Shown here piece by piece: positions 1-64,000 of a stretch of DNA of 64,000 nucleotides; the stretch's first letter is position 1; each line of letters opens with the position of its first letter. A model generated the notes under the pieces. It was not told the origin of the DNA, made no database searches, and saw only the letters and a list, made by a program, of their open reading frames with translations. A program made the translations under genes and the position numbers. This DNA is from Candidatus Hodarchaeota archaeon. GTDB lineage: Archaea > Asgardarchaeota > Lokiarchaeia > Sigyniarchaeales > SOKP01. The DNA is taken from assembly GCA_048887225.1 (NCBI GenBank), contig JBHLJY010000001.1, positions 320,001 to 384,000 on the forward strand, in the 5' to 3' direction.

Positions 1-1
1 G

Positions 2-451
2 TTGTTATTACCAGAAAGATATAAAGGGGATAAGACCGTTCACTTACTCAAAGAAACTAATTATGGAAAAATCAAACTTAAAGAAAAGAATGCTTTATTG
101 ATGGACACGCGTCAAAACATCCTTCAGACTCCTTGGGACGAGAAATTGAAGTTTGAAGAAGATATATTAAAAAAAGCGTTAGAAATAATAGACGAAGAGG
201 AACAATTAGTTCTGATACAGCAAGCCATAGCAAAGTTAATCAAAGAGGCTGAGTACACTAAGAGCGTATTGGAAGATGTCAAAGAAATTTATGAAGATGA
301 TTTAATAGAACAAATCTCAAGAGATTTAATGATACCCAAAATAACTAATTCTCGATTAAGTTTAATAAAAAATTTTATTAGACAGAGATTTTCACCTAAA
401 TTAGCTTCGAAAATCAAGAACAAGGTGGAAGAGTTTCTCGAACTTCTTTAG
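2..451 (+). CDS. Hypothetical protein, C-terminal part (5' end outside window)
   Basis: Open frame from the window edge to TAG at 449-451; helical, charged sequence; no recognisable motif. Confidence 0.7.
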   Translation: MLLPERYKGDKTVHLLKETNYGKIKLKEKNALLMDTRQNILQTPWDEKLKFEEDILKKALEIIDEEEQLVLIQQAIAKLIKEAEYTKSVLEDVKEIYEDDLIEQISRDLMIPKITNSRLSLIKNFIRQRFSPKLASKIKNKVEEFLELL

Positions 452-559
452 TTTGACATCTTTTCCTTTTAATGATTTATTCTGTATAGAAAAAGTAAAA
501 TAAAGATCTTTAATTTATTTATAAAAATCATTTAAAAATATAATAAAATGTGATTTGAT

Positions 560-1374
560 ATGGATTGGGGAATGAGAAATCGATTTTCTCGAATAATTAA
601 GCCTAAATCTGGACGCTGTGTTATGTTAGCAATAGATCATGGTTACTTTGGAAACATTCCGGGACAATTAAAGTGTTTTGATGATTTAAATCCATTGTTT
701 GAATATGCTGATGCATTAATGCTAACTCGTGGAATGCTTAGGAACTGCGTTTCCCCTGAACTAGATATTCCAATTGTTTTGAGGGTATCCGCCGGTGCAA
801 GTATGCTTAAAGAGCTTTCAAATGAAGAAATCAACGTGGCTTTAGACGATGCTTTGAGATTAAATGTAGCAGCGTTGACTTGTTCCATTTTTGTTGGTGG
901 AGAATACGAAAAACAAACTTTAATGAATTTATCTAAATTAGTAAATTGGGGTCAGCAATATGGGATTCCAACATTAGCAGTTACAGCAGTAGGGCGTGAA
1001 ATGGTGAGGGATGCTCGTTATTTAGGTATGGCAAGTAGAATGGCTGCCGAAATGGGAGCAACCTTCGTTAAAACATATTATTGTGAGAATTTCGAAGAGG
1101 TCACCAGCATTTGTCCCGCACCAATAGTAATTGCTGGCGGCAAAAAAATTGAGGAAAGAGACGCATTACAAATGAGCAAGAATGCTGTTGATAAAGGGGC
1201 TGTCGGCGTAGACTATAACTATTTTATTTAGTTATAGGCGCATATATGGGAAGAAATATATTCCAATCTGACAGCCCAATCGGTATGATAAAGGCAGTAA
1301 GAGCAATAGTCCATGATAATGTTCCAGTTGATGAGGCTTTCGAAATATATAAAAATGGTCCTAAAGGATTGTAA
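560..1374 (+). CDS. lsrF: LsrF/DhnA-family class I aldolase-like thiolase (3-hydroxy-5-phosphonooxypentane-2,4-dione thiolase-like), interrupted by a 32-nt insert at 1212-1243; 260 aa if spliced
   Basis: [13 protein letters not shown] start, [16 protein letters not shown] and PIVIAGGKK motifs. The C-terminus [23 protein letters not shown]...GL* continues in another frame (1246-1374). GTGAT RBS 5 nt before the ATG; T-tract right after TAA 1374. Confidence 0.88.
1212..1243 (+). other. Putative bulge-helix-bulge (BHB/BHL-type) intron in a protein-coding gene
   Basis: Central helix GCGT(1206-09)/GCGC(1238-41), bulges AGA(1210-12) and ATA(1242-44), intron stem CTATAACT(1213-20)/AGTTATAG(1230-37). 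Cutting after the 2nd nt of each bulge gives GTA GAT ATG GGA = V-D-M-G. Confidence 0.78.
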
Positions 1375-1377
1375 GAC

Positions 1378-1405
1378 TTTTTTTTTTTTCCTTTTTTTTA
1401 TTTTA
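1378..1405 (+). terminator. Oligo-T archaeal-type terminator after lsrF
   Basis: T12-CCC-T7 tract directly after the stop at 1374. Confidence 0.65.
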
Positions 1406-1500
1406 ACACTGAAAGGTATAGTTTTTATCAAGGTTAATTTAATAAATCTTTATTTATTTTTTTCCACATCAAAATGAGATTTATGAGAATATAATTTACA

Positions 1501-2466
1501 ATGACTATACCTAAGATAAAAAATCTTGAATTTAGAAAAGTGACTGATGATGTTTTACTCGTTCATCAAATAAAGGTACCAGATCAATTTTCTTGTTGTG
1601 ATGGATTGTTAATTTTACCAAAAAAAACCCGTAATTCTAATACTATTGTCCTTGATTTAAATATTGAACCTAAATATTCTATAGAAATTTATAAAAAATT
1701 AGGACCTATTTTACATTATGTTTGTACTCACGGGCACATGGACCACATGTCTCATGTATACGGATGGGAAGCATTAAATGCATCTATACATGCTCCTTTC
1801 TCTGAAGCATATTATTTGACTGATTTATACAATTTTTACAATGGTTTTGGTTTCTCTGAGATGATGGATTTTCACACAATTGAAAAATTTGCTCATATAA
1901 ATAAATATTTTAGCTGTAAAGAAGTGAATACATTTGAACCAGGAGATATCTTAAATTTTGAAAATTTCGAAGTCGAAACTATTCCATTTAAGGGTCATTC
2001 CAAAGCGCATGTTGGTCTTTACCTTCCTTCCGAAAAAATACTACATATTAGTTGTCTTGGATTTGATCAACCCGAACCTGAGGCGGAGAGATTTGGACCT
2101 TGGTATGGATTTGAAGAATGTTCTATTGAACAATATCTGAATGATATTGATATAGCAGAGACGATTTTCCTTGAACGAGCAGAATTTCTAACTTCCAGTC
2201 ATGCTTACATCGTGAAAAATCCAGATAAAACACCATTCGAATATATGAGGAGAAAAATTAAAGAAAATCAAAAAAAAATCAATATGGCAATAATAACCAC
2301 AAAATTAAGTTTAGATTTAGAGGAGAGTGCAAAAACATTATTAGAACAAGACTTATTTTTCAAGAAGAGCAAAATGAAAGGATTTCTTAAGAAAATATAT
2401 ACACTATGGGAATATTGGATAATTACAAATCATCTTCAGCGTAGTTATAAAAGCTTGGAAGTTTAA
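1501..2466 (+). CDS. MBL-fold metallo-hydrolase
   Basis: THGHMDH motif, GHSKAH, late SSH. Confidence 0.85.
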   Translation: MTIPKIKNLEFRKVTDDVLLVHQIKVPDQFSCCDGLLILPKKTRNSNTIVLDLNIEPKYSIEIYKKLGPILHYVCTHGHMDHMSHVYGWEALNASIHAPFSEAYYLTDLYNFYNGFGFSEMMDFHTIEKFAHINKYFSCKEVNTFEPGDILNFENFEVETIPFKGHSKAHVGLYLPSEKILHISCLGFDQPEPEAERFGPWYGFEECSIEQYLNDIDIAETIFLERAEFLTSSHAYIVKNPDKTPFEYMRRKIKENQKKINMAIITTKLSLDLEESAKTLLEQDLFFKKSKMKGFLKKIYTLWEYWIITNHLQRSYKSLEV

Positions 2467-2542
2467 GGATTGTATTATTTCTAAGGCTAAGATATGTTCA
2501 TTATAAAGGATCTACAAATAAAAAATTAAAATACTTAAAAAA

Positions 2543-3592
2543 TTAATGAATTTCTGGTTCAATTATAACTTTCAACGACTCATTAGCATCACATACCACT
2601 TTAAATGCTTCTCCAACTTTACTGAGAGGGAATCGATGTGAAATCAAATCTACTACATTAATTTTTTTTGATTTTATCCATTTGTAAGCTTCATCTAAAT
2701 CTTGAGGAGCTGCACCATATGAAGTCATAATAGTAATTTCATTTCTCCAATAATCATTTATTGGGATTTCTAGGTTAATTCCGGGTTTGGGAACGGCAAA
2801 AAAAATGATTGTACTCCCTGATCCAGCACATTGTAATGCTTGCTTAGCTGCTGATAATGCACCAGTACAAACAATTACAACGTCGGGGGATCTTCCATCG
2901 TTTTTTTTTTTAATCGCTGCTAGAATATCATTATTTGCGTGAATCACTACATCAGCACCAAATTCTTTTGCTTTTCTTAAACGATAATCGCTTATATCCG
3001 TTGTGAATATTCTTTCTACATCTTTAGCTTTTGCTAACATAAGATGCAATATTCCTGAGACGCCACTACCTAATATTAAAAGAGTTTGTCCTTTTGTTAT
3101 TTTAGCTAATCTTTGAGCACGACATACACATCCCAATGGTTCAATAAATACGCCTTCATCATAAGAAACATTTTCATCAAGAAGATATACGCCTTTTTTT
3201 TCTATATTAACAGGCGGAACTCTGAGATATTCTGCAAACCCCCCAGGATCGTAATTTGTGTTGTGAAGCAAATTGCAAGCTGTATGATGCCCGAGTTCGC
3301 AGTAATGACAATTAAAACAAGGAACGTGATGAGATACAAAAACGCGGTCTCCAACTTTAAAATCTTTTACTTCTTCCCCAATTTCAACAATATCACCTGA
3401 AATTTCATGTCCAAGAACAAGACTATCAACACCAAGTTTTTTCATTTTTGCAATACGATAGTATTCTAAAATGTCAGATCCACATATTCCAGATTTTCTT
3501 ACTTTTATTAAGAGCTCCCCAGATCCAATTTTAGGTTTAGGCATCTCATCTTCTATCACTTTTTCATTGTTGTAATATCTTGCGATTTTCAT
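2543..3592 (-). CDS. Zn-dependent medium-chain dehydrogenase (sorbitol/threonine dehydrogenase-like)
   Basis: GICGSD, LGHE, structural Zn CxxCxxC...C, GSGVSG Rossmann motif. Confidence 0.92.
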   Translation of the reverse strand: MKIARYYNNEKVIEDEMPKPKIGSGELLIKVRKSGICGSDILEYYRIAKMKKLGVDSLVLGHEISGDIVEIGEEVKDFKVGDRVFVSHHVPCFNCHYCELGHHTACNLLHNTNYDPGGFAEYLRVPPVNIEKKGVYLLDENVSYDEGVFIEPLGCVCRAQRLAKITKGQTLLILGSGVSGILHLMLAKAKDVERIFTTDISDYRLRKAKEFGADVVIHANNDILAAIKKKNDGRSPDVVIVCTGALSAAKQALQCAGSGSTIIFFAVPKPGINLEIPINDYWRNEITIMTSYGAAPQDLDEAYKWIKSKKINVVDLISHRFPLSKVGEAFKVVCDANESLKVIIEPEIH

Positions 3593-3747
3593 AAATGATT
3601 CCCGAAAAAAATTATCCTTTAGAATATAATGTAATTTTGAGTTATTTATGAATTTTAAATTAAACTTTTTATTTATGATTATATATGTAAGTTATCGGAA
3701 TCTTCTTAAATAAAATATCTAAAATGCGTAGAATGGACGTGATTTAA

Positions 3748-4968
3748 TTGAAACTTAAAAATTTTGAAAATTTTTTAGAATTTAACGAAAAAGCGTGTAA
3801 TTTTTGCGGCCTTTGCTTTCATAAATGTCCTGTAATGAGTTTACCTCTTGACATTGCGAAAAAAGAAATTGAATCAATTATTAAAACTGGAAAATCTAAA
3901 AAAGTTTTAAATAATTGCGTTGGTTGCATGTCTTGTAACCATTATTGCCCAAATAATTGTAACCCTTATGCTTTAATTATTAATAAATGGAATGAAAAAT
4001 ACCGTAAAAAAGGTCTTCCAAATCGTGCAAACTTAATTTTAACCTTGCCATATAAAATGCCCTATATTCATTCATTTATAATTTCGAAACTTCCTAAAGA
4101 AGAATTAGAATGGATAAAAGAATGGGAGTATCATGTAAAGAATGGGAAAGAAACTATGATATACGCAGGGTGTAACCTACTTCTTCAGCCATATATTTTA
4201 CAATCTAAATTATTCGAAAATCAAACGATATTTGGCTCAACAGAGCTCTGTTGTGGTGAACCACTTTATCGTTCAGGATGTTTTGAGGGTCACGAACTAG
4301 TCGCTCAAAACCTTAAAAAAAAGTTTGAGGATATTGGTTTTAAAAAATTAATAACGCCATGTATCGCTTGTTATCATATGTTCAAATATGTTTATAAGAA
4401 AAATTATGGCATAGAAATGAATTTTGAGGTTATTTCAATAATCGATTTTTTATGGGATGAGCTTAATTCAGGTAAATATGAAATAATTCCTCTAAATTTC
4501 ACAGCCTCAATCCACGACAATTGTTGGTCTAAAGCTAGTGGCGATTATTTCTTTAATAAAGTTCGTGATATTCTTAAATTATGTGGTGTTAGAGTCATTG
4601 AGTTAGAGCATTCTCGTGAAGATGCATTATGCTGTGGTATTTCAGCAGCCAGTGCAAATTATAGTATTTTTCCTACTCTTAAACATGCAAAGATAAGATT
4701 AAAAGAGTTTAATAATTCTAAAGCAGATATAATTGTTGATTACTGCGGTGGTTGCAATTGGATATTTTTAGTTGCAAATGCGTTTTCACTTAGAAAAAAA
4801 ACCAAAAAACCTATTTATACCTTAATTGAAATCGTTCAGATGGCAATAGGAGAAATTCCTTCAGATAAATCAAAAAAAAGGGGAAAATTGATAATAAAAG
4901 CACTTATAGGGAAAATTATAAGAGCGTATTTATCAAGAGGACGTTATTATATTGAAGAAATATGTTAA
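3748..4968 (+). CDS. (Fe-S)-binding protein with CCG domains (HdrD/GlpC-like)
   Basis: Two CxxCxxCxxxCP motifs and two CCG motifs. Confidence 0.88.
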   Translation: MKLKNFENFLEFNEKACNFCGLCFHKCPVMSLPLDIAKKEIESIIKTGKSKKVLNNCVGCMSCNHYCPNNCNPYALIINKWNEKYRKKGLPNRANLILTLPYKMPYIHSFIISKLPKEELEWIKEWEYHVKNGKETMIYAGCNLLLQPYILQSKLFENQTIFGSTELCCGEPLYRSGCFEGHELVAQNLKKKFEDIGFKKLITPCIACYHMFKYVYKKNYGIEMNFEVISIIDFLWDELNSGKYEIIPLNFTASIHDNCWSKASGDYFFNKVRDILKLCGVRVIELEHSREDALCCGISAASANYSIFPTLKHAKIRLKEFNNSKADIIVDYCGGCNWIFLVANAFSLRKKTKKPIYTLIEIVQMAIGEIPSDKSKKRGKLIIKALIGKIIRAYLSRGRYYIEEIC

Positions 4969-5160
4969 TCTACCTTCCTAATTATAAATTTAGGAATTTT
5001 TTTTATATTTAGATCCAATATATTGGAATCAAACACTTTATATACTCTCACTTATTTTCCATCTTAAAACATTATTTACTAAAAATCTAAAGAAAAACAA
5101 GTCTATATTTTTTTTAATTTAGACCTTAAACTCTTTAATCTAATAAAAAATATAAAAAAA

Positions 5161-5787
5161 ATGATAGGAAATAACGATATTGAAAAAATTGAAGAAATTG
5201 TTGATTCATTTGATAACGCAATGAAAAAAGGGTTCATAAGTGCATTAATTTTATTAGTTTTAGAAAAAGAAAAAAGCTACGGATACAAAATTGCAGAAGA
5301 AATTGATGAGCTCACCTCGAGTGTATTCCAACCAACAGTTTCTACATTATATCCATTGTTAAAATCATTGAGCAATAAAGATTTAATAAATTGCATAGAA
5401 GTGGATGATTCTGGTCGGAAAAAAAAGATATATGAAATAACGACCAAGGGCCAAGAAACATTGAAAATGTTGATTCAAAAACATCAGATGATGGTCGATT
5501 CAATAAAAAATATGATTATAGATACTTTAGGGATAACTGACGAAACATCGCCATCATTTTTAGAAGATTTGGAAAAATTAATCACGACTCCTCAAATGGA
5601 ATTGATTAAAGTAAAATCTATGGAATCTAAAAAAGATATATTAAATTATCATAAAAAATTACTCGAAGAACGAATTAAAAATATGCAGAAAAATATTAAA
5701 ACGATTGATAATATTCTATCAAAATTGGATAAAAAAGGTGAAAAGGATCTTGTTGAAACGCCATCTAAAAAAATTGCAAGTCATTAA
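5161..5787 (+). CDS. PadR-family transcriptional regulator
   Basis: YGYKI, STLYPLL, GRKKKIYEITTKG wHTH signature; C-terminal coiled coil. Confidence 0.9.
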   Translation: MIGNNDIEKIEEIVDSFDNAMKKGFISALILLVLEKEKSYGYKIAEEIDELTSSVFQPTVSTLYPLLKSLSNKDLINCIEVDDSGRKKKIYEITTKGQETLKMLIQKHQMMVDSIKNMIIDTLGITDETSPSFLEDLEKLITTPQMELIKVKSMESKKDILNYHKKLLEERIKNMQKNIKTIDNILSKLDKKGEKDLVETPSKKIASH

Positions 5788-5814
5788 CGATAAAAATTAT
5801 AGAGGTAAATAGAA

Positions 5815-8800
5815 ATGGGAGTTATATTTAAACTTGCGATAAGGAATATGAAAAGGCGTAAGGCAAGGTATATCCTTACAACTATTACGCTTGTAATTGG
5901 TGTTGCGCTGTTTGGAGGCATTTTAATAGCCAGGGATTCTTTCAGGGTAATGTTTATCAAGGATATTGACAATCGAATGGGGACCGCTGATATTTTAATT
6001 CGTGAAACTGAAACGCAAGATGGTTGGTTTAGACCGAGTACTGTAGAGGATATTGAAAATTTACCTCACGTCGATTATGTTTCTTATAGAATAGCTGGTG
6101 AATATGTATATACGAGTTGGATCTTACATGGAAATCAACTTTATAATAGTACGAGAACTGCGGTATATGGGATTGATATCGATGATAGTGACGAGGAAGA
6201 ACTTGGAGGCAAACCGTATATTATAGATTCTGATGTAGACGGGGATACTATTGAAGAGCTCCTTGATGAGGGAATTAATAATTACGGGAAAAAAACTATT
6301 GTAATCACAGAGTCTTTGCAAATAAAGTTAGGAAAAAAATTTGAAGCGGGCAACAAAATTTGGGTACTACCTATAGATTATCATCTTATAATCGGGGAGA
6401 ACCAACAGGATGTAGCTGCTGATACAGCTTTATGGGATACATATACTGTTGCTGCTATAATACGAGATCTAGGTGAGGCAAGAGATTTTGACCCTGAAAC
6501 ACCATCAACCTATGATTCTCCTTCGTCAGGACCTTGCTTATTTGCCAACATTGAGACTGCACATGATCTCGTTGATGGTATTATTGATCGCACTGGTTTA
6601 TATAATCTTGTGGCGGTGGGTGTAGATGATCTTAATAATCTTGAAGGTATTATAGATGATATTGAAGACGAGCTAGGCGATGATTGGGTCGTAGCAGATT
6701 TAAAAACGGATACTATTGAACAAATTAATGATTCTGTTGATATGATGATGACCATACTGTTAATGTTTGCTATTATTGCTTTAATCCTTTCGATTATTCT
6801 AATAGTAAACATTTTTAATATTATAAAAGAAGAGCAAGAGTACGAGACCGGAATGCTCCAAGCTGTAGGTGCGTCAAAGTCGGAAACCTTTAAAATGTTT
6901 TTAACACAAGGAGTTGTAATGGGAGTTATTGGAACAATTATAGGTACAATTTGTTCTTTTTTTATGTCATACCTTATTTTTTATATAACAGTAGAATCCC
7001 TTAAGAACTTGCCAGGTGAATTTGGTGAAATGTTTGCCCAAACAGAATTCGAAATCATTCTATACCCACAGACCCTTGCATTAACCGTAGGTGTGGGCAT
7101 ATTTTCATGCATTATGGCTGCTATTTATCCTAGCTGGAAAGCAAGTCGAAAGCCTCTTATTGAATGCCTAAATCCTCTTGCACATAAAGCTGAAAGGGAG
7201 AAAAAACATCATAAAAGAAAGATTCTATATATTATTATAGCCTTCATGTTAATTGCTTATGGTTCTTGGCTTTTATATACTATAGTTGGATTTGGTCCTA
7301 GACGAGGAGGTAATGGTCAAGAGGGTTTGACAGAATCAACAGCATCCATTATTGCTCCTACACTTATTTTATTGGGTGTAATTGGGCTTGCGGCTATTTT
7401 TGTTGGTCCTATTACAAAGGGATTTATTAAAATCTTTGGCCCGTATTTAAAACATACAAAATTGCTAACAAAAAAAAATGTTTTAAGACATCATAAAAGA
7501 ACGGTGCTTACATTTTCAATGATTTCTCTAACGGTGAGTTATCTTGTTGGTATTAGCGTAATAATGGGTTCTCTTAGGGAAGGTGTTCACACTACTGTCA
7601 ATAACGTAATGGGGTGTGATATTCGAATATTTGCCCAAAACACACCTCAATCGTTTGAAGATGAACTTGAAGATATCGATGGAGTTGCTGATGTAATGGG
7701 AGTGTCTCATCGAAATGTACAGTTATTTCATGAAGATAGGAATAAATGGATTGGACACAGCTCATTAGAAAAGGATTGGGATAAATCCGTTACAGTACAT
7801 ATATTAGATCCCGACAAGGTTGAAAAATATATGACTGAAACAGTAATATTTGAGCCTAGTGATATGACGCTTGAAGATATGATGGACGAGATAAAAGATG
7901 AAAATACTATGATTATTACTGAGGAAGAAGCAGATTACTTTGATTTAGATGTAGATGATGAGGTATCAGTAAGATTTTCACTTGGAATAAGTTTTGCCTC
8001 TTTTGATGACATGCAAGCTTATAATACAGATAATGCTATAGAGGTTACACATGATGAAATTATAGAAGTAATAGCAATTGTCGAGAAGTTTCAAGGTTTT
8101 GCTACTGGAGAAATTATAGGTCAGGAAGAAGGCGCGTTTAATATATATGTATCATGGCAAACATATGAAGAGATTGCACGTAATAATCTTCCTGGAGGAA
8201 ATACCGATATTATATTCAGAAAAAAACCACAATCAGGAGATGATGGCATAGATTTATATGCACCTAATTGGTTCAATTTTTCGGAAGTATCTCCTATATT
8301 AAATAGTATAAGTGGAATAGATTATTATACAACACGTATGGATTATATCAGCCCAACCTTTGATCTCGCATTACCATTTAACCCGTTCAATCCAAATGAT
8401 TACATTGAGAAAATTATATATAATTCTTCTGTGGTTGGTATTAGGACGAATTCTACTGGAGATTTTGAAGATGATTCCTACTTTGGAAATCACAAATTAA
8501 TTAACAATACAGACTCAACAATGGAAGAGCTCTTAAATACTACTAAAAATGTATGTGTAATTGATCAAACATTCTTTAATAATATGAGAAGTAAGGATCC
8601 TTCATTTGGTATAGATTCAAATATTACAATATTTCCTCAAGAATTTAATCTATTTCCAAATACTATAGACACGGGGGCAGGCAATACTACTGCTATACCT
8701 AAAAATGGAACTATATCAGGCTCAGAAAATGCTCTTACTAATTCAGATAATGGTTATATTTCTTTTATAAGCAATAAAACTTCTTTGGAACTGAATATTA

Positions 8801-10056
8801 CCCTTAATATGTTGCTATATTTTGTGTTTAATCCTTATTTCTTAAGTCCATACAATGTTACAATAGAATCGTTCGTTAACTCATCTATTAATCTAATTGA
8901 TTTGGAGGTTTATAATTATTTTACTAATAAGTTTGACAGGCTTGGAAGTATAAATAATACAATTGAAAAAATCCACACTTTCACTTTTAATCAATATTAT
9001 CCTCCTTTCAGCTATATCGATCAAAATAGTTTGGAGCTTAAATTAAGGATTAGAGGAGAAAATGCTACATTTAATAATGCTTATAACCTAAGCGTTGATA
9101 TGTTGAATTTTCAGTTTTTTAGTTCAACACATACAATGGATCCGAGAACATGGCCTAATTACACTGTTATTGGAATAATCCAAGATCCTATGTTGTATCG
9201 TACAGAACGATTGAATTGGCAGGCAGGCTTCGAAGTGGGTTACGATATAGCAGAAACCGAAAATGCTGTCTATATTAATTATGAAAATGCTAGATCTCAA
9301 GTGTATGTTCATAATGAAGGATCTCGAAATAATGGGTCATATGATAAAATCACTCATGTTTTTATACATTGTAGATCTGTTGATGATATTGCGAAAACTG
9401 CTTCTTTATTGCGGCAATCATTAGGATCAAACTGGACTATCCTTGATATTAAAACTGGATCACCATCGGTTCCTATTGATTCATTGGCATTTAGATTAAA
9501 TGTCTTTGATTGGTATATCTGGATTGAAGAAGGTGAGGATGATGAAGATGTTTTGGATGAGATAATTGAATATATGGAAGATAACGGTTATATCATATTG
9601 TTTGCTTTTACAAGTTCATTTATCACGCAAATTTTCGAAAGTTTAGTAGATTTGATTACATTGGTTATGAATGGAATATTAGTCTTTGCTATTATAATTG
9701 CCATGATTGGACTAGCCCTTCATTGCCTTCTTACGACAATGGCTCGTCGAAGAGAAATCGGAATGCTTAGATCAATTGGGTTAAATAAAAAAGGAGTTGT
9801 AAGAACTATTTCTGGCGAAACATTAATCGTGGCATTTTTAGGAACAATAATTGGAATACTTGCAGGGTTGTTGACAGGATTTCTTATGGTATCGTCAATT
9901 CCAGACACAGGATTTCTTACGGTTACTCTTACCATTCCATGGCTTATAATCGGCTTATTAATACTTACAACAGTGGTAACAGCAATTCTTAGTTCAAGAT
10001 ATCCTTCAAAATGGGCAGCAAATATCAATATAATTGACGCAGTAAGAACAAGATAG
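5815..10056 (+). CDS. Large MacB/FtsX-type ABC transporter permease
   Basis: LAIRNMKRRKAR start; two FtsX segments (ETGMLQAVGAS; RRREIGMLRSIG); large extracellular domains. Confidence 0.9.
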   Translation: MGVIFKLAIRNMKRRKARYILTTITLVIGVALFGGILIARDSFRVMFIKDIDNRMGTADILIRETETQDGWFRPSTVEDIENLPHVDYVSYRIAGEYVYTSWILHGNQLYNSTRTAVYGIDIDDSDEEELGGKPYIIDSDVDGDTIEELLDEGINNYGKKTIVITESLQIKLGKKFEAGNKIWVLPIDYHLIIGENQQDVAADTALWDTYTVAAIIRDLGEARDFDPETPSTYDSPSSGPCLFANIETAHDLVDGIIDRTGLYNLVAVGVDDLNNLEGIIDDIEDELGDDWVVADLKTDTIEQINDSVDMMMTILLMFAIIALILSIILIVNIFNIIKEEQEYETGMLQAVGASKSETFKMFLTQGVVMGVIGTIIGTICSFFMSYLIFYITVESLKNLPGEFGEMFAQTEFEIILYPQTLALTVGVGIFSCIMAAIYPSWKASRKPLIECLNPLAHKAEREKKHHKRKILYIIIAFMLIAYGSWLLYTIVGFGPRRGGNGQEGLTESTASIIAPTLILLGVIGLAAIFVGPITKGFIKIFGPYLKHTKLLTKKNVLRHHKRTVLTFSMISLTVSYLVGISVIMGSLREGVHTTVNNVMGCDIRIFAQNTPQSFEDELEDIDGVADVMGVSHRNVQLFHEDRNKWIGHSSLEKDWDKSVTVHILDPDKVEKYMTETVIFEPSDMTLEDMMDEIKDENTMIITEEEADYFDLDVDDEVSVRFSLGISFASFDDMQAYNTDNAIEVTHDEIIEVIAIVEKFQGFATGEIIGQEEGAFNIYVSWQTYEEIARNNLPGGNTDIIFRKKPQSGDDGIDLYAPNWFNFSEVSPILNSISGIDYYTTRMDYISPTFDLALPFNPFNPNDYIEKIIYNSSVVGIRTNSTGDFEDDSYFGNHKLINNTDSTMEELLNTTKNVCVIDQTFFNNMRSKDPSFGIDSNITIFPQEFNLFPNTIDTGAGNTTAIPKNGTISGSENALTNSDNGYISFISNKTSLELNITLNMLLYFVFNPYFLSPYNVTIESFVNSSINLIDLEVYNYFTNKFDRLGSINNTIEKIHTFTFNQYYPPFSYIDQNSLELKLRIRGENATFNNAYNLSVDMLNFQFFSSTHTMDPRTWPNYTVIGIIQDPMLYRTERLNWQAGFEVGYDIAETENAVYINYENARSQVYVHNEGSRNNGSYDKITHVFIHCRSVDDIAKTASLLRQSLGSNWTILDIKTGSPSVPIDSLAFRLNVFDWYIWIEEGEDDEDVLDEIIEYMEDNGYIILFAFTSSFITQIFESLVDLITLVMNGILVFAIIIAMIGLALHCLLTTMARRREIGMLRSIGLNKKGVVRTISGETLIVAFLGTIIGILAGLLTGFLMVSSIPDTGFLTVTLTIPWLIIGLLILTTVVTAILSSRYPSKWAANINIIDAVRTR

Positions 10057-10071
10057 GTGATATGAAAGAAG

Positions 10072-10890
10072 ATGAAAGACAAACGAAAAAATGAAGCAGA
10101 GAAAAAAATTTCAAGAACCTCGGAAAAAATTTTCAGAAAAGCTTTAGAAAAAATCGATCCGAATTTAGTTCTTGATGTCAGAAACCTTACTAAAATCTAT
10201 CCACTCGGAGATTACAATGTTACAGCACTTAATAATATAAATCTACAGATTAAGAAAGGAGAATTAGTTGCTATTGTAGGTCCATCTGGATCAGGTAAAT
10301 CGACGCTGATAAATTGCCTTGGAGCACTCGACTTTCCAAATTCAGGACAAATAATATATAATATTGATGGTAAAGGAACTGGAAGCGACATTACTAAAAT
10401 GAACAGTCGAGAACATAAAGAAATGCGATTACATCAAATTGGATTAATATTTCAATTCTATAATCTCTTCCCAATTCTTACCGCATATGAGAATGTAGAG
10501 CTTCCACTGCTTCTTGGAGGAGAATCTAGAGAAGATATTAAAGAAAAAGTGGAAGGCCTTCTTAAAAGTGTAGGTCTTGGTGAGAGAATATCTCATAGAC
10601 CAACACAATTATCAGGAGGAGAACAACAACGAGTTACCGTCGCCAGATCAATGGCAAACGATCCTTTAATATTGCTAGCGGACGAACCAACAGGAGAACT
10701 TGATACTGAAACCTCGTCCCATATAGCTGAAATCTTTCTCAATTTAAAGGATGCTGGTCAATCTATTCTCATGGTCACTCATAATATTAGAATTGCTGAA
10801 ACTGCAGACAGGATTCTAACTCTTACTGATGGAGAGATTACTGCAGAAAGAAAAGGTGGAAAACCTATATCAGAAATTTGGAACGATTAA
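10072..10890 (+). CDS. ABC transporter ATP-binding protein (LolD/MacB type)
   Basis: [24 protein letters not shown]. Confidence 0.95.
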   Translation: MKDKRKNEAEKKISRTSEKIFRKALEKIDPNLVLDVRNLTKIYPLGDYNVTALNNINLQIKKGELVAIVGPSGSGKSTLINCLGALDFPNSGQIIYNIDGKGTGSDITKMNSREHKEMRLHQIGLIFQFYNLFPILTAYENVELPLLLGGESREDIKEKVEGLLKSVGLGERISHRPTQLSGGEQQRVTVARSMANDPLILLADEPTGELDTETSSHIAEIFLNLKDAGQSILMVTHNIRIAETADRILTLTDGEITAERKGGKPISEIWND

Positions 10891-10910
10891 AAAAATGGAG
10901 GACGTAAGCA

Positions 10911-11666
10911 TTGAAGTTGAGAAAAAGAAAAATTGAACATGAAAATATTGCTAAAGACGATGGAAAATATACACCTAATCCAGAGTCAATGATCCAAGTA
11001 TTCGATTTAACTAAAGTTTACCATATGGGCGAGGTTGAGGTTAGAGCTTTGGATGGAATATCAATGAAGATTAAAAAAGGAGAATTTGTATCTGTGATGG
11101 GACCGTCTGGATCTGGAAAAACTACGCTTCTTAATATGATTGGTGCTCTTGATAATCCAACGAATGGTGCGGTATTCATAAATGGAATTAACGTAGCACA
11201 TATGAATGATGAACAGCAAACGAATCTGAGACTTAAAAATCTTGGATTTATATTCCAATTCTATAATTTAGTTCCCGTTCTTAGTGCGTATGAAAATGTT
11301 GAACTTCCCTTAATTTTTGCTGAAGTAACTGAGGAAATAAGAAGAAAAAGGGTCACAAAATTTCTTGAACTTGTAGGTTTAGGAGATAGAATGGATCATC
11401 TTCCTGCTGAACTCTCTGGTGGCGAACAGCAAAGAGTTGCTGTTGCACGCTCTCTTGCTAACGAGCCTTCGCTCCTTATTGCCGACGAGCCAACAGGAGA
11501 ACTGGATACGAAAATGGGTCGGGAAATCGTAGATCTTCTCCGCAATCTTAATATGGAACTAGAACAAACCATTATAATGGTAACTCACGATCCTGCTATA
11601 GGTCAACTCGCTGAACGACTTTTAAAGATGAGAGACGGTAAAATTGTAGAAGAAGTAATTTTATAA
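10911..11666 (+). CDS. ABC transporter ATP-binding protein (LolD/MacB type)
   Basis: [24 protein letters not shown]; GGAGG RBS before TTG. Confidence 0.95.
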
Positions 11667-11688
11667 TTTTTTTTTTTCCTTTTTTTTA
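11667..11688 (+). terminator. Oligo-T terminator after the ABC operon
   Basis: T11-CC-T9 immediately after the stop. Confidence 0.6.
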
Positions 11689-11788
11689 CACTGAAGTGCT
11701 CTATAAAACAAACCAAGATATATTTTTTAATAAGTTTTGTTTAGATCTTATTTATAACCTATAAATAAGAAAAATGGAGGTATTAAAA

Positions 11789-11983
11789 ATGCCAAATGTC
11801 GCCATTGAGGGACCAAAAATCGAGAATCTTGAAATAAAAAGAAGATTAGTTAAACAAATTACAGATGCGCTTGAAAAAGCCTATAAATTACCAAGACAGG
11901 TCTTTACTGTGGTAATTAAAGAAAATCGACCTGAAAATGTAGCTGCTGGGGGTACATTAATTATAGATAGACAAAAGGAGTAA
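11789..11983 (+). CDS. 4-oxalocrotonate tautomerase family protein (DmpI-like)
   Basis: The second ATG (after GGAGG) gives N-terminal catalytic Pro1 (MPNVAIEGP); KRRLVKQIT...ENVAAGG. Confidence 0.88.
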   Translation: MPNVAIEGPKIENLEIKRRLVKQITDALEKAYKLPRQVFTVVIKENRPENVAAGGTLIIDRQKE

Positions 11984-12081
11984 TCAAAAATCGATACATT
12001 AGTTGACTTTTCTTAAAGGGTCATACCATTTAAATAGAAAAAAATATATTAAAAGAAGTAATAAATATGAGGTAAGGATTT

Positions 12082-12519
12082 ATGGCAGAAATTAAAGTCA
12101 AATCGTTGGTATTGGCAATTATTTTTGGTTTTGTATCGTGGTTATGGGCGTTTATAATAGTTGGATCTGCATACTATGATTGGGCGGCAAATAAACCGAT
12201 TGAAAATCCTGACTTTGGAGTGTATGTAGTTTTATTGATTGTAAATGTAATAATATCTATTATAATCACTGCTATATACTTATGGAAATATGAACAGATA
12301 AATCCAATTATTCTCGATAAATGGGCTATTGATGCAATCATTCTTGGCGTAATCATATGTGCAATGAATTATCTATTTGATATACTATTCTTTGGTGTAT
12401 TAATGCAACGTAATTTATTTACTTATTTTTGGCTGGAATCAACCGCAGGTTATTCTTACCCCTTCATAATCCTTATGACATTAATATTGGCGTATTTAAT
12501 CTATGGGAGAAAAGAGTAA
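12082..12519 (+). CDS. Hypothetical 4-TM membrane protein
   Basis: Four hydrophobic segments; GAGGT RBS. Confidence 0.75.
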   Translation: MAEIKVKSLVLAIIFGFVSWLWAFIIVGSAYYDWAANKPIENPDFGVYVVLLIVNVIISIIITAIYLWKYEQINPIILDKWAIDAIILGVIICAMNYLFDILFFGVLMQRNLFTYFWLESTAGYSYPFIILMTLILAYLIYGRKE

Positions 12520-12652
12520 TAAAAAAACTACCTTTTTTTTTATTTTTAATTATGAAAAAGATGTTAAGATTTTTATAGTAAAATTCAATGATAGTATTTA
12601 CGAGTTTCCAATTAAAAATTAAAAAAGAGAAAAGATTAAAATAATTTTTTAA

Positions 12653-12856
12653 TTATTCGCGTCTATTTGAACAGCTTTTAATTAACATTTTGAAAGATTC
12701 ATCTTCAAGTTCTTCGTACATTTTTAATTCATCTTTTAAAAAATCCCTCAGAGCATTCCTTATTGCTTCGGATCTTGAAGGATAGATCCCTAAATCGTTT
12801 AAGATTTGAATAGCTGATAAATATTTTTCGGGTAAATTTATCGTTATTATCTTCAT
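12653..12856 (-). CDS. Ribbon-helix-helix (CopG/Arc/MetJ) regulator
   Basis: MKIITINLP...YPSRSEAIRNALRDFL. Confidence 0.9.
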   Translation of the reverse strand: MKIITINLPEKYLSAIQILNDLGIYPSRSEAIRNALRDFLKDELKMYEELEDESFKMLIKSCSNRRE

Positions 12857-12929
12857 ATTAGGCTATAACCTGAAACTATAATTAAAAATTTTATAATTAT
12901 ATTTTGTCGGTGGTTTATAAATAGTTGAT

Positions 12930-12960
12930 ATTAAGCGTTTAATGGTATTAAGCGCTTAAT
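12930..12960. promoter_or_regulatory. Tandem 14-bp palindromes upstream of the RHH gene (candidate operator)
   Basis: ATTAAGCGTTTAAT (12930-43) and the perfect palindrome ATTAAGCGCTTAAT (12947-60), next to a TATA-like TTTATAAATA (12914-23). Confidence 0.55.
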
Positions 12961-13005
12961 TGAAGACGAATAAAAAACATCAAACTGCTAATAGAGGTTC
13001 TTAGA

Positions 13006-13773
13006 TTAAAAAGGTTTATTTAAGGATTTAATATGAAGAATTAGCGAAAATGAAGATTTGTATAGGTCAGCATGGCTAATTTCTTTAATATTTTTAAGAA
13101 AGGTAAGGTTATAATCCTCTTCTCGTTTCAGATAAGTTATATCTTTAGTGCTATGGTCATTATCTAAGAAAGTGTCAATTTTAAAAACATTTTTTTTAAA
13201 TTTTCCAGGAAATTCGGGCATCATATTAAATGTGAAGATCAAATCGGGATCAGATTTAACTTTACCATTTAAAACAAATAAGATATTTGGTTCAAGAATT
13301 GCTAGAAAACTCTCTAATGAGTGAAAATAATCGTCAATTTTTACTGTCAAATTCGAAATATTGCCATTAATTTCAAAAGAGCTGCAATCGCTAACCTTTG
13401 GAAATATAAATTTTTCCTTACCCCGAAAAGCTAAACTTATTTCGTTTGCATTCAAATATTTTTTAAAAAGTGGATTGTCCTTTTCTAATAAAAAATTATC
13501 TTCATTGATAGATTCACTCTTGACATAAAAAATTAAAGAACCAGATGCTATTAAATTGATTTTTTGATAATAAATGTTAAAAATTGGATTATATGGTAAA
13601 CTAATCACATCTTTAGTACCGCCCATTCCCAATTGAGCAAGAACGTTCGACGGAATTTGACTAGTTAAAGTAAATAATAAGAACGATCTAAAATCGTCTA
13701 ATTCAAAAAAACACGTGAAATCTTTGAAGTAGTCTTGTACTTTAATGATTAAGTCATTTAACTTGTCAGACAT
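13006..13773 (-). CDS. Hypothetical protein
   Basis: 255-aa ORF with GAGGA RBS; no motif recognised. Confidence 0.7.
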   Translation of the reverse strand: MSDKLNDLIIKVQDYFKDFTCFFELDDFRSFLLFTLTSQIPSNVLAQLGMGGTKDVISLPYNPIFNIYYQKINLIASGSLIFYVKSESINEDNFLLEKDNPLFKKYLNANEISLAFRGKEKFIFPKVSDCSSFEINGNISNLTVKIDDYFHSLESFLAILEPNILFVLNGKVKSDPDLIFTFNMMPEFPGKFKKNVFKIDTFLDNDHSTKDITYLKREEDYNLTFLKNIKEISHADLYKSSFSLILHIKSLNKPF

Positions 13774-13830
13774 GTTTTTCCTCTGATAATAATTCTAGAG
13801 TTAAATAATTCAATGAATTACAAAATTTAA

Positions 13831-14253
13831 TTAAATATCTTTTAAATATTTTGATAAGAATTCTTTAAGTTTCTTTTTAATTGACCAGTTAATATGATGC
13901 TCAATTTGGCAAGAGATATTGTCTACAACTTCTTCATCAGGGATTTCTAAAACTTTTATGAAAAAATCTCGTAATAACTCATGAGTCTCATTTAATTGCC
14001 TCGCTATTGTTTTTCCCTTTTCAGTTAACCTAATTGATTTTCTCGGTCTCCAATCAATTAAACCTTGTTTTTCCAATTTTTCTAGCATTCCTGAAACGCT
14101 TGCTGGTTTTATATCTAGATTTTCAGCGAGCTCCTTATTAGAAACCCATCCTCCTTTTTTTTTTCGCGATATTATATAAATCTCATCTAAATATCTTTGA
14201 TAGCTTTCCGGAATCTCTGAAGTTTGACTCTCTTTGCTGTTTTTATTTGCCAT
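13831..14253 (-). CDS. DtxR/MntR-family metal-dependent transcriptional regulator
   Basis: YLDEIY, ASVSGMLEKL, LTEKG, HELLRDFF, CQIEHHI. Confidence 0.92.
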   Translation of the reverse strand: MANKNSKESQTSEIPESYQRYLDEIYIISRKKKGGWVSNKELAENLDIKPASVSGMLEKLEKQGLIDWRPRKSIRLTEKGKTIARQLNETHELLRDFFIKVLEIPDEEVVDNISCQIEHHINWSIKKKLKEFLSKYLKDI

Positions 14254-14356
14254 TCTTATTTCAAATATTATAAATATACTTATAATATTTAATCTTTCTT
14301 GTAAGATTGATAACTATATTTGATTATTAAATTATTAGATTTTTACTTGAGAGTTA

Positions 14357-14929
14357 ATGAAAAAAAAATTTCAAGGCACTTTATTTTTGGTTGTTGGAAA
14401 TTCCGGTTCGGGGAAAGATTCGATAATTTATGGCGTAGCAGAGAAGTATCCTCAAAATTTAAAAAAAGTATACATTGTTAAGAGATATATCACAAGACCC
14501 CCATCCGAAACGGAAGATAATTATTCTATAACACCTGTTAAATTTAGAGAGATGGAAAAACAGGGTAAATTCGCCTTAAAATGGCATATTTACCACTTAG
14601 ATTATGGAGTTCCTATAGAAATAGATGAATGGCTTAGGAATGGTCATCCAGTTTTAGTTAACGTCAGTAGAACCATAGTTGATGAAGCTAGAGAAAAATA
14701 CGAGAATATTAAAATAGTTTTCATAGATGTTCCTTTCGAAATTACTTTACAACGCTTAAAAGACCGTGGAAGAGAAAATGGGGAATTATTAAATGAAAGG
14801 ATAAATAGGGCAAGAACACATCAAAAATTCCCGTCGGCTGACTTCGTAGTCGATAACTCTAAAGATCTAGATGATGCAATTAATCAGTTTTTAAATTATT
14901 TGGTGAAAATTGTTAAAGTAAAACTATAA
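14357..14929 (+). CDS. phnN: Ribose 1,5-bisphosphokinase PhnN / guanylate-kinase-like protein
   Basis: VVGNSGSGKDS, RYITRP, FALKW..Y..YGVP, VNVSR, RGRE. Confidence 0.8.
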   Translation: MKKKFQGTLFLVVGNSGSGKDSIIYGVAEKYPQNLKKVYIVKRYITRPPSETEDNYSITPVKFREMEKQGKFALKWHIYHLDYGVPIEIDEWLRNGHPVLVNVSRTIVDEAREKYENIKIVFIDVPFEITLQRLKDRGRENGELLNERINRARTHQKFPSADFVVDNSKDLDDAINQFLNYLVKIVKVKL

Positions 14930-15000
14930 TTCTGAAATAAAATTTTTTTTATAGGAAAAATTATAATTACCATAACTTTACTTAATATTAAATAAACAGT

Positions 15001-15103
15001 GGCCCGGTTAGTATAGCGGTTAGTATTGGGGACTGTGAATCCCTAGATGTTCAAGATTTTATCATGAACTGGGGAAAGACGGGTTCGATTCCCGTACCGG
15101 GCC
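15001..15103 (+). tRNA. tRNA-His(GTG) with encoded G-1 and a 30-nt intron at non-canonical position ~45/46 (15047-15076)
   Basis: Acceptor GCCCGGT/ACCGGGC, C73, anticodon arm GGGGA-CTGTGAA-TCCCT, T arm ACGGG-TTCGATT-CCCGT. BHB: CCCT/GGGG helix, AGA and AAA bulges, GTTCA/TGAAC stem. CCA not encoded. Confidence 0.92.
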
Positions 15104-15122
15104 CTCTTTATTATGTTAAAGG

Positions 15123-15590
15123 GTGCTTAATATAGATCGGTACATAGATCAAGAAAAGATTCGAGATATACTTGGATGGGAACAAAACGCACCTATCCCA
15201 ATTTGTATGGGGGGAGATTATAGGGCACTAACTTTTTGTTGTAAACCTGGATATTACCTAACTTTTGGTTTTAAATGTAAAAGAAACAAGACTTTAAAAG
15301 AGATAGGAATTTCTCCAGAAGAATTTATAGATATAAAAGAAAAATATTCTAATGAGAACGACTGGGATTCTGAATTGGTATGTTTTGGTTCAATCTCTTA
15401 TTGTTGTATGAGGCGTGGAGGATGTCCAAGAAGAGATCTTGCCTTATCAATAAGATATCCTAATATGACTAAAGATGAGTTCATGAAAATCTATTTTCAA
15501 AAAAAGAAGGAATTATCAAGAATAATTTTGGAGAATGCTAAAGATCCAGACGATAAAAAGAAAGTAAAAGCATATTTAGATTTATTTTAA
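15123..15590 (+). CDS. Methanogenesis marker 9-like Cys-rich domain protein
   Basis: APxxICxGGDxRALxFCC, GISPEEFIDIKE, CFGSISYCC...CPRRD pattern. Confidence 0.75.
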   Translation: MLNIDRYIDQEKIRDILGWEQNAPIPICMGGDYRALTFCCKPGYYLTFGFKCKRNKTLKEIGISPEEFIDIKEKYSNENDWDSELVCFGSISYCCMRRGGCPRRDLALSIRYPNMTKDEFMKIYFQKKKELSRIILENAKDPDDKKKVKAYLDLF

Positions 15591-15807
15591 ATATTCAATT
15601 TAAAAGATACATAAAAATTTTTAATTAGTTTTTAAAATTCTTAATTCAATTTCTTATAATTAACCATTTAGATAAATAGAAAGAATTTTGTCGGAAAGAA
15701 CATACTAAAACTGAATCTGTTTTTATTCGCAAGAAAAATAGTCAATTATAAATATAACCTATCCTAATTGTTATATAAGAGATGATTTTCAATGATGGCG
15801 AATTAAA

Positions 15808-15963
15808 ATGATATTGGAACAAGTACAGAGTCATCCAGAAAAATCCGAGCTTTATATAGATAAAATTATAACACCCCACGATAGGGTTACAGAGAGCGAT
15901 AAAATAATAATTAAACGTATTCTTTTAAAAGAGATCGCTACAAGTCTAGAAATTTTTTCATAA
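15808..15963 (+). CDS. Possible small protein (51 aa, MILEQVQSHPEKSELYIDKIITPHDRVTESDKIIIKRILLKEIATSLEIFS)
   Basis: ATG-TAA open frame in an otherwise stop-rich intergenic region; below the ORF-track cutoff. Confidence 0.4.
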   Translation: MILEQVQSHPEKSELYIDKIITPHDRVTESDKIIIKRILLKEIATSLEIFS

Positions 15964-15996
15964 AAAAAGAAAAAAGATTTTTAAAAGAAATTTAAT

Positions 15997-17004
15997 TTAG
16001 GTTCGATTAATTTTTTTAAAGATAATTGGAACTAAGAATATTAAGATCAATGATATTAATGCGTATCTTACAAATCTGAGAAATACGTTTCCACTAATTA
16101 TCAAATCTAAGCCTAAGTATACAACAAGCAAAATAATAACCCCAATGATTAAATTAATTATTTTTTGTTTCTTGTTTAATTCTGATGGATTATACTTCAC
16201 ATATTCGTTTTCTAGCAAATATCCAACGCTCAAACCTAACATAGCACCTCCAACCTGAGCAAAACTTCCTTCGTCAGGATAGAGAGGAGGATTTTCAACA
16301 AGTCCGAGTCCAGCTGTAGGGAATAATAAAGTCCCAATAGCAAATAATGAAATAGAAATTGCGACCGCGAGTAATATCTTTATTATCAAATTTAATTTAT
16401 TGATTTTTGGAGCAATTATCGGTTCCAAATAAATGAATGCGACTAAAAGACATATACCAATCGCATAACCTCCAATTATGTCTTGTAGGTCGTGAACTCC
16501 TATGATAATCCTGGATATTGCTATTAGAAATATTAATAGAGAGACTAAAATTGGTGTAACAAAAGGCTTTGGCTTGTTTTTAAATTCATAACCTAAATAG
16601 CCCCACACAGCTAAAGCTGTTTGTGTGTGTCCTGAGGGGAATCCGTATGATGTTTCAACTAATCCATATTCTGCCTCGGGGTCAGCATTAGTAGAAGGTC
16701 TTGGATCTTGAAATATATCCTTCACAAATTCATTAATATACGCTGAGAACAATAGGCTAAAAGCGAGATTTTTAGCAAATCTTTTATCGTAAGCAAAAAA
16801 GAAAATAGCAATGATAAGAATTAAGACAATAGCCTCACCTAAGTATGTGATCGCTTTAAAAATAGTTTGAATCAATGTGTAATTTAAGTAAAATGCTTCA
16901 TTATATCCCAATCCTAATAAAATCATACCAATTACCATAACTAGTACTGAGATTATTCCAATCGTAATTAAGGCTTTTTTAGATAGAATTTCTTCTTCTG
17001 ACAT
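15997..17004 (-). CDS. PAP2-family membrane phosphatase
   Basis: KDIFQDPRP, FPSGH, SRIIIGVH motifs; multiple TM segments. Confidence 0.92.
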   Translation of the reverse strand: MSEEEILSKKALITIGIISVLVMVIGMILLGLGYNEAFYLNYTLIQTIFKAITYLGEAIVLILIIAIFFFAYDKRFAKNLAFSLLFSAYINEFVKDIFQDPRPSTNADPEAEYGLVETSYGFPSGHTQTALAVWGYLGYEFKNKPKPFVTPILVSLLIFLIAISRIIIGVHDLQDIIGGYAIGICLLVAFIYLEPIIAPKINKLNLIIKILLAVAISISLFAIGTLLFPTAGLGLVENPPLYPDEGSFAQVGGAMLGLSVGYLLENEYVKYNPSELNKKQKIINLIIGVIILLVVYLGLDLIISGNVFLRFVRYALISLILIFLVPIIFKKINRT

Positions 17005-17202
17005 ATTTTTTTCCTCGATTTTGACAATTTATACTAATTTATAATTTTAATTGAATAGGTTTCTATTGAAAATATTTTTATAATTAATAATTTATAGTTG
17101 ACCTATCTTTTTTAATGATAAGAATCTATTTGTTAGACTATTAAAGTAATAGATCAGAAAAATTCAGGAAATATTAAAAATAAGCAAAAAATGAGGATAA
17201 TA

Positions 17203-17841
17203 TTAATCGATTTTAATATTTGATCCCGTTTCTTTAATTTTTTTTAGTTTTACACTTAAAATACCATTTCTTAAAGACGCCTTTGCTAAGTCAGAATTAA
17301 TCGCAGCGGGAAGCTCGATCTCTTTATAATATTTTCTTCCAAAACTGTTAGATTTAGTAGAAATAGTAAGAGATCTACTTGTAGCCTTTAATTCAACGTC
17401 GTCCTTTGTTACTCCAGGCATTTCAGCAATAACTACAAGCTTGTCACTTTCTTCATTGATTTCTACTAAAGGCTCCCTAATAGGATCAACCTGAACCCTT
17501 GATCTTCTTGAATATGGTTTAGATTTAATATTTCCGAAAGAATCAATTCTTGGTTTACCATCTGGTCCTATATTGATGTTAAAGCCATACATAAATGGAA
17601 ACCCAAATTTGTCTTTATTTTTCATTAATTCTTTTTGGATATCCTCAGGAGAAAGTTTTTGAAAGTCTGACCCAAAACCTTTCGAAATTTTTTCGAAAAT
17701 TTCTTTAAATAAACGCCTAAATTGTTTAGAATTAAAAAGTTTATTTGGGTCTGCGAATAAATTAAAGAAATCAGATGGATCTTCGAATTCGTCTTCATTA
17801 TCATCCTCATACTCATCGTCGTAATCATCTTCTCTTGGCAC
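17203..17841 (-). CDS. hsp20: Archaeal small heat-shock protein Hsp20
   Basis: PFMYGFNINIGPDGKP..FGN, REPLVEI, AEMPGV, NGILSVKL. Confidence 0.92.
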   Translation of the reverse strand: MPREDDYDDEYEDDNEDEFEDPSDFFNLFADPNKLFNSKQFRRLFKEIFEKISKGFGSDFQKLSPEDIQKELMKNKDKFGFPFMYGFNINIGPDGKPRIDSFGNIKSKPYSRRSRVQVDPIREPLVEINEESDKLVVIAEMPGVTKDDVELKATSRSLTISTKSNSFGRKYYKEIELPAAINSDLAKASLRNGILSVKLKKIKETGSNIKID

Positions 17842-18078
17842 GCATTTTCACCTCAAACTGTTATTAAAAATCTAAAGTTCTTTAAATTTTAATACTTTAA
17901 TAGTGTTATCTAGGTTAATAAAGACTACTTAGCTTAATAAAGATTATTCTATTTAAATTATGATTAATAAAAGTTAAAATTGCAGTATATATCTGTTAAT
18001 ATTTTATTAAATAGAAATAAAAATTTGTGTATATTCAATTTTTATAAAAAAAAATAATATTAAGAAATGTAGATTGAT

Positions 18079-18999
18079 ATGACTGCTAAAATTGATAACA
18101 CATACTGTGAGGCATTTGAGGGCTTGTGTGTCCAATTAATGGTAACAGCTCAAGATGCTGAATTCTTAAATAGAGCCGCGAACGCATTTACGGCTTTACC
18201 TTCGACTGTGTTTGGAGATGCTGAAGGTGGTATAGTTCGGTGGTTAACTGAAAAAGAAACGGTTGATGGCCGATTAGGCGCAATAGTACAATTATGGATT
18301 ACTGGAACTGGAAAGAAAGCTACGGAAAAGCTCTATAATCGGCTTGGTAGAAGAATGCGTCAAGGTATCCTTGTCATACCAACCACGGCCGTATTTGACT
18401 ATTATCCAGAAGATACAGAACTCAAATTCAATATGATGGATAATGTGGGACATTGTGGGGATGGATATGAATGGATTGTTGAAAAATATAACAGAAAACT
18501 CATAAATGTCCCAATAATGATGGGTTTTGATTTCATAATAGAAGAGGAATTATCATATGCTAAGGGTGTTATGGGAGGAAATTTGTGGTTGTTCTGTGAT
18601 TCAGTTAATTCAGGAATTAAAGTTGGCAGAGAGGCTGTAAAAATTATTTCTGAAATTGATAATGTGTGTACCACATTTGATGTTTGTTCTGCAGGTTCAA
18701 AACCAGAAACAAATTTTCCTGAAATAGGTCCATCTACTAATCATCTTTTTTGCCCTACTTTAAAAGATAAACTTTCCGAGAATGAATTTAAAGTTCCTAA
18801 TGGAATAGAATCGATTCCTGAGATTGTCTTTAATGCAATTAATATAGACACAGTAAAAGAGACTATGCAAGAGACAATAAAAGGGATAATTGAAATGGAT
18901 GGTTTAATTAAAATTTCTGCTGGCAATTACGGAGGCAAGCTAGGTAAATTTAAAATTCATTTGAAAGAATTAGGACTGAAAGAAAGTTATTTTTCATAA
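18079..18999 (+). CDS. ftr: Formylmethanofuran:tetrahydromethanopterin N-formyltransferase
   Basis: IDNTYCEAF, DGRLGA, PTTAVF, GVMGGN, AGSK, STNHLFCPTLK, ISAGNYGGKLG. Confidence 0.92.
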   Translation: MTAKIDNTYCEAFEGLCVQLMVTAQDAEFLNRAANAFTALPSTVFGDAEGGIVRWLTEKETVDGRLGAIVQLWITGTGKKATEKLYNRLGRRMRQGILVIPTTAVFDYYPEDTELKFNMMDNVGHCGDGYEWIVEKYNRKLINVPIMMGFDFIIEEELSYAKGVMGGNLWLFCDSVNSGIKVGREAVKIISEIDNVCTTFDVCSAGSKPETNFPEIGPSTNHLFCPTLKDKLSENEFKVPNGIESIPEIVFNAINIDTVKETMQETIKGIIEMDGLIKISAGNYGGKLGKFKIHLKELGLKESYFS

Positions 19000-19007
19000 T
19001 ATCTATA

Positions 19008-19688
19008 TTATTTATTTAGGGATAATGGTTCTTTTTTCATTGGTTTTATATGAAGATGATCTAAATTATTGTACCATTTCGGATATTTTTCTGTAAATAT
19101 TTGATCTATCTTCTTTAGGGGCACATCAGCATAATTACCCCAATCTCCTATATATTCAACAAACATATTCCCTTCTGTATCATATGGTGAAAATAAAGCA
19201 TCATTTTCTCCATCGAACTCTATCATTGGAAAAAATCCCCCTTTAATACAAGTTTCTTTATCAAAAACGGGTGTAGCTTTTATCCATTTCCCGTTCAAAT
19301 ATAATTCACTATACGCATGACAATGAAAGGCTTTTGTACCCATTAGATTAACAAACTTTTGTGATATTTTGTGATTAATAATGTCAACCATGTGAATACG
19401 AGCAGGAATCCCTACAGCTCGTGCCAAGGTTGATAATAAAGCAGCCTTAGACATACAAAAACCGTTTTTTCTTCGCAATGTTACTGAAGCTTTAAGATTT
19501 GCTTTAATTTTTGGATAGTAAGAGAATGCGTTATATTTTATTTTATCTCTTACCCAATAAAATAGCGCTATTGCCTTTTCTTTATCAGTCTCCAAACCAT
19601 TAGCAATTTCAATAGCCTTTTCTCGAACTCTTTTCTTATGAAAGTCTAGAAATTCAGTAGGCTGTAAATATTGTTCAAAACCATCCAT
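19008..19688 (-). CDS. Transglutaminase-like protein
   Basis: YLQPTEFLD, GFCMSKA (Cys), HAYSE, WIKATP. Likely start MDGFEQ; the longer tracked N-terminus overlaps the neighbouring gene. Confidence 0.88.
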   Translation of the reverse strand: MDGFEQYLQPTEFLDFHKKRVREKAIEIANGLETDKEKAIALFYWVRDKIKYNAFSYYPKIKANLKASVTLRRKNGFCMSKAALLSTLARAVGIPARIHMVDIINHKISQKFVNLMGTKAFHCHAYSELYLNGKWIKATPVFDKETCIKGGFFPMIEFDGENDALFSPYDTEGNMFVEYIGDWGNYADVPLKKIDQIFTEKYPKWYNNLDHLHIKPMKKEPLSLNK

Positions 19689-19789
19689 ACTTAGGCAAAA
19701 TATTGGTTTGTATAAAAATTTTATATTTATAAAATGAAATGAGAAGTTAATTATTTTTTGATAAGTTAAAAGCAGAAGTCGTATTTGTA

Positions 19790-20476
19790 TTAAGAAATTA
19801 TCACTCTTTCGATGAGAAAATAGAAAAATGCGGCGCTTCCTAAATATACCAACATTACTATAAATGCAGCAGGGATTTTTAACCAATGATTTTTTTCCTG
19901 AATAGTAAGATACGTATAATAAGTCATAAATCCAAGGATAATTTCTGGTATGATAATATATACAGCCATATGACCCATCATTGTAACGTTCTGAGCATAC
20001 CACGATCCAACCGTCCACATTGTCATCTCAGAAATTCCAAAAATTAGCAAAGACAATAAACCTACTGCAAAATAAGCTATATTTAGAGAATGTCGCTCCT
20101 GGACACGCTGTCCAACGAATAGAATTATGAACAATGGAATTGCCCACAATAACAACATATATCCAGACACAGTACCAATTTTAAAAAGTCCATCCTCTGG
20201 AAAAACTAATATTTCCAGCTGAGCAGACAAAAACCAGTCTGGAAATACTTGGAATAAACTGATAATAAACGCAAACAACCAGATTTTCACCAATTCAAGA
20301 TGTTTGCGCCATAGACCGACTATTGGAATAGCCAGATTGTAAATGATTACAAGTATAAACAATCTAATTCCAATTTTTAGATCAATTGGTATAAGCAATA
20401 TTACCGCACATATTATTACAAATATAATGTGTACAAAAAACACGTCTCGTTCTATTTCAGTTAATAATTCTTTTAT
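19790..20476 (-). CDS. Multi-pass membrane protein, function unknown
   Basis: About 7 hydrophobic segments, FQVFPDWFLS motif; start uncertain (GTG 20443 or ATA 20476). Confidence 0.75.
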   Translation of the reverse strand: MKELLTEIERDVFFVHIIFVIICAVILLIPIDLKIGIRLFILVIIYNLAIPIVGLWRKHLELVKIWLFAFIISLFQVFPDWFLSAQLEILVFPEDGLFKIGTVSGYMLLLWAIPLFIILFVGQRVQERHSLNIAYFAVGLLSLLIFGISEMTMWTVGSWYAQNVTMMGHMAVYIIIPEIILGFMTYYTYLTIQEKNHWLKIPAAFIVMLVYLGSAAFFYFLIERVIIS

Positions 20477-20646
20477 AACACATTCATCTCTTTTGAATTA
20501 ACTTATTGTGATAAAGTTTTAATTATAATTTTAGTTTAAAACCATATAAAATTTTTAAAACTAAATTTTTATTTTTAATAGTATTTATATATCTCCATTA
20601 TTACTTTAAAATCGAGTTTTAAAATATATTAAATCAGTGATATATA

Positions 20647-21978
20647 CTGGAAGCCTTAATACTTTGTCGATTTAATACGATATATGGCCCAAGAATAGTT
20701 TTGAAAGCTCCCAAATCTTTAAACGAGAAGAGAATAAGAGACATTCCATTATTAATGGATCTTCCCTCAAAAGGAGTTTTTCTTCACATCTTTGAGGGAA
20801 TAAAAACCGCGAACTTATTTTTTGACATTCCTAGTGAGTATGCAAGGGGTGGAATAGAAAATCTTCTAATTTCAATAATTACTGATATTGATAGTAACCT
20901 TAAATTAATGTTCGCACGTGAACTTCTTGAGGATTTTGTGAAAGATTTTAAAAATATAAAAGACGCTTATAAAGCATTCAATTTTGAAGCGAAAGAATAT
21001 AAAGGAGATCCTGATAAATTAAAAGAAATTGAAAGGTTATTTCTTTCTTTTTATAAATCTATTAAACCAGCAATTAAAACTTTAGAAATAGCTGAATATC
21101 GTTACCAAGCATTGTTTAAGACTGCTCGGGATGCAATTTTTATTATAGATCGCGATTTAGGAATTATTATTGATGTAAACATAGAAGCAGCAAAATTAAT
21201 TGAATGTTCTCGTGACGACATCATTGGAAATCAACCTTCTCGATTTAAAATTTTTGAACCGCAAATGTTAGAAACAATTTTTTCACAGGATCTAAATAGT
21301 GAAAATGCACCTCTTTTCTTTACAAAACTGAAAAACTCTAATGGTAAAAAAATATTTCTCGAAGCAAGTATGAATGAGATCCAATTTGGAGACCAGCATT
21401 TAATTCAATTCATTTTTCATAATATTACCGAAATGAAGATAGCTGAACAAAAAATTAGAAATCATGCTAAAAACATCGAATTTCTAAATAAGATCATAAC
21501 ACTTGCGAATCAAGCTGATGACGTAGCTCTACTTCTAGATAACATCCTAGAATCCATCATAGATTTTTTAAACTTTGATGGATGCTGCATTTATTTAATC
21601 GATAAGAATAAAAATATAGCTGAAATCGAAGCTCAAAAAGGATTTCCATCTAATTTTCTTAAAAAGAATAGTTTAGTAGAAATAAATAGAAGTCCATACG
21701 ATTTTATTTTTATCAAGGGAGTAGCAACTTTTAACGACAATTTTCCAGAAATTAATAATGAATTTTTTAAAGATACAAATTTTATTTCTACAGCAATAAT
21801 TCCATTATTTTCGAAATTTGAAATTATTGGTGCTATTGTTATGGGTTTAGAAAACCGGAGGCTATTTTCAACTGAAGAAAAAGATTTACTTATTTCAATA
21901 GGTTTAGAAATAGGCACAGCAATAAAAAAAATGAAATATGAAGAATATTTACGCCGAAGTGAAATAAATAGGAGATGA
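20647..21978 (+). CDS. Sensor protein: N-terminal longin/uDENN-like domain + PAS + GAF, no output domain
   Basis: YQALFKTARDAIFIID...DIIG (PAS); IPLFSKFEIIGAI...FSTEEKDLL (GAF). Frame is open upstream of TTG 20701 to CTG 20647. Confidence 0.75.
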   Translation: MEALILCRFNTIYGPRIVLKAPKSLNEKRIRDIPLLMDLPSKGVFLHIFEGIKTANLFFDIPSEYARGGIENLLISIITDIDSNLKLMFARELLEDFVKDFKNIKDAYKAFNFEAKEYKGDPDKLKEIERLFLSFYKSIKPAIKTLEIAEYRYQALFKTARDAIFIIDRDLGIIIDVNIEAAKLIECSRDDIIGNQPSRFKIFEPQMLETIFSQDLNSENAPLFFTKLKNSNGKKIFLEASMNEIQFGDQHLIQFIFHNITEMKIAEQKIRNHAKNIEFLNKIITLANQADDVALLLDNILESIIDFLNFDGCCIYLIDKNKNIAEIEAQKGFPSNFLKKNSLVEINRSPYDFIFIKGVATFNDNFPEINNEFFKDTNFISTAIIPLFSKFEIIGAIVMGLENRRLFSTEEKDLLISIGLEIGTAIKKMKYEEYLRRSEINRR

Positions 21979-22074
21979 TAAAATTATTGTCTATACCTCA
22001 TCGAAAGCTGGCGGTTATTCAGCTATTTTAATATTATAAAAAAAAGATAATAACTTATAATAAAACTACCTAGT

Positions 22075-22719
22075 TTAGTCTTCTTCAAAGAAATATAATA
22101 TTTTATTAGATCTCTTTTCTTTGCATAGTATATTGATTTCTTCAAGAGATTCAAGATATTTTCTAATTGTATTACGATGGATCTTAAGGTCTCTGGAGAG
22201 TTGATTTTTTGTAATTCCAAAATCGTTAATTTTTAAATAATTAATAATTTTTTTGCATTTTTCTTTTGAAGTTAAGTATAGTTTTTTACTATCTTTTAAA
22301 TCTATATTTGAATCAAAATAAACTACATGATTATCAATAATCTTTTTTTTAAGAAAATTAAATTTAAGAAGAACGTTTAGGTGCCAAAATACAACAATAT
22401 TGCATATTTTTAAATCTTTTGCGATTTTATTAACATATTTTCCTGGATTTTCTTTAATATAATTATATATTTTTTTTCTTCTTGGATAAATTAACACATC
22501 TTTTTTTGTAAATTTAGTTCCTTCAACAATTATGTTCTTTTTTACTAAAGAGATTATGATCTTCTGAATTCCTTCAGTGCTAATGTTTATTGACGATTTA
22601 GCGAATTTAGCTTTGATATAAGGGAGTATTTTTCTCATATCAAATACTCTATTTTTATTTAAATACTCCTTAATCACATTAAATACAATGGACTCATGCT
22701 TTACTAAGATTTGCCTCAT
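22075..22719 (-). CDS. Tandem winged-helix transcriptional regulator
   Basis: RRKKIYNYIKENPG...WHLNVL; QLSRDLKIHRNTIRKYLESL. Confidence 0.85.
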   Translation of the reverse strand: MRQILVKHESIVFNVIKEYLNKNRVFDMRKILPYIKAKFAKSSINISTEGIQKIIISLVKKNIIVEGTKFTKKDVLIYPRRKKIYNYIKENPGKYVNKIAKDLKICNIVVFWHLNVLLKFNFLKKKIIDNHVVYFDSNIDLKDSKKLYLTSKEKCKKIINYLKINDFGITKNQLSRDLKIHRNTIRKYLESLEEINILCKEKRSNKILYFFEED

Positions 22720-22981
22720 TAATTAACATCATACTTAAATATTTTCTTATATTTTAGCCATAAATTTATGAAGTAAGTAATGAATTGACAAATAAGTATT
22801 TAATATTTTTGTAATAGGCGATTTAGAAACAAAATCAAGAAATTATCTATTTAGTTCAAGATAAATAAAAAAAAAAAGGATTTTAATTTAAAATATTTCC
22901 TTGTTTACTTTTATTTGCGCTTTTGTATTATAATATGAATACCTACTATGCCGAAAAAAATATCTAAAATTATCTCTATTA

Positions 22982-23167
22982 ATGCCCATAAGAAATACAA
23001 TAGCGAATTACAAACTCAAAATTATAAGGTAATTAGTTTTTTCTTTCAAACAGGTCTGGAAAGATATAAAGGTACACTGGATCATCTTGGAATGCTCGAC
23101 CATACATCTTACTTGCTGGCTTAATTTGATGTTCAGTTAAGCGATAAATTTTATTTAATTCCCTTAT
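22982..23167 (-). pseudogene. Truncated GNAT acetyltransferase remnant
   Basis: Translates IRELNKIYRLTEHQIKPASKMYGRAFQDDPVYLYIFPDLFERKN*LPYNFEFVIRYCISYGH*. (A/G)RAFxDDP is a GNAT N-terminal pattern; in-frame TAA and early truncation. Confidence 0.65.
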
Positions 23168-23194
23168 ATTATTTTTGCTCCTAATTTTTATTTT

Positions 23195-25939
23195 CTAATT
23201 GGATTGTTGATTAGTATTCTCTGAATTTGATTCTTTTAATTTCAAAATTCCATCAATAATTTCCTGTCTTTCTTTAGGTGTAAAAGAGAGCATGTTTTTT
23301 ATAAATTCTACTTTATCCTTATCATCAAGGTTAAAATCTACTATTTTTTCCCAAAATTCGTTTGATACCACAGTAATATTTAAATCGTCAAATAAAGCAG
23401 GTTTTTCCAGAGCATTTTTCTCTTTTAAAACCCTAAGAAGATTTTTCTTTTCCACATAATCTTCTAAATTAGGCGATTTGACAACTTTTTCATCGAAAGG
23501 TTTGACAAGAGGTTTTTTCATAAGCAGTTCTTTTTTAGTTGGCTTAGCTCTTGTTTTATAATAGTATGTTGAAGCTGCTGTGATTATACTCAAAGAACAA
23601 ATAATTATTATGAAAATTACGATAATATTTATTTCATCTATACCATCATCATCTTTAGAAAGAGGAAATGTTTTTAATTCACCGTTAAGAGCAAAAAGCG
23701 ACGTATGATTTAACGAAATAACTATTATACCGTTGTTATTATCACTAAAGGGAATTTCTACCCATCCTCCTTGTCCACCATTGGCAGACTCATTAAACCA
23801 GAACGCATTTAATATTTTATACATACGGACATCATATTTAAGTGTAATATTAATCGGAGTGTCAAGTTTTTGATTTAAATTATCAGTATCGTTAAGCTGT
23901 AAGTTCATAAATATTAACCCTTTATCAAGAGGAACTTCTGAGATATCATCATCAAAAGCGGAGAAAATTACTTCGGTGTAATTATTAAGCGCGATTGATA
24001 TATTAACATCGATGTTGTCAACACTATAGGGTTCAATTTCAAATTCATTTATTCCAGGAGGCAATATTATTGTATAACAGGTATTATCTTTAATGATATT
24101 TTCTATACACCCATCATATTCATAAATAAAAATTATATTACCAACTAAGGTGTTTCCCGATATAGTGTTATTATTACTGAAATATAAATATATCCCATAA
24201 TTGTTGTTATTTACTGTGTTTCCCGATATAGTGTTATTATTACTGAAATATAAATATATCCCATAATTGTTGTTATTTACCGTGTTTCCCGATACAGTGT
24301 TATTATTACTCTCATCTACAGTTATCCCATCATTCAAATTGTTATTTGCGGTGTTTCCCGAAATTACGTTATAACTACTATACAATAAATATATACCACT
24401 ACCACTGTTGCTATTTGCGGTGTTTCCCGAGACTGTGTTATCATAACTATTCCATAATGATATCCCGAACAAATCATTGTTTTTTGCAGTGTTTCCCGAA
24501 ATAGTATTGTTATTACTCTGCTCTAAATGTATCCCATTTTCATTTAGTGAACAGTCATTATTAATTATTGTTCCATTATTAGTGTTGTAAAATTTGATTC
24601 CCGCATCCATAAAATCTGAACCTGAATGGTAAACTATACAATTTTCGATCCTAAAATACGCATTGGAATTTTCAATTATTATACCACTTCCCGAACCACC
24701 AGCATTAATCTCTAAACCATCTATGACATAAGGGTCAGCAGGAGTACCAGAACCAGAGCACCAAAATCGAGTGCTAGCCCATTCCCAATTATTCCCGGCA
24801 TTATCATCAATATGAATCCCATCATTCCAAATTGGATAATTATCGATTACACCATTTTTATTATACGGTGTATCTCCGATAAAATCATCGTCATCATCTA
24901 CACCGATATAATCATCCCAATAATTTCCAATAGAACCATTATCCCATGAGTTTCCCGAACCAGAAAAATATAAATAACCAGCATGGTATTTTAAGCTTCC
25001 TTTAAATGAATTTAAATAAATTGTATTGTTTGACGAGGGCCTTCCTGAAAGGATAATACCATATGAATTATCGACAAAAGTATTTTCTTTTGCAGTATTT
25101 CCACTTGAGGATGAAAGGATAATACCCATCAAATTTTCACCGAGATTATTATTTATTAAAATGTTTTCATCTGATCTCATTAAAACTATCCCGTGATACC
25201 CATTATCTTCTATAGTGTTTCCCAAAATTTTATTATAATTACTATCCTCTAAAATAATCCCATAATAATCGTTGTTGTTTGCGATATTTCCAGAGACGGT
25301 ATTATTATTACTTGTCGCTAAATATATCCCGTTAATATTGTTATTTGCGGTGTTTCCCGAGATAGTGTTATTATCGCTAAATCCTAATTTTATCCCCTCT
25401 ATGCCGTTGTTATTTACAGTGTTGTTTGAGACTGTGTTATTATTACTGTCAATTAAAAATATACCTTTATAATTTAGCGAACAGGTGTTATTAATTATTT
25501 CTCCATTATTAGTGTTGTTTAATTTAATTCCAGCATCGACATCTTCCGTTCCTGAATTGTAAACTGTGCAATTTTTAATCTTAAAGTATACATTTAAAGA
25601 ATTCTCAATTAGGATACCACTGCCCGAACCACCGGCATCTATTGTTATGTTTTCGATGATGTAAGGATTGCCCCAACTACCATCGCCAAGTCGACACCAC
25701 TCTTGACTAAGAGCCCATGCCCAGTTATTAGATGCACTATTGTCAATAAAAATTGGATCCATAGAATTATTAAACCAAGATTTTTTCGGACTTCTGAATC
25801 CGTTAATTTCATCAATTTCATCATGTTCTATATTTTTATCAACATTTATTAGATTACTGTTTAAACTACTGATGAAAAAACTCGATGAAACAAATAAAGC
25901 AATTGAAATTATTATAAATATTTCTGATTTTATTTTCAT
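23195..25939 (-). CDS. Secreted, membrane-anchored parallel beta-helix (NosD/CASH-like) surface protein
   Basis: N-terminal hydrophobic signal; many GIxLxxSxNNTISGNTxNNN repeats in two blocks; C-terminal TM and cytoplasmic tail. Confidence 0.9.
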   Translation of the reverse strand: MKIKSEIFIIISIALFVSSSFFISSLNSNLINVDKNIEHDEIDEINGFRSPKKSWFNNSMDPIFIDNSASNNWAWALSQEWCRLGDGSWGNPYIIENITIDAGGSGSGILIENSLNVYFKIKNCTVYNSGTEDVDAGIKLNNTNNGEIINNTCSLNYKGIFLIDSNNNTVSNNTVNNNGIEGIKLGFSDNNTISGNTANNNINGIYLATSNNNTVSGNIANNNDYYGIILEDSNYNKILGNTIEDNGYHGIVLMRSDENILINNNLGENLMGIILSSSSGNTAKENTFVDNSYGIILSGRPSSNNTIYLNSFKGSLKYHAGYLYFSGSGNSWDNGSIGNYWDDYIGVDDDDDFIGDTPYNKNGVIDNYPIWNDGIHIDDNAGNNWEWASTRFWCSGSGTPADPYVIDGLEINAGGSGSGIIIENSNAYFRIENCIVYHSGSDFMDAGIKFYNTNNGTIINNDCSLNENGIHLEQSNNNTISGNTAKNNDLFGISLWNSYDNTVSGNTANSNSGSGIYLLYSSYNVISGNTANNNLNDGITVDESNNNTVSGNTVNNNNYGIYLYFSNNNTISGNTVNNNNYGIYLYFSNNNTISGNTLVGNIIFIYEYDGCIENIIKDNTCYTIILPPGINEFEIEPYSVDNIDVNISIALNNYTEVIFSAFDDDISEVPLDKGLIFMNLQLNDTDNLNQKLDTPINITLKYDVRMYKILNAFWFNESANGGQGGWVEIPFSDNNNGIIVISLNHTSLFALNGELKTFPLSKDDDGIDEINIIVIFIIIICSLSIITAASTYYYKTRAKPTKKELLMKKPLVKPFDEKVVKSPNLEDYVEKKNLLRVLKEKNALEKPALFDDLNITVVSNEFWEKIVDFNLDDKDKVEFIKNMLSFTPKERQEIIDGILKLKESNSENTNQQSN
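24150..24310. repeat. 66-bp coding tandem repeat (~2.4 copies)
   Basis: Units start at 24150, 24216 and 24282 (GTGTTTCCCGATA...); the first two differ only at the last base. Confidence 0.9.
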
Positions 25940-26004
25940 AAATATTCGTTCTTTTTATGAATTGAGGTATTTAAATATCTCTATATTTAGAAAGATTATA
26001 TAGA

Positions 26005-26388
26005 CTATTTAAATGAATTTAGTCAATTTTTGTTCAATTAAATTTTCCAAATTTAATTTTAATTAAGTATATTAACCTATTTTAAAGACTGGAGTAAAAT
26101 TTAAATAAAAAATGATAAGCCCTACTAAATTTTAGTAAAATTCTTTAATAAAAAATGAAAATTCTGTAAAAAAAAAAGCAGACCAAATAATCATCCTATA
26201 ATATCTCAAATGATTCGATAGAAAACCAAAAAAGGGAAGCAACAGATTTTATCGAACTATAAATAGCCACACTAACAAAAATGTAAAATTCCAGATTTCC
26301 CAAAAATATAAAATAAGTTAAGATATTTAATTAAAATTAAATTTGGAAAATTTAATTGAACAAAAATTGACTAAATTCATTTAAATAG
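26005..26388. repeat. 78-bp inverted repeat pair (26005-26082 / 26311-26388) around a 228-bp spacer
   Basis: Outer 62 bp are perfect reverse complements; 3 mismatches in the inner 16 bp. Confidence 0.92.
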
Positions 26389-26479
26389 GAGTTTTAAAAT
26401 GTTTCAATTATTGATGATCATTAGTTTTGAAATACAAACATTTGATCATCAAAAAAATTTAAAAAAAAATTGAAAAACG

Positions 26480-27319
26480 ATGAGAACAAAACTAATTTTT
26501 ATTACTTTTTTACTTTTTGCAACAATTATTATCGGTTTGACAACGAATACAGTTGCCGACGATGATTATTACGAAGTTGGTTTCAAGGAAAAAGATGAAT
26601 TCATATGGATTTGTAATACGTTAAATGAAGACGATATGGAAGATATTTGGGGAGATGATTGGAACGAGATTACCTTATTCGAAAATATGAAAGTAGGAAC
26701 AAGAATGAAATGGGAGATAACAGAGATAAACGAAGATATAAGAACATATTCCAATGAAACTGGTCAATATATGGACGCTTTAAGTGTCAAGTATGATATG
26801 TGGACATGGACGTCTGATGATGATTTTGGAGATGCTGACGAGGAGGGTTTAGAATTTTGGTGGTATACAGATCCAGAGGATTATGAAAAAATTTTAAGAT
26901 ATGCGGAAGGTTTATACTTTGATGTTGTCGTGGTGCCCTGGGTTCCAAATACTGTCACCGAATACTTAGGGGATTTGGAATTGTATAAGTGGTGGGGTGC
27001 TAACGAAGATACATTAACTTATGAAATTTTTGGGCAGGATCGAAAAAATTGGTATAATTCTGAGATTCATAAAAAAAAAATTGTAATGGAAACGATATAC
27101 AACGAGCAAGGTATTATCTCTTCATTTAAAATTATGAACGAAGATGATGAGGTAGTGTGTGAATTTTCTATTGAAAGCGAAACTGCTTTCCTAATACCGC
27201 TCATAATTATAATCGTTGTTATTATTGCAGCACTCGCCGTTGTTTACATCGTGATGAGAAAAAAAGGGATAAAACTCATAAAAAGAAGAAAAATTGAGGA
27301 GGTACATGAAAATGAATAG
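26480..27319 (+). CDS. Secreted acidic protein with C-terminal TM anchor and basic tail
   Basis: Signal peptide, D/E/W-rich body, LIIIIVVIIAALAVVYIV-RKK. Confidence 0.85.
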   Translation: MRTKLIFITFLLFATIIIGLTTNTVADDDYYEVGFKEKDEFIWICNTLNEDDMEDIWGDDWNEITLFENMKVGTRMKWEITEINEDIRTYSNETGQYMDALSVKYDMWTWTSDDDFGDADEEGLEFWWYTDPEDYEKILRYAEGLYFDVVVVPWVPNTVTEYLGDLELYKWWGANEDTLTYEIFGQDRKNWYNSEIHKKKIVMETIYNEQGIISSFKIMNEDDEVVCEFSIESETAFLIPLIIIIVVIIAALAVVYIVMRKKGIKLIKRRKIEEVHENE

Positions 27320-29378
27320 AGTCCATACGAAAATTAAATTACTCCCTATCGTTTTCCTTTTCTCTATTTTTATCCCGTTTTTAATTCTGCCGTTCTTTAG
27401 TGTTACGCCTTTTAATCCTTCTTCCAATTCTTCAGAAGAACAAGCTCAAACTAAGTACTATGATGTAAATCCCGTCTCACCTCCTTTACCATCGATGGGA
27501 ATTCATTATTCTAAAATTTTTAACATAAGTGCGTCTGAGGATGATGCTTGGACTAGGAATACCGAAACAAACTATCTTCAAGATAAACTGGAATTAGGTC
27601 GTCAAAATGACCCGGAGAATGACGGGGCTAGAAGAATTTGTTTAAGGTGGAACTTATCGATTCCAGAAGGTTATAATATCGCTAGTGCGTATTTAAATCT
27701 TACATTAAAGTCTAGCAATAATTATGATGGATTTAAAACTACAATTTCCGCATTTGATAATGTATCAACGCCCGATTTTTCAGATACAAGTGAAAATATT
27801 CGAACGAATCGAGAACGAACTAGTGAGATTGTCGTATGGCAAATGCCATATCCTACTATGACCGATGGTAAAACTTATACATCTCCAAATATTGGCACTC
27901 TTTTGCAAAAAATAATAGATCGCGATGATTGGAAAAACAATAGCATTTTTGGTATATATATAGAAGCGGGGGGGGACGAAAGTATTTCTTATGAATTTGT
28001 AGATGGTAGCGAGCGCCTTGATTTCCATTCCTTTGATGGCTCTAACCTGTATAAACCTAAATTAATTGTTGAATGGGAGGATTATCCCGGTTTTAGATCT
28101 ACACCTTCAGATCAAACTATAAATAATAACACTCTAGGGTACCATCTAGAGTGGACCGCTGCGGATGACAATCCAACGAATTATACGATTGAATGTAATT
28201 ATACGGGGTCATTCAAAGAAGTGCAAAACGGTACTTGGCAAACTGATGTTGAGATTAGGTATGATATACCAAAACTCGATATTAGCATTGTTAATTATAC
28301 TATTAATATTACTGATGCTGATGGAAATTTTGATTGGGATTCAGTTCTTATTACTGTTACTGATTTAGGGCTCCCCAGATTCTCTTCCGTTAGACTCTTC
28401 CAAGGGGATGCAAATTTTACTTACGATGAGAGGGATTATTTTATATGTGGTGATGGTCCGTTCACCTTGCAAATGATTAACAGTACTCCAATCAATAATA
28501 TTGAACTTTGGCTTACTGCTTATTATCCAGACTTTTATATAAAATCAAATATTGTGAAGGGGCCTATGTGGGTTGATCCGTATTCTTGGTACGGTTATTA
28601 TGACATAAAGGCTGAATGGATACTCCCTCTGAGATATGATTTAAAGTACGATGCTGTGTCGGGCAGCTTTAGTTTCACGCCCCCCTCGTCAGCTAACTAT
28701 GCATGGGCATTTTGGGCCGTACCCGGAGGGGCGGGGGTACCAATGGTTTTTCACGTAGATTTTAAGACAGTAAACTCTATGAAGTACAAAGTTTTAAATT
28801 TTCTCAACATAACGGTTGATGGGGGGTCAGATTTCACTGTAGGAGATTATATAGTATATGCTCCTGTAAACTATGAAATGTTAAACAAGGATATTCGTCC
28901 ACCAAATATTGGAAATCCAGAATTTATTGAACCGGATGACCCTGACGAGCATTATGAAATATCTTTACGGGTATGGGAAGGTGATGAGTATGAATCAGGA
29001 GTTTCTGAAGTCTTACTTTATTATTCGGTTGATGATGGTACATGGAGAGAAGTTTCCATGTTATTATCTCAAGGATTTTATTATGGGGATATTCCATCAC
29101 AACTAGAAGAGGGAGTGGACTTAGATTATTATATCGTAATTAGAGATGTTGCTGGAAATGAAATTACTACAAGAATATATTCAGAAAAAACCGTTGATTT
29201 TGGAGCGAACCCTGTGATTGTTCCGCTACTCATTCTTATCCTTGCGATGGTCGGAGCAATCTCAACTATATTAATCTACAAATTATGGCGAAGAATATTT
29301 TCAAAAAAATATAAAATGGAAATGAAAATGGAACCTAAAAAAATTAGAAAAAAAATATCGAAATATAAGGAGGCTTGA
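27306..29378 (+). CDS. Surface glycoprotein A1 (DNRLRE/CBM96-like module + Ig-like domains, C-terminal TM)
   Basis: GGAGGT RBS before ATG 27306; SEDDA...RICLRWNLSIP...SAYLNLT...PKLIVEW; DVAGN; many N-x-S/T sequons. Confidence 0.8.
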   Translation: MKMNRVHTKIKLLPIVFLFSIFIPFLILPFFSVTPFNPSSNSSEEQAQTKYYDVNPVSPPLPSMGIHYSKIFNISASEDDAWTRNTETNYLQDKLELGRQNDPENDGARRICLRWNLSIPEGYNIASAYLNLTLKSSNNYDGFKTTISAFDNVSTPDFSDTSENIRTNRERTSEIVVWQMPYPTMTDGKTYTSPNIGTLLQKIIDRDDWKNNSIFGIYIEAGGDESISYEFVDGSERLDFHSFDGSNLYKPKLIVEWEDYPGFRSTPSDQTINNNTLGYHLEWTAADDNPTNYTIECNYTGSFKEVQNGTWQTDVEIRYDIPKLDISIVNYTINITDADGNFDWDSVLITVTDLGLPRFSSVRLFQGDANFTYDERDYFICGDGPFTLQMINSTPINNIELWLTAYYPDFYIKSNIVKGPMWVDPYSWYGYYDIKAEWILPLRYDLKYDAVSGSFSFTPPSSANYAWAFWAVPGGAGVPMVFHVDFKTVNSMKYKVLNFLNITVDGGSDFTVGDYIVYAPVNYEMLNKDIRPPNIGNPEFIEPDDPDEHYEISLRVWEGDEYESGVSEVLLYYSVDDGTWREVSMLLSQGFYYGDIPSQLEEGVDLDYYIVIRDVAGNEITTRIYSEKTVDFGANPVIVPLLILILAMVGAISTILIYKLWRRIFSKKYKMEMKMEPKKIRKKISKYKEA

Positions 29379-32300
29379 AAAAAATGAGAGGTAGTAGAAC
29401 ATTAAAAAAAATCGCACCTTTTTTGGTTGTTGTAGGAATTTTTACAGCAATGGCCGCTCCTTTAGCATTACATACAATAAACGAACTAACGCCTTATTTG
29501 AATTTAAGCGATGTGGTGGAGATGCCTGAAGCGACGATGCTTGATAGCTTCGAGATTGTTGATAAAGAATATGATAAAACTGCTGAAGAACGTCTATTTT
29601 CAGTATCAAATACAGAGATTAAAACAACTCATCCTATCTATGAAGTTGATGGAATTTTCCTACAAAGCGAATACGATACTATGAAGTATCCGAGAAATTA
29701 TTTTACTGAAGGAAAAGTATATATCCATGATAACGTAATAGATGTAGGATACAATCCTTTACCAAACTATACATATTCAAATGTACATACTCGTTCGACT
29801 TTTCTAACTAGAGAGGTATTTAACATAAGTCAGTCTGCTGATGATGCTTACATCCAATTTGGACCGCCTATTTACCCCAGTGGGGCTACTCTGGATTTAG
29901 GAGGTGCTAAATTTCTAATAGGCGGTTACCAAATTTGTTTAAGGTGGAATTTATCGATACCAGAAAATTCTAATATCATTTATACATACTTAGATCTTAC
30001 TTTAAAGAGTGCTAATCTTAATGGATTTATTAGTGAATTTTTTACATTTGATAGCATTAATACATCTGATTTTTCAGATACAAATGAAAATATTTATCAG
30101 ACTCGACCACTAATTGAGCCTGGAGTTATATGGGATCTCTACAACAAACCTGTTATCGCTAATGTAACTTGGAAATCTCCAGATATTTCATCTCTTATGA
30201 ACCTTATAATAGGACGTGATGATTGGAAAAACAATAGCATTTTTGGATTATTTTTAGAAGCGGGAGATCTCTATGTTGCCGACCCTGATAGTGACGGAGT
30301 TGAGGACGGGGAGTTTGTAAGTTTCCATTCCTTTGATGGCCCTAATCCCCTGTATAAACCTAAATTAAATGTTGGATGGGAAAAAAAAGCTGACCCTTAT
30401 ACATATAAGAAATTAGAAATAAGTAAAACCTGGCAGCATATCGACACAGGACATAATATATTAAATGTAATTGGAGTTTGGAACACCTCAGATCATTCTT
30501 ATGGAAATCTATATAATGAATCGAATGGAGATTATTTCGATGGAAAACATATTTATTTAAAAACTCCACAACCTCGGAATCAAACATCTCTGTGGTATTC
30601 AATTAAATCAGATGAAGCCCCTGTAGTCGTAGAATATACTATTAAAGAATGGACATCAATAACTTGGCGCTTTAATCTGAAACTCGATAATCGAGGTGAT
30701 AACGATGTAATATTTCCTGCCGCTAACGTTACGCTTAATTATTTAGATGAAAGGTTAGGAGAAGGATGGATCCCTCACACTTACGAAGTTCCGGCTCATC
30801 AGGACGAAATATTTGAGATGTATATAATTATGGAAAACGATAAACAGACTTCACTTTTCGTAAATGCTTTGCTTCTTGGCTTACCAATAGAGTTAATAGG
30901 AATAATGGAGATTTACATTCTCATTGAGGATGCAAATGGAGATCCTCTATTACCTATAAAACAGTCTCAGGAATTTGAATTTTTTGTGCCTGCTGCCGAG
31001 AGAGGACCTCCTCCATTCATCCATTCGCTAAATAGAGGTGGAGTTTCCGCATATGAAGATGTAGAGATTACCATAACAGCGACGGACGAGGGAACCGGAA
31101 TAAATGATCATGGACGGTCATTTATTTACTATTCTGTTGATAACGGTATTTCTTGGGAACAAGCCCAACTGACAGGACCTCCGTGGGATTGGAAATTTAA
31201 GGGTGAATATCTTGGGAGTGGGACTTATCCATTAAATTCAACTTTATCACCACAAACTTATTCAGGAGAAATACCTGGATTTCAAGGGGGCACTCATGTT
31301 CTTTTCTACATTTATCTCGAAGATTATGCTGATAATTATGAGCATAAAAAACCTGGTAATATTGCCATATCCCAAACATATTCGTATGTTGTTCCTTCTG
31401 GTGGTGCATTGCCATCATTTTCGGTTGAGTTTGTGGAAATTATTGAGGATGATGCTGGGGATAAGTTTTTTGACTACATCGAAGAGCACGGTATTAATAT
31501 AAATTATTATTTATATTCAAAAGGCACATGGTTTACAGCTAATTGGGTATTTAAGTATTTACCATATATAACGACTTTTGCCGAAATCCTTTATGACAAG
31601 GATGTTGACCACAATTATGCAAATGACCTTATAGTTATCGATTTACCGACCGCAATTGGGATACTGGCAGATTCAGGTGTAGCTTCAGGTTATTTACTGC
31701 AGGGCCTTGGTATAAATCTTGAAGACTTCTTTACTTACCTTGTAGATCATATTATGTTGCCAGTAAACGATGAATATAGCTACATTGCACAACAAAGACG
31801 AAAAGAGATATTTATTGTTGATAACTTGGAAGGATCTTTTGTAGGGGATTGGAGTTCGATTCCTTCAGATGTAGTAAATGAATATGATGATTCAAAATTT
31901 ACAAAGATTCAACTTAATGACACATACACTATAAAGTATTCTGAGGACGATGCATATACACGGAATACTGGGACAATTTATAACGGCTTAACTCTTGCCT
32001 TAGGAGGGTATAAAAATCTTGATTCTGCTTACCAAAGAAGAATTTGCTTAAGATATAATCTTACTATCCCAAAAAACGCTGTAATTTTAAATGCATACTT
32101 AAATCTTACAGTTGAGAGTTGGAGTACGGTGGGTGGTTCTGCCTATAATGGATTTACAAGTCAAATTTGGACTTTCGATAATGTCTCAACGCCCGATTTC
32201 TCAAATTCAGGAGAAAATATTATGAATACGCGATCTCGTGTCTCGGGACCAATAGATTGGCCGATGCCAGATTATATTACTATTACCAAAAACCAATCGT

Positions 32301-33685
32301 ACTTATCACCAGATATCGCTTCTCTTTTGCAAAATATCGTTAATCGTGACAATTGGCAAAGTGCCAGTGAAAACAGCACTTTTGGGATTTATATTGATGC
32401 ATCAACCGGATTAAATGAGCGATTATATTTCCATTCTTTTGACGGACCTAATCCTGATTATACACCAAAATTAATTGTTAATTGGGCGGAGCCTCTTACT
32501 CCTACATATAAACAATCAGATTTCGATGCAACTGATCAACTTATAACAACAGACTATAACATAATAAATGTCATTGGAGTCTGGAACACTTCGGATCATT
32601 CTTATGGAAATCTATATAATGAATCAAATGGAGATTATTTCACTGGAAATTATACCATTTTGAAAACTCCACAACCTTTGAATCAAACAGCTTTATGGAT
32701 TAGATATGAATCAGATGAAATTCTTGTAGAATCAGACAACGAATTGAATATAAATGGTGAATCCATAGGAACAAGATCATTAAAATGGGCCAGATCTGAG
32801 CCATCGATTCTTATACGTGATGAAAGTTTAAATTATATTATAGACATTGAAGATTACTATAATATTATAGACATTGAAGAAGAAGAAATTCTGACATTTT
32901 ACATTGATTATAATAACTATACAAGACTAAATGGCAAAATTTCCTTTAATTTCGTTGATAATCTCGGAAGAAAAATGAGGTCCAATCCAATCCAATTTGG
33001 AAATACATCTTATGGAGATTGGCAAGAAATAGCACTACCTATTAATTACCAAAATTTTAGAATAGACACTGGGTTTGATTTCAAAGCGGAAAAATTAATT
33101 GAATTTGAATATAGTGGAACTGAGCAAGTGGAGATTTACATCGATCATATAAGCATCTATTCTAAAGATGCTTATAGCTCACATCAATATTTTACATATA
33201 ATTTACAAATAAGGTATTCGGATTTTAGCTATTTTCTCGCAAATGTTTTCCTGAAGCCAGCACTAAAAGAAAAGATAATACCCAATACCGGAGATCCCAA
33301 CCTTAAATGGAATCAAGACAGATCACATACGAGCTATTGGAACTTTCTTGACTTGATTGCAACGAGTAAAGTATTTGTAAACGAATGGGACGATGAAGAA
33401 TTTAATCAGCATTCGACAGGAGCCAACCTACTCTTAGAATGGTATGGTGTACAAAACCAATTTGAAGCATTTTGTTCGTTAATTGGCGCTGAAATTGAGG
33501 AATTAGAACCGGCCACCACGGAGGAGGATATATATCCCTACGCTCAAAAATTCGCAATGACGGCGATTTATTTTTCCTTAGGATTCATTGCCTCTCTTGC
33601 GAGCATTAAAAGGATAGGGAGATATCGAAGTAGAAAAAAAATAGAAAAAATAAGGAAAAAATACGGAAAAAAAATAATAAAGTAG
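29375..33685 (+). CDS. Large surface glycoprotein B1 (two DNRLRE/CBM96-like modules, LEA_2/WHy-like domain, C-terminal TM)
   Basis: N-terminal TM; LDNRGDND...LGEG...VPA (LEA_2-like); repeated DDA..ICLR.NL.IP..PKL module; TM plus Lys/Arg tail. Confidence 0.8.
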   Translation: MKKMRGSRTLKKIAPFLVVVGIFTAMAAPLALHTINELTPYLNLSDVVEMPEATMLDSFEIVDKEYDKTAEERLFSVSNTEIKTTHPIYEVDGIFLQSEYDTMKYPRNYFTEGKVYIHDNVIDVGYNPLPNYTYSNVHTRSTFLTREVFNISQSADDAYIQFGPPIYPSGATLDLGGAKFLIGGYQICLRWNLSIPENSNIIYTYLDLTLKSANLNGFISEFFTFDSINTSDFSDTNENIYQTRPLIEPGVIWDLYNKPVIANVTWKSPDISSLMNLIIGRDDWKNNSIFGLFLEAGDLYVADPDSDGVEDGEFVSFHSFDGPNPLYKPKLNVGWEKKADPYTYKKLEISKTWQHIDTGHNILNVIGVWNTSDHSYGNLYNESNGDYFDGKHIYLKTPQPRNQTSLWYSIKSDEAPVVVEYTIKEWTSITWRFNLKLDNRGDNDVIFPAANVTLNYLDERLGEGWIPHTYEVPAHQDEIFEMYIIMENDKQTSLFVNALLLGLPIELIGIMEIYILIEDANGDPLLPIKQSQEFEFFVPAAERGPPPFIHSLNRGGVSAYEDVEITITATDEGTGINDHGRSFIYYSVDNGISWEQAQLTGPPWDWKFKGEYLGSGTYPLNSTLSPQTYSGEIPGFQGGTHVLFYIYLEDYADNYEHKKPGNIAISQTYSYVVPSGGALPSFSVEFVEIIEDDAGDKFFDYIEEHGININYYLYSKGTWFTANWVFKYLPYITTFAEILYDKDVDHNYANDLIVIDLPTAIGILADSGVASGYLLQGLGINLEDFFTYLVDHIMLPVNDEYSYIAQQRRKEIFIVDNLEGSFVGDWSSIPSDVVNEYDDSKFTKIQLNDTYTIKYSEDDAYTRNTGTIYNGLTLALGGYKNLDSAYQRRICLRYNLTIPKNAVILNAYLNLTVESWSTVGGSAYNGFTSQIWTFDNVSTPDFSNSGENIMNTRSRVSGPIDWPMPDYITITKNQSYLSPDIASLLQNIVNRDNWQSASENSTFGIYIDASTGLNERLYFHSFDGPNPDYTPKLIVNWAEPLTPTYKQSDFDATDQLITTDYNIINVIGVWNTSDHSYGNLYNESNGDYFTGNYTILKTPQPLNQTALWIRYESDEILVESDNELNINGESIGTRSLKWARSEPSILIRDESLNYIIDIEDYYNIIDIEEEEILTFYIDYNNYTRLNGKISFNFVDNLGRKMRSNPIQFGNTSYGDWQEIALPINYQNFRIDTGFDFKAEKLIEFEYSGTEQVEIYIDHISIYSKDAYSSHQYFTYNLQIRYSDFSYFLANVFLKPALKEKIIPNTGDPNLKWNQDRSHTSYWNFLDLIATSKVFVNEWDDEEFNQHSTGANLLLEWYGVQNQFEAFCSLIGAEIEELEPATTEEDIYPYAQKFAMTAIYFSLGFIASLASIKRIGRYRSRKKIEKIRKKYGKKIIK
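32835..32880 (+). repeat. 19-bp direct repeat with 27-bp period (in-frame 9-aa duplication unique to B1)
   Basis: ATATTATAGACATTGAAGA at 32835 and 32862; paralog B2 has a single copy. Confidence 0.85.
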
Positions 33686-33694
33686 TGAAAGGAA

Positions 33695-34780
33695 ATGGAA
33701 AAAAGCAAATCTAAATATCCGGAAACATTAGGAATAGTTATAGCGAAAGTATCTCAGAGTTTAAAGAGAAATCGTAAAATTGTAATTTCCATCTTTATTG
33801 GAATAGTTTTACCCTGGATTTTATCGTTAATTTTCGTCATTGCTTTAGACCGAACGCATGGATTGTCTGATGAGCTTACAGAGGACGCTGGACTTTTGTT
33901 TCGAATAATAATCTTTTATACTTTTACTTTAACATACGATCTTCCTGTCCTTGGGAAAGGGTTTTGGCTTTGTATCTTTATTTGGGCTGCCACAGGGCTG
34001 TTTATTGGACTTATTTCACAAAAGATGGGGAAGAGTTTAATTGCAGCATTGATCGGGTTAGGAGTTAATTTTATTCTCTATTTGGTCCTAATTCCAGTAC
34101 CCTATACGTCATTTCCAGATGATATGGACATTGATACATTAATTTTTACAAAAGTTTATTCTGAATTTGTTCTAGCTACACCATATTATCTTTTATTTCT
34201 GATTTTATTTCACTCGTTTGCCTTTCCTATCTTAATGCTTTTCACGCTATTAGGGATATTGTTTAACCCACCAAGAAGAACTCGTGTGACTCCTTCTGAG
34301 GTTTTACCTGAGAAGATTAAATCAGAAGCCATTTCGGAACCGAAAGTTAAAGCAGAACCAGTAACTGACATAGCAACTAAAGAAGAGAAGAAACTGAGAG
34401 GATTTGCTGGGATTGTTTATAATCAATTCCAACCTTTAAATGCTAACGAAGAATTTAAAGAAAAATTCAAAAAGACATCTCTTAAGATTCTTTTGAACCC
34501 TATTGATGAATCAACAGCAGCCTTGGTAATTATGGATAAAGGAACTTTTAACGTACAGGAATACAAGAAATTTGATCCTCTCATGAAAATGGATAAAAAG
34601 AAAATTGGATTTGATGCGCTGTTACAAGTGCCAACTGAAATGATGTTTGACATTGCTATGGGAAAAATTTCTACAATGCAATTATTAAAAGCGACGAGGA
34701 AAGACAAAGATATAATAGTTAAAGGAAAATTAAAACTTTTGAAACTGACAAAAGCTCTTGGATTGCTAGCAAAAAGTTAA
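33695..34780 (+). CDS. Multi-TM membrane protein fused to a C-terminal SCP2-like (sterol-carrier) domain
   Basis: About 5 TM segments, P/E/K-rich linker, then ...DALLQVPTEMMFDIAMGKI...VKGKLKLLKL. Confidence 0.65.
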   Translation: MEKSKSKYPETLGIVIAKVSQSLKRNRKIVISIFIGIVLPWILSLIFVIALDRTHGLSDELTEDAGLLFRIIIFYTFTLTYDLPVLGKGFWLCIFIWAATGLFIGLISQKMGKSLIAALIGLGVNFILYLVLIPVPYTSFPDDMDIDTLIFTKVYSEFVLATPYYLLFLILFHSFAFPILMLFTLLGILFNPPRRTRVTPSEVLPEKIKSEAISEPKVKAEPVTDIATKEEKKLRGFAGIVYNQFQPLNANEEFKEKFKKTSLKILLNPIDESTAALVIMDKGTFNVQEYKKFDPLMKMDKKKIGFDALLQVPTEMMFDIAMGKISTMQLLKATRKDKDIIVKGKLKLLKLTKALGLLAKS

Positions 34781-34912
34781 AAATCATATCAAAATATAGA
34801 ATTAAATTTTTTTTTTTTTTTTAATATTATTTTGAATAAATAAAAATTATTCAATGGAGAATTAAGAAGTAGAAAGAATTTTCTAAAAAAATTGTTTTTT
34901 TAAAAAACGCAG

Positions 34913-35623
34913 ATGAAAGAATCAATTAAAGGAAAAACTAAGACACGTAAGATAGAGTTTGAAATACTAGAATATATAAACGAAAAACCTAATGGAGTGA
35001 CTATAACTGAAATTTCAAAGAACATAGGTTTTTCGAGAAATACTATTTCCAAATATATTTCAATCTTGGAATTAAAAAAAAAAATAGTAAGTAAAAAAAT
35101 AGGGGCTTATCGTTTATACTTTAGTACTAAGATGAAGGTTCTCTTAAAAATATTTACAGAAGTTTATTATAAAGCACTTTTAGCTGGTTTAAAGGACGAA
35201 TTTCCAGATGCAGAGGAAACTTTTAAAGAAATTGGTCGAAATAGCCTCGAATTTATAGATAATTATCTTACTTCTTCGAACTCGGAAAAATTAAAAGGTA
35301 TAAAGATTAATCTCCTCTTAAAATTATATTATGATGTGTTTGGTAAATTCAATTCTTCTCTCAATAGAATTCAACCTATTATCAACCTTTCAAAGAGAAG
35401 AAAAGAAGGAACGACTAAATTTATATTAAGACATACGGATTCTGAATTTTTAGATAATTCTAATAAATTTATATATCATTATTATATTATTGCTGGCCTT
35501 ATTGAGGCAATTTGGAAAAAGAAAATAAATAGAGATGCGGTATGCAACGTTGAGACGATATATGTTTCTGACGATAAAGAGCACTCATATATTGAATTTT
35601 CAATTGAAGTTGAAAAGCGTTAA
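34913..35623 (+). CDS. HTH regulator with C-terminal V4R/Bet3-like domain
   Basis: GVTITEISKNIGFSRNTISKYI; FKEIGR; HYYIIAGLIEA...CNV. Confidence 0.75.
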   Translation: MKESIKGKTKTRKIEFEILEYINEKPNGVTITEISKNIGFSRNTISKYISILELKKKIVSKKIGAYRLYFSTKMKVLLKIFTEVYYKALLAGLKDEFPDAEETFKEIGRNSLEFIDNYLTSSNSEKLKGIKINLLLKLYYDVFGKFNSSLNRIQPIINLSKRRKEGTTKFILRHTDSEFLDNSNKFIYHYYIIAGLIEAIWKKKINRDAVCNVETIYVSDDKEHSYIEFSIEVEKR

Positions 35624-35739
35624 AAAAAGAGATGAAAAATACTTAGATTGACTTTATTTAATTTCAGTAAGAAAAAATTAATAAGCCCTTCTTTTTCTAG
35701 TATTAAGAAGGTATGATTAAAAGAATATATTAAAGCAAA

Positions 35740-36048
35740 GTGGGATTTTTGACTTTAAAAGTTGTTCAAGACCTTTGGATTCTTTTAGATAGCGGAATAG
35801 TCCTATTTAGTAGAGTATATAATCCAAAAATCAACCAACAGCTTTTTGGTTCTTTGATGACAGCTTTAAATAGTTTTGCGGGAGAACTTGCTGCTGGAGG
35901 TCTTACAAGTTTTGAGCTCAAATAAATTCGATTTACTTTAATAAAAAATAAAAAATTTATATTTGTAGCAAACTCTTTAAAAAAAATTAAGGAAAAGCGC
36001 GTTTTTGAAGAATTTAAAAGCATTGCAATGGTGAGAAAAAAGGGATAA
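35740..36048 (+). pseudogene. Longin-like small protein pseudogene, truncated by the duplicated cassette
   Basis: DLWIL.DSGIVLF.R...QLFGSLMTALNSFA.EL..GGLTSFELK*IRFTLIK..KFIFVANS; in-frame TAA at 35923; sequence from ~36033 is copied from the 3' end of gene 26480-27319. Confidence 0.7.
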
Positions 36049-36081
36049 AACTCATAAAAAGAAGAAAAATTGAGGAGGTAG

Positions 36082-38106
36082 ATGAAAATGAATAGATTCC
36101 ATACTAAAATTAAATTACTCCCTATAGTTTTCCTTTTTTCTATTTTTATCCCGTTTTTGATTCTGCCGTTCTTTAGTAGTAGGCCTTTTAATCCTTCTTC
36201 CAATTCTTCAGAAGAACAGGCTCAAACTAAGGAACACGATACACCTCCTAAATTACCTCCCTCGATTTCAGGTATAAATCATACAAATGATATTTTTCCC
36301 ATAAAAGCCTCAGCGGATGATGCTACGAATAATGAATCTGGTCCTCCTTATATAAACTACACTTCTCATACTCTAACTGTAGGAGGGAAGAGAAATGATG
36401 ATGACATAAGACAGAGAAGAATCTGTTTGCGATTTAACGTTTTACTCCCAAAATATGCTAAAATCCATAATGCTTACTTAAATCTTACGGGATCCCAAGT
36501 ATCCCCATCGGTCCTGGGAGGGGGGTTAAGATTTTTTGTGATTCAAGATATAGCTACACCTGATTTTTCAAATACAAATGAAAACGTTTATAAGGAACGA
36601 CCCATAAGTGATTATGTAGATGATTTTGGATCTGGTCCTGATGAAAACCAGACAATTCAGTATGATGTTAAAAATCTTGTAGAATATATTACTGGCGAAT
36701 CTGATTGGGAAAATAATAGCATTATAGGATTTATAATTAAACCAGTTAAACCAGCTAGCACAGATTCCTGGACCAACAAATATTTTAATTTCTGGTCGTT
36801 TGATAGTCCCGATCCCAAATACTATCCGAAATTAATTGTAGATTGGGAAGAGACACCCATTATTACGTCTAAACCTGCGGATCAAACTATAAATAATAAC
36901 ACTCTAGGCTATTATATAGAGTGGACCGCTGTGGACGACAATCCAACGATCTATACTATTGAATGTAATTATACGGGGTCTTTCGTACAAGTGGAAAACG
37001 ATACGTGGCAATCTGGTGTTGAGATTAGGTATAATATACCAAAACTCGATATTGGCGTTTCTGATTATATAATTGTTAATTATACTATTAACATTACTGA
37101 TGCAGATGGAAAATTTGACTGGGATTCAGTCCTTATTAATGTTACTGATTTAGGACTCCCTGTTTTCTCTGATGTTAGACTTTTACAAGGGGATGCTAAT
37201 TTTACTTACAATGAGAGGGATTATTTTATATGTGGTGATGGTCCGTTTTCCTTGCAGATGTTTAACAGTACTCCTGTCAATAATATTGAACTTGAGCTTA
37301 CTGCATATTGTCCAGACTATCAATTATCTTTTGATTTATCTTACCAATGGTATTTTGAACCATATACTTACTGTCCAGTGATATTCGAGTTAAATTATAG
37401 CACTGAATTGGGATGCTTTAATTTTACGCCCCCCTTTTGGGCTTATTATTTATGGGCCTGGTGGATAAAGGGCTTACCGAACCCCGTATTTTTTTTGAAT
37501 AGGACAGTTACCTCTATTTCGTATAATATTTTAAATTTTCTTAACTTAACGGTTGATGGGGGGTCAGATTTCATTGTAGGAGATACAATAGTATTTGCTC
37601 CTGCAATCTATGAAATCTTAAATAAGGATACTCGTCCACCGAAATATGGAAATCCAGAATTTATTGAACCGGATGATCCTGACGAGCATTATGCAATAAA
37701 TATGCGGGCATGGGAAGGTAATGAATATGAATCAGGAGTTTCTGAGGTTTTACTTTATTATTCGGTTGACGATGGTAAATGGAGAGAAGTCCCCATGCTA
37801 TTATCTCAAGAATTGTATAAAGGGGAAATTCCACCCCAACCAGAGGGAGTGGACTTAGACTATTATATAGTAATTAGAGATGTTGCTGGAAATTCAATTA
37901 CTACAAAAGTATATTCTGAAAAAACCGTTGATTTTGAAGGGAACCCAGTGATTGTTCTATTACTCATTCTTATTATTGCAATGATCGGAGCAATTTCAAC
38001 TGTATTAATCTACAAATTATTGCGAAGAACATTTTCAAAAAAAAAATATAAAATGGAAATTAAAATGGAATCTAAAAGAAAATTATCGAAATTAAAGGAG
38101 GTTTGA
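36082..38106 (+). CDS. Surface glycoprotein A2 (paralog of A1)
   Basis: Near-identical N-terminus and Ig-like blocks to 27306-29378. Confidence 0.8.
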   Translation: MKMNRFHTKIKLLPIVFLFSIFIPFLILPFFSSRPFNPSSNSSEEQAQTKEHDTPPKLPPSISGINHTNDIFPIKASADDATNNESGPPYINYTSHTLTVGGKRNDDDIRQRRICLRFNVLLPKYAKIHNAYLNLTGSQVSPSVLGGGLRFFVIQDIATPDFSNTNENVYKERPISDYVDDFGSGPDENQTIQYDVKNLVEYITGESDWENNSIIGFIIKPVKPASTDSWTNKYFNFWSFDSPDPKYYPKLIVDWEETPIITSKPADQTINNNTLGYYIEWTAVDDNPTIYTIECNYTGSFVQVENDTWQSGVEIRYNIPKLDIGVSDYIIVNYTINITDADGKFDWDSVLINVTDLGLPVFSDVRLLQGDANFTYNERDYFICGDGPFSLQMFNSTPVNNIELELTAYCPDYQLSFDLSYQWYFEPYTYCPVIFELNYSTELGCFNFTPPFWAYYLWAWWIKGLPNPVFFLNRTVTSISYNILNFLNLTVDGGSDFIVGDTIVFAPAIYEILNKDTRPPKYGNPEFIEPDDPDEHYAINMRAWEGNEYESGVSEVLLYYSVDDGKWREVPMLLSQELYKGEIPPQPEGVDLDYYIVIRDVAGNSITTKVYSEKTVDFEGNPVIVLLLILIIAMIGAISTVLIYKLLRRTFSKKKYKMEIKMESKRKLSKLKEV

Positions 38107-41100
38107 AAAAAATGAGAGGTAGTGGAACATTGAAAAAAATCGCACCTTTTTTGGCTGTTGTAGGAATTTTCACAGCAGTGATCACTCCTTTAGGATTACA
38201 TACAATAAACGAATTAACGCCTTATTTAAATTTAGCGGACGTTATGATGATGCCTGAAGCATTAGAAGTTGACTCTATGGAGGTAGTTGATAAAAAATAT
38301 GATAAAACTGCTGAAGAATGGCTTTTGTCTATCTCAAAAACAGAGATTAACACAAATTATCCTATCTATGAAGTTAATGGAATTTTCCTACAAAGCGAAT
38401 ACGGTTTAGATCATCCTATAAATCATTATAATAGAAAAGTATTAATCTCCGATAACTCAATAGATTTATCCGAAGCTCCCTTGCCAGGTTCAGGTCAAAT
38501 TCCTGTAGTCGTAGAATATACTATTAAAGAATGGACATCAATAACATGGCTTTTTAATTTGAAACTCAGCAATCGAGGTGATAATGATATATTATTTCCT
38601 GCCGCCAACGTCACGATCGAATATTTAGATGATACATTAGGAGAAGGATGGATCCTTCACGATTACGAAGTTCGTGCTCATCAGGACGAAATAATTAATC
38701 TCTATTTAAGAATGGAAAACAATGAACTGACTTCAAGTTTCGTAAATGCTTTGCTGCTTGGCTTACCTTTAGAGTTAACAGGAGTCCTTGAAGCTTATAT
38801 ACTTATTGAAGACGCAAACGGAGATCCTCTATTACCTATTAAACAGTCTCAGAAATTTGATTTTGTATTGCCTGCTGTAAAGAGAGGTCCTCCTCCTTTC
38901 ATCTGGTCGCTAACTAGAGGTGGAGTCTCCGCATATGAAGAGGTAGAGATTATTATAACAGCGACGGACGAAGGAACAGGAATAAATGCCAGACCTTCCA
39001 CTCCCCCTTATTCCCCAAATGAATATCGATCATATATTTACTATTCTATTGATAATGGTATCTCCTGGGAACGAACCCAGCTAAAAGGGCCTCCATGGGA
39101 TACTGAATTTAAAGGAAGATCGCTAGAGGGTTATTATCCAATAAGCTCAACTTTTTCACCACAAACTTATTCAGCAGAAATACCTGGATTTCCAGGAGGC
39201 ACTCAAGTTCTTTTCTATGTTTATCTTGAAGATTATGCTGATAATATTGATCATGAAAAACCAGGCAATTGGGCTACATCCCAAACATATTCATATGTTG
39301 TTCCTTCTGGCGGGATGTTATCATCATTTTCGGTTGAGTTCGAGGAAAGTACTGAGGATTCAATTGGGGAGAAGTTTTTTAACTGGCTGGATGAGAATGG
39401 TTTTAATCAAGATCACTTTCTATCTTTAAGTGGCATAAAAATATTCGAATCGGCTTATCTGGGTCCATATGATCCTATAATACAGTTATTCGAAGATTTT
39501 GCCGATTTACTTTATGACAAGGATGTAGACTCAACTTATGTAGTTTCAACTTTTCTTGCCGGCGATAGCGACTTCGCAGGGAGGATAATAGCAGATTCTG
39601 GTGTAGCTCCAACTTATTTATTAATTGGTTTGGGAATAGACCTTGATGACCTCTTTACTTACATTGTAGATCATATATTTTTACCCGTAAACTCTGAATT
39701 TAATTACCTTGCGCAACAAAGACTCGACGAGATATTTATCGTTGATGACTTGGAAGGTTCTTTTCCAGGGGATTGGAGTCTGACCCCTTCATATAGAAAT
39801 GAATATGATGATTCAAAATTTACAAAGATCCAACTTAATGATATATACACTATAGAGTATTCTGATGACGATGCATGGACATGGAATCAGGATCCTAGGA
39901 CAAATTCTGACAGCGTTACTCTTGAATTAGGGGGTCATCTGGCCTATACACAGAATCTCCAAAAAAGAATTTGTTTAAGATATAATCTTACTATCCCAAA
40001 AAACGCTGTAATTTTAAATGCATACTTAAATCTTACAGTTGCCGGTACTGGAGGCATTTATAATGGATTTACAAGTCGAATTTGGACTTTCGATACTGTT
40101 TCAACACCTGATTTCTCAGATTCAGGAGAAAATATTATGGAAACACGATCTCGTGTCCCAGAATACATCTCTTGGCCGATGCCATATCCTATTTCCATCA
40201 ACCAGGCATATTTATCACAAGATATCGCTTCGCTTTTGCAAAATATCGTTAATCGTGACAATTGGCAAAGTGCCAGTGAAAACAGCATTTTTGGGATTTA
40301 TATTGATGCATCTACAGATTATAATGAGCGATTACATTTCCATTCTGTTGACTTGTATAATCCTGATTATACACCAAAATTAATTGTTAATTGGGCGGAG
40401 CCTCCTACTCCTACATATAAACAATCAGATTTCGATGCAACTGATCAACTTATAACAACAGACTATAACATAATAAATGTCATTGGAGTCTGGAACACTT
40501 CGGATCATTCTTATGGAAATCTATATAATGAATCAAATGGAGATTATTTCACTGGAAATTATATCATTTTAAAAACTCCACAACCTCTAAATCAAACAGC
40601 TTTATGGATTAGGTATGAATCAGATGAAATTTTTATAGAATCGGACAATATAATATGGATAAATAGTGAACCTATAGGAACAAGATCATTAAAATGGGTC
40701 AACAATGAGCCTTCGATTCTTATATGTGATGATACTTTAAACTATGTTATAGACATTGAAGAAGAAGAAATTCTGACTTTTTACCTTAAATATGATAACT
40801 ATACAAGATTAAATGGCAAAATTTCATTTAATTTTGTTGATAATCTCGGAAGGAAAATGAGATCCAATCCAATAGAATTTATGAATACAGGAAGTTTTCA
40901 AGAAATTCCAATACCTATTAATCTCCAAAATTTTAGAATAGATAACGGGTTTGATTTCGAAGCAATTAATAAAGTAGAATTTGAATATAGTGGAACTGAG
41001 CAAGTAAATGTTTGGATCGATTATTTATGCATCTATTCTCGAGATGCTTATAGTTCACATCGATATTTTACATATGATTTACAAATAACTAATGAGAGAA

Positions 41101-41537
41101 TTGATTCTTTTCTCGATACAAAGTTCCTCTCAGCCCTATTTTATGAAGATATAATAAATGAAGCTGATTGGAGACCGAACTATACGCGCACGAGTTATTG
41201 GAACTTTCTTGACTTGATTGCAACGAGCAAGGTATTTATAAACGAATTGGGCGATGAAGAATTTAATCAGCACATGACAGCAGCTAACCTACTTTTAGAA
41301 TGGTGGGGTGTACAAAAACATTTTGAAGCACTTTGCTCATTAATAGGTGCCAAAATTGATGAATTAGAACCGGCCATCACTGATGAGGATATATATCCCT
41401 ACGCTCAAAAATTCGCAATGACGGCAATCTATCTCTCCTTAGGATTTATTGCCTCTCTTGTAGCCATTAAAAGGATAGGTAGATATCGAACTAGAAAAAA
41501 AATAGAAGAAATACGAAAAAAATATGGAAAAAAATAA
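38103..41537 (+). CDS. Surface glycoprotein B2 (paralog of B1, one DNRLRE/CBM96-like module)
   Basis: Colinear with B1 apart from a missing ~280-aa segment. Confidence 0.8.
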   Translation: MKKMRGSGTLKKIAPFLAVVGIFTAVITPLGLHTINELTPYLNLADVMMMPEALEVDSMEVVDKKYDKTAEEWLLSISKTEINTNYPIYEVNGIFLQSEYGLDHPINHYNRKVLISDNSIDLSEAPLPGSGQIPVVVEYTIKEWTSITWLFNLKLSNRGDNDILFPAANVTIEYLDDTLGEGWILHDYEVRAHQDEIINLYLRMENNELTSSFVNALLLGLPLELTGVLEAYILIEDANGDPLLPIKQSQKFDFVLPAVKRGPPPFIWSLTRGGVSAYEEVEIIITATDEGTGINARPSTPPYSPNEYRSYIYYSIDNGISWERTQLKGPPWDTEFKGRSLEGYYPISSTFSPQTYSAEIPGFPGGTQVLFYVYLEDYADNIDHEKPGNWATSQTYSYVVPSGGMLSSFSVEFEESTEDSIGEKFFNWLDENGFNQDHFLSLSGIKIFESAYLGPYDPIIQLFEDFADLLYDKDVDSTYVVSTFLAGDSDFAGRIIADSGVAPTYLLIGLGIDLDDLFTYIVDHIFLPVNSEFNYLAQQRLDEIFIVDDLEGSFPGDWSLTPSYRNEYDDSKFTKIQLNDIYTIEYSDDDAWTWNQDPRTNSDSVTLELGGHLAYTQNLQKRICLRYNLTIPKNAVILNAYLNLTVAGTGGIYNGFTSRIWTFDTVSTPDFSDSGENIMETRSRVPEYISWPMPYPISINQAYLSQDIASLLQNIVNRDNWQSASENSIFGIYIDASTDYNERLHFHSVDLYNPDYTPKLIVNWAEPPTPTYKQSDFDATDQLITTDYNIINVIGVWNTSDHSYGNLYNESNGDYFTGNYIILKTPQPLNQTALWIRYESDEIFIESDNIIWINSEPIGTRSLKWVNNEPSILICDDTLNYVIDIEEEEILTFYLKYDNYTRLNGKISFNFVDNLGRKMRSNPIEFMNTGSFQEIPIPINLQNFRIDNGFDFEAINKVEFEYSGTEQVNVWIDYLCIYSRDAYSSHRYFTYDLQITNERIDSFLDTKFLSALFYEDIINEADWRPNYTRTSYWNFLDLIATSKVFINELGDEEFNQHMTAANLLLEWWGVQKHFEALCSLIGAKIDELEPAITDEDIYPYAQKFAMTAIYLSLGFIASLVAIKRIGRYRTRKKIEEIRKKYGKK

Positions 41538-41702
41538 TAACACGGTGAAAGTAAATGGTAAAAAACTATCTGGAAACATTAGGAATAATTATTGGGAAAA
41601 ATGCATCAACACGATTTTTTCTATTTCATGTAAAAATTAAAACTAAATCAAATTCTTTAATTTTATGAAAAAGATAAGTAATTAAATAAATATTTATAAA
41701 AA

Positions 41703-43043
41703 ATGAAAAGATTGAAAAAAGCAATTTTAGTCGGATTTATTTCTTTTTCAATAATTTATATGATGTCAGTAAGTTTGGTTTTATTATTGGATGAAGATGG
41801 CAACGGGGCTGAGGGGGGAGGTGCGGAGGTCCAATTTTTACCAATAGTAATAGAATATGAAATAAAAGGAATCAGATTAACTTTCATTCATAATTTTAAT
41901 GATTCTGTTGTAATATCCTGGTTTACTGATTGGCTTTTGGATAATTATGAACCATTTGTTCGGTATTCCAGTGAATCAGATTTATCCAATTTTATCGAAA
42001 TTAAAGCAAACCGAAAATATATTAGTGGCACATTTATTTATACAGCAGAATTAGTAGATTTACGTCCTAATAGAACATACTTTTATCAAATCAGGTGTGA
42101 TGAATATAGTAAACGAGAAATAATGAGTTTTACTACCATGGCGAATAACACAGACCACATAAGATTTTTGGTTTGGGGTGATACGCAAGCAGGATTGGCT
42201 CGGGGAATTATTCTTTCTCAAAAAATGATGGAGAATAATTTCAAAGATAATTTTGAGTTCACAATTAAAACTGGAGATATCGTAGATGATGGAAGAGAGC
42301 AGTATCAATGGGATGATTATTTTATTGGTACTGAATGTTTAAATGCATATAAACAAGGAATTTATTGCGAAGGAAATCATGACACTAATGATGGAAAATC
42401 TCCGGTAACTGAAATGTATGATAATTTGCCTATGGGTAATAATTACACTAATCGTTATTATTCTTTTAGTTATGGAGGTATAGGTTTTATAATTCTCAAT
42501 TCTAATAAATATGCTGAAGGAGATGATATTCAAACGGATTGGCTTAACCAAACATTAATTCAATTTTCTCAAGAAAATTTATTTAACTTGGTATTTTTGC
42601 ATCATCCTTTATTACATGATGAGCGTGCAGGTGAATCTGATTATTATAGAGCCAATTGGAGACCTTTATTCGAGCAATATAATGTATCTATTATATTTTC
42701 TGGACATAATCATCATTATGAGCGAAGTTATCCCATTATTAATTCTTCTGTTAATCCAGAAACTATAGAATTTAATAATTCAACGCTTTATAATTATACA
42801 TATCTTAATGATCCAATTTATATAGTTTCTGGAGGGGGAGGGCACCTCTTATATGAACCTGATCGATGTAAGTGCTCAACCCACGATTTTAGAGCAAAAT
42901 TTGAGAAGGCTCTACATTTTCTACTAATTGATGTTAAAAAAAAAGCAACAAGAACTACATTATCTTTAGAAGCATGGGGGATGCCAACAGATTTCGGTGA
43001 TCTATTCTTATTCGATAATTTTACGATTTCAAAACAAAACTAG
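41703..43043 (+). CDS. Purple acid phosphatase-like metallophosphoesterase with N-terminal FN3-like domain
   Basis: GDTQ, GDIVD, GNHD, HHP, GHNHHYER; N-terminal TM. Confidence 0.9.
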   Translation: MKRLKKAILVGFISFSIIYMMSVSLVLLLDEDGNGAEGGGAEVQFLPIVIEYEIKGIRLTFIHNFNDSVVISWFTDWLLDNYEPFVRYSSESDLSNFIEIKANRKYISGTFIYTAELVDLRPNRTYFYQIRCDEYSKREIMSFTTMANNTDHIRFLVWGDTQAGLARGIILSQKMMENNFKDNFEFTIKTGDIVDDGREQYQWDDYFIGTECLNAYKQGIYCEGNHDTNDGKSPVTEMYDNLPMGNNYTNRYYSFSYGGIGFIILNSNKYAEGDDIQTDWLNQTLIQFSQENLFNLVFLHHPLLHDERAGESDYYRANWRPLFEQYNVSIIFSGHNHHYERSYPIINSSVNPETIEFNNSTLYNYTYLNDPIYIVSGGGGHLLYEPDRCKCSTHDFRAKFEKALHFLLIDVKKKATRTTLSLEAWGMPTDFGDLFLFDNFTISKQN

Positions 43044-43052
43044 TGATGCATT

Positions 43053-44282
43053 TTATATCAAGGATGCTATGAAATCAATAATATCAATTACTTTTATTTT
43101 GTTTTGAGTCTCGGGTTCCATCTCTTTCCATGCATCACTCAGACTGCCAACACAGAAGGGGCAACTCGTTATTAGAAATTGAGCTTCTGTTTCAGTAGCT
43201 TCTTTTATTCGTTCCTTTGAAATATCTAAAGCTAACTCTGGAAATTGACTTTTTACACCTCCACCAGCACCACAACACCAAGCATTTTTTTTATTTCTTT
43301 TCATTTCAATAAATTCAATTCCAGGAATTTTAAAAATAACCTCACGAGGAATATCATAAAGGTCCATATGGCGACCTAAATGACATGGATCATGATAGGT
43401 TATTTTTATTTTCTCTAGTTCCTCTGATTTAAAAGGAATTTCGTTATTATTTAACATTTCGACTAAAATTTCTGTAATGTGATTCACTTCAAAAGGCAAA
43501 TCTTCTCTTATAATTTCAGGATAATCTTTTTTCAAGGTTCTATAGCAACCTGCACACGCAGTAAATACTTTTTTTGCACCCATATCTTTAAGCATATCGA
43601 CATTATACTTCAATGTCTCTTCAATGGTTTCACCAATGCGTAATCCGATAGAACCACAGCACCACTCTTCTTTAGAGATAGCTAATTCCTTTCCAGCTGC
43701 TTGTAGAATTTTTACCATATTTTTTAAAGTGCTTGACTGTCTAAGAGGCATTGTACAACCAGCAAAAAAAACAAATTCTCCTTTTTCCTTTATATTTGGG
43801 AACTCTGCAATCCATTCATACTTTTTATCTTTATTCTCTCCGTAAGGATTTCTCATTATATCATTATTCATGTTTGCAACTATATCTATGTGTCTATCAA
43901 TGGGGGCGAATCCTGCTTCAACTAAATCTTTTCTTAGCGCTTCCCATACTTTAACATGATCAATCCAATTGCATGTTGGAAGTAAAATATAATCATTCCG
44001 GCTTTGATGACAAACTTCTGTACAGTTTCCACATTCCGAACATTGATAAATTAATTCAGCAAGTTCCTGGCTTAGAGGAATTTGCCCCATTAGAATTGAC
44101 TTTAATACATTCATTCTTCCTCGAGAAAAGTAAATTTCAAAGTCATCTCCAGTTTTAGCCTCCTTTATGGGGCATGTTAGATACCTTCCTGCAAAAGGTC
44201 TTATTGCGTAACCACAATCTCCACATCCCATACAAGCCATAATTGCTTCCCATTCTTTTTTTAAATTTTCTAATTTACTCAT
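43053..44282 (-). CDS. (Fe-S)-binding CCG-domain protein (GlcF/GlpC-like)
   Basis: CMGCGDC, CSECGNC, WCCG twice, YHDPCHLGR. Confidence 0.9.
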   Translation of the reverse strand: MSKLENLKKEWEAIMACMGCGDCGYAIRPFAGRYLTCPIKEAKTGDDFEIYFSRGRMNVLKSILMGQIPLSQELAELIYQCSECGNCTEVCHQSRNDYILLPTCNWIDHVKVWEALRKDLVEAGFAPIDRHIDIVANMNNDIMRNPYGENKDKKYEWIAEFPNIKEKGEFVFFAGCTMPLRQSSTLKNMVKILQAAGKELAISKEEWCCGSIGLRIGETIEETLKYNVDMLKDMGAKKVFTACAGCYRTLKKDYPEIIREDLPFEVNHITEILVEMLNNNEIPFKSEELEKIKITYHDPCHLGRHMDLYDIPREVIFKIPGIEFIEMKRNKKNAWCCGAGGGVKSQFPELALDISKERIKEATETEAQFLITSCPFCVGSLSDAWKEMEPETQNKIKVIDIIDFIASLI

Positions 44283-45799
44283 TTTTCATCCCCCCAAAAG
44301 TTAAATTTTCCTCGACTTAATATGAATTTTGGATCGAGTGTCTTTTTTATTGATTTCATAAGATTATAAAATTCTGGTGAATATGCTCCAATATCAACCA
44401 TATATCGCGACAAATATTCTCCCATCATATACCATTGTACTCCATGTTTAGTAACTCTTTCTAATAGAGATCTCCAAAGTTTTAGATTTATCTCCTCTAA
44501 AATTTCATGAATTTCCCCATCAAAATATTTTCCAAAACTAACAAAACCAGCTGTTAATTCTACATTATTACCGTCAACCAATGGAATTGGTCCAGTTCCA
44601 GAAATAGGTCGAGTTTTTGTAATTTCAAAAATTTTCTGCATATCTTCCGAATGTTCCATATCCCATTGATCGACATCTTGTGCTATCTTAGGAAAGGTAT
44701 TTATGGGAGTAAAACATTCCGCGGTCAATGGTATTAATCCTGGTTCCATCCCCCATAAATTATGGTAAAATAGCCAATGTCCTTGTTCAGTGTAATGCCA
44801 CTTGGCAATATTTCCATCAGAAATTTCTGGACCCAAATATTCAGATTTTTTACTTAAGATAATTTCATCTAATTGTTTAACATTTTCATTTAATTCCGCT
44901 TCTGAATTTGCTTGTATAGTATAAAAAAACATTCCGCGCTTTCTTTTTAACCTCTCCCATAATGGAAAAAATCCTCGTTCAGAACCTATCGCCACAACGA
45001 CATCAGGGATAAAAATAGCATCATAAACATCAATCCCTTTATGTCTAATTTCGGAAAATATTTGAGCGCTAGCTTCAGCAGGTTTTCTTGGGAGAAGGAA
45101 CGTTTTATAATCGGCATAAGGTGGTTTTGGAAAAACTTGTAAGGAAGCCATTGTTTTTACTCCAAAAATTCCATTATCTCCACAAAAAAGCCCAGTTAAA
45201 TCGGGACCATTACCAAATCTATTGAATGGAAACTTAGTATATTTGTTAGCCTGAGAGCCAGTTTCAATAATCTCTCCATTTGGTAAAACAACTTCCAAAG
45301 AAACCAATTGATTAGTGCATGCTCCATATTTAGCACAACCTCCACCTCCAACTGAATGATGGGAAATACCTCCTCCTATAGAAGCTGTCATACCAGATCC
45401 AGGACCCATACATCCAGTATATAAACCATAATGGCACAAATACTCGTTTAATTTGCCCCATGAAATACCTGCTTCGACAGTAGCTATTAAGTTCTCTTCG
45501 TCAAGATTTATAATATTATTCATTCTTTTCATATCCAAAACAATTCCATTATCACCAATAGGTTTGCTACCTCCAAACTCGCAATCCCCGCCGCCACGGG
45601 GTATAATTGGAACATTCTCTTCATTCGCAATTTTAAGAATTTCCGAGATTTCTTGAGCATCTTTCGGACGAATAACTATATCGGGAACTCCTTGTAATAC
45701 AGGGTCAATATTTCTTGAATAAGCGTGCCTAGTATATATGCTGTTTGAAATAAATTTTTCCGAAACAATATTTTCTAATTTTTGATACAATTCTGACAT
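44279..45799 (-). CDS. FAD-binding oxidoreductase (GlcD/D-lactate dehydrogenase-like)
   Basis: PDIVIRP, PRGGG, VEAG, ASIGG, KKTLDPKFILSRGK; overlaps the downstream Fe-S gene by 4 nt. Confidence 0.9.
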   Translation of the reverse strand: MSELYQKLENIVSEKFISNSIYTRHAYSRNIDPVLQGVPDIVIRPKDAQEISEILKIANEENVPIIPRGGGDCEFGGSKPIGDNGIVLDMKRMNNIINLDEENLIATVEAGISWGKLNEYLCHYGLYTGCMGPGSGMTASIGGGISHHSVGGGGCAKYGACTNQLVSLEVVLPNGEIIETGSQANKYTKFPFNRFGNGPDLTGLFCGDNGIFGVKTMASLQVFPKPPYADYKTFLLPRKPAEASAQIFSEIRHKGIDVYDAIFIPDVVVAIGSERGFFPLWERLKRKRGMFFYTIQANSEAELNENVKQLDEIILSKKSEYLGPEISDGNIAKWHYTEQGHWLFYHNLWGMEPGLIPLTAECFTPINTFPKIAQDVDQWDMEHSEDMQKIFEITKTRPISGTGPIPLVDGNNVELTAGFVSFGKYFDGEIHEILEEINLKLWRSLLERVTKHGVQWYMMGEYLSRYMVDIGAYSPEFYNLMKSIKKTLDPKFILSRGKFNFWGDEK

Positions 45800-45987
45800 T
45801 TTTGATACCTTAGATAATGATAATTTGAATATAGTTAATATTGAGTACTCAAATAAAATAAATATATTTCTTTGAAATATTAATTAAAATAGAGATTTTC
45901 ACATACTTGAATTTAATTAAAATTTAAAAAAATTCAATAATTAATTAAAAGAGAATTTAACCCAAACATATATTGATCTTGTGGAAA

Positions 45988-46581
45988 ATGGAAAAAATAA
46001 GAAAATATACAATATTAACAACATTATGCGTTATTTTGATTATTCCAATATTTTTTGGAATCTATAGCGAATATCTTTATGCAAGAAATTTAAACTTATT
46101 TGTTATCTTGATTTTATTGCTTAGTATGCTTATGCTCCTTTTAATAGGCAAATTAATTGGAATTTATGGTTATGATAACGAAAGTATTGAAAAGATGAGA
46201 AAACACGATGTCATTGAAGCGTTGATAAATAAAACGAATAAACTGAGATTATGGCTTTTCTTTCCGATAATTATAGTAATAGAGGAGCTAATTTTTAGAT
46301 ATTATTGTATCGGTTTTTTAATAAATCAAGTAGATGTAGATGTCATTATGGCCATATTAATCTCAAGTTTGGTTTTTTCTTTATTTCACATTCACATCTG
46401 GTTTTCTTTTAAGAATTTAAGAATTTTATTAATAAATCTAAGTTATTCATTTTTGATTGGTTTATTTAACGGATATACTTTTATAACTTTAGGACTTTTC
46501 CCTTGTATTGGATTTCATTATGCTTTAGCGATCTTATTATATTACGACATTTATAGAAAAAATTTCAAACCAGCAAATTAA
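45988..46581 (+). CDS. CPBP-family (CAAX/Abi) intramembrane metalloprotease
   Basis: EELIFR, FSLFH, H(YAL) motifs; TM segments. Confidence 0.85.
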   Translation: MEKIRKYTILTTLCVILIIPIFFGIYSEYLYARNLNLFVILILLLSMLMLLLIGKLIGIYGYDNESIEKMRKHDVIEALINKTNKLRLWLFFPIIIVIEELIFRYYCIGFLINQVDVDVIMAILISSLVFSLFHIHIWFSFKNLRILLINLSYSFLIGLFNGYTFITLGLFPCIGFHYALAILLYYDIYRKNFKPAN

Positions 46582-46642
46582 TAGATTTTGACAAGCTGCT
46601 AAATAAAATTTTGAAATAAATAAAAAAAAATAAGTTTTAAAA

Positions 46643-48370
46643 TTACATTTTTCTGAGAGATTTTTTATCAATCTTGCCAATAACAGTGAGAGGTAGGTTA
46701 TCAGAAATTTCGATAATTTTAGGTATCTTATATTTAGCTAAATTTTCTTGTGCGAATTTTAAAATATCTGCCTTCGTTTCTTCATTATTCTCATATCCTT
46801 CCTTCAATAATACATATAATTTGACTATTTCGGAGCCTGGACGATCGGGATCGGGAATGCCGATACTTGCACAAAGCTCAATTGCGGGATGTTTATTCAT
46901 TTTATCGTCAACTTCTACGCTGAATACTTTATATCCTGAAACAATTATCATATCTTTTGTTCGGTCAACTATTTTTATATACCCATCCTCATCCATAATT
47001 CCGACATCTCCAGAATAGAACCACCCTTCTTTTAGGGCATTTTTAGTCTCTTCTGGCTTATTCCAATAACCCTGAAAAATTTGAGGACCTCTTATTGCAA
47101 TCTCACCCGCCTGGCCAATTGGAACCTCTTTTTCTTTTTCTATGACATCTACTAATTTAACTTCTGTATTCGGTAATGGAACACCAACGGTTCCGATTTT
47201 TTTTGGCCCTAGATAAGGATTCATTGTTACGCCAGGAGATGCTTCTGTCATACCATATGCTTCTAATACCTTTCCTTTACCAACCACATCCTCAAATTCA
47301 TTTATGCTTTTTGTTGCGAATGGCGCAGCACCAGAAATATATCCCTGAACAGAACTTAAATCTAATTTTTTGAATTTTCGATTTTTTAAAAGCATAAGAT
47401 AGAGCGTTGGTACATTATAAAAGAGAGAGATTTTGCCTTCATATTCTTTCAATTTATTTACAATATAAGACACATCTCTCGGGTCTGGCACTAATATTTG
47501 TGAACTCGACATATAAACTGTCTGTAGGCAAAATTGTAAACCAGCTAGGTGAAAGAAAGGAAATCCAGAAATATATATATCTCCCGGATTAGCACCAGGT
47601 TTAAACCAATGTTCAATTATTTGCAGCATAGATATCAAATTTCTATGAGTTAAAATTGCGCCTTTAGGAGGACCAGTGGTTCCGCCTGTATATTGAAGTA
47701 ATAGAACGTCGTCAGGTTCGATTTTGACATCAGGAGGTTTATCACTTGGATATTTTTCTAAAATTTCATTATATGTGAAGTATTTTATTCCCTTAATAGG
47801 CTCTACTTTTCCAAATGGAATCCTACCTATTTTTATCAGTTGTTCTTTCATAGATGGCTCTATATCTAACGTATCTGCCGCACTTGTAGTAATAACGATC
47901 TTAACATCAGTTTCTCCTCCTTGAAGCGCTTCTCTAACCTTTTCTTCATAAAAAGAATCAAGAGTTACTATAGCAACTGCTCCACAATCTTTTAATTGAT
48001 ACGTTATCTCGTGAGAAGAGAGGAGAAAATTTATGCCTGAAGCAGCACATCCCGAGCAGAACGTTCCAAATAGGCTTACAATAAATTGCGGAAGGTTTGG
48101 TAAATTTATAGCCACTCTATCGCCTTTTTTTAAACCATTTTCAACAAGACATTTAGCAAAACTATTAACTAACTTTTCTGCTTCTTTAAACGTCGCACGA
48201 GAACCTTGAAAATCGTAACAAAGATTATCTGGATAATTGTTAACGGTTCTTTGAAACATTTCAGCTATTGAATAAACCTCTATCTCAATCTCCGGCTTTA
48301 CGTGGTCGTCATAAGATTTTAACCATATTTTTGACGAATATGGACTACTTTCACTAGTTTTTTGTGTAAT
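46643..48370 (-). CDS. Long-chain fatty-acid--CoA ligase
   Basis: YTGGTTGPPKG, YGMTEASP, SGDVG...DRTKD. Conserved KIWLKSYDDHV lies upstream of the tracked ATG (48259), so the start is probably ATT at 48370. Confidence 0.9.
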   Translation of the reverse strand: MTQKTSESSPYSSKIWLKSYDDHVKPEIEIEVYSIAEMFQRTVNNYPDNLCYDFQGSRATFKEAEKLVNSFAKCLVENGLKKGDRVAINLPNLPQFIVSLFGTFCSGCAASGINFLLSSHEITYQLKDCGAVAIVTLDSFYEEKVREALQGGETDVKIVITTSAADTLDIEPSMKEQLIKIGRIPFGKVEPIKGIKYFTYNEILEKYPSDKPPDVKIEPDDVLLLQYTGGTTGPPKGAILTHRNLISMLQIIEHWFKPGANPGDIYISGFPFFHLAGLQFCLQTVYMSSSQILVPDPRDVSYIVNKLKEYEGKISLFYNVPTLYLMLLKNRKFKKLDLSSVQGYISGAAPFATKSINEFEDVVGKGKVLEAYGMTEASPGVTMNPYLGPKKIGTVGVPLPNTEVKLVDVIEKEKEVPIGQAGEIAIRGPQIFQGYWNKPEETKNALKEGWFYSGDVGIMDEDGYIKIVDRTKDMIIVSGYKVFSVEVDDKMNKHPAIELCASIGIPDPDRPGSEIVKLYVLLKEGYENNEETKADILKFAQENLAKYKIPKIIEISDNLPLTVIGKIDKKSLRKM

Positions 48371-48767
48371 ATTTGATCACTTTATAAATATTTTTACTAA
48401 ATTCAACTAAATTTAATATATAAAATTCAGATATTTCGATATATAAAATTATTCACATTCGATTTTATTTTTAAAAAAAAGAAAAAGAGGTTAAAAAAAA
48501 GGTTAAAAAATTCCGATTATTCTTTTTCAAGAAAGGCGATTGGGGTATGGTAATTAGCAATGAATTTTTTTAGTAGGTGGTTCACATCCACCTCTACACC
48601 CGCCCCTTTAGGAGCAAGGATTACATTTTGGATCAGATTGGGATATTTTTTACCTTTTTTTCTAATGTCTAAAATCTTTCAATTGATATTTAAATGTTTT
48701 TCAAATAAATTATAAGCCTCAAAACTATATTTGATAGTAAAAAAAATTATGAAAAATCACAATACAC

Positions 48768-48956
48768 TTATTTTTCTAAAAGTTCCTCAAGTAATTTGAT
48801 AATTGCCTTATTTTGCCAATATAGTGCTTGAATCATACGCATAGTAGCATAATCAAACATAGCAGTATCTCTGACTTTATACCCTCGGACGATTTTTAAT
48901 GTTTTATCATAGATAGTTTTTGCTTTCTCTTCCAATTCTGTTGTTATTTGAGTCAT
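48768..48956 (-). CDS. Small hypothetical helical protein
   Basis: 62-aa ORF with GTGAT RBS. Confidence 0.65.
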   Translation of the reverse strand: MTQITTELEEKAKTIYDKTLKIVRGYKVRDTAMFDYATMRMIQALYWQNKAIIKLLEELLEK

Positions 48957-49046
48957 ATAATCACTTTAAATTTAAATTATGTTTTTATATATCTCTAAGA
49001 TTATCTTAGTCAAAAAATTATCGTTTAAATCTTAAAATTTCTTTTT

Positions 49047-51539
49047 TTAGCCCACAAATCTCGTTTGTACTTGCTCATATAGATTTTGTTTATAAACCGT
49101 TCTTAAACCTATAAATGAACCTAATATGTAAAGGATTAATGGCGGAATAGTTATCATTATAATAGCCGTAATTCCGATGATTATTTCGAGTGCAAAATTT
49201 TCAGCATACACTTGCCCCATCTGTAGAGTTAGAGGATAGGTAAATGCGATTGCTAAAATGATAGGAATTATTCCTTGTAAAATGTTTTCAGTTAATATAA
49301 TTCTAAAAACGCTCATCTTTGAGTATCCTAAAGATCTCAATATACCATATTCGTAGTTTTTATCATAGATATTCATAACTGAATTATAAAACACAATAAA
49401 AAAAGAAACTAATAATGTATAAAATATGATTACATAAAGCACAGCAGAGTAATTATTTATAAATTCAATCGCTTTCTCATTCATTTCTTCAGCATCGAAG
49501 ATTACCTCAATATTACTAAGATCATAGATCTCTTCTATAATATCATCTTTATCAACATCACCATCAAGAATTATATATATTCCATCAATGAAGTTTAAAC
49601 CATTATAAAATATGTTTTTTCCAGCTTCTAATGTTACATAAGGTGTGACAACCAATTCCGAATGGACACCAACAATTTTAAATTTAAATTCTTGATTCGC
49701 AGCATTTTTAATTGTTAATTTATCCCCAACTTCTTTATCAAGTTTGTGAGCATGAACTGACGATATCACAATTTCATCATCATCTTCAGGCGGGGAATTA
49801 TCGTGCTTATCGCCATACCATGAAAATTGATGAAATTTACTATTTGCGATATCAATTCCCAGCAAATTAAGATTTTGATCATCTTTATCTCCTTTAGCTT
49901 TCGCTAAAACTACTCCTTTACAGTAAACTTTAATATCATCAACGCCCTTAATTTTTTCAATTTGCTCTATTACATTATTTTTCATTGATAAATTGACGCT
50001 CGTTTGAAAAATGACATTCAAATCCCACGTTTCAGAGGATTCAACTGTACTTTCTTCGGTAGCATACGTTCTATCTATGTTATAATACATAGAATCAAGC
50101 AGACTTTCTGTTGAAGATATAATCAGTAGGGAAAACGTCATAGCGATGATCGTAAATGCAAATCTTTTTGGATTCTTGAATAGATTACGAAATACCAATC
50201 GTTTAGTTATTTTCCGCGATTTTTTGGGTTCTTTGACTTTTTTGATTTTCCTGGTAACTTCTGTTTGCTCATAGATCAATTCTGCGATAACCATCTTATT
50301 AATTTTCCTGATTGAAAAATAGGTACTAAAGAATACGAGCAGCGTTCCAATAATTAATCCAAGATACATAACTCCTGGTAGAAAAATGAAGGGGAAATCT
50401 AATACGCTTAGGTTTGCCATTTCAGCAAGCATCACGCTCAGCATTAGATAACCTAAACCAAAACCCACTATGATTCCTATTGGAATAGATATAACAGAAA
50501 TTACGAAAACATTAAACAGAAAATACTTTAAAATATCTTTTCGCGTATATCCCAAACCTAATAGAACTCCAATTTGTTGTTTTTGGCGATTAACGTATCG
50601 ATTAAATATGACAAATACAATAATTCCCCCCAATAATGCCATGAAAATTAATAAAATCATCATGATTTCGCCTGTGTCTTCAACATCCGCCTTCATCAAT
50701 GAATATGCATATGAATCCTCGAATTTTTCCGATTTTTCTATATTAAGACCGCAAATAACACTTAGATATTCTTTCAACTCATCATGCCCATCTGACACGT
50801 CGTCTTTAAAGGTGACAGCAATGTTGTTATAATCTACTTGCTTGTAATAATTTATAAGGTCTGTGTAATCCTCAGGAGAAGTATTATTTATAGCAATAAA
50901 ATATTCAATAATATAGTTTTTAAGAGAATCTTTTGCTATAAAAATTAGTGCCATTGACCCTTCAATTGGGAATAAGTACTCGGGATTTGAGGTCATAACA
51001 ACAAATTCAGGAGCACTACATATACCGAGTATATTTATTTCTGCGTTATTGAGGCCATCGATTTCAATTTCATCACCTATATCTATATCATTTTTCTCAG
51101 CGAATAAACTATCTATTACAGCTGTATTATTTTCATTTTTATCAAAATTTTCCCCTAATTGAATATTGTAATTATAAACTTCTGGCTCTTCTATACGCGA
51201 ATCTAAGCCTACGAGTAATACATATTTTTTCTCATCTTGACCTGGTAGGGTCATTGATGTCGTCCAAAAGAGGCGTCCAGTATAATCATCAACTTCATCA
51301 AGATATTCTAAACCATCTAGTTGAGCTTGAGTAATCCATGTATCATCAGATAATTGATAGGTGTAATCTGCATGGTCTACATCATCAAAATATAAATCCA
51401 TCATAGGAATCGCTGCTTGGGTCGCATAATATAGGCCTAATCCTCCTCCTAGCGATAATATTATAGTCATTATGATGAGATAACTACGCCACCCGAGGTT
51501 CCTAAAATCTTTAACTGCTTTTTTAAGGAGTATATTCAT
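49047..51539 (-). CDS. MacB/FtsX-type ABC transporter permease
   Basis: QIGVLLGLGY and EYGILRSLGYS FtsX segments. Confidence 0.9.
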   Translation of the reverse strand: MNILLKKAVKDFRNLGWRSYLIIMTIILSLGGGLGLYYATQAAIPMMDLYFDDVDHADYTYQLSDDTWITQAQLDGLEYLDEVDDYTGRLFWTTSMTLPGQDEKKYVLLVGLDSRIEEPEVYNYNIQLGENFDKNENNTAVIDSLFAEKNDIDIGDEIEIDGLNNAEINILGICSAPEFVVMTSNPEYLFPIEGSMALIFIAKDSLKNYIIEYFIAINNTSPEDYTDLINYYKQVDYNNIAVTFKDDVSDGHDELKEYLSVICGLNIEKSEKFEDSYAYSLMKADVEDTGEIMMILLIFMALLGGIIVFVIFNRYVNRQKQQIGVLLGLGYTRKDILKYFLFNVFVISVISIPIGIIVGFGLGYLMLSVMLAEMANLSVLDFPFIFLPGVMYLGLIIGTLLVFFSTYFSIRKINKMVIAELIYEQTEVTRKIKKVKEPKKSRKITKRLVFRNLFKNPKRFAFTIIAMTFSLLIISSTESLLDSMYYNIDRTYATEESTVESSETWDLNVIFQTSVNLSMKNNVIEQIEKIKGVDDIKVYCKGVVLAKAKGDKDDQNLNLLGIDIANSKFHQFSWYGDKHDNSPPEDDDEIVISSVHAHKLDKEVGDKLTIKNAANQEFKFKIVGVHSELVVTPYVTLEAGKNIFYNGLNFIDGIYIILDGDVDKDDIIEEIYDLSNIEVIFDAEEMNEKAIEFINNYSAVLYVIIFYTLLVSFFIVFYNSVMNIYDKNYEYGILRSLGYSKMSVFRIILTENILQGIIPIILAIAFTYPLTLQMGQVYAENFALEIIIGITAIIMITIPPLILYILGSFIGLRTVYKQNLYEQVQTRFVG

Positions 51540-51554
51540 TTTTTAAGCAAACCA

Positions 51555-52292
51555 CTAATTTTCGATAAGTCCATCTCTCAAATGAATAACTGATGTCGCA
51601 AACTTTTCTGCTATATGTAAATTATGAGTAACAAATATACAAGTAATGCCTTCAGTTTCGTTTAGTTTAATAATTAACTCTAAAATCCTATCACTCGTTT
51701 CTGTATCTAAATTTCCAGTAGGTTCATCACATAATAGAAGGAAATTTCTTCCCACGAATGGTATTTTTGCTAAAGCTCTTGCAACTGCCACTCGTTGTTG
51801 CTCACCTCCACTTAGCTGAGAAGGATAATGAAATAATCTATCACCTAATCCAACCTTTTCCAAATAATCAGTCGCAATTTCAAGAGAGTCTAAATCGCTT
51901 TTTAATTTCTTTTTTAGAAGATCTATTCCAATTATCACATTATCCAAAGTATTTAGGGCAGGAAATAGATTAAAGAATTGGAAGATAAAGCCGATTCTCT
52001 CTCGTCGATAATCAGTTAATTGTTTATTATTGAAATTTTGAATTTCATTATTGAAAATTTTTAGAGATCCTTCATTTTCATCTGGATTAGTTATACCGCC
52101 TAATAAATTCAGCAATGTTGTTTTTCCTGATCCAGATGGGCCTAAAATTATTATTCTTTCTCCATTTTCTACTTTAAAATTTAGATTTTTTAAGGCTCGG
52201 ACAATTATTTCTCCAGATATGTAAGTTTTGGAAATATTAACACTTTCAATTGCATTTCCTTGGTAGATTACATTTTCTTTACTTTTGGACAT
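51555..52292 (-). CDS. ABC transporter ATP-binding protein
   Basis: [23 protein letters not shown]. Confidence 0.95.
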   Translation of the reverse strand: MSKSKENVIYQGNAIESVNISKTYISGEIIVRALKNLNFKVENGERIIILGPSGSGKTTLLNLLGGITNPDENEGSLKIFNNEIQNFNNKQLTDYRRERIGFIFQFFNLFPALNTLDNVIIGIDLLKKKLKSDLDSLEIATDYLEKVGLGDRLFHYPSQLSGGEQQRVAVARALAKIPFVGRNFLLLCDEPTGNLDTETSDRILELIIKLNETEGITCIFVTHNLHIAEKFATSVIHLRDGLIEN

Positions 52293-52400
52293 AAATAAAC
52301 ACCTTTCAATTTTATTGTTCTTTTAAATCTAATATTTCTTTAAATATTAAGATTAAAATTTATTAGTTTTATCATTTTTTATAAAATTAGGGATTAAAAA

Positions 52401-52658
52401 ATGTCAGAATTGGAAAGAGTTAGAAAAATAATTAAAGCTCACGATTCAACCCCTAAACAATGTCCTTATTGTTTTAGAAAATTAAAACCAAAATTAATTA
52501 AATTTTCTAATACTGTAAATTATTATTGTTCAGTTTGTGAACAATTTATCGATATAGAATGGGATTATTTACACGCTATAGCTGTGCATCTAAAAAAATA
52601 TTCAGTTTTAAAAAGCGATTTTTCAGGAATGGATCTTAGGAAGACACTCAGGCGATAG
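52401..52658 (+). CDS. Small zinc-ribbon protein
   Basis: CPYC and CSVC pairs. Confidence 0.65.
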   Translation: MSELERVRKIIKAHDSTPKQCPYCFRKLKPKLIKFSNTVNYYCSVCEQFIDIEWDYLHAIAVHLKKYSVLKSDFSGMDLRKTLRR

Positions 52659-52821
52659 ATATAAAAAAATTCATTATAAAAACTGGATATAATACAAAGA
52701 ACCATTAGAAAAGTATATAAACTATATTATGTCAATAGTTTGTGAGTTATTGCTATAAAATAGGTTATTAAGATTTCTCTTTTTCATAATTCTCAATATC
52801 TTAATGTAATTTTATTAAAAT

Positions 52822-53943
52822 TTATATAGGGTTACATCCAAAACACCAATCATTTTTATAGGCTTGACATTCTAGACAATTCCTCCCACAAATGGTGTTT
52901 TGGTTATCTACACTAAAAAAATTTATAGGTAAAAATTGAGGCTTTGATATTTCTGAAGAAAAAGTAATTTCAAAGGATTTTATTAATTCTCTTTCCGATA
53001 GAACGCAATAATTTAAAAAATTATTTAAATCGTCCAGAGTTTTTCCTATAACACCTATAAAGAGATGAAATTGCCCTGTAATTTTTGATATCATGTATAT
53101 CCTAGGGCAATCATAATATTTATTGAGATAATTATTGATATCATTATAATTGTTAAATTCAATCTTAATTTGGGCAAATTTAAGATTAAGGCGGTTAGGA
53201 TCAATATTAGCTTGGATTTTAAGAAGACCCTTATTTATTAATTTATTAATTCGATTTTTAACTCCAGTATGACTCATTATTTTCTTTTTAATTTTAATTT
53301 CCATACCGATTCGGGTTTGGGTTCCATCAATAAATAATTGGTTTAATATTTGCTTATCAACTTCATCAATTATATTATTAGACTTTTTTGTGACTTTTTT
53401 TGAATCTTTTAATTTTTTTTCAATTTCTATTCTTTCCTTTTTATCTCTTTTACTTTCCAATCTTAGTTTTAGAATAGGTGATATATAAGATGCAATTGTT
53501 TCTAATAATTCAACTTCTTGTATGTTATAATCAGATTCTTTATTTGCAACTTCTAGAATTCCAATTACTTTATTTTGGGATTTAATTGGAACCATAATAG
53601 CTCTATTCATTGGAATATGCCCTTCTGGAACTTTAAATGGTTCATTGGAATACTTAGTTGTGCCTTCAATGATAGCTCTAGCCCACAAGGCTCTACTATT
53701 TTCCCAATCTTTACGAGGGAATATAATATCCTTGCCCTCAATTCTGCATTCTTCCATTACATCTCGAGTCATTGAAGGACAAATTAAATCACCATTAGTA
53801 GCGATATAACCAAAAATTCCATAGCTACTTTTTATTGTATTCATGATTATGTCTAATACGTTGGCATATATCTCATATCCCGGATATTTATTAAAGGTGT
53901 CAATAATTTTATCTCGAATTTGTAAATCCTTTTCCAAACTCAT
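52822..53943 (-). CDS. GAF + Lrp/AsnC regulator fusion with Cys-rich C-terminus
   Basis: GAF (PEGH.PM...VIGILEVAN); IDEVDKQIL HTH; CPRIY; CGRNCLEC...CFGC tail. Confidence 0.8.
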   Translation of the reverse strand: MSLEKDLQIRDKIIDTFNKYPGYEIYANVLDIIMNTIKSSYGIFGYIATNGDLICPSMTRDVMEECRIEGKDIIFPRKDWENSRALWARAIIEGTTKYSNEPFKVPEGHIPMNRAIMVPIKSQNKVIGILEVANKESDYNIQEVELLETIASYISPILKLRLESKRDKKERIEIEKKLKDSKKVTKKSNNIIDEVDKQILNQLFIDGTQTRIGMEIKIKKKIMSHTGVKNRINKLINKGLLKIQANIDPNRLNLKFAQIKIEFNNYNDINNYLNKYYDCPRIYMISKITGQFHLFIGVIGKTLDDLNNFLNYCVLSERELIKSFEITFSSEISKPQFLPINFFSVDNQNTICGRNCLECQAYKNDWCFGCNPI

Positions 53944-54280
53944 TGATTATTATTTTCTCCTCTTTTCTTTCTAAAATAAGTATTTTTTCTACTTTTTAAA
54001 TAAATGTTTTATAACTTTAAAGTATAATTTTTGATGTTTATTCTAAACTCAGATTAATTTATAATATTTATGATTTTAAGATTTTTAAATATTTTCTAAA
54101 TTAATTATGATATTGAATGTAATTAAGGAAGAAAGTTTAATAATCCCAGATAAATTATAGAAAAGTTTAAATATGAAAGTATTATCTTTTTTTGTAATAA
54201 AAAATTTTTAAAAATTTGTCCAAAAATGAAATTTACTATTCATTAATATGGTGATTTGAATTATAAGTAAAGTCTTAGAA

Positions 54281-54772
54281 ATGGATGATATTGATAGGAA
54301 TATTATTCAAATAATACAAGAGAATTCAAATCTTACACATACCGAAATTGCAAAAAAAGTTAATAGGAGTCAACCTACAGTTGGAATGCGAATCCGAAGG
54401 CTTGAAAAAGCTGGCATTTTGAAGTTTCAAGCAGGAATAAATTTAAAAACTGCTGATATACTTCTTGCAAGAGCTGAAATTGTAACAAATAATCCTAAAG
54501 AAATAGAACGTATTGTAAAAAATTGTCCTTTTATGATTAATGCATTTCGATTAAGTGGAAATTCAAATATTAGCGTTTTTATCGTCGGTTTTAAAATGAG
54601 CGAAATTGATAATATTATAAATTGCCATTTTAGAAAGAACCATTATGTAGAGAACATTAGTTTAGATATTATTCTTGATATAATAAATGATTTTGTCTTA
54701 CCTTTCAAGATTAATATCGACTATTGCGAAATTTGTAAAAAGGGGCAATGTTTTTCTAATTTTAAAGAATAA
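54281..54772 (+). CDS. Lrp/AsnC-family transcriptional regulator
   Basis: MDDIDRNII, EIAKKVNRSQPTVGMRIRRLEK. Confidence 0.9.
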   Translation: MDDIDRNIIQIIQENSNLTHTEIAKKVNRSQPTVGMRIRRLEKAGILKFQAGINLKTADILLARAEIVTNNPKEIERIVKNCPFMINAFRLSGNSNISVFIVGFKMSEIDNIINCHFRKNHYVENISLDIILDIINDFVLPFKINIDYCEICKKGQCFSNFKE

Positions 54773-54927
54773 ATTATAAAATTCTTTTAATTAAATTATA
54801 AATTATTTATGGGAAAAAAAGCCACTATTCTTACATTTAGAGATTAAAATTAAACCTGGGAACTCATAATAATTAGTAAAAAATTAAAATTAAATAATAT
54901 AGATAAACAAATTAATACTAACAAATT

Positions 54928-54943
54928 AAAAAGGTATAAATAA
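54928..54943 (+). promoter_or_regulatory. Candidate BRE/TATA promoter of the trp leader transcript
   Basis: A-rich purine run plus GG followed by TATAAATA, about 55 nt upstream of the leader ATG. Confidence 0.5.
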
Positions 54944-54996
54944 CATTTATTAATTATTTTTAATAATATTCAAAATCAAGTTAATGGAAAAGAAAA

Positions 54997-55068
54997 ATGT
55001 TTAGAAAAAATTTAAACCTAAAAGTTCCCTCATCAACTTGGTTTTGGGTTTGGTGTTGGCACGCATAG
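54997..55068 (+). CDS. trpL: Putative trp operon leader peptide (MFRKNLNLKVPSSTWFWVWCWHA)
   Basis: 23-codon ORF with TGG at 55039, 55045, 55051 and 55057, 174 nt upstream of trpD; stop inside a GC hairpin. Confidence 0.8.
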   Translation: MFRKNLNLKVPSSTWFWVWCWHA

Positions 55069-55119
55069 AGCGTGCGCAATGACTTTATCTATTTAAGAAT
55101 TTCTTGCTTTTTTCTCTTT
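55056..55119 (+). terminator. Candidate attenuator: hairpin GCACGC-ATAGA-GCGTGC plus downstream U-rich tract
   Basis: Stem 55059-64/55070-75, extendable by TTG/CAA; T-rich run TTTCTTGCTTTTTTCTCTTT at ~55100-55119. Confidence 0.55.
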
Positions 55120-55242
55120 ATAATTCCTAAAGATTTTAGTTTGAATTATGAAGATTAAAATTGTTTTTTAAAATATTAGAAATTCCAATTCTATAAAGAT
55201 TTTAAAATGTTATGTTAAAAAAAAGAAATAAATTGTATAAAA

Positions 55243-56307
55243 ATGTCTGAAGAAAAAATAGTTGAAGGTTTAAAAAAAATAAGTCAAAATGTTAGCTTGA
55301 CAATTGAAGAAGCAGAAAATATAATGAGAGATATAATGTCTGGTAAAGTGCAAGACGCTCAATTAGGAGCATTTTTAACAGGATTAGCTATGAAGGGAGA
55401 GTCTATTGAGGAAATAACAGGCTTTGCTCTAATAATGAGAGAATTTGCAAACCGAATTCAACCTAAAGTAAACGGCGAGTTATTAGACACATGTGGAACT
55501 GGAGGAGATAAAATCAAAACATTTAATATAAGTACAATTTCAGCGTTAGTAGTGGCAGGGGCGGGAGTTCCTGTAGCAAAACATGGGAATCGTGCTGTAA
55601 CGAGTAAATGTGGAAGTGCTGATTTGTTAGAGGGATTAGGGGTGAAAATTGATTTACCTCCTGAAGAGGTTAAGACGTGTATTGAAGATGTAGGGATTGG
55701 ATTTATGTTTGCGCCTCTATTTCATCCAGCGATGATGTATGCTATGCCTACTAGAAGAGCATTAAAATTAAGAACAGTATTCAATATACTTGGTCCTTTA
55801 ACAAATCCCGCTAATGCGAAGTATCATACTTTAGGGGTTTTTGATAAGAGTTTAGCTCCGATTATGGCAAAAGTTCTCGGAAGCGGTTTAGGCGCAAAAC
55901 ATGTTTATACGATTCATAACTCTTGTGGCATTGATGAATTAGCACCTGTGGGAATTAATTATATAACAGAATTTAACAATGGAAATATTGAAACTTATGC
56001 TTTGACAAATAAAGATTTTGGAATTGAAGATTGCAATATAAATGATATTTTAGCAGGTAAATCTTTACAGGAGAATTTAGAAATTGCAGTTAGAATTTTG
56101 AAAAATGAACTCAAGGGTTCAAAATTTGATACTGTCTTAATGAATTCAGCTTTAGCCCTTACAAGTGCTGGTATAGCAAGTGGTATTAAGGAAGGTGTAA
56201 TACTCGCAAAAAACGCAGTAGAATCTGGAGCTGCTCATAAAAAACTTGAAGATTTAATTAATATATCGGGCGGAAACCAAGCAAAACTAAACAATTTATT
56301 GAAATAG
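55243..56307 (+). CDS. trpD: Anthranilate phosphoribosyltransferase
   Basis: DTCGTGGD, FNIST, KHGNRAVTSKCGSAD, RTVFNILGPL. Confidence 0.96.
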   Translation: MSEEKIVEGLKKISQNVSLTIEEAENIMRDIMSGKVQDAQLGAFLTGLAMKGESIEEITGFALIMREFANRIQPKVNGELLDTCGTGGDKIKTFNISTISALVVAGAGVPVAKHGNRAVTSKCGSADLLEGLGVKIDLPPEEVKTCIEDVGIGFMFAPLFHPAMMYAMPTRRALKLRTVFNILGPLTNPANAKYHTLGVFDKSLAPIMAKVLGSGLGAKHVYTIHNSCGIDELAPVGINYITEFNNGNIETYALTNKDFGIEDCNINDILAGKSLQENLEIAVRILKNELKGSKFDTVLMNSALALTSAGIASGIKEGVILAKNAVESGAAHKKLEDLINISGGNQAKLNNLLK

Positions 56308-56308
56308 C

Positions 56309-57115
56309 ATGGAAGGAATGATATCAAATAAAATAAAGGAAATAGTAGAACAACGGCGAAAATCTATTGATAAGGATAGAAATTTTAAGTTCACATTAGG
56401 AGAGAAGGTGCATAAAGATAATCGACCAACTCTTAGTGAATCTATTGAAAAAGAGTCCGGGATCTCAATTATTTCTGAAATCAAGCCAGCTTCGCCAACT
56501 CTCGGTAAAATACGTAAAGAATTAGATATAAAAAAGATCGCAAAAGAAATGGAAAGTTCAGGTGTTGTTGGTTTAAGTGTTTTAACAGAACCTAATTATT
56601 TCGATGGTTCATATGAGAATTTGAGACTTGCGATAGAGAACACAAAAATACCATGTTTAATGAAAGACTTTGTTGTAGATCCTGTTCAAAATATAATTGC
56701 GTCTCAGTTGGGCGCAACAAATATATTGATAATTAATTCTATTTGTGATTTAGAAGAAAACTATCACTCTGCTGTAGATCATGGCCTGGAACCGTTAATA
56801 GAAATTCACGAGGTTGAAGAATTACAGGACATTAAGCATTTATTTGATATTGGGTTGAAACCGAAATTAATAGGAGTTAATAACCGAAATCTGAAAACGC
56901 TTGAAATTAATCTTAATACTTCAAAAGAAATTATTCCCAAATTAAAAGCGGAATTTGGGAATGAAATTGTTATTGTAAGTGAAAGTGGTGTAAACACGAT
57001 TGACGACATTAATTTTCTTTTAGAATATCAAGCTGATGCATTCTTAATTGGATCTTCTATAATGCAATCAGAGAATATAAAAGAAAAAATTTTTTCATTG
57101 AGAGGTGTAAATTGA
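56309..57115 (+). CDS. trpC: Indole-3-glycerol-phosphate synthase
   Basis: EIKPASP, SVLTEP, KDF, GVNNRNL, SESG. Confidence 0.95.
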   Translation: MEGMISNKIKEIVEQRRKSIDKDRNFKFTLGEKVHKDNRPTLSESIEKESGISIISEIKPASPTLGKIRKELDIKKIAKEMESSGVVGLSVLTEPNYFDGSYENLRLAIENTKIPCLMKDFVVDPVQNIIASQLGATNILIINSICDLEENYHSAVDHGLEPLIEIHEVEELQDIKHLFDIGLKPKLIGVNNRNLKTLEINLNTSKEIIPKLKAEFGNEIVIVSESGVNTIDDINFLLEYQADAFLIGSSIMQSENIKEKIFSLRGVN

Positions 57116-57762
57116 TGGAGTACATTAAAGTTTGTGGCTTAAGAGAAAGTGAACACATTAAATTATGTATAGATAATGATGCTAATGCTGTGGGCTTCAT
57201 TTACAACGTTCCTAGTTCACCGAGGAATTTAGAAAAACCTGAATTATTAAACCTTTTAAAAGGTATTCCTAAGAAATTATTAACTGTTGTTGTATCTAAA
57301 CCTAAAGATATCATGGAATTAGAAAATATAATGAATGAAATAGATGTTAATTTATATCAAATTCACAATAATTTTGAAGATACTGAAATTGATGATATTC
57401 CAACTGATTTAAAAGAAAAAATTGTTTTAGCATTAAAAGTAAATCCTTCCAATAAAAGTAATGTAATTAAAAAAATAAACAAATATCATGACCAGTTTTA
57501 TGCATTCTTAATTGATAATAGTGAAGGTCATGGTACTGAATTTAATTTCGATATCGCTAATGATATCATAAATAATACCGAAGGAGCGAGAATAATAATC
57601 GCTGGAGGTATAAATATTAATAATATTGAAAAGATAATTAGAGATTTAAACCCTTTTGGAATCGATGTGAGTAGTTCTTTAGAATCCAAAAAAGGGGTTA
57701 AAGAGCCATTAAAAATTCAAAATTTTTTAAATAAAATAAACGAAATTAAGAAAGAGTTGTGA
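57112..57762 (+). CDS. trpF: Phosphoribosylanthranilate isomerase
   Basis: KVCGL, SPR, QIH, AGG, DVSSSLE. Confidence 0.95.
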
Positions 57763-57769
57763 GAGAGAC

Positions 57770-58972
57770 ATGAAATATAGTGAAAAATATCCCAATGAGT
57801 GCGGCAAATTTGGGGATTTCGGAGGGATATTTGCTCCAGAAGTTCTCATGCCAGCGCTAACTGAGCTTGCTGAAGCTTTTGAAAAATATAGAAATGACTT
57901 AAGTTTTAAAAATGAATTTTATCAGATTCTCGAATCATATGGAGGGCGTCCAACACCCTTATTCTATGCTAAAAAATACAGTGAAGATATAGGATGCAAA
58001 GTGTATCTGAAAAGAGAGGATTTAGTACATGGTGGAGCTCATAAATTAAATAATGTAATAGGACAGGCTTTATTAGCGAAAAAAATGGGAAAAACAAAAT
58101 TGGTTGCTGAGACTGGCGCTGGACAACATGGATTCGCGACAGCTATTGCTGGTGCTTATTTCGGCATGGAAACAAAAGTATTTATGGGAGAAGTTGATAT
58201 TGTTAGGCAAGCGTATAACGTCTATCGAATGCAGCTTCTCGGAGCTGAAGTAATACCCGTAAGCACGGGTTCCAGAACACTAAAGGATGCAATTAATGAT
58301 GGACTTAGATATTGGATCACCAATGTTAGAGACACTCACTATTTAATGGGAAGCGTTGTCGGTCCACATCCCTATCCGCTATTAGTTAGAGAATTCCAAA
58401 GAATTATTGGTATTGAAACTAAGAAGCAAATAATAGAATTAGAGGGACGATTACCTAATGCCATTGTTGCGTGTATAGGTGGTGGAAGTAATGCCATTGG
58501 TATAATGTATGATTTCATTGAAAATGAAAATGTCCAGTTAATTGGAGTTGAGGCGGCCGGAGAGGGATTAGAAACAGGAAAACATTCAATAGCATTAGGA
58601 TTAGGTCGAAGAGGTGTTTTACATGGATCATTAATGTATTTATTACAAAATGAATATGGTAATATATTGGAGACTCATTCTATAAGTGCGGGACTAGATT
58701 ATCCCGGTGTAGGTCCTGAACATTGTTTCTTAAAAGAATTAACTCGCCTTAGAGTGGAAGCCGCAACCGACAAAGAGACTTTAGACGCTTTTCAAAAATT
58801 ATCAGTCTTAGAAGGTATCATTCCAGCATTAGAATCTTCGCATGCCCTTGCATGTCTGGAAAGAATTAAGGGTGAGTTTAATAAGGATGATATTGTAATA
58901 ATTAATTTATCTGGCTCAGGATCTAAAGATCTAGACATAATTAAACAGCATATGGAGTTTAAAGTAAAATGA
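57770..58972 (+). CDS. trpB: Tryptophan synthase beta chain (TrpB1)
   Basis: [36 protein letters not shown]. Confidence 0.97.
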
Positions 58973-59808
58973 ATGATTCAAATAGAATTTTGAACCTTTT
59001 TAATGATAAGGAAGTAATAAACGAAAAATGTTTTATGCCTTTTCTAGTATGTGGAGATCCTTCAATTGAGCAGTTCATATCAATGGTTAAAAAGATCGAT
59101 CCATATATAGATATCCTTGAATTAGGAGTGCCATTTAGCGATCCAATTGCCGATGGTCCCACCGTTCAGGAGGCAAATATGAGGGCATTTGAAGCGGGAA
59201 TCAACACAAAAGTAGCTCTTGATACAATCAAGAGAATCAGAACATTTTTTAACAAACCGATTGTTATTTTAACTTATTATAACATCTTAATCCAAGGATC
59301 AGAGACAATCGAAAGTTCTTTGGATAATACCTTAAAATTATGTAAGGAAAGTGGTATAGATGGAATTGTTATCGCTGATCTCCCAATTGAAGAAGCAGGA
59401 TTAGCGTTGAAATATTGTAAAAAACATGACATATCGCTTATATTTTTAATTGCTCCAACAACTACAGACGATAGATTAGAAAAAATCTTAAAAGAAGCAA
59501 GAGGATTTGTCTATTTAATATCAATCTTAGGTGTTACTGGGGCTCGAGAAAAAGTCGCACAAATCACGAAAGAAACGATTAAAAGAGTAAAAGAAAAGAT
59601 CAAATCTAAAATACCAATATTCTTGGGATTTGGTATATCTAAACCTGAGCACGCTTCCACTCTAGTGGAACTAGGAGCTGATGGTATTATTATTGGTTCG
59701 GCAATAATAGACGTCATTAAGAGAAATTTAAGTGATTTTAATAAAATGGAGCAAGAATTAGTTGAATTTGTATCAAGTATAAAAAATGCGATAAAGAGGT
59801 CGAGTTAA
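58969..59808 (+). CDS. trpA: Tryptophan synthase alpha chain
   Basis: [28 protein letters not shown]. Confidence 0.97.
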
Positions 59809-59810
59809 CT

Positions 59811-61307
59811 ATGGAATTTGATATACATATAGAAAAAATTGGTCATTTGGATAATATTTTTAGTTTTTATAAATATTTAGTTAAGAAATATGATTTAAAA
59901 AAACATGTTCTATTAGAATCTGCTTCGGAAAACACGAAGGAAACCCTTTACAGCTTTATAGCGTTAGAACCCGATTATATGCTGGAAATCAATGAAGATA
60001 AATATAAAATTTTCGATATCACTACTGAGCGAGGGGAAAATATTAATGATTACGTAGAATCTAAAGATATTTCGGAAGAAAGGCCGCATAATCCACTGCC
60101 ATTTAAGGACAATGTTGAATATAACATGGTCGCCCTTGATACTCTAAGTTCTCTTACGCCATATTCAAATCTGCCTTTCACGGAGTTATTTCCAAGAAAT
60201 ATTTTCTACGGCGGAATGTTAGGTTATATAGGATATGATGTTGTTGCCCCATATGTAGGTTATAAATCTACTAGTGAATTTTCTGATATTTTAATGGGAT
60301 TATATACAAAAGTGCTTGTTTACTCTCATGAATCTAACTTATTATTTATGATCGATAATAGTATCGATGATTACTCCCGAGATAAAGAAATTCGTTATCA
60401 GTTGAGTTTATTCAAGAGAAATAACAGTTCCGCCGAAAAGAAGGAAATTCCCTTGGATATCGAAGATATTGATGAATCTGGGTTTAGATCTAATACGTCC
60501 AAATCCGCTCACGAGAGAATGGTTGAAAAAACTAAAGAATATATATATGCAGGCGATATAATACAAGCAGTTATTTCCCGAAGATTATATACTGAGAGTA
60601 AGATTGACCCTATGGCTATTTATGAGGTTCTACGGGTTTTAAATCCTTCACAATATATGTATAACTTAAATTTTGATGATATTAAAATCATAGGGAGTAG
60701 CCCTGAAGCGCTGATTTCTAAGAATAAAGACGTTCTTAATACTGTTCCGATTGCTGGTACAATAAGGAGGGGCAAGACTCCAGAAGAAGACCTTAAATTG
60801 GAAAAAGAATTACTTAATGATCCCAAGGAGCAAGCCGAACATCTCCAATTGGTGGATCTTGGGAGAAATGACCTTGCTAAAGTTTCATATCCTGGTTCTG
60901 TCGAAACTTATGAATTTATGATAATTCAAAAATATCAAAAAGTTCAGCATATTGTAAGTAAAGTTAGAAGTAGGACACCTTTAGACGGCTACGAAGTTTT
61001 GAAGAGCGTTTTCCCTGCTGGGACGCTCTCTGGTGCGCCTAAACTGAGGGCTATGCAAATAATACAAGAATTAGAAACAGAATCGAGGGGCCCCTATGGT
61101 GGTGGTGTGGGATATTTCTCGTTTAATGGTGATATGGCGTTTGCCATAGCCATCAGGACTCTATTTGGAATGGACGGGACATATTTTGCGCAAGCGGGAG
61201 GTGGCATTGTTTCCGATAGCCAGCCTCACGAAGAATACATAGAAACTTACAATAAACTATATAGCGTTCTAAAATCAATAAAAATAGCGGAGGCCAGAGA
61301 TAAATGA
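59811..61307 (+). CDS. trpE: Anthranilate synthase component I
   Basis: LLES, GSSPE, PIAGT, EH..LVDLGRND, FPAGTLSGAPK. Confidence 0.95.
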   Translation: MEFDIHIEKIGHLDNIFSFYKYLVKKYDLKKHVLLESASENTKETLYSFIALEPDYMLEINEDKYKIFDITTERGENINDYVESKDISEERPHNPLPFKDNVEYNMVALDTLSSLTPYSNLPFTELFPRNIFYGGMLGYIGYDVVAPYVGYKSTSEFSDILMGLYTKVLVYSHESNLLFMIDNSIDDYSRDKEIRYQLSLFKRNNSSAEKKEIPLDIEDIDESGFRSNTSKSAHERMVEKTKEYIYAGDIIQAVISRRLYTESKIDPMAIYEVLRVLNPSQYMYNLNFDDIKIIGSSPEALISKNKDVLNTVPIAGTIRRGKTPEEDLKLEKELLNDPKEQAEHLQLVDLGRNDLAKVSYPGSVETYEFMIIQKYQKVQHIVSKVRSRTPLDGYEVLKSVFPAGTLSGAPKLRAMQIIQELETESRGPYGGGVGYFSFNGDMAFAIAIRTLFGMDGTYFAQAGGGIVSDSQPHEEYIETYNKLYSVLKSIKIAEARDK

Positions 61308-61909
61308 AAATTTTATTTATTAACAACTACGACAGTTTTGTGTACAATTTGGTGAATTATTTCTGCCAAGTAGCACCAGATTCAAATATAATCGTTGAGG
61401 ATAACAATATCCCAGTTGATAAAGTCAAGAATATGAATATTGATAAGATTGTTATATCTCCTGGTCCAGGACATCCTAAGTACGATACAGGCACAGTAAT
61501 ACCCATCATTAAAGAATTTTATTCTAAATTACCAATATTAGGAGTTTGTCTAGGACATCAAGCGCTAGTAGAAGCATTTGGAGAATTGGAACATCCCGAT
61601 AATGACATCGAATATGTGGGACTGGCGAAAGTTGGTCCTATGCATGGAAAAATCTCAAAAATATTCCATGATCAAGAAACTATTTTTAAAGATATACAAA
61701 ATCCTCTAATGGGCGTAAGATATCACTCTTTAGCTGCTAAATCAGATTTATTGTCTCAAGATTTAAAAATCAGCGCTACTGCAGACGATGGCACTATAAT
61801 GGGCGTTCGTCACAAACATTACTGTATCGAGGGTATTCAATTTCATCCAGAATCCATTAAAATGAAGCCTCATGGAATTACAATATTGAAAAACTTTTTA
61901 AAACTATAA
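61304..61909 (+). CDS. trpG: Anthranilate synthase component II (glutamine amidotransferase)
   Basis: YDSFVYNL, SPGPG, GVCLGHQ, QFHPES. Confidence 0.95.
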   Translation: MKILFINNYDSFVYNLVNYFCQVAPDSNIIVEDNNIPVDKVKNMNIDKIVISPGPGHPKYDTGTVIPIIKEFYSKLPILGVCLGHQALVEAFGELEHPDNDIEYVGLAKVGPMHGKISKIFHDQETIFKDIQNPLMGVRYHSLAAKSDLLSQDLKISATADDGTIMGVRHKHYCIEGIQFHPESIKMKPHGITILKNFLKL

Positions 61910-62121
61910 ATTCGGTTAATTAACTTATTATTTTTACCTCACACTTATCCAATAATATGAAAGTAATACTGAAAATATGTCATACTAAATTATCTTACGA
62001 TAACTTCAAGGAAATTGTAGAAAAATTAGATAAGGTAAAGACACATTTATTATGAGAATTAATAAAAAAATTTGGAATAAAAAGAAATTGTAAAAAGAAT
62101 TAAGAGATCTTTAATAAATAT

Positions 62122-62307
62122 CTAAAGATCCCTAGCTTTTACGGTTTTTCTCCCATTTGCTTTAGCTCTCGCAATGGCTTTATCAAGAAGTTTTATAATA
62201 CTTGCATTTAAACCTCCCTTTTCATCTAATACAGCACCCGCTGTATTACAACCCTTCTTTTTAATGTGTTCTTTTACTTTAGATTTAACAAAAAGTGCAT
62301 CAACCAT
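62122..62307 (-). CDS. Short histone-fold protein with truncated alpha3 (DUF1931 / face-to-face or Bd0055-like)
   Basis: LFVKSKVKE...KAIARAKANGRKTVKARDL; GGAGGA RBS. Confidence 0.85.
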   Translation of the reverse strand: MVDALFVKSKVKEHIKKKGCNTAGAVLDEKGGLNASIIKLLDKAIARAKANGRKTVKARDL

Positions 62308-62990
62308 AATTTATTCCTCCTTTTGTAATTAATTTTTAATTTGTATAAGATTTTTTGTTATTAAATTATAGGATCAAGGATATAAAAACCTTTTCTCACT
62401 TCATATTAATTATATAATATCCATAAACCAAAAGGCATATAATAGTCCCAAAAAAGATTTTACAAATGCTCATTGCTTTTACATTAATGATAATAATAAT
62501 AATATTAGTTTTGGGAATTTAAAATAATGATATTCCAATAAAAACAAAATAATTTTGCGATCAAAATATTTCAATATTGAATTATTTTAATATAGAATGA
62601 TGTTCTCTGTTAAGAGAAGCTCTATAACGAAATTACTAAATTGGATTATAATTTAGAATGTAAATAATCAATGAGCCACTAATTAAGAGATTTGAAATAA
62701 TAAAGAAAAATAAAAGAGAATTCCATTAAATAATGCAAATATTAAACCATTTTTAAAATAAAAATTAAATATAATCATTACTTTATATACTATAGATTTA
62801 AAAATGATTCGATATCCTTTTATCTTAATTGTTCAATTAAATATTAAAAATGCGCTTTATATTAATTGAACAAGCTCAATAGGTGATTATCTAACTTTAA
62901 TTTCTCTCCTATAGAGATGATAAAATTTAGAAAGGTGTAGATTACAAATTTAGATGTATTTATTTTATGATGTAGAAAGGAGGTGATTGA

Positions 62991-63257
62991 ATGGGAAGTA
63001 GTGAATTTTTCATCAAAAGAGTATATGAAATAGTAAACGAAATGAGAATTCCTTTAATCGATGAAAGAGTACATGATAAAGTTAGCTTTAGTTCTAAAAA
63101 TACCGTGGCAACAGTAATTTTTAAATTTGAAGAAGATGAATCAGTTTTACGAGGATTTTTAGGATTAGCAGATTATTTTCATACAGTAATAATAAAACAG
63201 AAAGATAAATTCTATATTCCGAATAATTCTATATTGTTTAGATTGGAATGCTCCTAA
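62991..63257 (+). CDS. Hypothetical protein
   Basis: 88-aa ORF with strong GGAGGTGAT RBS. Confidence 0.75.
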   Translation: MGSSEFFIKRVYEIVNEMRIPLIDERVHDKVSFSSKNTVATVIFKFEEDESVLRGFLGLADYFHTVIIKQKDKFYIPNNSILFRLECS

Positions 63258-63375
63258 TTTGCTTCAATATATAATTTTTTCCTATTCTGTGTTCTTGACT
63301 TACAATCAATCAGATTTTAGGCAAGAAAAACATATAAAAAAATTTATAGGAATTATTAAGACAAGGTGATATTTT

Positions 63376-64000
63376 GTGAAAAATTCAGAAAAATTAAATG
63401 GTTTTCCACTAATTGGGGATGAATTTCCAGAGATGGAAGTAAAAACCACTCATGGAATAATGAAATTGCCAAAAGATTTTAAGAAACAATGGTTTATTTT
63501 GTTTAGTCATCCAGCTGATTTTACACCAGTTTGTACAACAGAATTTTACGCTTTCTCAAAACGATATAATCAATTTCTAGAGCTGAATTGTGGCTTAATA
63601 GGACTTTCTATGGATCAGGTCTTTTCGCATATTAAATGGATTGAGTGGATTGAGAAAAATTTAGAAGCTAAAATTCAATTCCCTATTATCGCGGATCATG
63701 GTGTTGTTGCTAAAAAACTTGGCATGATACACACTGCTAAAGGTACAAATACGGTTCGAGCAGTTTTTTTAGTTGATCCCGATGGAATTATTAGGTTAAT
63801 TCTCTATTATCCACAAGAACTTGGTCGAAATATCGATGAGATTATAAGAATTATAAAAGCACTCCAGACAGCTGATAACGAAAAAGTTGCTATGCCAGCA
63901 AATTGGCCTGAAAACGAGCTAATTGGCAAACAAGTTATTATTCCTCCTGCTTCAGATGTACAAACAGCAAAAAAACGACCAAATGAACACTCATGTAAGG
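63376..64000 (+). CDS. Peroxiredoxin (archaeal Prx6-type), 3' end outside window
   Basis: Not in the ORF track. GGTGAT RBS then GTG 63376; [33 protein letters not shown]. Confidence 0.93.

What the first reader, a model, noticed from the sequence alone, without database searches (positions are those of the whole stretch)
1200..1250. Candidate bulge-helix-bulge intron inside a metabolic protein-coding gene (lsrF-like)
Seen in sequence: the ORF stops prematurely at 1231, but the conserved C-terminus (MGRNIFQS...) resumes at 1246 in another frame and ends at TAA 1374, followed by an oligo-T terminator. The insert folds as a 4-bp helix GCGU/GCGC, two 3-nt bulges (AGA 1210-12, AUA 1242-44) and an 8-bp intron stem CUAUAACU/AGUUAUAG; the exon-side helix is weak (relaxed BHB/BHL). 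Established: archaeal splicing endonuclease EndA cuts after the 2nd nt of each bulge. Applying that rule removes exactly 1212-1243 (32 nt) and gives GTA-GAT-ATG-GGA, restoring GVDMGRN and a 260-aa protein. Protein-coding BHB introns are best known from crenarchaeal cbf5. Inference: this lineage splices mRNA with its tRNA machinery. The unspliced mRNA has an in-frame stop, so splicing would be required for expression and could be regulatory.
Basis: partly seen in the sequence, partly recalled or inferred. Interest (0 to 1): 0.93.

Follow-up and report, generated by a model that had tools for sequence, protein, structure and literature searches.

The report
tRNA-type intron splitting an aldolase gene
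A 32-base insert shaped like a tRNA intron interrupts a sugar-phosphate aldolase (LsrF-family) gene of a Lokiarchaeia-type Asgard archaeon, and comparison with about 110 related genomes indicates that the mRNA must be cut and rejoined by the tRNA-splicing enzymes to make the protein.

Summary
Window 1212-1243 is a 32-nt insert in an LsrF-family class I aldolase gene. It folds as a 4-bp helix (1206-1209 with 1238-1241), a 3-nt bulge and a 9-bp hairpin. Cutting after the 2nd nt of each bulge gives GVD|MGRN, which is exactly the sequence of about 100 uninterrupted orthologs.

The organism is a Promethearchaeia (Lokiarchaeia-type Asgard) MAG from marine sediment.

- **Conservation:** the same intron is present in 13 of 111 orthologs across several genera.
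- **Covariation:** compensatory changes occur in the exon-intron helix (CG, UA and AU) and in the hairpin. 95.9% of cells pair, against 27-42% when the partners are slid.
- **Selection:** the 3' exon is under strong purifying selection (dN/dS 0.03-0.26).
- **Other sites:** three further intron positions in the same gene obey the same cutting rule.
- **Same genome:** I verified such inserts in rtcB, uL11 (two) and an FGGY kinase. The genome encodes an (alpha-beta)2 EndA with the broad-specificity loop.

No RNA data could be found, so splicing itself is inferred. A regulatory role is pure speculation. The scan had already noted similar introns elsewhere in this genome. The held literature documents mRNA BHB introns only for crenarchaeal cbf5.

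The parts
560..1211 (+). 5' exon of the LsrF-family aldolase gene (217 codons plus the first base of the Asp codon)
   Evidence: ORF list. NF006081 profile positions 32-252 and Pfam DeoC. E. coli LsrF residues 34-253.
1206..1209 (+). Central helix H, 5' strand (GCGU), which is exon sequence
   Evidence: MFE fold. It covaries with 1238-1241 in 13 genomes; the second pair is CG:8, UA:3, AU:2.
1210..1212 (+). 5' bulge AGA; predicted cut between 1211 and 1212
   Evidence: Unpaired in the MFE fold. Invariant in all 13 carriers. This cut position gives the ortholog junction.
1212..1243 (+). Intron, 32 nt; contains the in-frame stop TAG 1229-1231 and shifts the frame
   Evidence: Absent from about 100 orthologs and present in 13. 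Single copy in the genome.
1213..1237 (+). Intron hairpin h' (9-bp stem 1213-1221 with 1229-1237, 7-nt loop)
   Evidence: Six of its 9 pairs show changes on both sides across carriers.
1238..1241 (+). Central helix H, 3' strand (GCGC), which is intron sequence
1242..1244 (+). 3' splice-site trinucleotide AUA; predicted cut between 1243 and 1244. No outer helix closes it (relaxed HBh' form).
   Evidence: No complementary exon bases flank it.
1244..1374 (+). 3' exon: the last two bases of the Asp codon, MGRNIFQS...GPKGL, and stop TAA 1372-1374
   Evidence: NF006081 profile positions 252-288. LsrF residues 254-289. dN/dS 0.03-0.26 among intron carriers.
1378..1399 (+). Two oligo-T runs (12 T, CC, 8 T): likely archaeal transcription terminator
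   Evidence: Read from the sequence. Function inferred from general knowledge of archaeal oligo-T termination.

Best explanation
Window 1212-1243 is a genuine archaeal bulge-helix-bulge-type intron of the relaxed HBh' form, located in the pre-mRNA of an LsrF-family class I aldolase gene.

Inferred mechanism:
1. The gene is transcribed as one RNA.
2. Four exon bases (GCGU) pair with four intron bases (GCGC) next to a 9-bp intron hairpin. This presents the 5' site in a 3-nt bulge and the 3' site in the single-stranded AUA just after the helix.
3. The cell's (alpha-beta)2 splicing endonuclease EndA cuts after the second nucleotide at each site (1211|1212 and 1243|1244).
4. The RtcB ligase joins the exons, and probably circularises the 32-nt intron.
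5. The spliced mRNA encodes a 260-aa enzyme with the junction GVD|MGRN.

Unspliced RNA can only give a 223-aa product. That product lacks the conserved GRN segment (aligned to E. coli LsrF residues 255-257) and the C-terminal 42 residues.

Shown here: the anatomy, the exact frame restoration, conservation with covariation, selection on the 3' exon, and the presence of the enzymes.

Inferred: that cleavage and ligation actually occur, and which enzymes carry them out.
For: **Junction**
- The rule-based cut gives exactly the junction found in uninterrupted orthologs of 80-92% identity. Their gene length is 783 nt, against 815 nt here.
- Profile and structure numbering are seamless across the cut.

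**Conservation and covariation**
- The same intron sits at the same site in 13 genomes of several genera. It is 32 nt, or 30 nt in two of them.
- On alignment A1, 95.9% of cells pair, against 27-42% for slid partners.
- Seven of 13 pairs change on both sides, and 0 of 500 shuffles reach the observed values.
- The exon-intron pair 12-45 is CG:8, UA:3, AU:2 with no unpaired case.

**Selection**
- All spliced-equivalent sequences are open.
- dN/dS of the 42-codon 3' exon among intron carriers is 0.03-0.26, with dS about 1 or saturated. This is similar to the 5' exon.

**Other sites in the same gene**
- Three more insert sites occur in relatives: site A (30 nt, 6 genomes), site B (30 or 36 nt, 3 genomes) and site D (30 nt, 1 genome).
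- Each has the layout H4-B3-hairpin-H4-B3, and each restores the frame exactly when cut after the second bulge nucleotide.
- Site A: 96.9% of cells paired, 4 compensatory pairs.

**Gene tree**
- Presence of the site C intron needs at least 9 changes on the tree.
- Near-identical sister genes differ only by precise presence or absence of the intron.

**Same genome**
- The only RtcB locus is split by a 29-nt insert (UUGG/CCAA, bulges AUA and AAA) that joins GGVGY|DINCG.
- uL11 carries 36-nt and 28-nt inserts.
- An FGGY kinase carries a 33-nt insert, with Pfam FGGY_N positions 1-78 before it and 79-245 after it.

**Machinery**
- There are two EndA paralogs of about 200 aa.
- One is closest to the Aeropyrum pernix catalytic alpha subunit. 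It keeps the residue aligned to that enzyme's His in ...GLEHSPFIVH and the K-P-R of the Crenarchaea-specific loop, aligned to K44 and R46 (role of K44 from PMC3241643).
- The other has Ser at the position of that His, like a structural beta subunit.

**Not a repeat**
- The intron is single-copy in the genome.
Against: - No RNA-level evidence exists for this organism.
- The outer exon helix h is absent, so the 3' site is not a closed bulge. In the MFE fold, AUA 1242-1244 is drawn into a weak 6-bp A-U hairpin with 1256-1261. That hairpin is not conserved in the other carriers.
- Archaeal transcription and translation are coupled, so ribosomes could reach the in-frame TAG before splicing. How this is avoided is unknown.
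- The ligase gene itself needs splicing, which is a circularity with no shown solution.
- My genome-wide structure-plus-ORF scan did not enrich the canonical motif over mirror or offset controls. Such introns are therefore at most a few tens per genome and cannot be recognised by structure alone.
Confidence: 0.88

Rival explanations
1. The gene is a pseudogene. A small hairpin-forming DNA element or an insertion scar disrupted it, and the downstream part is no longer expressed.
For: The unspliced frame stops at TAG 1229-1231. No RNA evidence of splicing is available.
Against: - The insert is conserved at the same site in 13 genomes of several genera.
- The 3' exon is intact, with dN/dS 0.03-0.26.
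- Compensatory changes maintain exon-intron pairing.
- The insert is single-copy, not a repeat family.
- Essential genes (rtcB, uL11) in a 98%-complete genome carry the same kind of insert.
Confidence: 0.02
2. The protein is made without RNA splicing. Either two separately translated pieces assemble (223 aa, plus 42 aa from ATG 1246), or the ribosome hops over the insert as in phage T4 gene 60.
For: The 3' exon happens to begin with ATG 1246-1248, the conserved Met of VDMGRN.
Against: - That Met is present in the intron-less orthologs too, so it is not a dedicated start.
- The exons downstream of sites A, B and D, and of the rtcB, uL11 and FGGY inserts, do not begin with start codons.
- No matching take-off and landing codons flank the insert.
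- Neither model explains covariation of the 4-bp exon-intron helix, or why the cut-after-second-bulge-base rule restores the frame at every site.
Confidence: 0.04
3. The insert is removed from the RNA by something other than EndA plus RtcB, for example another structure-specific endonuclease and ligase pair, or self-cleavage.
For: The 3' site lacks the outer helix. The only rtcB gene itself needs splicing. No enzyme assay was possible.
Against: - The geometry (4-bp helix, 3-nt bulge, cut after the 2nd bulge base) is the EndA signature. The same rule was confirmed for cbf5 (PMC2738675).
- The genome has an (alpha-beta)2 EndA with the loop shown to permit relaxed and bulge-helix-loop substrates.
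- The genome's tRNA genes are rich in introns.
- The inserts are too short (22-36 nt) for a ribozyme.
Confidence: 0.05
4. The 32 nt are an assembly or sequencing artefact.
For: The independent DNA contigs that I laid did not cover 1146-1315, so there is no direct re-observation of this exact strain.
Against: Homologous inserts at the same site occur in 12 other, independently assembled MAGs from different studies. They differ in sequence but keep the structure.
Confidence: 0.01

Closest known systems
cbf5 (pseudouridine synthase) pre-mRNA intron of Crenarchaeota (Watanabe 2002; Yoshinari 2006; Yokobori 2009, PMC2738675)
   Same: [quoted passage not shown]
- Unconventional (relaxed) motif.
- Cleavage between the 2nd and 3rd bulge residues.
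- Attributed to a hetero-oligomeric EndA.
- Patchy gain and loss among relatives.
   Different: - The host is an Asgard (Promethearchaeia) archaeon, not a crenarchaeon.
- The gene is metabolic (LsrF-family aldolase), and cbf5 here is uninterrupted.
- The same gene has four different intron sites across one family.
- Several other genes in the same genome, including the ligase gene rtcB, are interrupted.
- Splicing of cbf5 was shown by cDNA. Here it is only inferred.
Non-canonical archaeal tRNA introns (HBh' and BHL motifs), as in Thermoproteales and Asgard tRNA genes (PMC5829648; PMC11291895; bioRxiv 10.64898/2026.10.13.758758)
   Same: - Same motif architecture and size range.
- Same enzyme type, (alpha-beta)2 with the L1/CSL loop.
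- Same lineage-level abundance of introns.
   Different: - The substrate is an mRNA with no tRNA body.
- The intron must be removed to restore a reading frame.
- Exon bases of the motif are also constrained by coding.
HAC1/XBP1 unconventional mRNA splicing (IRE1 endonuclease plus tRNA ligase/RtcB)
   Same: - Spliceosome-independent removal of a short (XBP1: 26 nt) frame-shifting mRNA intron by a protein endonuclease.
- Joining by the tRNA ligase.
- The spliced form encodes the active protein.
   Different: - A different endonuclease (IRE1) recognises twin 7-nt loops, not a bulge-helix-bulge.
- That system is a regulated stress switch. No regulation is shown here.
E. coli LsrF (3-hydroxy-5-phosphonooxypentane-2,4-dione thiolase; PDB 3GKF, 4P2V) and M. 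jannaschii MJ0400 aldolase (2QJG)
   Same: The two exons align to LsrF residues 34-253 and 254-289 (E = 3e-73 and 2e-9). This includes the motifs ...KTYY and MGRNIFQ. NCBIfam equivalog NF006081 scores 322.8 + 47.7 bits against a cut-off of 297.
   Different: - No lsr operon lies around it. The neighbours are a metallo-beta-lactamase-fold protein and a Zn-dependent dehydrogenase.
- The physiological substrate in Asgard archaea is unknown.
- The gene is interrupted.

Membership tests
Archaeal BHB (EndA-type) intron | Central 4-bp helix H formed between the two splice-site regions | tested here: met
   GCGU 1206-1209 pairs with GCGC 1238-1241 in the MFE fold. 98.1% of cells pair across 13 genomes, with CG/UA/AU covariation at the second pair.
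Archaeal BHB (EndA-type) intron | Two 3-nt bulges on opposite strands, each flanked by H and an outer helix (strict hBHBh') | tested here: not met
   The 5' bulge AGA is closed by H and h'. The 3' AUA follows H, but no exon helix h can form. The motif is therefore the relaxed HBh' form, not the strict form. Relaxed forms are accepted substrates of (alpha-beta)2 EndA (PMC5829648; PMC3241643).
Archaeal BHB (EndA-type) intron | Intron-side helix h' adjoining the 5' bulge | tested here: met
   9-bp stem 1213-1221 with 1229-1237. 94.9% of cells pair and 6 of 9 pairs show compensatory changes.
Archaeal BHB (EndA-type) intron | Cutting after the 2nd nucleotide of each bulge yields the functional RNA | tested here: met
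   Removing 1212-1243 gives GVD|MGRN, identical to about 100 intron-less orthologs. It is contiguous in NF006081 and in LsrF numbering. The rule also holds at sites A, B and D, and in rtcB, uL11 and the FGGY kinase.
Archaeal BHB (EndA-type) intron | Host encodes a splicing endonuclease able to cut relaxed motifs outside tRNA | tested here: met
   There are two PF01974 paralogs of about 200 aa. The alpha-like one is closest to A. pernix EndA alpha (3P1Z_B, E = 5e-35) and keeps the aligned His and CSL residues K and R. The beta-like one lacks that His. Enzyme activity was not assayed.
Archaeal BHB (EndA-type) intron | Host encodes the 3'-phosphate RNA ligase RtcB | tested here: met
   One RtcB locus at C13:33313-34649, 483.7 + 53.5 bits. 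It is itself split by a 29-nt BHB insert at 33458-33486.
Archaeal BHB (EndA-type) intron | Spliced RNA and excised or circular intron observed | not testable with these tools
   No RNA run holds the stretch. The laid contigs do not cover the junction in a carrier.
LsrF / DhnA-type class I aldolase family (DeoC/LacD fold, NF006081) | Full-length match above the curated cut-off, including the Schiff-base Lys region and the C-terminal GRN motif | tested here: met
   Exon 1 scores 322.8 bits (cut-off 297) and exon 2 scores 47.7 bits. Pfam DeoC matches at 8e-14. ...VKTYY aligns to LsrF ...IKTYY, and MGRNIFQ is identical to LsrF residues 254-260. That the Lys in KTYY is the catalytic residue comes from my own knowledge and was not tested.
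LsrF / DhnA-type class I aldolase family (DeoC/LacD fold, NF006081) | lsr operon context (AI-2 processing) | tested here: not met
   The neighbours are an MBL-fold protein and a Zn-dependent dehydrogenase, and no lsr genes are nearby. I therefore call it an LsrF-family aldolase/thiolase of unknown substrate.

The most novel reading that the evidence does not exclude
Promethearchaeia (Lokiarchaeia-type Asgard archaea) maintain a turning-over population of EndA/RtcB-spliced mini-introns in ordinary protein-coding genes.

- One aldolase gene has four intron sites across a single family.
- The same genome also has inserts in rtcB, uL11 and a sugar kinase.
- Closely related strains differ by precise gains and losses.

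If so, protein-enzyme-based mRNA splicing is a routine part of gene expression in the closest prokaryotic relatives of eukaryotes, with the ligase gene itself dependent on it. This would be a much broader phenomenon than the single cbf5 case documented so far.
Probability: 0.7. Interest if true: 0.9.

Novelty: new member of a known kind. Interest (0 to 1): 0.8.

Why it matters
**What is new.** In the literature I could search, confirmed mRNA splicing by the tRNA endonuclease in Archaea is limited to one gene (cbf5) in Crenarchaeota. This case is a metabolic gene in an Asgard archaeon, with population-level evidence that the RNA motif is under selection. The same gene has been invaded at four positions.

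**Practical consequence.** Gene callers will report such genes as truncated or frameshifted. Asgard proteomes and metabolic reconstructions are therefore systematically wrong at these loci.

**Conceptual consequence.** It makes a long-standing question testable. The question is whether interrupted protein-coding genes, and a need to separate RNA processing from translation, already existed in the archaeal lineage that gave rise to eukaryotes.

**Concrete material for experiments.** The 60-80-nt substrates and the two EndA subunits identified here are ready for in vitro tests.

Tried and rejected
- **RNA evidence.** The look-up of sequencing runs listed no RNA holder for window 500-1500.
- **Laid runs.** I laid four runs: two DNA runs and two labelled metatranscriptomic. 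None covered 1146-1315 in a carrier. One contig of a run labelled metatranscriptomic (marked 'probably DNA') runs on as ...KGVDMGRNIF. It differs at about 10% of positions and resembles an intron-less relative (like L004), so it says nothing about splicing.
- **Genome-wide scan.** The scan required H with all four pairs (G-U allowed), a 3-nt bulge, a stem of at least 5 bp and length 14-130, plus spliced ORFs of at least 60 and 30 codons.
  - It gave about 2,100 loci, equally for the canonical motif, for the mirror-image motif and for cuts offset by +/-1.
  - The background comes from gene ends in this 30% G+C genome.
  - Filters for compact hairpins, for absence of a start codon and for a stop inside the intron did not produce enrichment.
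  - The scan cannot count introns.
- **Spot check of the scan.** I sent five compact candidates to Pfam.
  - One was real: the FGGY kinase.
  - Three were gene boundaries: CCG/HdrA-like, isocitrate-dehydrogenase-like and glutamate-synthase parts.
  - One was unresolved: a hydantoinase-like ORF that starts mid-domain.
- **Mobile-element idea.** The 32 nt have no second copy in the genome.
- **Translational hop.** No matching take-off and landing codons are present.
- **Outer helix h at site C.** No complementary bases are present.
- **Literature.** Six full-text searches found no paper on BHB introns in Asgard protein-coding genes. Subscription journals are not covered, so this is not proof of absence.

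Full report
**1. The observation**

- An ORF from ATG 560 ends at TAG 1229-1231.
- A 42-codon ORF in another frame runs from ATG 1246 to TAA 1372-1374. Two oligo-T runs follow (1378-1389 and 1392-1399).
- The first ORF is an LsrF-family class I aldolase: Pfam DeoC at 8e-14, and NCBIfam NF006081 at 322.8 bits against a cut-off of 297.
- The family profile is covered from position 32 to 252 by the first ORF and from 252 to 288 by the second.
- Against the solved E. coli LsrF structure (3GKF), the pieces align to residues 34-253 and 254-289.
- Homology alone therefore places a break exactly between ...GVD and MGRN....

**2. The fold**

The RNA minimum-free-energy structure of 1190-1262 contains these elements:
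- the 4-bp helix GCGU (1206-1209) with GCGC (1238-1241);
- the 3-nt bulge AGA (1210-1212);
- a 9-bp hairpin, 1213-1221 with 1229-1237.

The order is H, bulge, h', loop, h', H, and then AUA (1242-1244). This is the order found in archaeal pre-tRNA.

No exon helix closes the 3' trinucleotide.

Cutting after the second base of each trinucleotide removes 1212-1243 (32 nt) and gives GTA-GAT-ATG-GGA, a 260-codon frame.

In this genome, a motif with all four H pairs, a 3-nt bulge and a stem of at least 8 bp occurs at about 2e-5 per (position, length) pair. Homology allows only two equivalent registers.

**3. The organism**

The genome is 3.27 Mb in 49 contigs, 30.5% G+C, with many intron-containing tRNA genes. 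Close relatives of the gene lie in MAGs, most of them titled Promethearchaeota or Promethearchaeia (the Lokiarchaeia-type Asgard archaea). These include Loki_b32 and AMARA_1S. The DNA runs that hold the stretch are labelled sediment or marine sediment metagenomes.

**4. Comparative evidence at this site**

- In 135 genomes of the same family, 111 have an ortholog at E <= 1e-80.
- Most are uninterrupted 783-nt genes in which ...GVD is followed directly by MGRN... in one frame.
- Thirteen genomes, from several genera, carry an insert at exactly this site. It is 32 nt in eleven of them and 30 nt in two.
- The inserts are homologous but diverged. On their alignment (A1), the proposed structure pairs in 95.9% of cells, against 27-42% when the partners are slid by 1-3 columns.
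- Seven of the 13 pairs show changes on both sides. None of 500 column shuffles reaches the observed pairing, covariation score, or count of double changes.
- The most telling pair is the second pair of helix H. It joins the third position of a Gly codon in the exon to an intron base, and it is C-G in 8 sequences, U-A in 3 and A-U in 2, with no mismatch.
- All 13 carriers use GUA for the Val codon that supplies the first bulge base. Among 79 distinct intron-less orthologs the figure is 51%. This is a weak hint only, because the sequences are related.

**5. Selection on the downstream exon**

With the inserts removed, every carrier gives an open frame. Among carriers, the 42-codon 3' exon has dN/dS of 0.03-0.26, with synonymous sites near or at saturation. 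This is similar to the 5' exon.

In eleven carriers the 3' exon is out of frame with the 5' exon, and in all of them a stop precedes it. This level of constraint is not compatible with a dead gene.

**6. More introns in the same gene**

Relatives carry inserts at three other positions:
- site A, in the ...IDHG|YFG... region: 30 nt, six genomes;
- site B, in ...AGG|KK...: 30 or 36 nt, three genomes;
- site D, near the N-terminus: 30 nt, in Loki_b32.

Some genes carry two or three of them. G012 has sites A, B and C.

I worked each through by hand. Every one has a 4-bp helix, a 3-nt bulge, a 7-9-bp hairpin, the helix partner and a second trinucleotide. One site B version has an A.G mismatch in H. 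Cutting after the second bulge base restores the ortholog sequence exactly.

Site A also has a 3-bp outer helix. It pairs in 96.9% of cells and has four compensatory pairs.

On a tree built from the spliced-equivalent gene, site C needs at least 9 changes of state. Near-identical sister genes (L003/L004; L027 against L039 and L042) differ only by the precise presence or absence of the intron. This indicates repeated exact loss, or possibly transfer.

**7. The same genome**

- The only RtcB locus is split between profile positions 47 and 47.
- The 29 nt at C13:33458-33486 fold as UUGG/CCAA with bulges AUA and AAA and a 9-bp hairpin. The rule joins GGVGY|DINCG.
- The uL11 gene has two inserts, C4:65628-65663 (36 nt) and C4:65567-65594 (28 nt). 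The second is a textbook hBHBh' with a 5-bp outer helix. Together they restore ...VTGGSASGGPPIGPAVGPTGINIK....
- An FGGY sugar kinase has a 33-nt insert, with Pfam FGGY_N positions 1-78 before it and 79-245 after it.
- cbf5, the classical case, is uninterrupted here.
- Earlier notes of this scan pointed to rtcB, uL11 and the kinase. I re-derived each of them myself.

**8. The machinery**

There are two EndA paralogs of about 200 aa.
- One is most similar to the catalytic alpha subunit of the Aeropyrum pernix heterotetramer (3P1Z_B, E = 5e-35). It keeps the aligned His (...GLEHSPFIVH...) and the K-P-R of the Crenarchaea-specific loop, aligned to K44 and R46. Those residues were shown to confer cleavage of relaxed and bulge-helix-loop substrates (PMC3241643).
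- The other has Ser at the His position, as a structural beta subunit would.
- This agrees with the published statement that Asgard archaea have (alpha-beta)2 EndA with the L1 insert (PMC5829648).

**9. What is not shown**

- I found no RNA data. No RNA run holds the stretch, and the contigs I laid did not cover the junction in a carrier. Splicing is therefore inferred from evolution and anatomy, not observed.
- It is not known how the cell prevents ribosomes from terminating at TAG 1229-1231 before splicing.
- It is not known how the first RtcB is made when its own mRNA needs ligation.
- There is no evidence for or against a regulatory role.
- My attempt to count such introns genome-wide from structure plus ORF continuity failed. 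The canonical motif was no more frequent than mirror-image or mis-registered controls, and only one of five spot-checked candidates was real. The introns number at most a few tens per genome and need homology to be found.

**10. Comparison with what is known**

The closest known case is the cbf5 pre-mRNA intron of Crenarchaeota. It shares the relaxed BHB, the cut between bulge residues 2 and 3, the hetero-oligomeric EndA, and patchy gain and loss.

That 2009 paper states that splicing had been confirmed for no archaeal protein-coding gene other than cbf5 (PMC2738675).

Papers on Asgard introns in the held library deal with tRNA genes only (PMC11291895; bioRxiv 10.64898/2026.10.13.758758). Six full-text searches found nothing on Asgard mRNA BHB introns, but the library lacks most subscription journals.

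Mechanistically this is the same kind of element, so I file it as a new member of a known kind. The lineage, the type of gene, the four sites in one gene and the company it keeps in the genome are what make it interesting.

**11. Verdict**

Confidence that this is an EndA/RtcB-spliced mRNA intron is 0.88. Interest is 0.8.

Noticed in passing
L006 (G021:C144:3831-7487), ortholog of the window gene: An uninterrupted ortholog has two in-frame TAA codons where all other orthologs have GAA (G-E-Y-E becomes G-*-Y-*). It could be a pseudogene, G-to-T sequencing errors, or recoding.
   Followed up: no
L128 (NJBH01000024.1, Promethearchaeota archaeon Loki_b32), near the 5' end of the ortholog: A fourth intron site in the same gene: a 30-nt insert with helix GAUU/GAUU, bulges AAU and AAA, and a 7-bp hairpin. 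Cutting by the rule restores ...DWGFQNRLNRII....
   Followed up: partly
Own genome C13:33458-33486 (+): The only RtcB (RNA ligase) gene is itself split by a 29-nt frame-shifting BHB insert. The enzyme thought to join the exons therefore depends on splicing of its own mRNA.
   Followed up: partly
Own genome C4:65567-65594 and 65628-65663 (-): The ribosomal protein uL11 gene carries two BHB inserts (28 and 36 nt) separated by a 33-nt micro-exon.
   Followed up: partly
Own genome C5:191631-191663 (-): An FGGY-family sugar kinase gene carries a 33-nt in-frame BHB insert with stops. Pfam FGGY_N positions 1-78 lie before it and 79-245 after it.
   Followed up: partly
Own genome C36:1119-1898 (-): A hydantoinase/oxoprolinase-like open frame begins at Pfam Hydantoinase_A position 151. 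I found no upstream exon in the frame predicted by my scan. It may be another intron with different borders, or a broken gene.
   Followed up: no
Own genome C13:47028-47369 (+): cbf5 (TruB_N), the one archaeal gene with a published BHB mRNA intron, is a single open frame here.
   Followed up: partly
window 15002-15104 (+): For tRNA-His(GUG), Rfam matches 102 nt, while ARAGORN without introns nt and with introns nt. The gene probably has an intron that the default caller misplaces.
   Followed up: no
window 51542-51574 (-): A 33-nt weak BHB-like hit between two long same-strand frames. The downstream frame starts with Met (MNILLKK...), so this is probably just a gene boundary.
   Followed up: no

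Follow-up and report, generated by a model that had tools for sequence, protein, structure and literature searches.

The tryptophan operon of an Asgard archaeon (Candidatus Hodarchaeota archaeon; Lokiarchaeia; Sigyniarchaeales; SOKP01) is preceded by a short Trp-rich open reading frame set in folded RNA, and the comparison of related sequences indicates that this Trp leader is a real, conserved regulatory element. By translation, the leader very probably senses the charging of tRNA-Trp and, in the reading that we favour with a probability of about 0.52, it uses this signal to control whether the trp transcript ends prematurely, by termination or cleavage. The window that we analysed is the whole stretch of 64,000 nt on the forward strand of contig JBHLJY010000001.1 (assembly GCA_048887225.1), positions 320,001-384,000, and it comes from a genome (G000) of 3.27 Mb that is 98% complete and has 30% GC. 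In coordinates of the window, the leader and its surroundings comprise:

54935-54942 (+): TATA box of the leader and operon promoter, an octamer 62 nt 5' of the leader ATG
54972-54982 (+): 5' strand of helix P0, forming 11 bp with 55035-55045 and enclosing the leader start codon
54997-55068 (+): leader ORF of 23 codons, with ATG start and TAG stop
55035-55045 (+): 3' strand of helix P0, containing the first Trp codon
55052-55083 (+): hairpin P1/P2, with the last Trp codons and His-Ala in its 5' arm and the stop codon in its loop
55077 (+): CAWUGG-type anchor, within the 3' arm of P1/P2
55084-55126 (+): U-rich tract with U6 at 55108-55113, a candidate FttA/aCPSF1 cleavage-termination zone
55097-55185 (+): long-range helix P3, pairing 55097-55104 with 55178-55185 and, as an inner helix, 55116-55126 with 55143-55153
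55243-61909 (+): operon trpD-trpC-trpF-trpB-trpA-trpE-trpG, from NCBIfam matches

The four TGG codons of the leader are codons 15, 17, 19 and 21 (at 55039, 55045, 55051 and 55057), which gives an alternating W-x-W-x-W pattern with no tandem WW, and 174 nt separate its stop codon from the start of trpD. An earlier sequence-only reading of this DNA had pointed out the 23-residue ORF with four TGG codons near its end, between a TATA-like box and trpD, and had judged it unlikely to arise by chance. Both statements stand, since no other among the genome's 3,588 small intergenic ATG ORFs has four Trp within eight residues (one has three) and since 24 of the 25 genomes with trpD carry the leader. A blind genome scan for the enrichment of single residues ranked it third among 3,476 upstream ORFs (p 1.3e-6). 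The coordinates given in that reading, 54997-55068, describe the ORF correctly and are too narrow for the whole element, which spans about 54935-55190.

By the canonical archaeal spacing from the TATA box, transcription would start at about 54965-54968. The same TATA motif lies 50-63 nt 5' of the leader ATG in 22 of the 24 trpD loci of relatives, and none recurs at a fixed position between leader and trpD at these loci, where TATA-like words are scattered; this makes the leader most likely the first part of the trp transcript. As such, a start of trpD transcription downstream of 55068, which the sequence-only reading had named as evidence that would count against it, is not borne out, and an internal promoter before trpD was rejected for want of a TATA box at a conserved position in the spacer. 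An Lrp/AsnC-type regulator gene (54281-54772, +) lies beside the operon in the window and is not kept next to trpD in relatives; it was considered as the regulator and rejected, given that relatives have other upstream neighbours. A gene for a GAF-like plus Lrp-like protein (52822-53943, -) is also near the operon and not kept next to trpD in relatives, and on the far side lies a 61-aa ORF (62122-62307, -) whose C-terminus looks by eye like an archaeal histone fold, with no match in Pfam or NCBIfam. The closest TrpD relatives among the matches listed belong to Promethearchaeota (Lokiarchaeia) and are archaeal except for one bacterial MAG, so that nothing points to the leader having come in with a bacterial operon.

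The family survey covered 135 genomes, 25 of which have trpD. A Trp-rich leader precedes trpD in 24 of these, which cover nine genera and as kin are not independent, and the contig of the 25th stops 409 nt upstream. An in-frame ATG followed by a stop-free frame is present at 24/24 trpD loci, compared with 0.14 per locus in shuffled sequences, and the frame is preserved although the N-terminal sequence and the length differ among relatives; the number of Trp codons ranges from 2 to 6, TGG exchanges with TGT, and His with Arg. A sequence model of the leader core matches 97 of the 135 genomes. In addition to the trpD loci, 16 more leaders of the type seen in the window (type A) stand before a split-off trpE, before trpA-trpE or before a GNAT/methyltransferase gene, and Trp leaders were found at 22 of the best 30 trpB2 loci and at 51 of 60 further ones, these 60 being partly chosen by hits of the model. 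This brings the family to about 110 Trp leaders (trpD, split trpE/trpA units and most of the trpB2 loci examined). Where the operon is split, a leader stands before each of the pieces (G005, G044 and G049), and across the family the leader RNA is kept while the gene downstream and its distance vary, the spacer before trpD measuring 143-284 nt. Before trpD-first operons in other families of Asgard archaea, among them Ca. Lokiarchaeum ossiferum (L119) and Wukongarchaeota, Trp clusters are likewise found close to the stop codon; no Trp cluster was seen within 750 nt upstream of trpE-first operons, and scanning metagenomes with a TrpD alignment gave distant loci only. The Trp-rich short ORFs that the sequence-only reading had proposed to look for upstream of related trp operons are thus present.

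The leaders fall into two types, type A being represented by 21 sequences in the test of helices and type B by 78 in the counts of U-tracts. In type A, P0 is paired in 88% of cells, with five pairs changed on both sides, and P1/P2 in 91%, with little covariation because its sequence is nearly invariant; jointly they reach 90% with six pairs changed on both sides, which is above 500 of 500 shuffles, a control that is inflated by relatedness. The regulatory Trp codons overlap both helices, which a stalled ribosome would block. P3 is seen sequence by sequence in most type-A leaders, with compensated variants and a variable inner length, and it would bury the U-rich tract after read-through. In type B, P0 joins the 5' end to the segment after the stop codon, and a conserved hairpin, P4, follows about 90-135 nt downstream (top covarying pair z 8.4). 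The anchor, which is common to both types, lies 14-21 nt past the last Trp codon in 24/24 trpD loci, and in L019 the stop codon of the leader is lost with the RNA spacing to the anchor intact. Codon choice for Gln and Arg in the leaders tracks the helices, and Arg codons within the Trp cluster are CGY in 32/32 cases compared with 15.5% genome-wide, which suggests that the residues other than Trp are constrained as RNA. A search of Rfam with the leader returned no family, including no match to RF00513, and only two unrelated hits with E above 5.

Given an ORF with four Trp codons in conserved folded RNA that heads about 100 related Trp transcripts, it is very likely that a ribosome senses the shortage of Trp here. 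Whether premature termination of the trp transcript is the output we would put at about even odds; the conserved part stops short of the downstream start region and is followed by different genes, and this argues for a decision at the RNA level. Here we propose that the first ribosome would load on the leader while the RNA polymerase is still nearby. If Trp is ample, it would reach the stop codon and be released, the hairpin P1/P2 would close, P0 would hide the leader start so that a second ribosome could not reopen the hairpin, and the ribosome-free, U-rich RNA would be cut and terminated by FttA/aCPSF1. If Trp is low, the ribosome would stall on the UGG codons, keep the hairpin arm open and trail closely behind the polymerase, which might then pass the U-tracts through either an open hairpin or the exclusion of FttA; after read-through, P3 would cover the U-tracts and trpD would be transcribed. 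Translation, stalling, the site at which transcription stops, the role of FttA and the alternative of hairpin loss or steric exclusion are what we infer from the sequences.

Termination by FttA is favoured because the zone after the anchor is U-rich, its tracts are suitably spaced, and the genome has FttA and no match to Rho. A U5 tract follows the anchor in 69% of the 78 type-B leaders, compared with 45% of convergent gene ends and 25% of regions before first genes; the corresponding values for U4 are 94%, 62% and 51% and those for the U fraction 0.55, 0.43 and 0.39, where the controls come from a single genome (G000) and the leaders are kin rather than independent cases. U4 tracts recur at 12-17 and 29-33 nt past the anchor, about 13-15 nt apart, which is near the spacing of the two U-selective sites of FttA (PMC11616081). 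FttA touches RNA 20-36 nt from the 3' end, with U preferred at -23 and between -30 and -36 (PMC11616081), and FttA/aCPSF1 binds two U4 tracts best, a Lokiarchaeal aCPSF1 having the same dependence on U4 in M. maripaludis (PMC8716108). The orthologue in the genome matches TIGR03675 at E 8.9e-263, above the family cut-off. Competition between the ribosome and FttA at the elongating polymerase is a published hypothesis and an open question (PMC11616081, PMC8116511).

However, several observations speak against this model. P0 and P3 need U-rich strands for pairing anyway, L014, L020 and L022 are among several type-A leaders in which no U-run directly follows the hairpin, and the first U4 tract of type B lies within P0 and would thus be hidden in the released state. 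In the window, the first tract after the hairpin is only U3, followed by U6, and some leader tracts lie in helices. A stalled ribosome normally uncouples from the polymerase, which would favour FttA, so that the model requires either hairpin dependence or short-range exclusion. When a ribosome-sized block was placed in folding, no switch was seen downstream of the anchor, although equilibrium folding could miss kinetic switches. In addition, control at the ribosome-binding site seems the better fit for sister leaders (that of leuA and those before trp in other Asgard families).

Four other cognate leaders were found in the same genome, for Leu, Ala/Val, Ile and Phe:

G000 C11:2901-2999 (-), L239: Leu-rich leader before leuA, with relatives L240-L268
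G000 C4:112950-113042 (-), L269: Ala/Val/Ile-rich leader before one of two ilvE paralogues, with L270-L274 and L285
G000 C3:229760-229819 (-): Ile-rich ORF before the citramalate synthase gene (cimA), examined in G000 only
G000 C2 about 410570-410665 (-): Phe-rich TTG ORF before pheS, examined in G000 only

The Leu, Ala/Val and Ile leaders surfaced in the blind scan of residue-enriched upstream ORFs, and in all four the cognate codons lie directly 5' of the stop codon. The Leu leader is present at 26 of 30 leuA loci, with a hairpin after the stop and an invariant AGG Shine-Dalgarno (SD) core; its Leu codons are able to pair over this core in the leuA start region, and the mean unpaired probability there rises from 0.48 to 0.62 on stalling in folding. 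The Ala/Val leader before ilvE occurs at seven loci, and its start-codon region and the U-rich segment after its stop can each pair with one shared downstream strand. A look for leaders at other operons had been proposed in the sequence-only reading; of those it named, Leu is borne out before leuA, with Ile, Ala/Val and Phe in addition, and no His-rich leader lies directly before hisG. Its broader claim, that a translated leader controls trpDCFBAEG, is supported by the conservation and by these cognate leaders, and we infer the output step. We tentatively suggest, at slightly below even odds, that amino-acid leaders (Trp, Leu, Ile, Ala/Val and Phe) form a genome-wide set in Asgard archaea, each letting a stalled ribosome gate FttA/aCPSF1.

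The same tRNA-Trp sensor might instead act on the initiation of trpD translation, with stalling freeing the start region and FttA polarity being secondary. The invariant AGG core in G000, which the Leu codons of the leuA leader can mask, speaks for this reading, as do the short-spacer trp leaders of other Asgard families, whose post-stop segments are complementary to the trpD SD. We nevertheless regard it as unlikely, since equilibrium folding leaves the accessibility of the start region nearly unchanged at trpD (0.44 naked, 0.44-0.46 stalled) and at trpB2 (0.39 naked, 0.39-0.41 stalled), and no segment shows cognate-specific pairing between leader and start region while the P0, P2 and P4 controls are positive. 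In addition, no conserved SD precedes trpD in the family, where the spacer measures 143-284 nt, and the leader would have to be translated repeatedly, which P0 would block. SD masking at trpD and trpB2 was rejected accordingly, folding at equilibrium showing no stalling-dependent switch. Between the attenuation-like and uORF-like forms offered by the sequence-only reading, the evidence leans to attenuation at the RNA level, as no switch of the ribosome-binding site was found; a scanning or reinitiation uORF was rejected by argument, because a biosynthetic operon needs stalling to mean ON, and a uORF of the scanning type would have the wrong polarity, with stalling cutting biosynthesis when Trp is scarce.

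A stalled ribosome could also act on mRNA stability by protecting the complete transcript against decay, either 5'-to-3' or endonucleolytic (aCPSF1, aRNase J). Such a mechanism has the correct polarity, fits the base-paired 5' end of both leader types and requires no pair of terminator and antiterminator; however, stability alone does not explain the positioned U-tracts, and we consider it improbable. To a classical 1:2/2:3/3:4 attenuator with an intrinsic terminator hairpin in the style of E. coli trpL we give a still smaller chance. The Trp codons do sit in a 1:2-like hairpin, P4 is strongly conserved downstream in type B (z 8.4), and U5-U10 runs lie 19-22 nt past P3 in nine type-A leaders, but no covarying or cognate-preferred 2:3 helix was found across the leader set, U5 follows P4 in only 1% of type B, P3 of the window has no U5 run behind it and Rfam gives no match. 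Alternative 2:3 helices between the post-stop segment and P4, seen by eye in single sequences, were not upheld across the set. Arrest by a nascent peptide that senses free Trp through the conserved C-terminal W-x-W-R/H-A, as in TnaC or the fungal AAP, seems very improbable: the pattern is conserved and adjoins the stop codon, but the constraint is at the nucleotide level (the CGY bias of Arg, 32/32 against 15.5%), the number of Trp (2 to 6) and the length vary, TGG/TGT and His/Arg exchange, and L019 retains the RNA spacing without a stop codon. Least probable of all is a structured RNA that is not translated, in which the UGG repeats persist only for pairing or protein binding and the ORF is incidental, since, although the UGG triplets do pair and the Gln and Arg codons follow the helices, a stop-free in-frame ATG is found in 24/24 loci against 0.14 each by chance and four other amino acids have matching leaders before their own genes.

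Among known systems, the leader compares as follows. Like the enterobacterial trpL (RF00513), it has a short ORF first in the trp transcript, with Trp codons clustered near its end in a hairpin arm, and as with P0 here, the leader start of E. coli trpL can be masked by pairing. In contrast to trpL, the Asgard leader has an archaeal promoter and polymerase, alternates W-x-W-x-W in place of tandem WW and has no Rfam match, and neither an antiterminator nor a GC hairpin-plus-U terminator was found in it. Measured against trpL-type attenuators in general, it has the cognate-codon ORF, the conservation with the pathway and a 1:2-like helix, and it is without the 2:3 helix and the intrinsic terminator. 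The leader thus works like bacterial attenuation and misses the structural criteria of trpL, its nearest logic being that of Rho-gated leaders with FttA replacing Rho. In Rho-dependent leaders such as E. coli tnaC, Salmonella mgtL/corA and Chlamydia ytgR-trpBA, the position of the ribosome gates the termination factor on pyrimidine-rich, G-poor RNA (PMC13675443). The Asgard leader differs in that no Rho match was found, the beta-CASP nuclease FttA/aCPSF1, which is homologous to CPSF73/INTS11, being the candidate factor, and in that the proposed signal is uncharged tRNA-Trp, whereas tnaC responds to free Trp. Control of translation by leaders is known from B. subtilis rtpLP and the actinobacterial LEU element, in which the cognate codons stand directly before the stop; control of this type is plausible for the sister leuA leader, whereas the Asgard trp leader is without a detected SD/anti-SD switch. 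For archaea, Xie and Reeve (2005) reportedly noted a Met-Trp mini-ORF in the trpY leader of M. thermautotrophicus. Archaeal trp control is described as promoter-acting, by TrpY (M. thermautotrophicus) and Tar/TK0271 (T. kodakarensis), in a paper in which attenuation and leaders are unmentioned (PMC6737238) and with which the sequence-only statement on DNA-binding regulators such as TrpY agrees. These regulators share the pathway with the Asgard leader and differ from it in acting at the promoter. No report of archaeal leader-peptide attenuation was found in the literature searched, in which most subscription papers are absent.

Attenuation by leader peptides is known from textbooks as a bacterial device, and the conservation of a Trp leader in Lokiarchaeia implies an action of ribosomes on nascent RNA in these archaea. 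[quoted passage not shown] The leader could thus serve as a small, mutable test piece for ribosome-FttA competition (PMC11616081, PMC8116511); an aCPSF1-depletion strain of M. maripaludis complemented with Lokiarchaeal aCPSF1 exists (PMC8716108), and the cultured Ca. Lokiarchaeum ossiferum has such a Trp leader.

Several minor observations concern the wider set of loci. In one genus (L333, L342, L343 and L344), a Trp leader stands before a GNAT-methyltransferase fusion gene, which suggests an unrecognised Trp-linked function. L116 has two tandem Trp-containing leader ORFs before trpD (8549-8620 and the region 8114-8230, coordinates converted from the reversed locus). Between leader and trpD, some relatives have an uncharacterised ORF of 80-100 aa with a GPEK motif, ORFx (L007:1228-1500, with homologues in L008, L009, L013, L015, L018 and L019), which is missing in the window and has close homologues only, without a match in Pfam, NCBIfam or Atlas. 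Before trpB2 of G000 (C11:31593-31820, L299), a type-B leader is retained in part, with its post-stop half and P4, and the Trp ORF is lost, and a Met-Trp-Lys-stop mini-ORF lies directly 5' of the trpB2 start.

Arrangements reminiscent of frameshifting were also seen. In L120, L121, L131 and L132 (and L129, L130), the frame that carries the Trp cluster near the stop lacks an ATG, apart from a distant one in L132, and an upstream ORF with a Trp codon overlaps it one base out of frame, suggesting entry by frameshift; at several of these loci, segments after the stop are complementary to the trpD SD. At 18 of 84 trpE loci, mostly of Bathyarchaeia (L054, L057, L061, L062, L064, L068, L069, L071, L079, L080, L084, L086, L087, L088, L093, L098, L102 and L141), a conserved start of six codons, the last of them for Trp, occupies a different frame, to which the TrpE frame is +1 in 18/18, which makes these loci candidates for a +1 frameshift on Trp starvation that would be needed to make TrpE.
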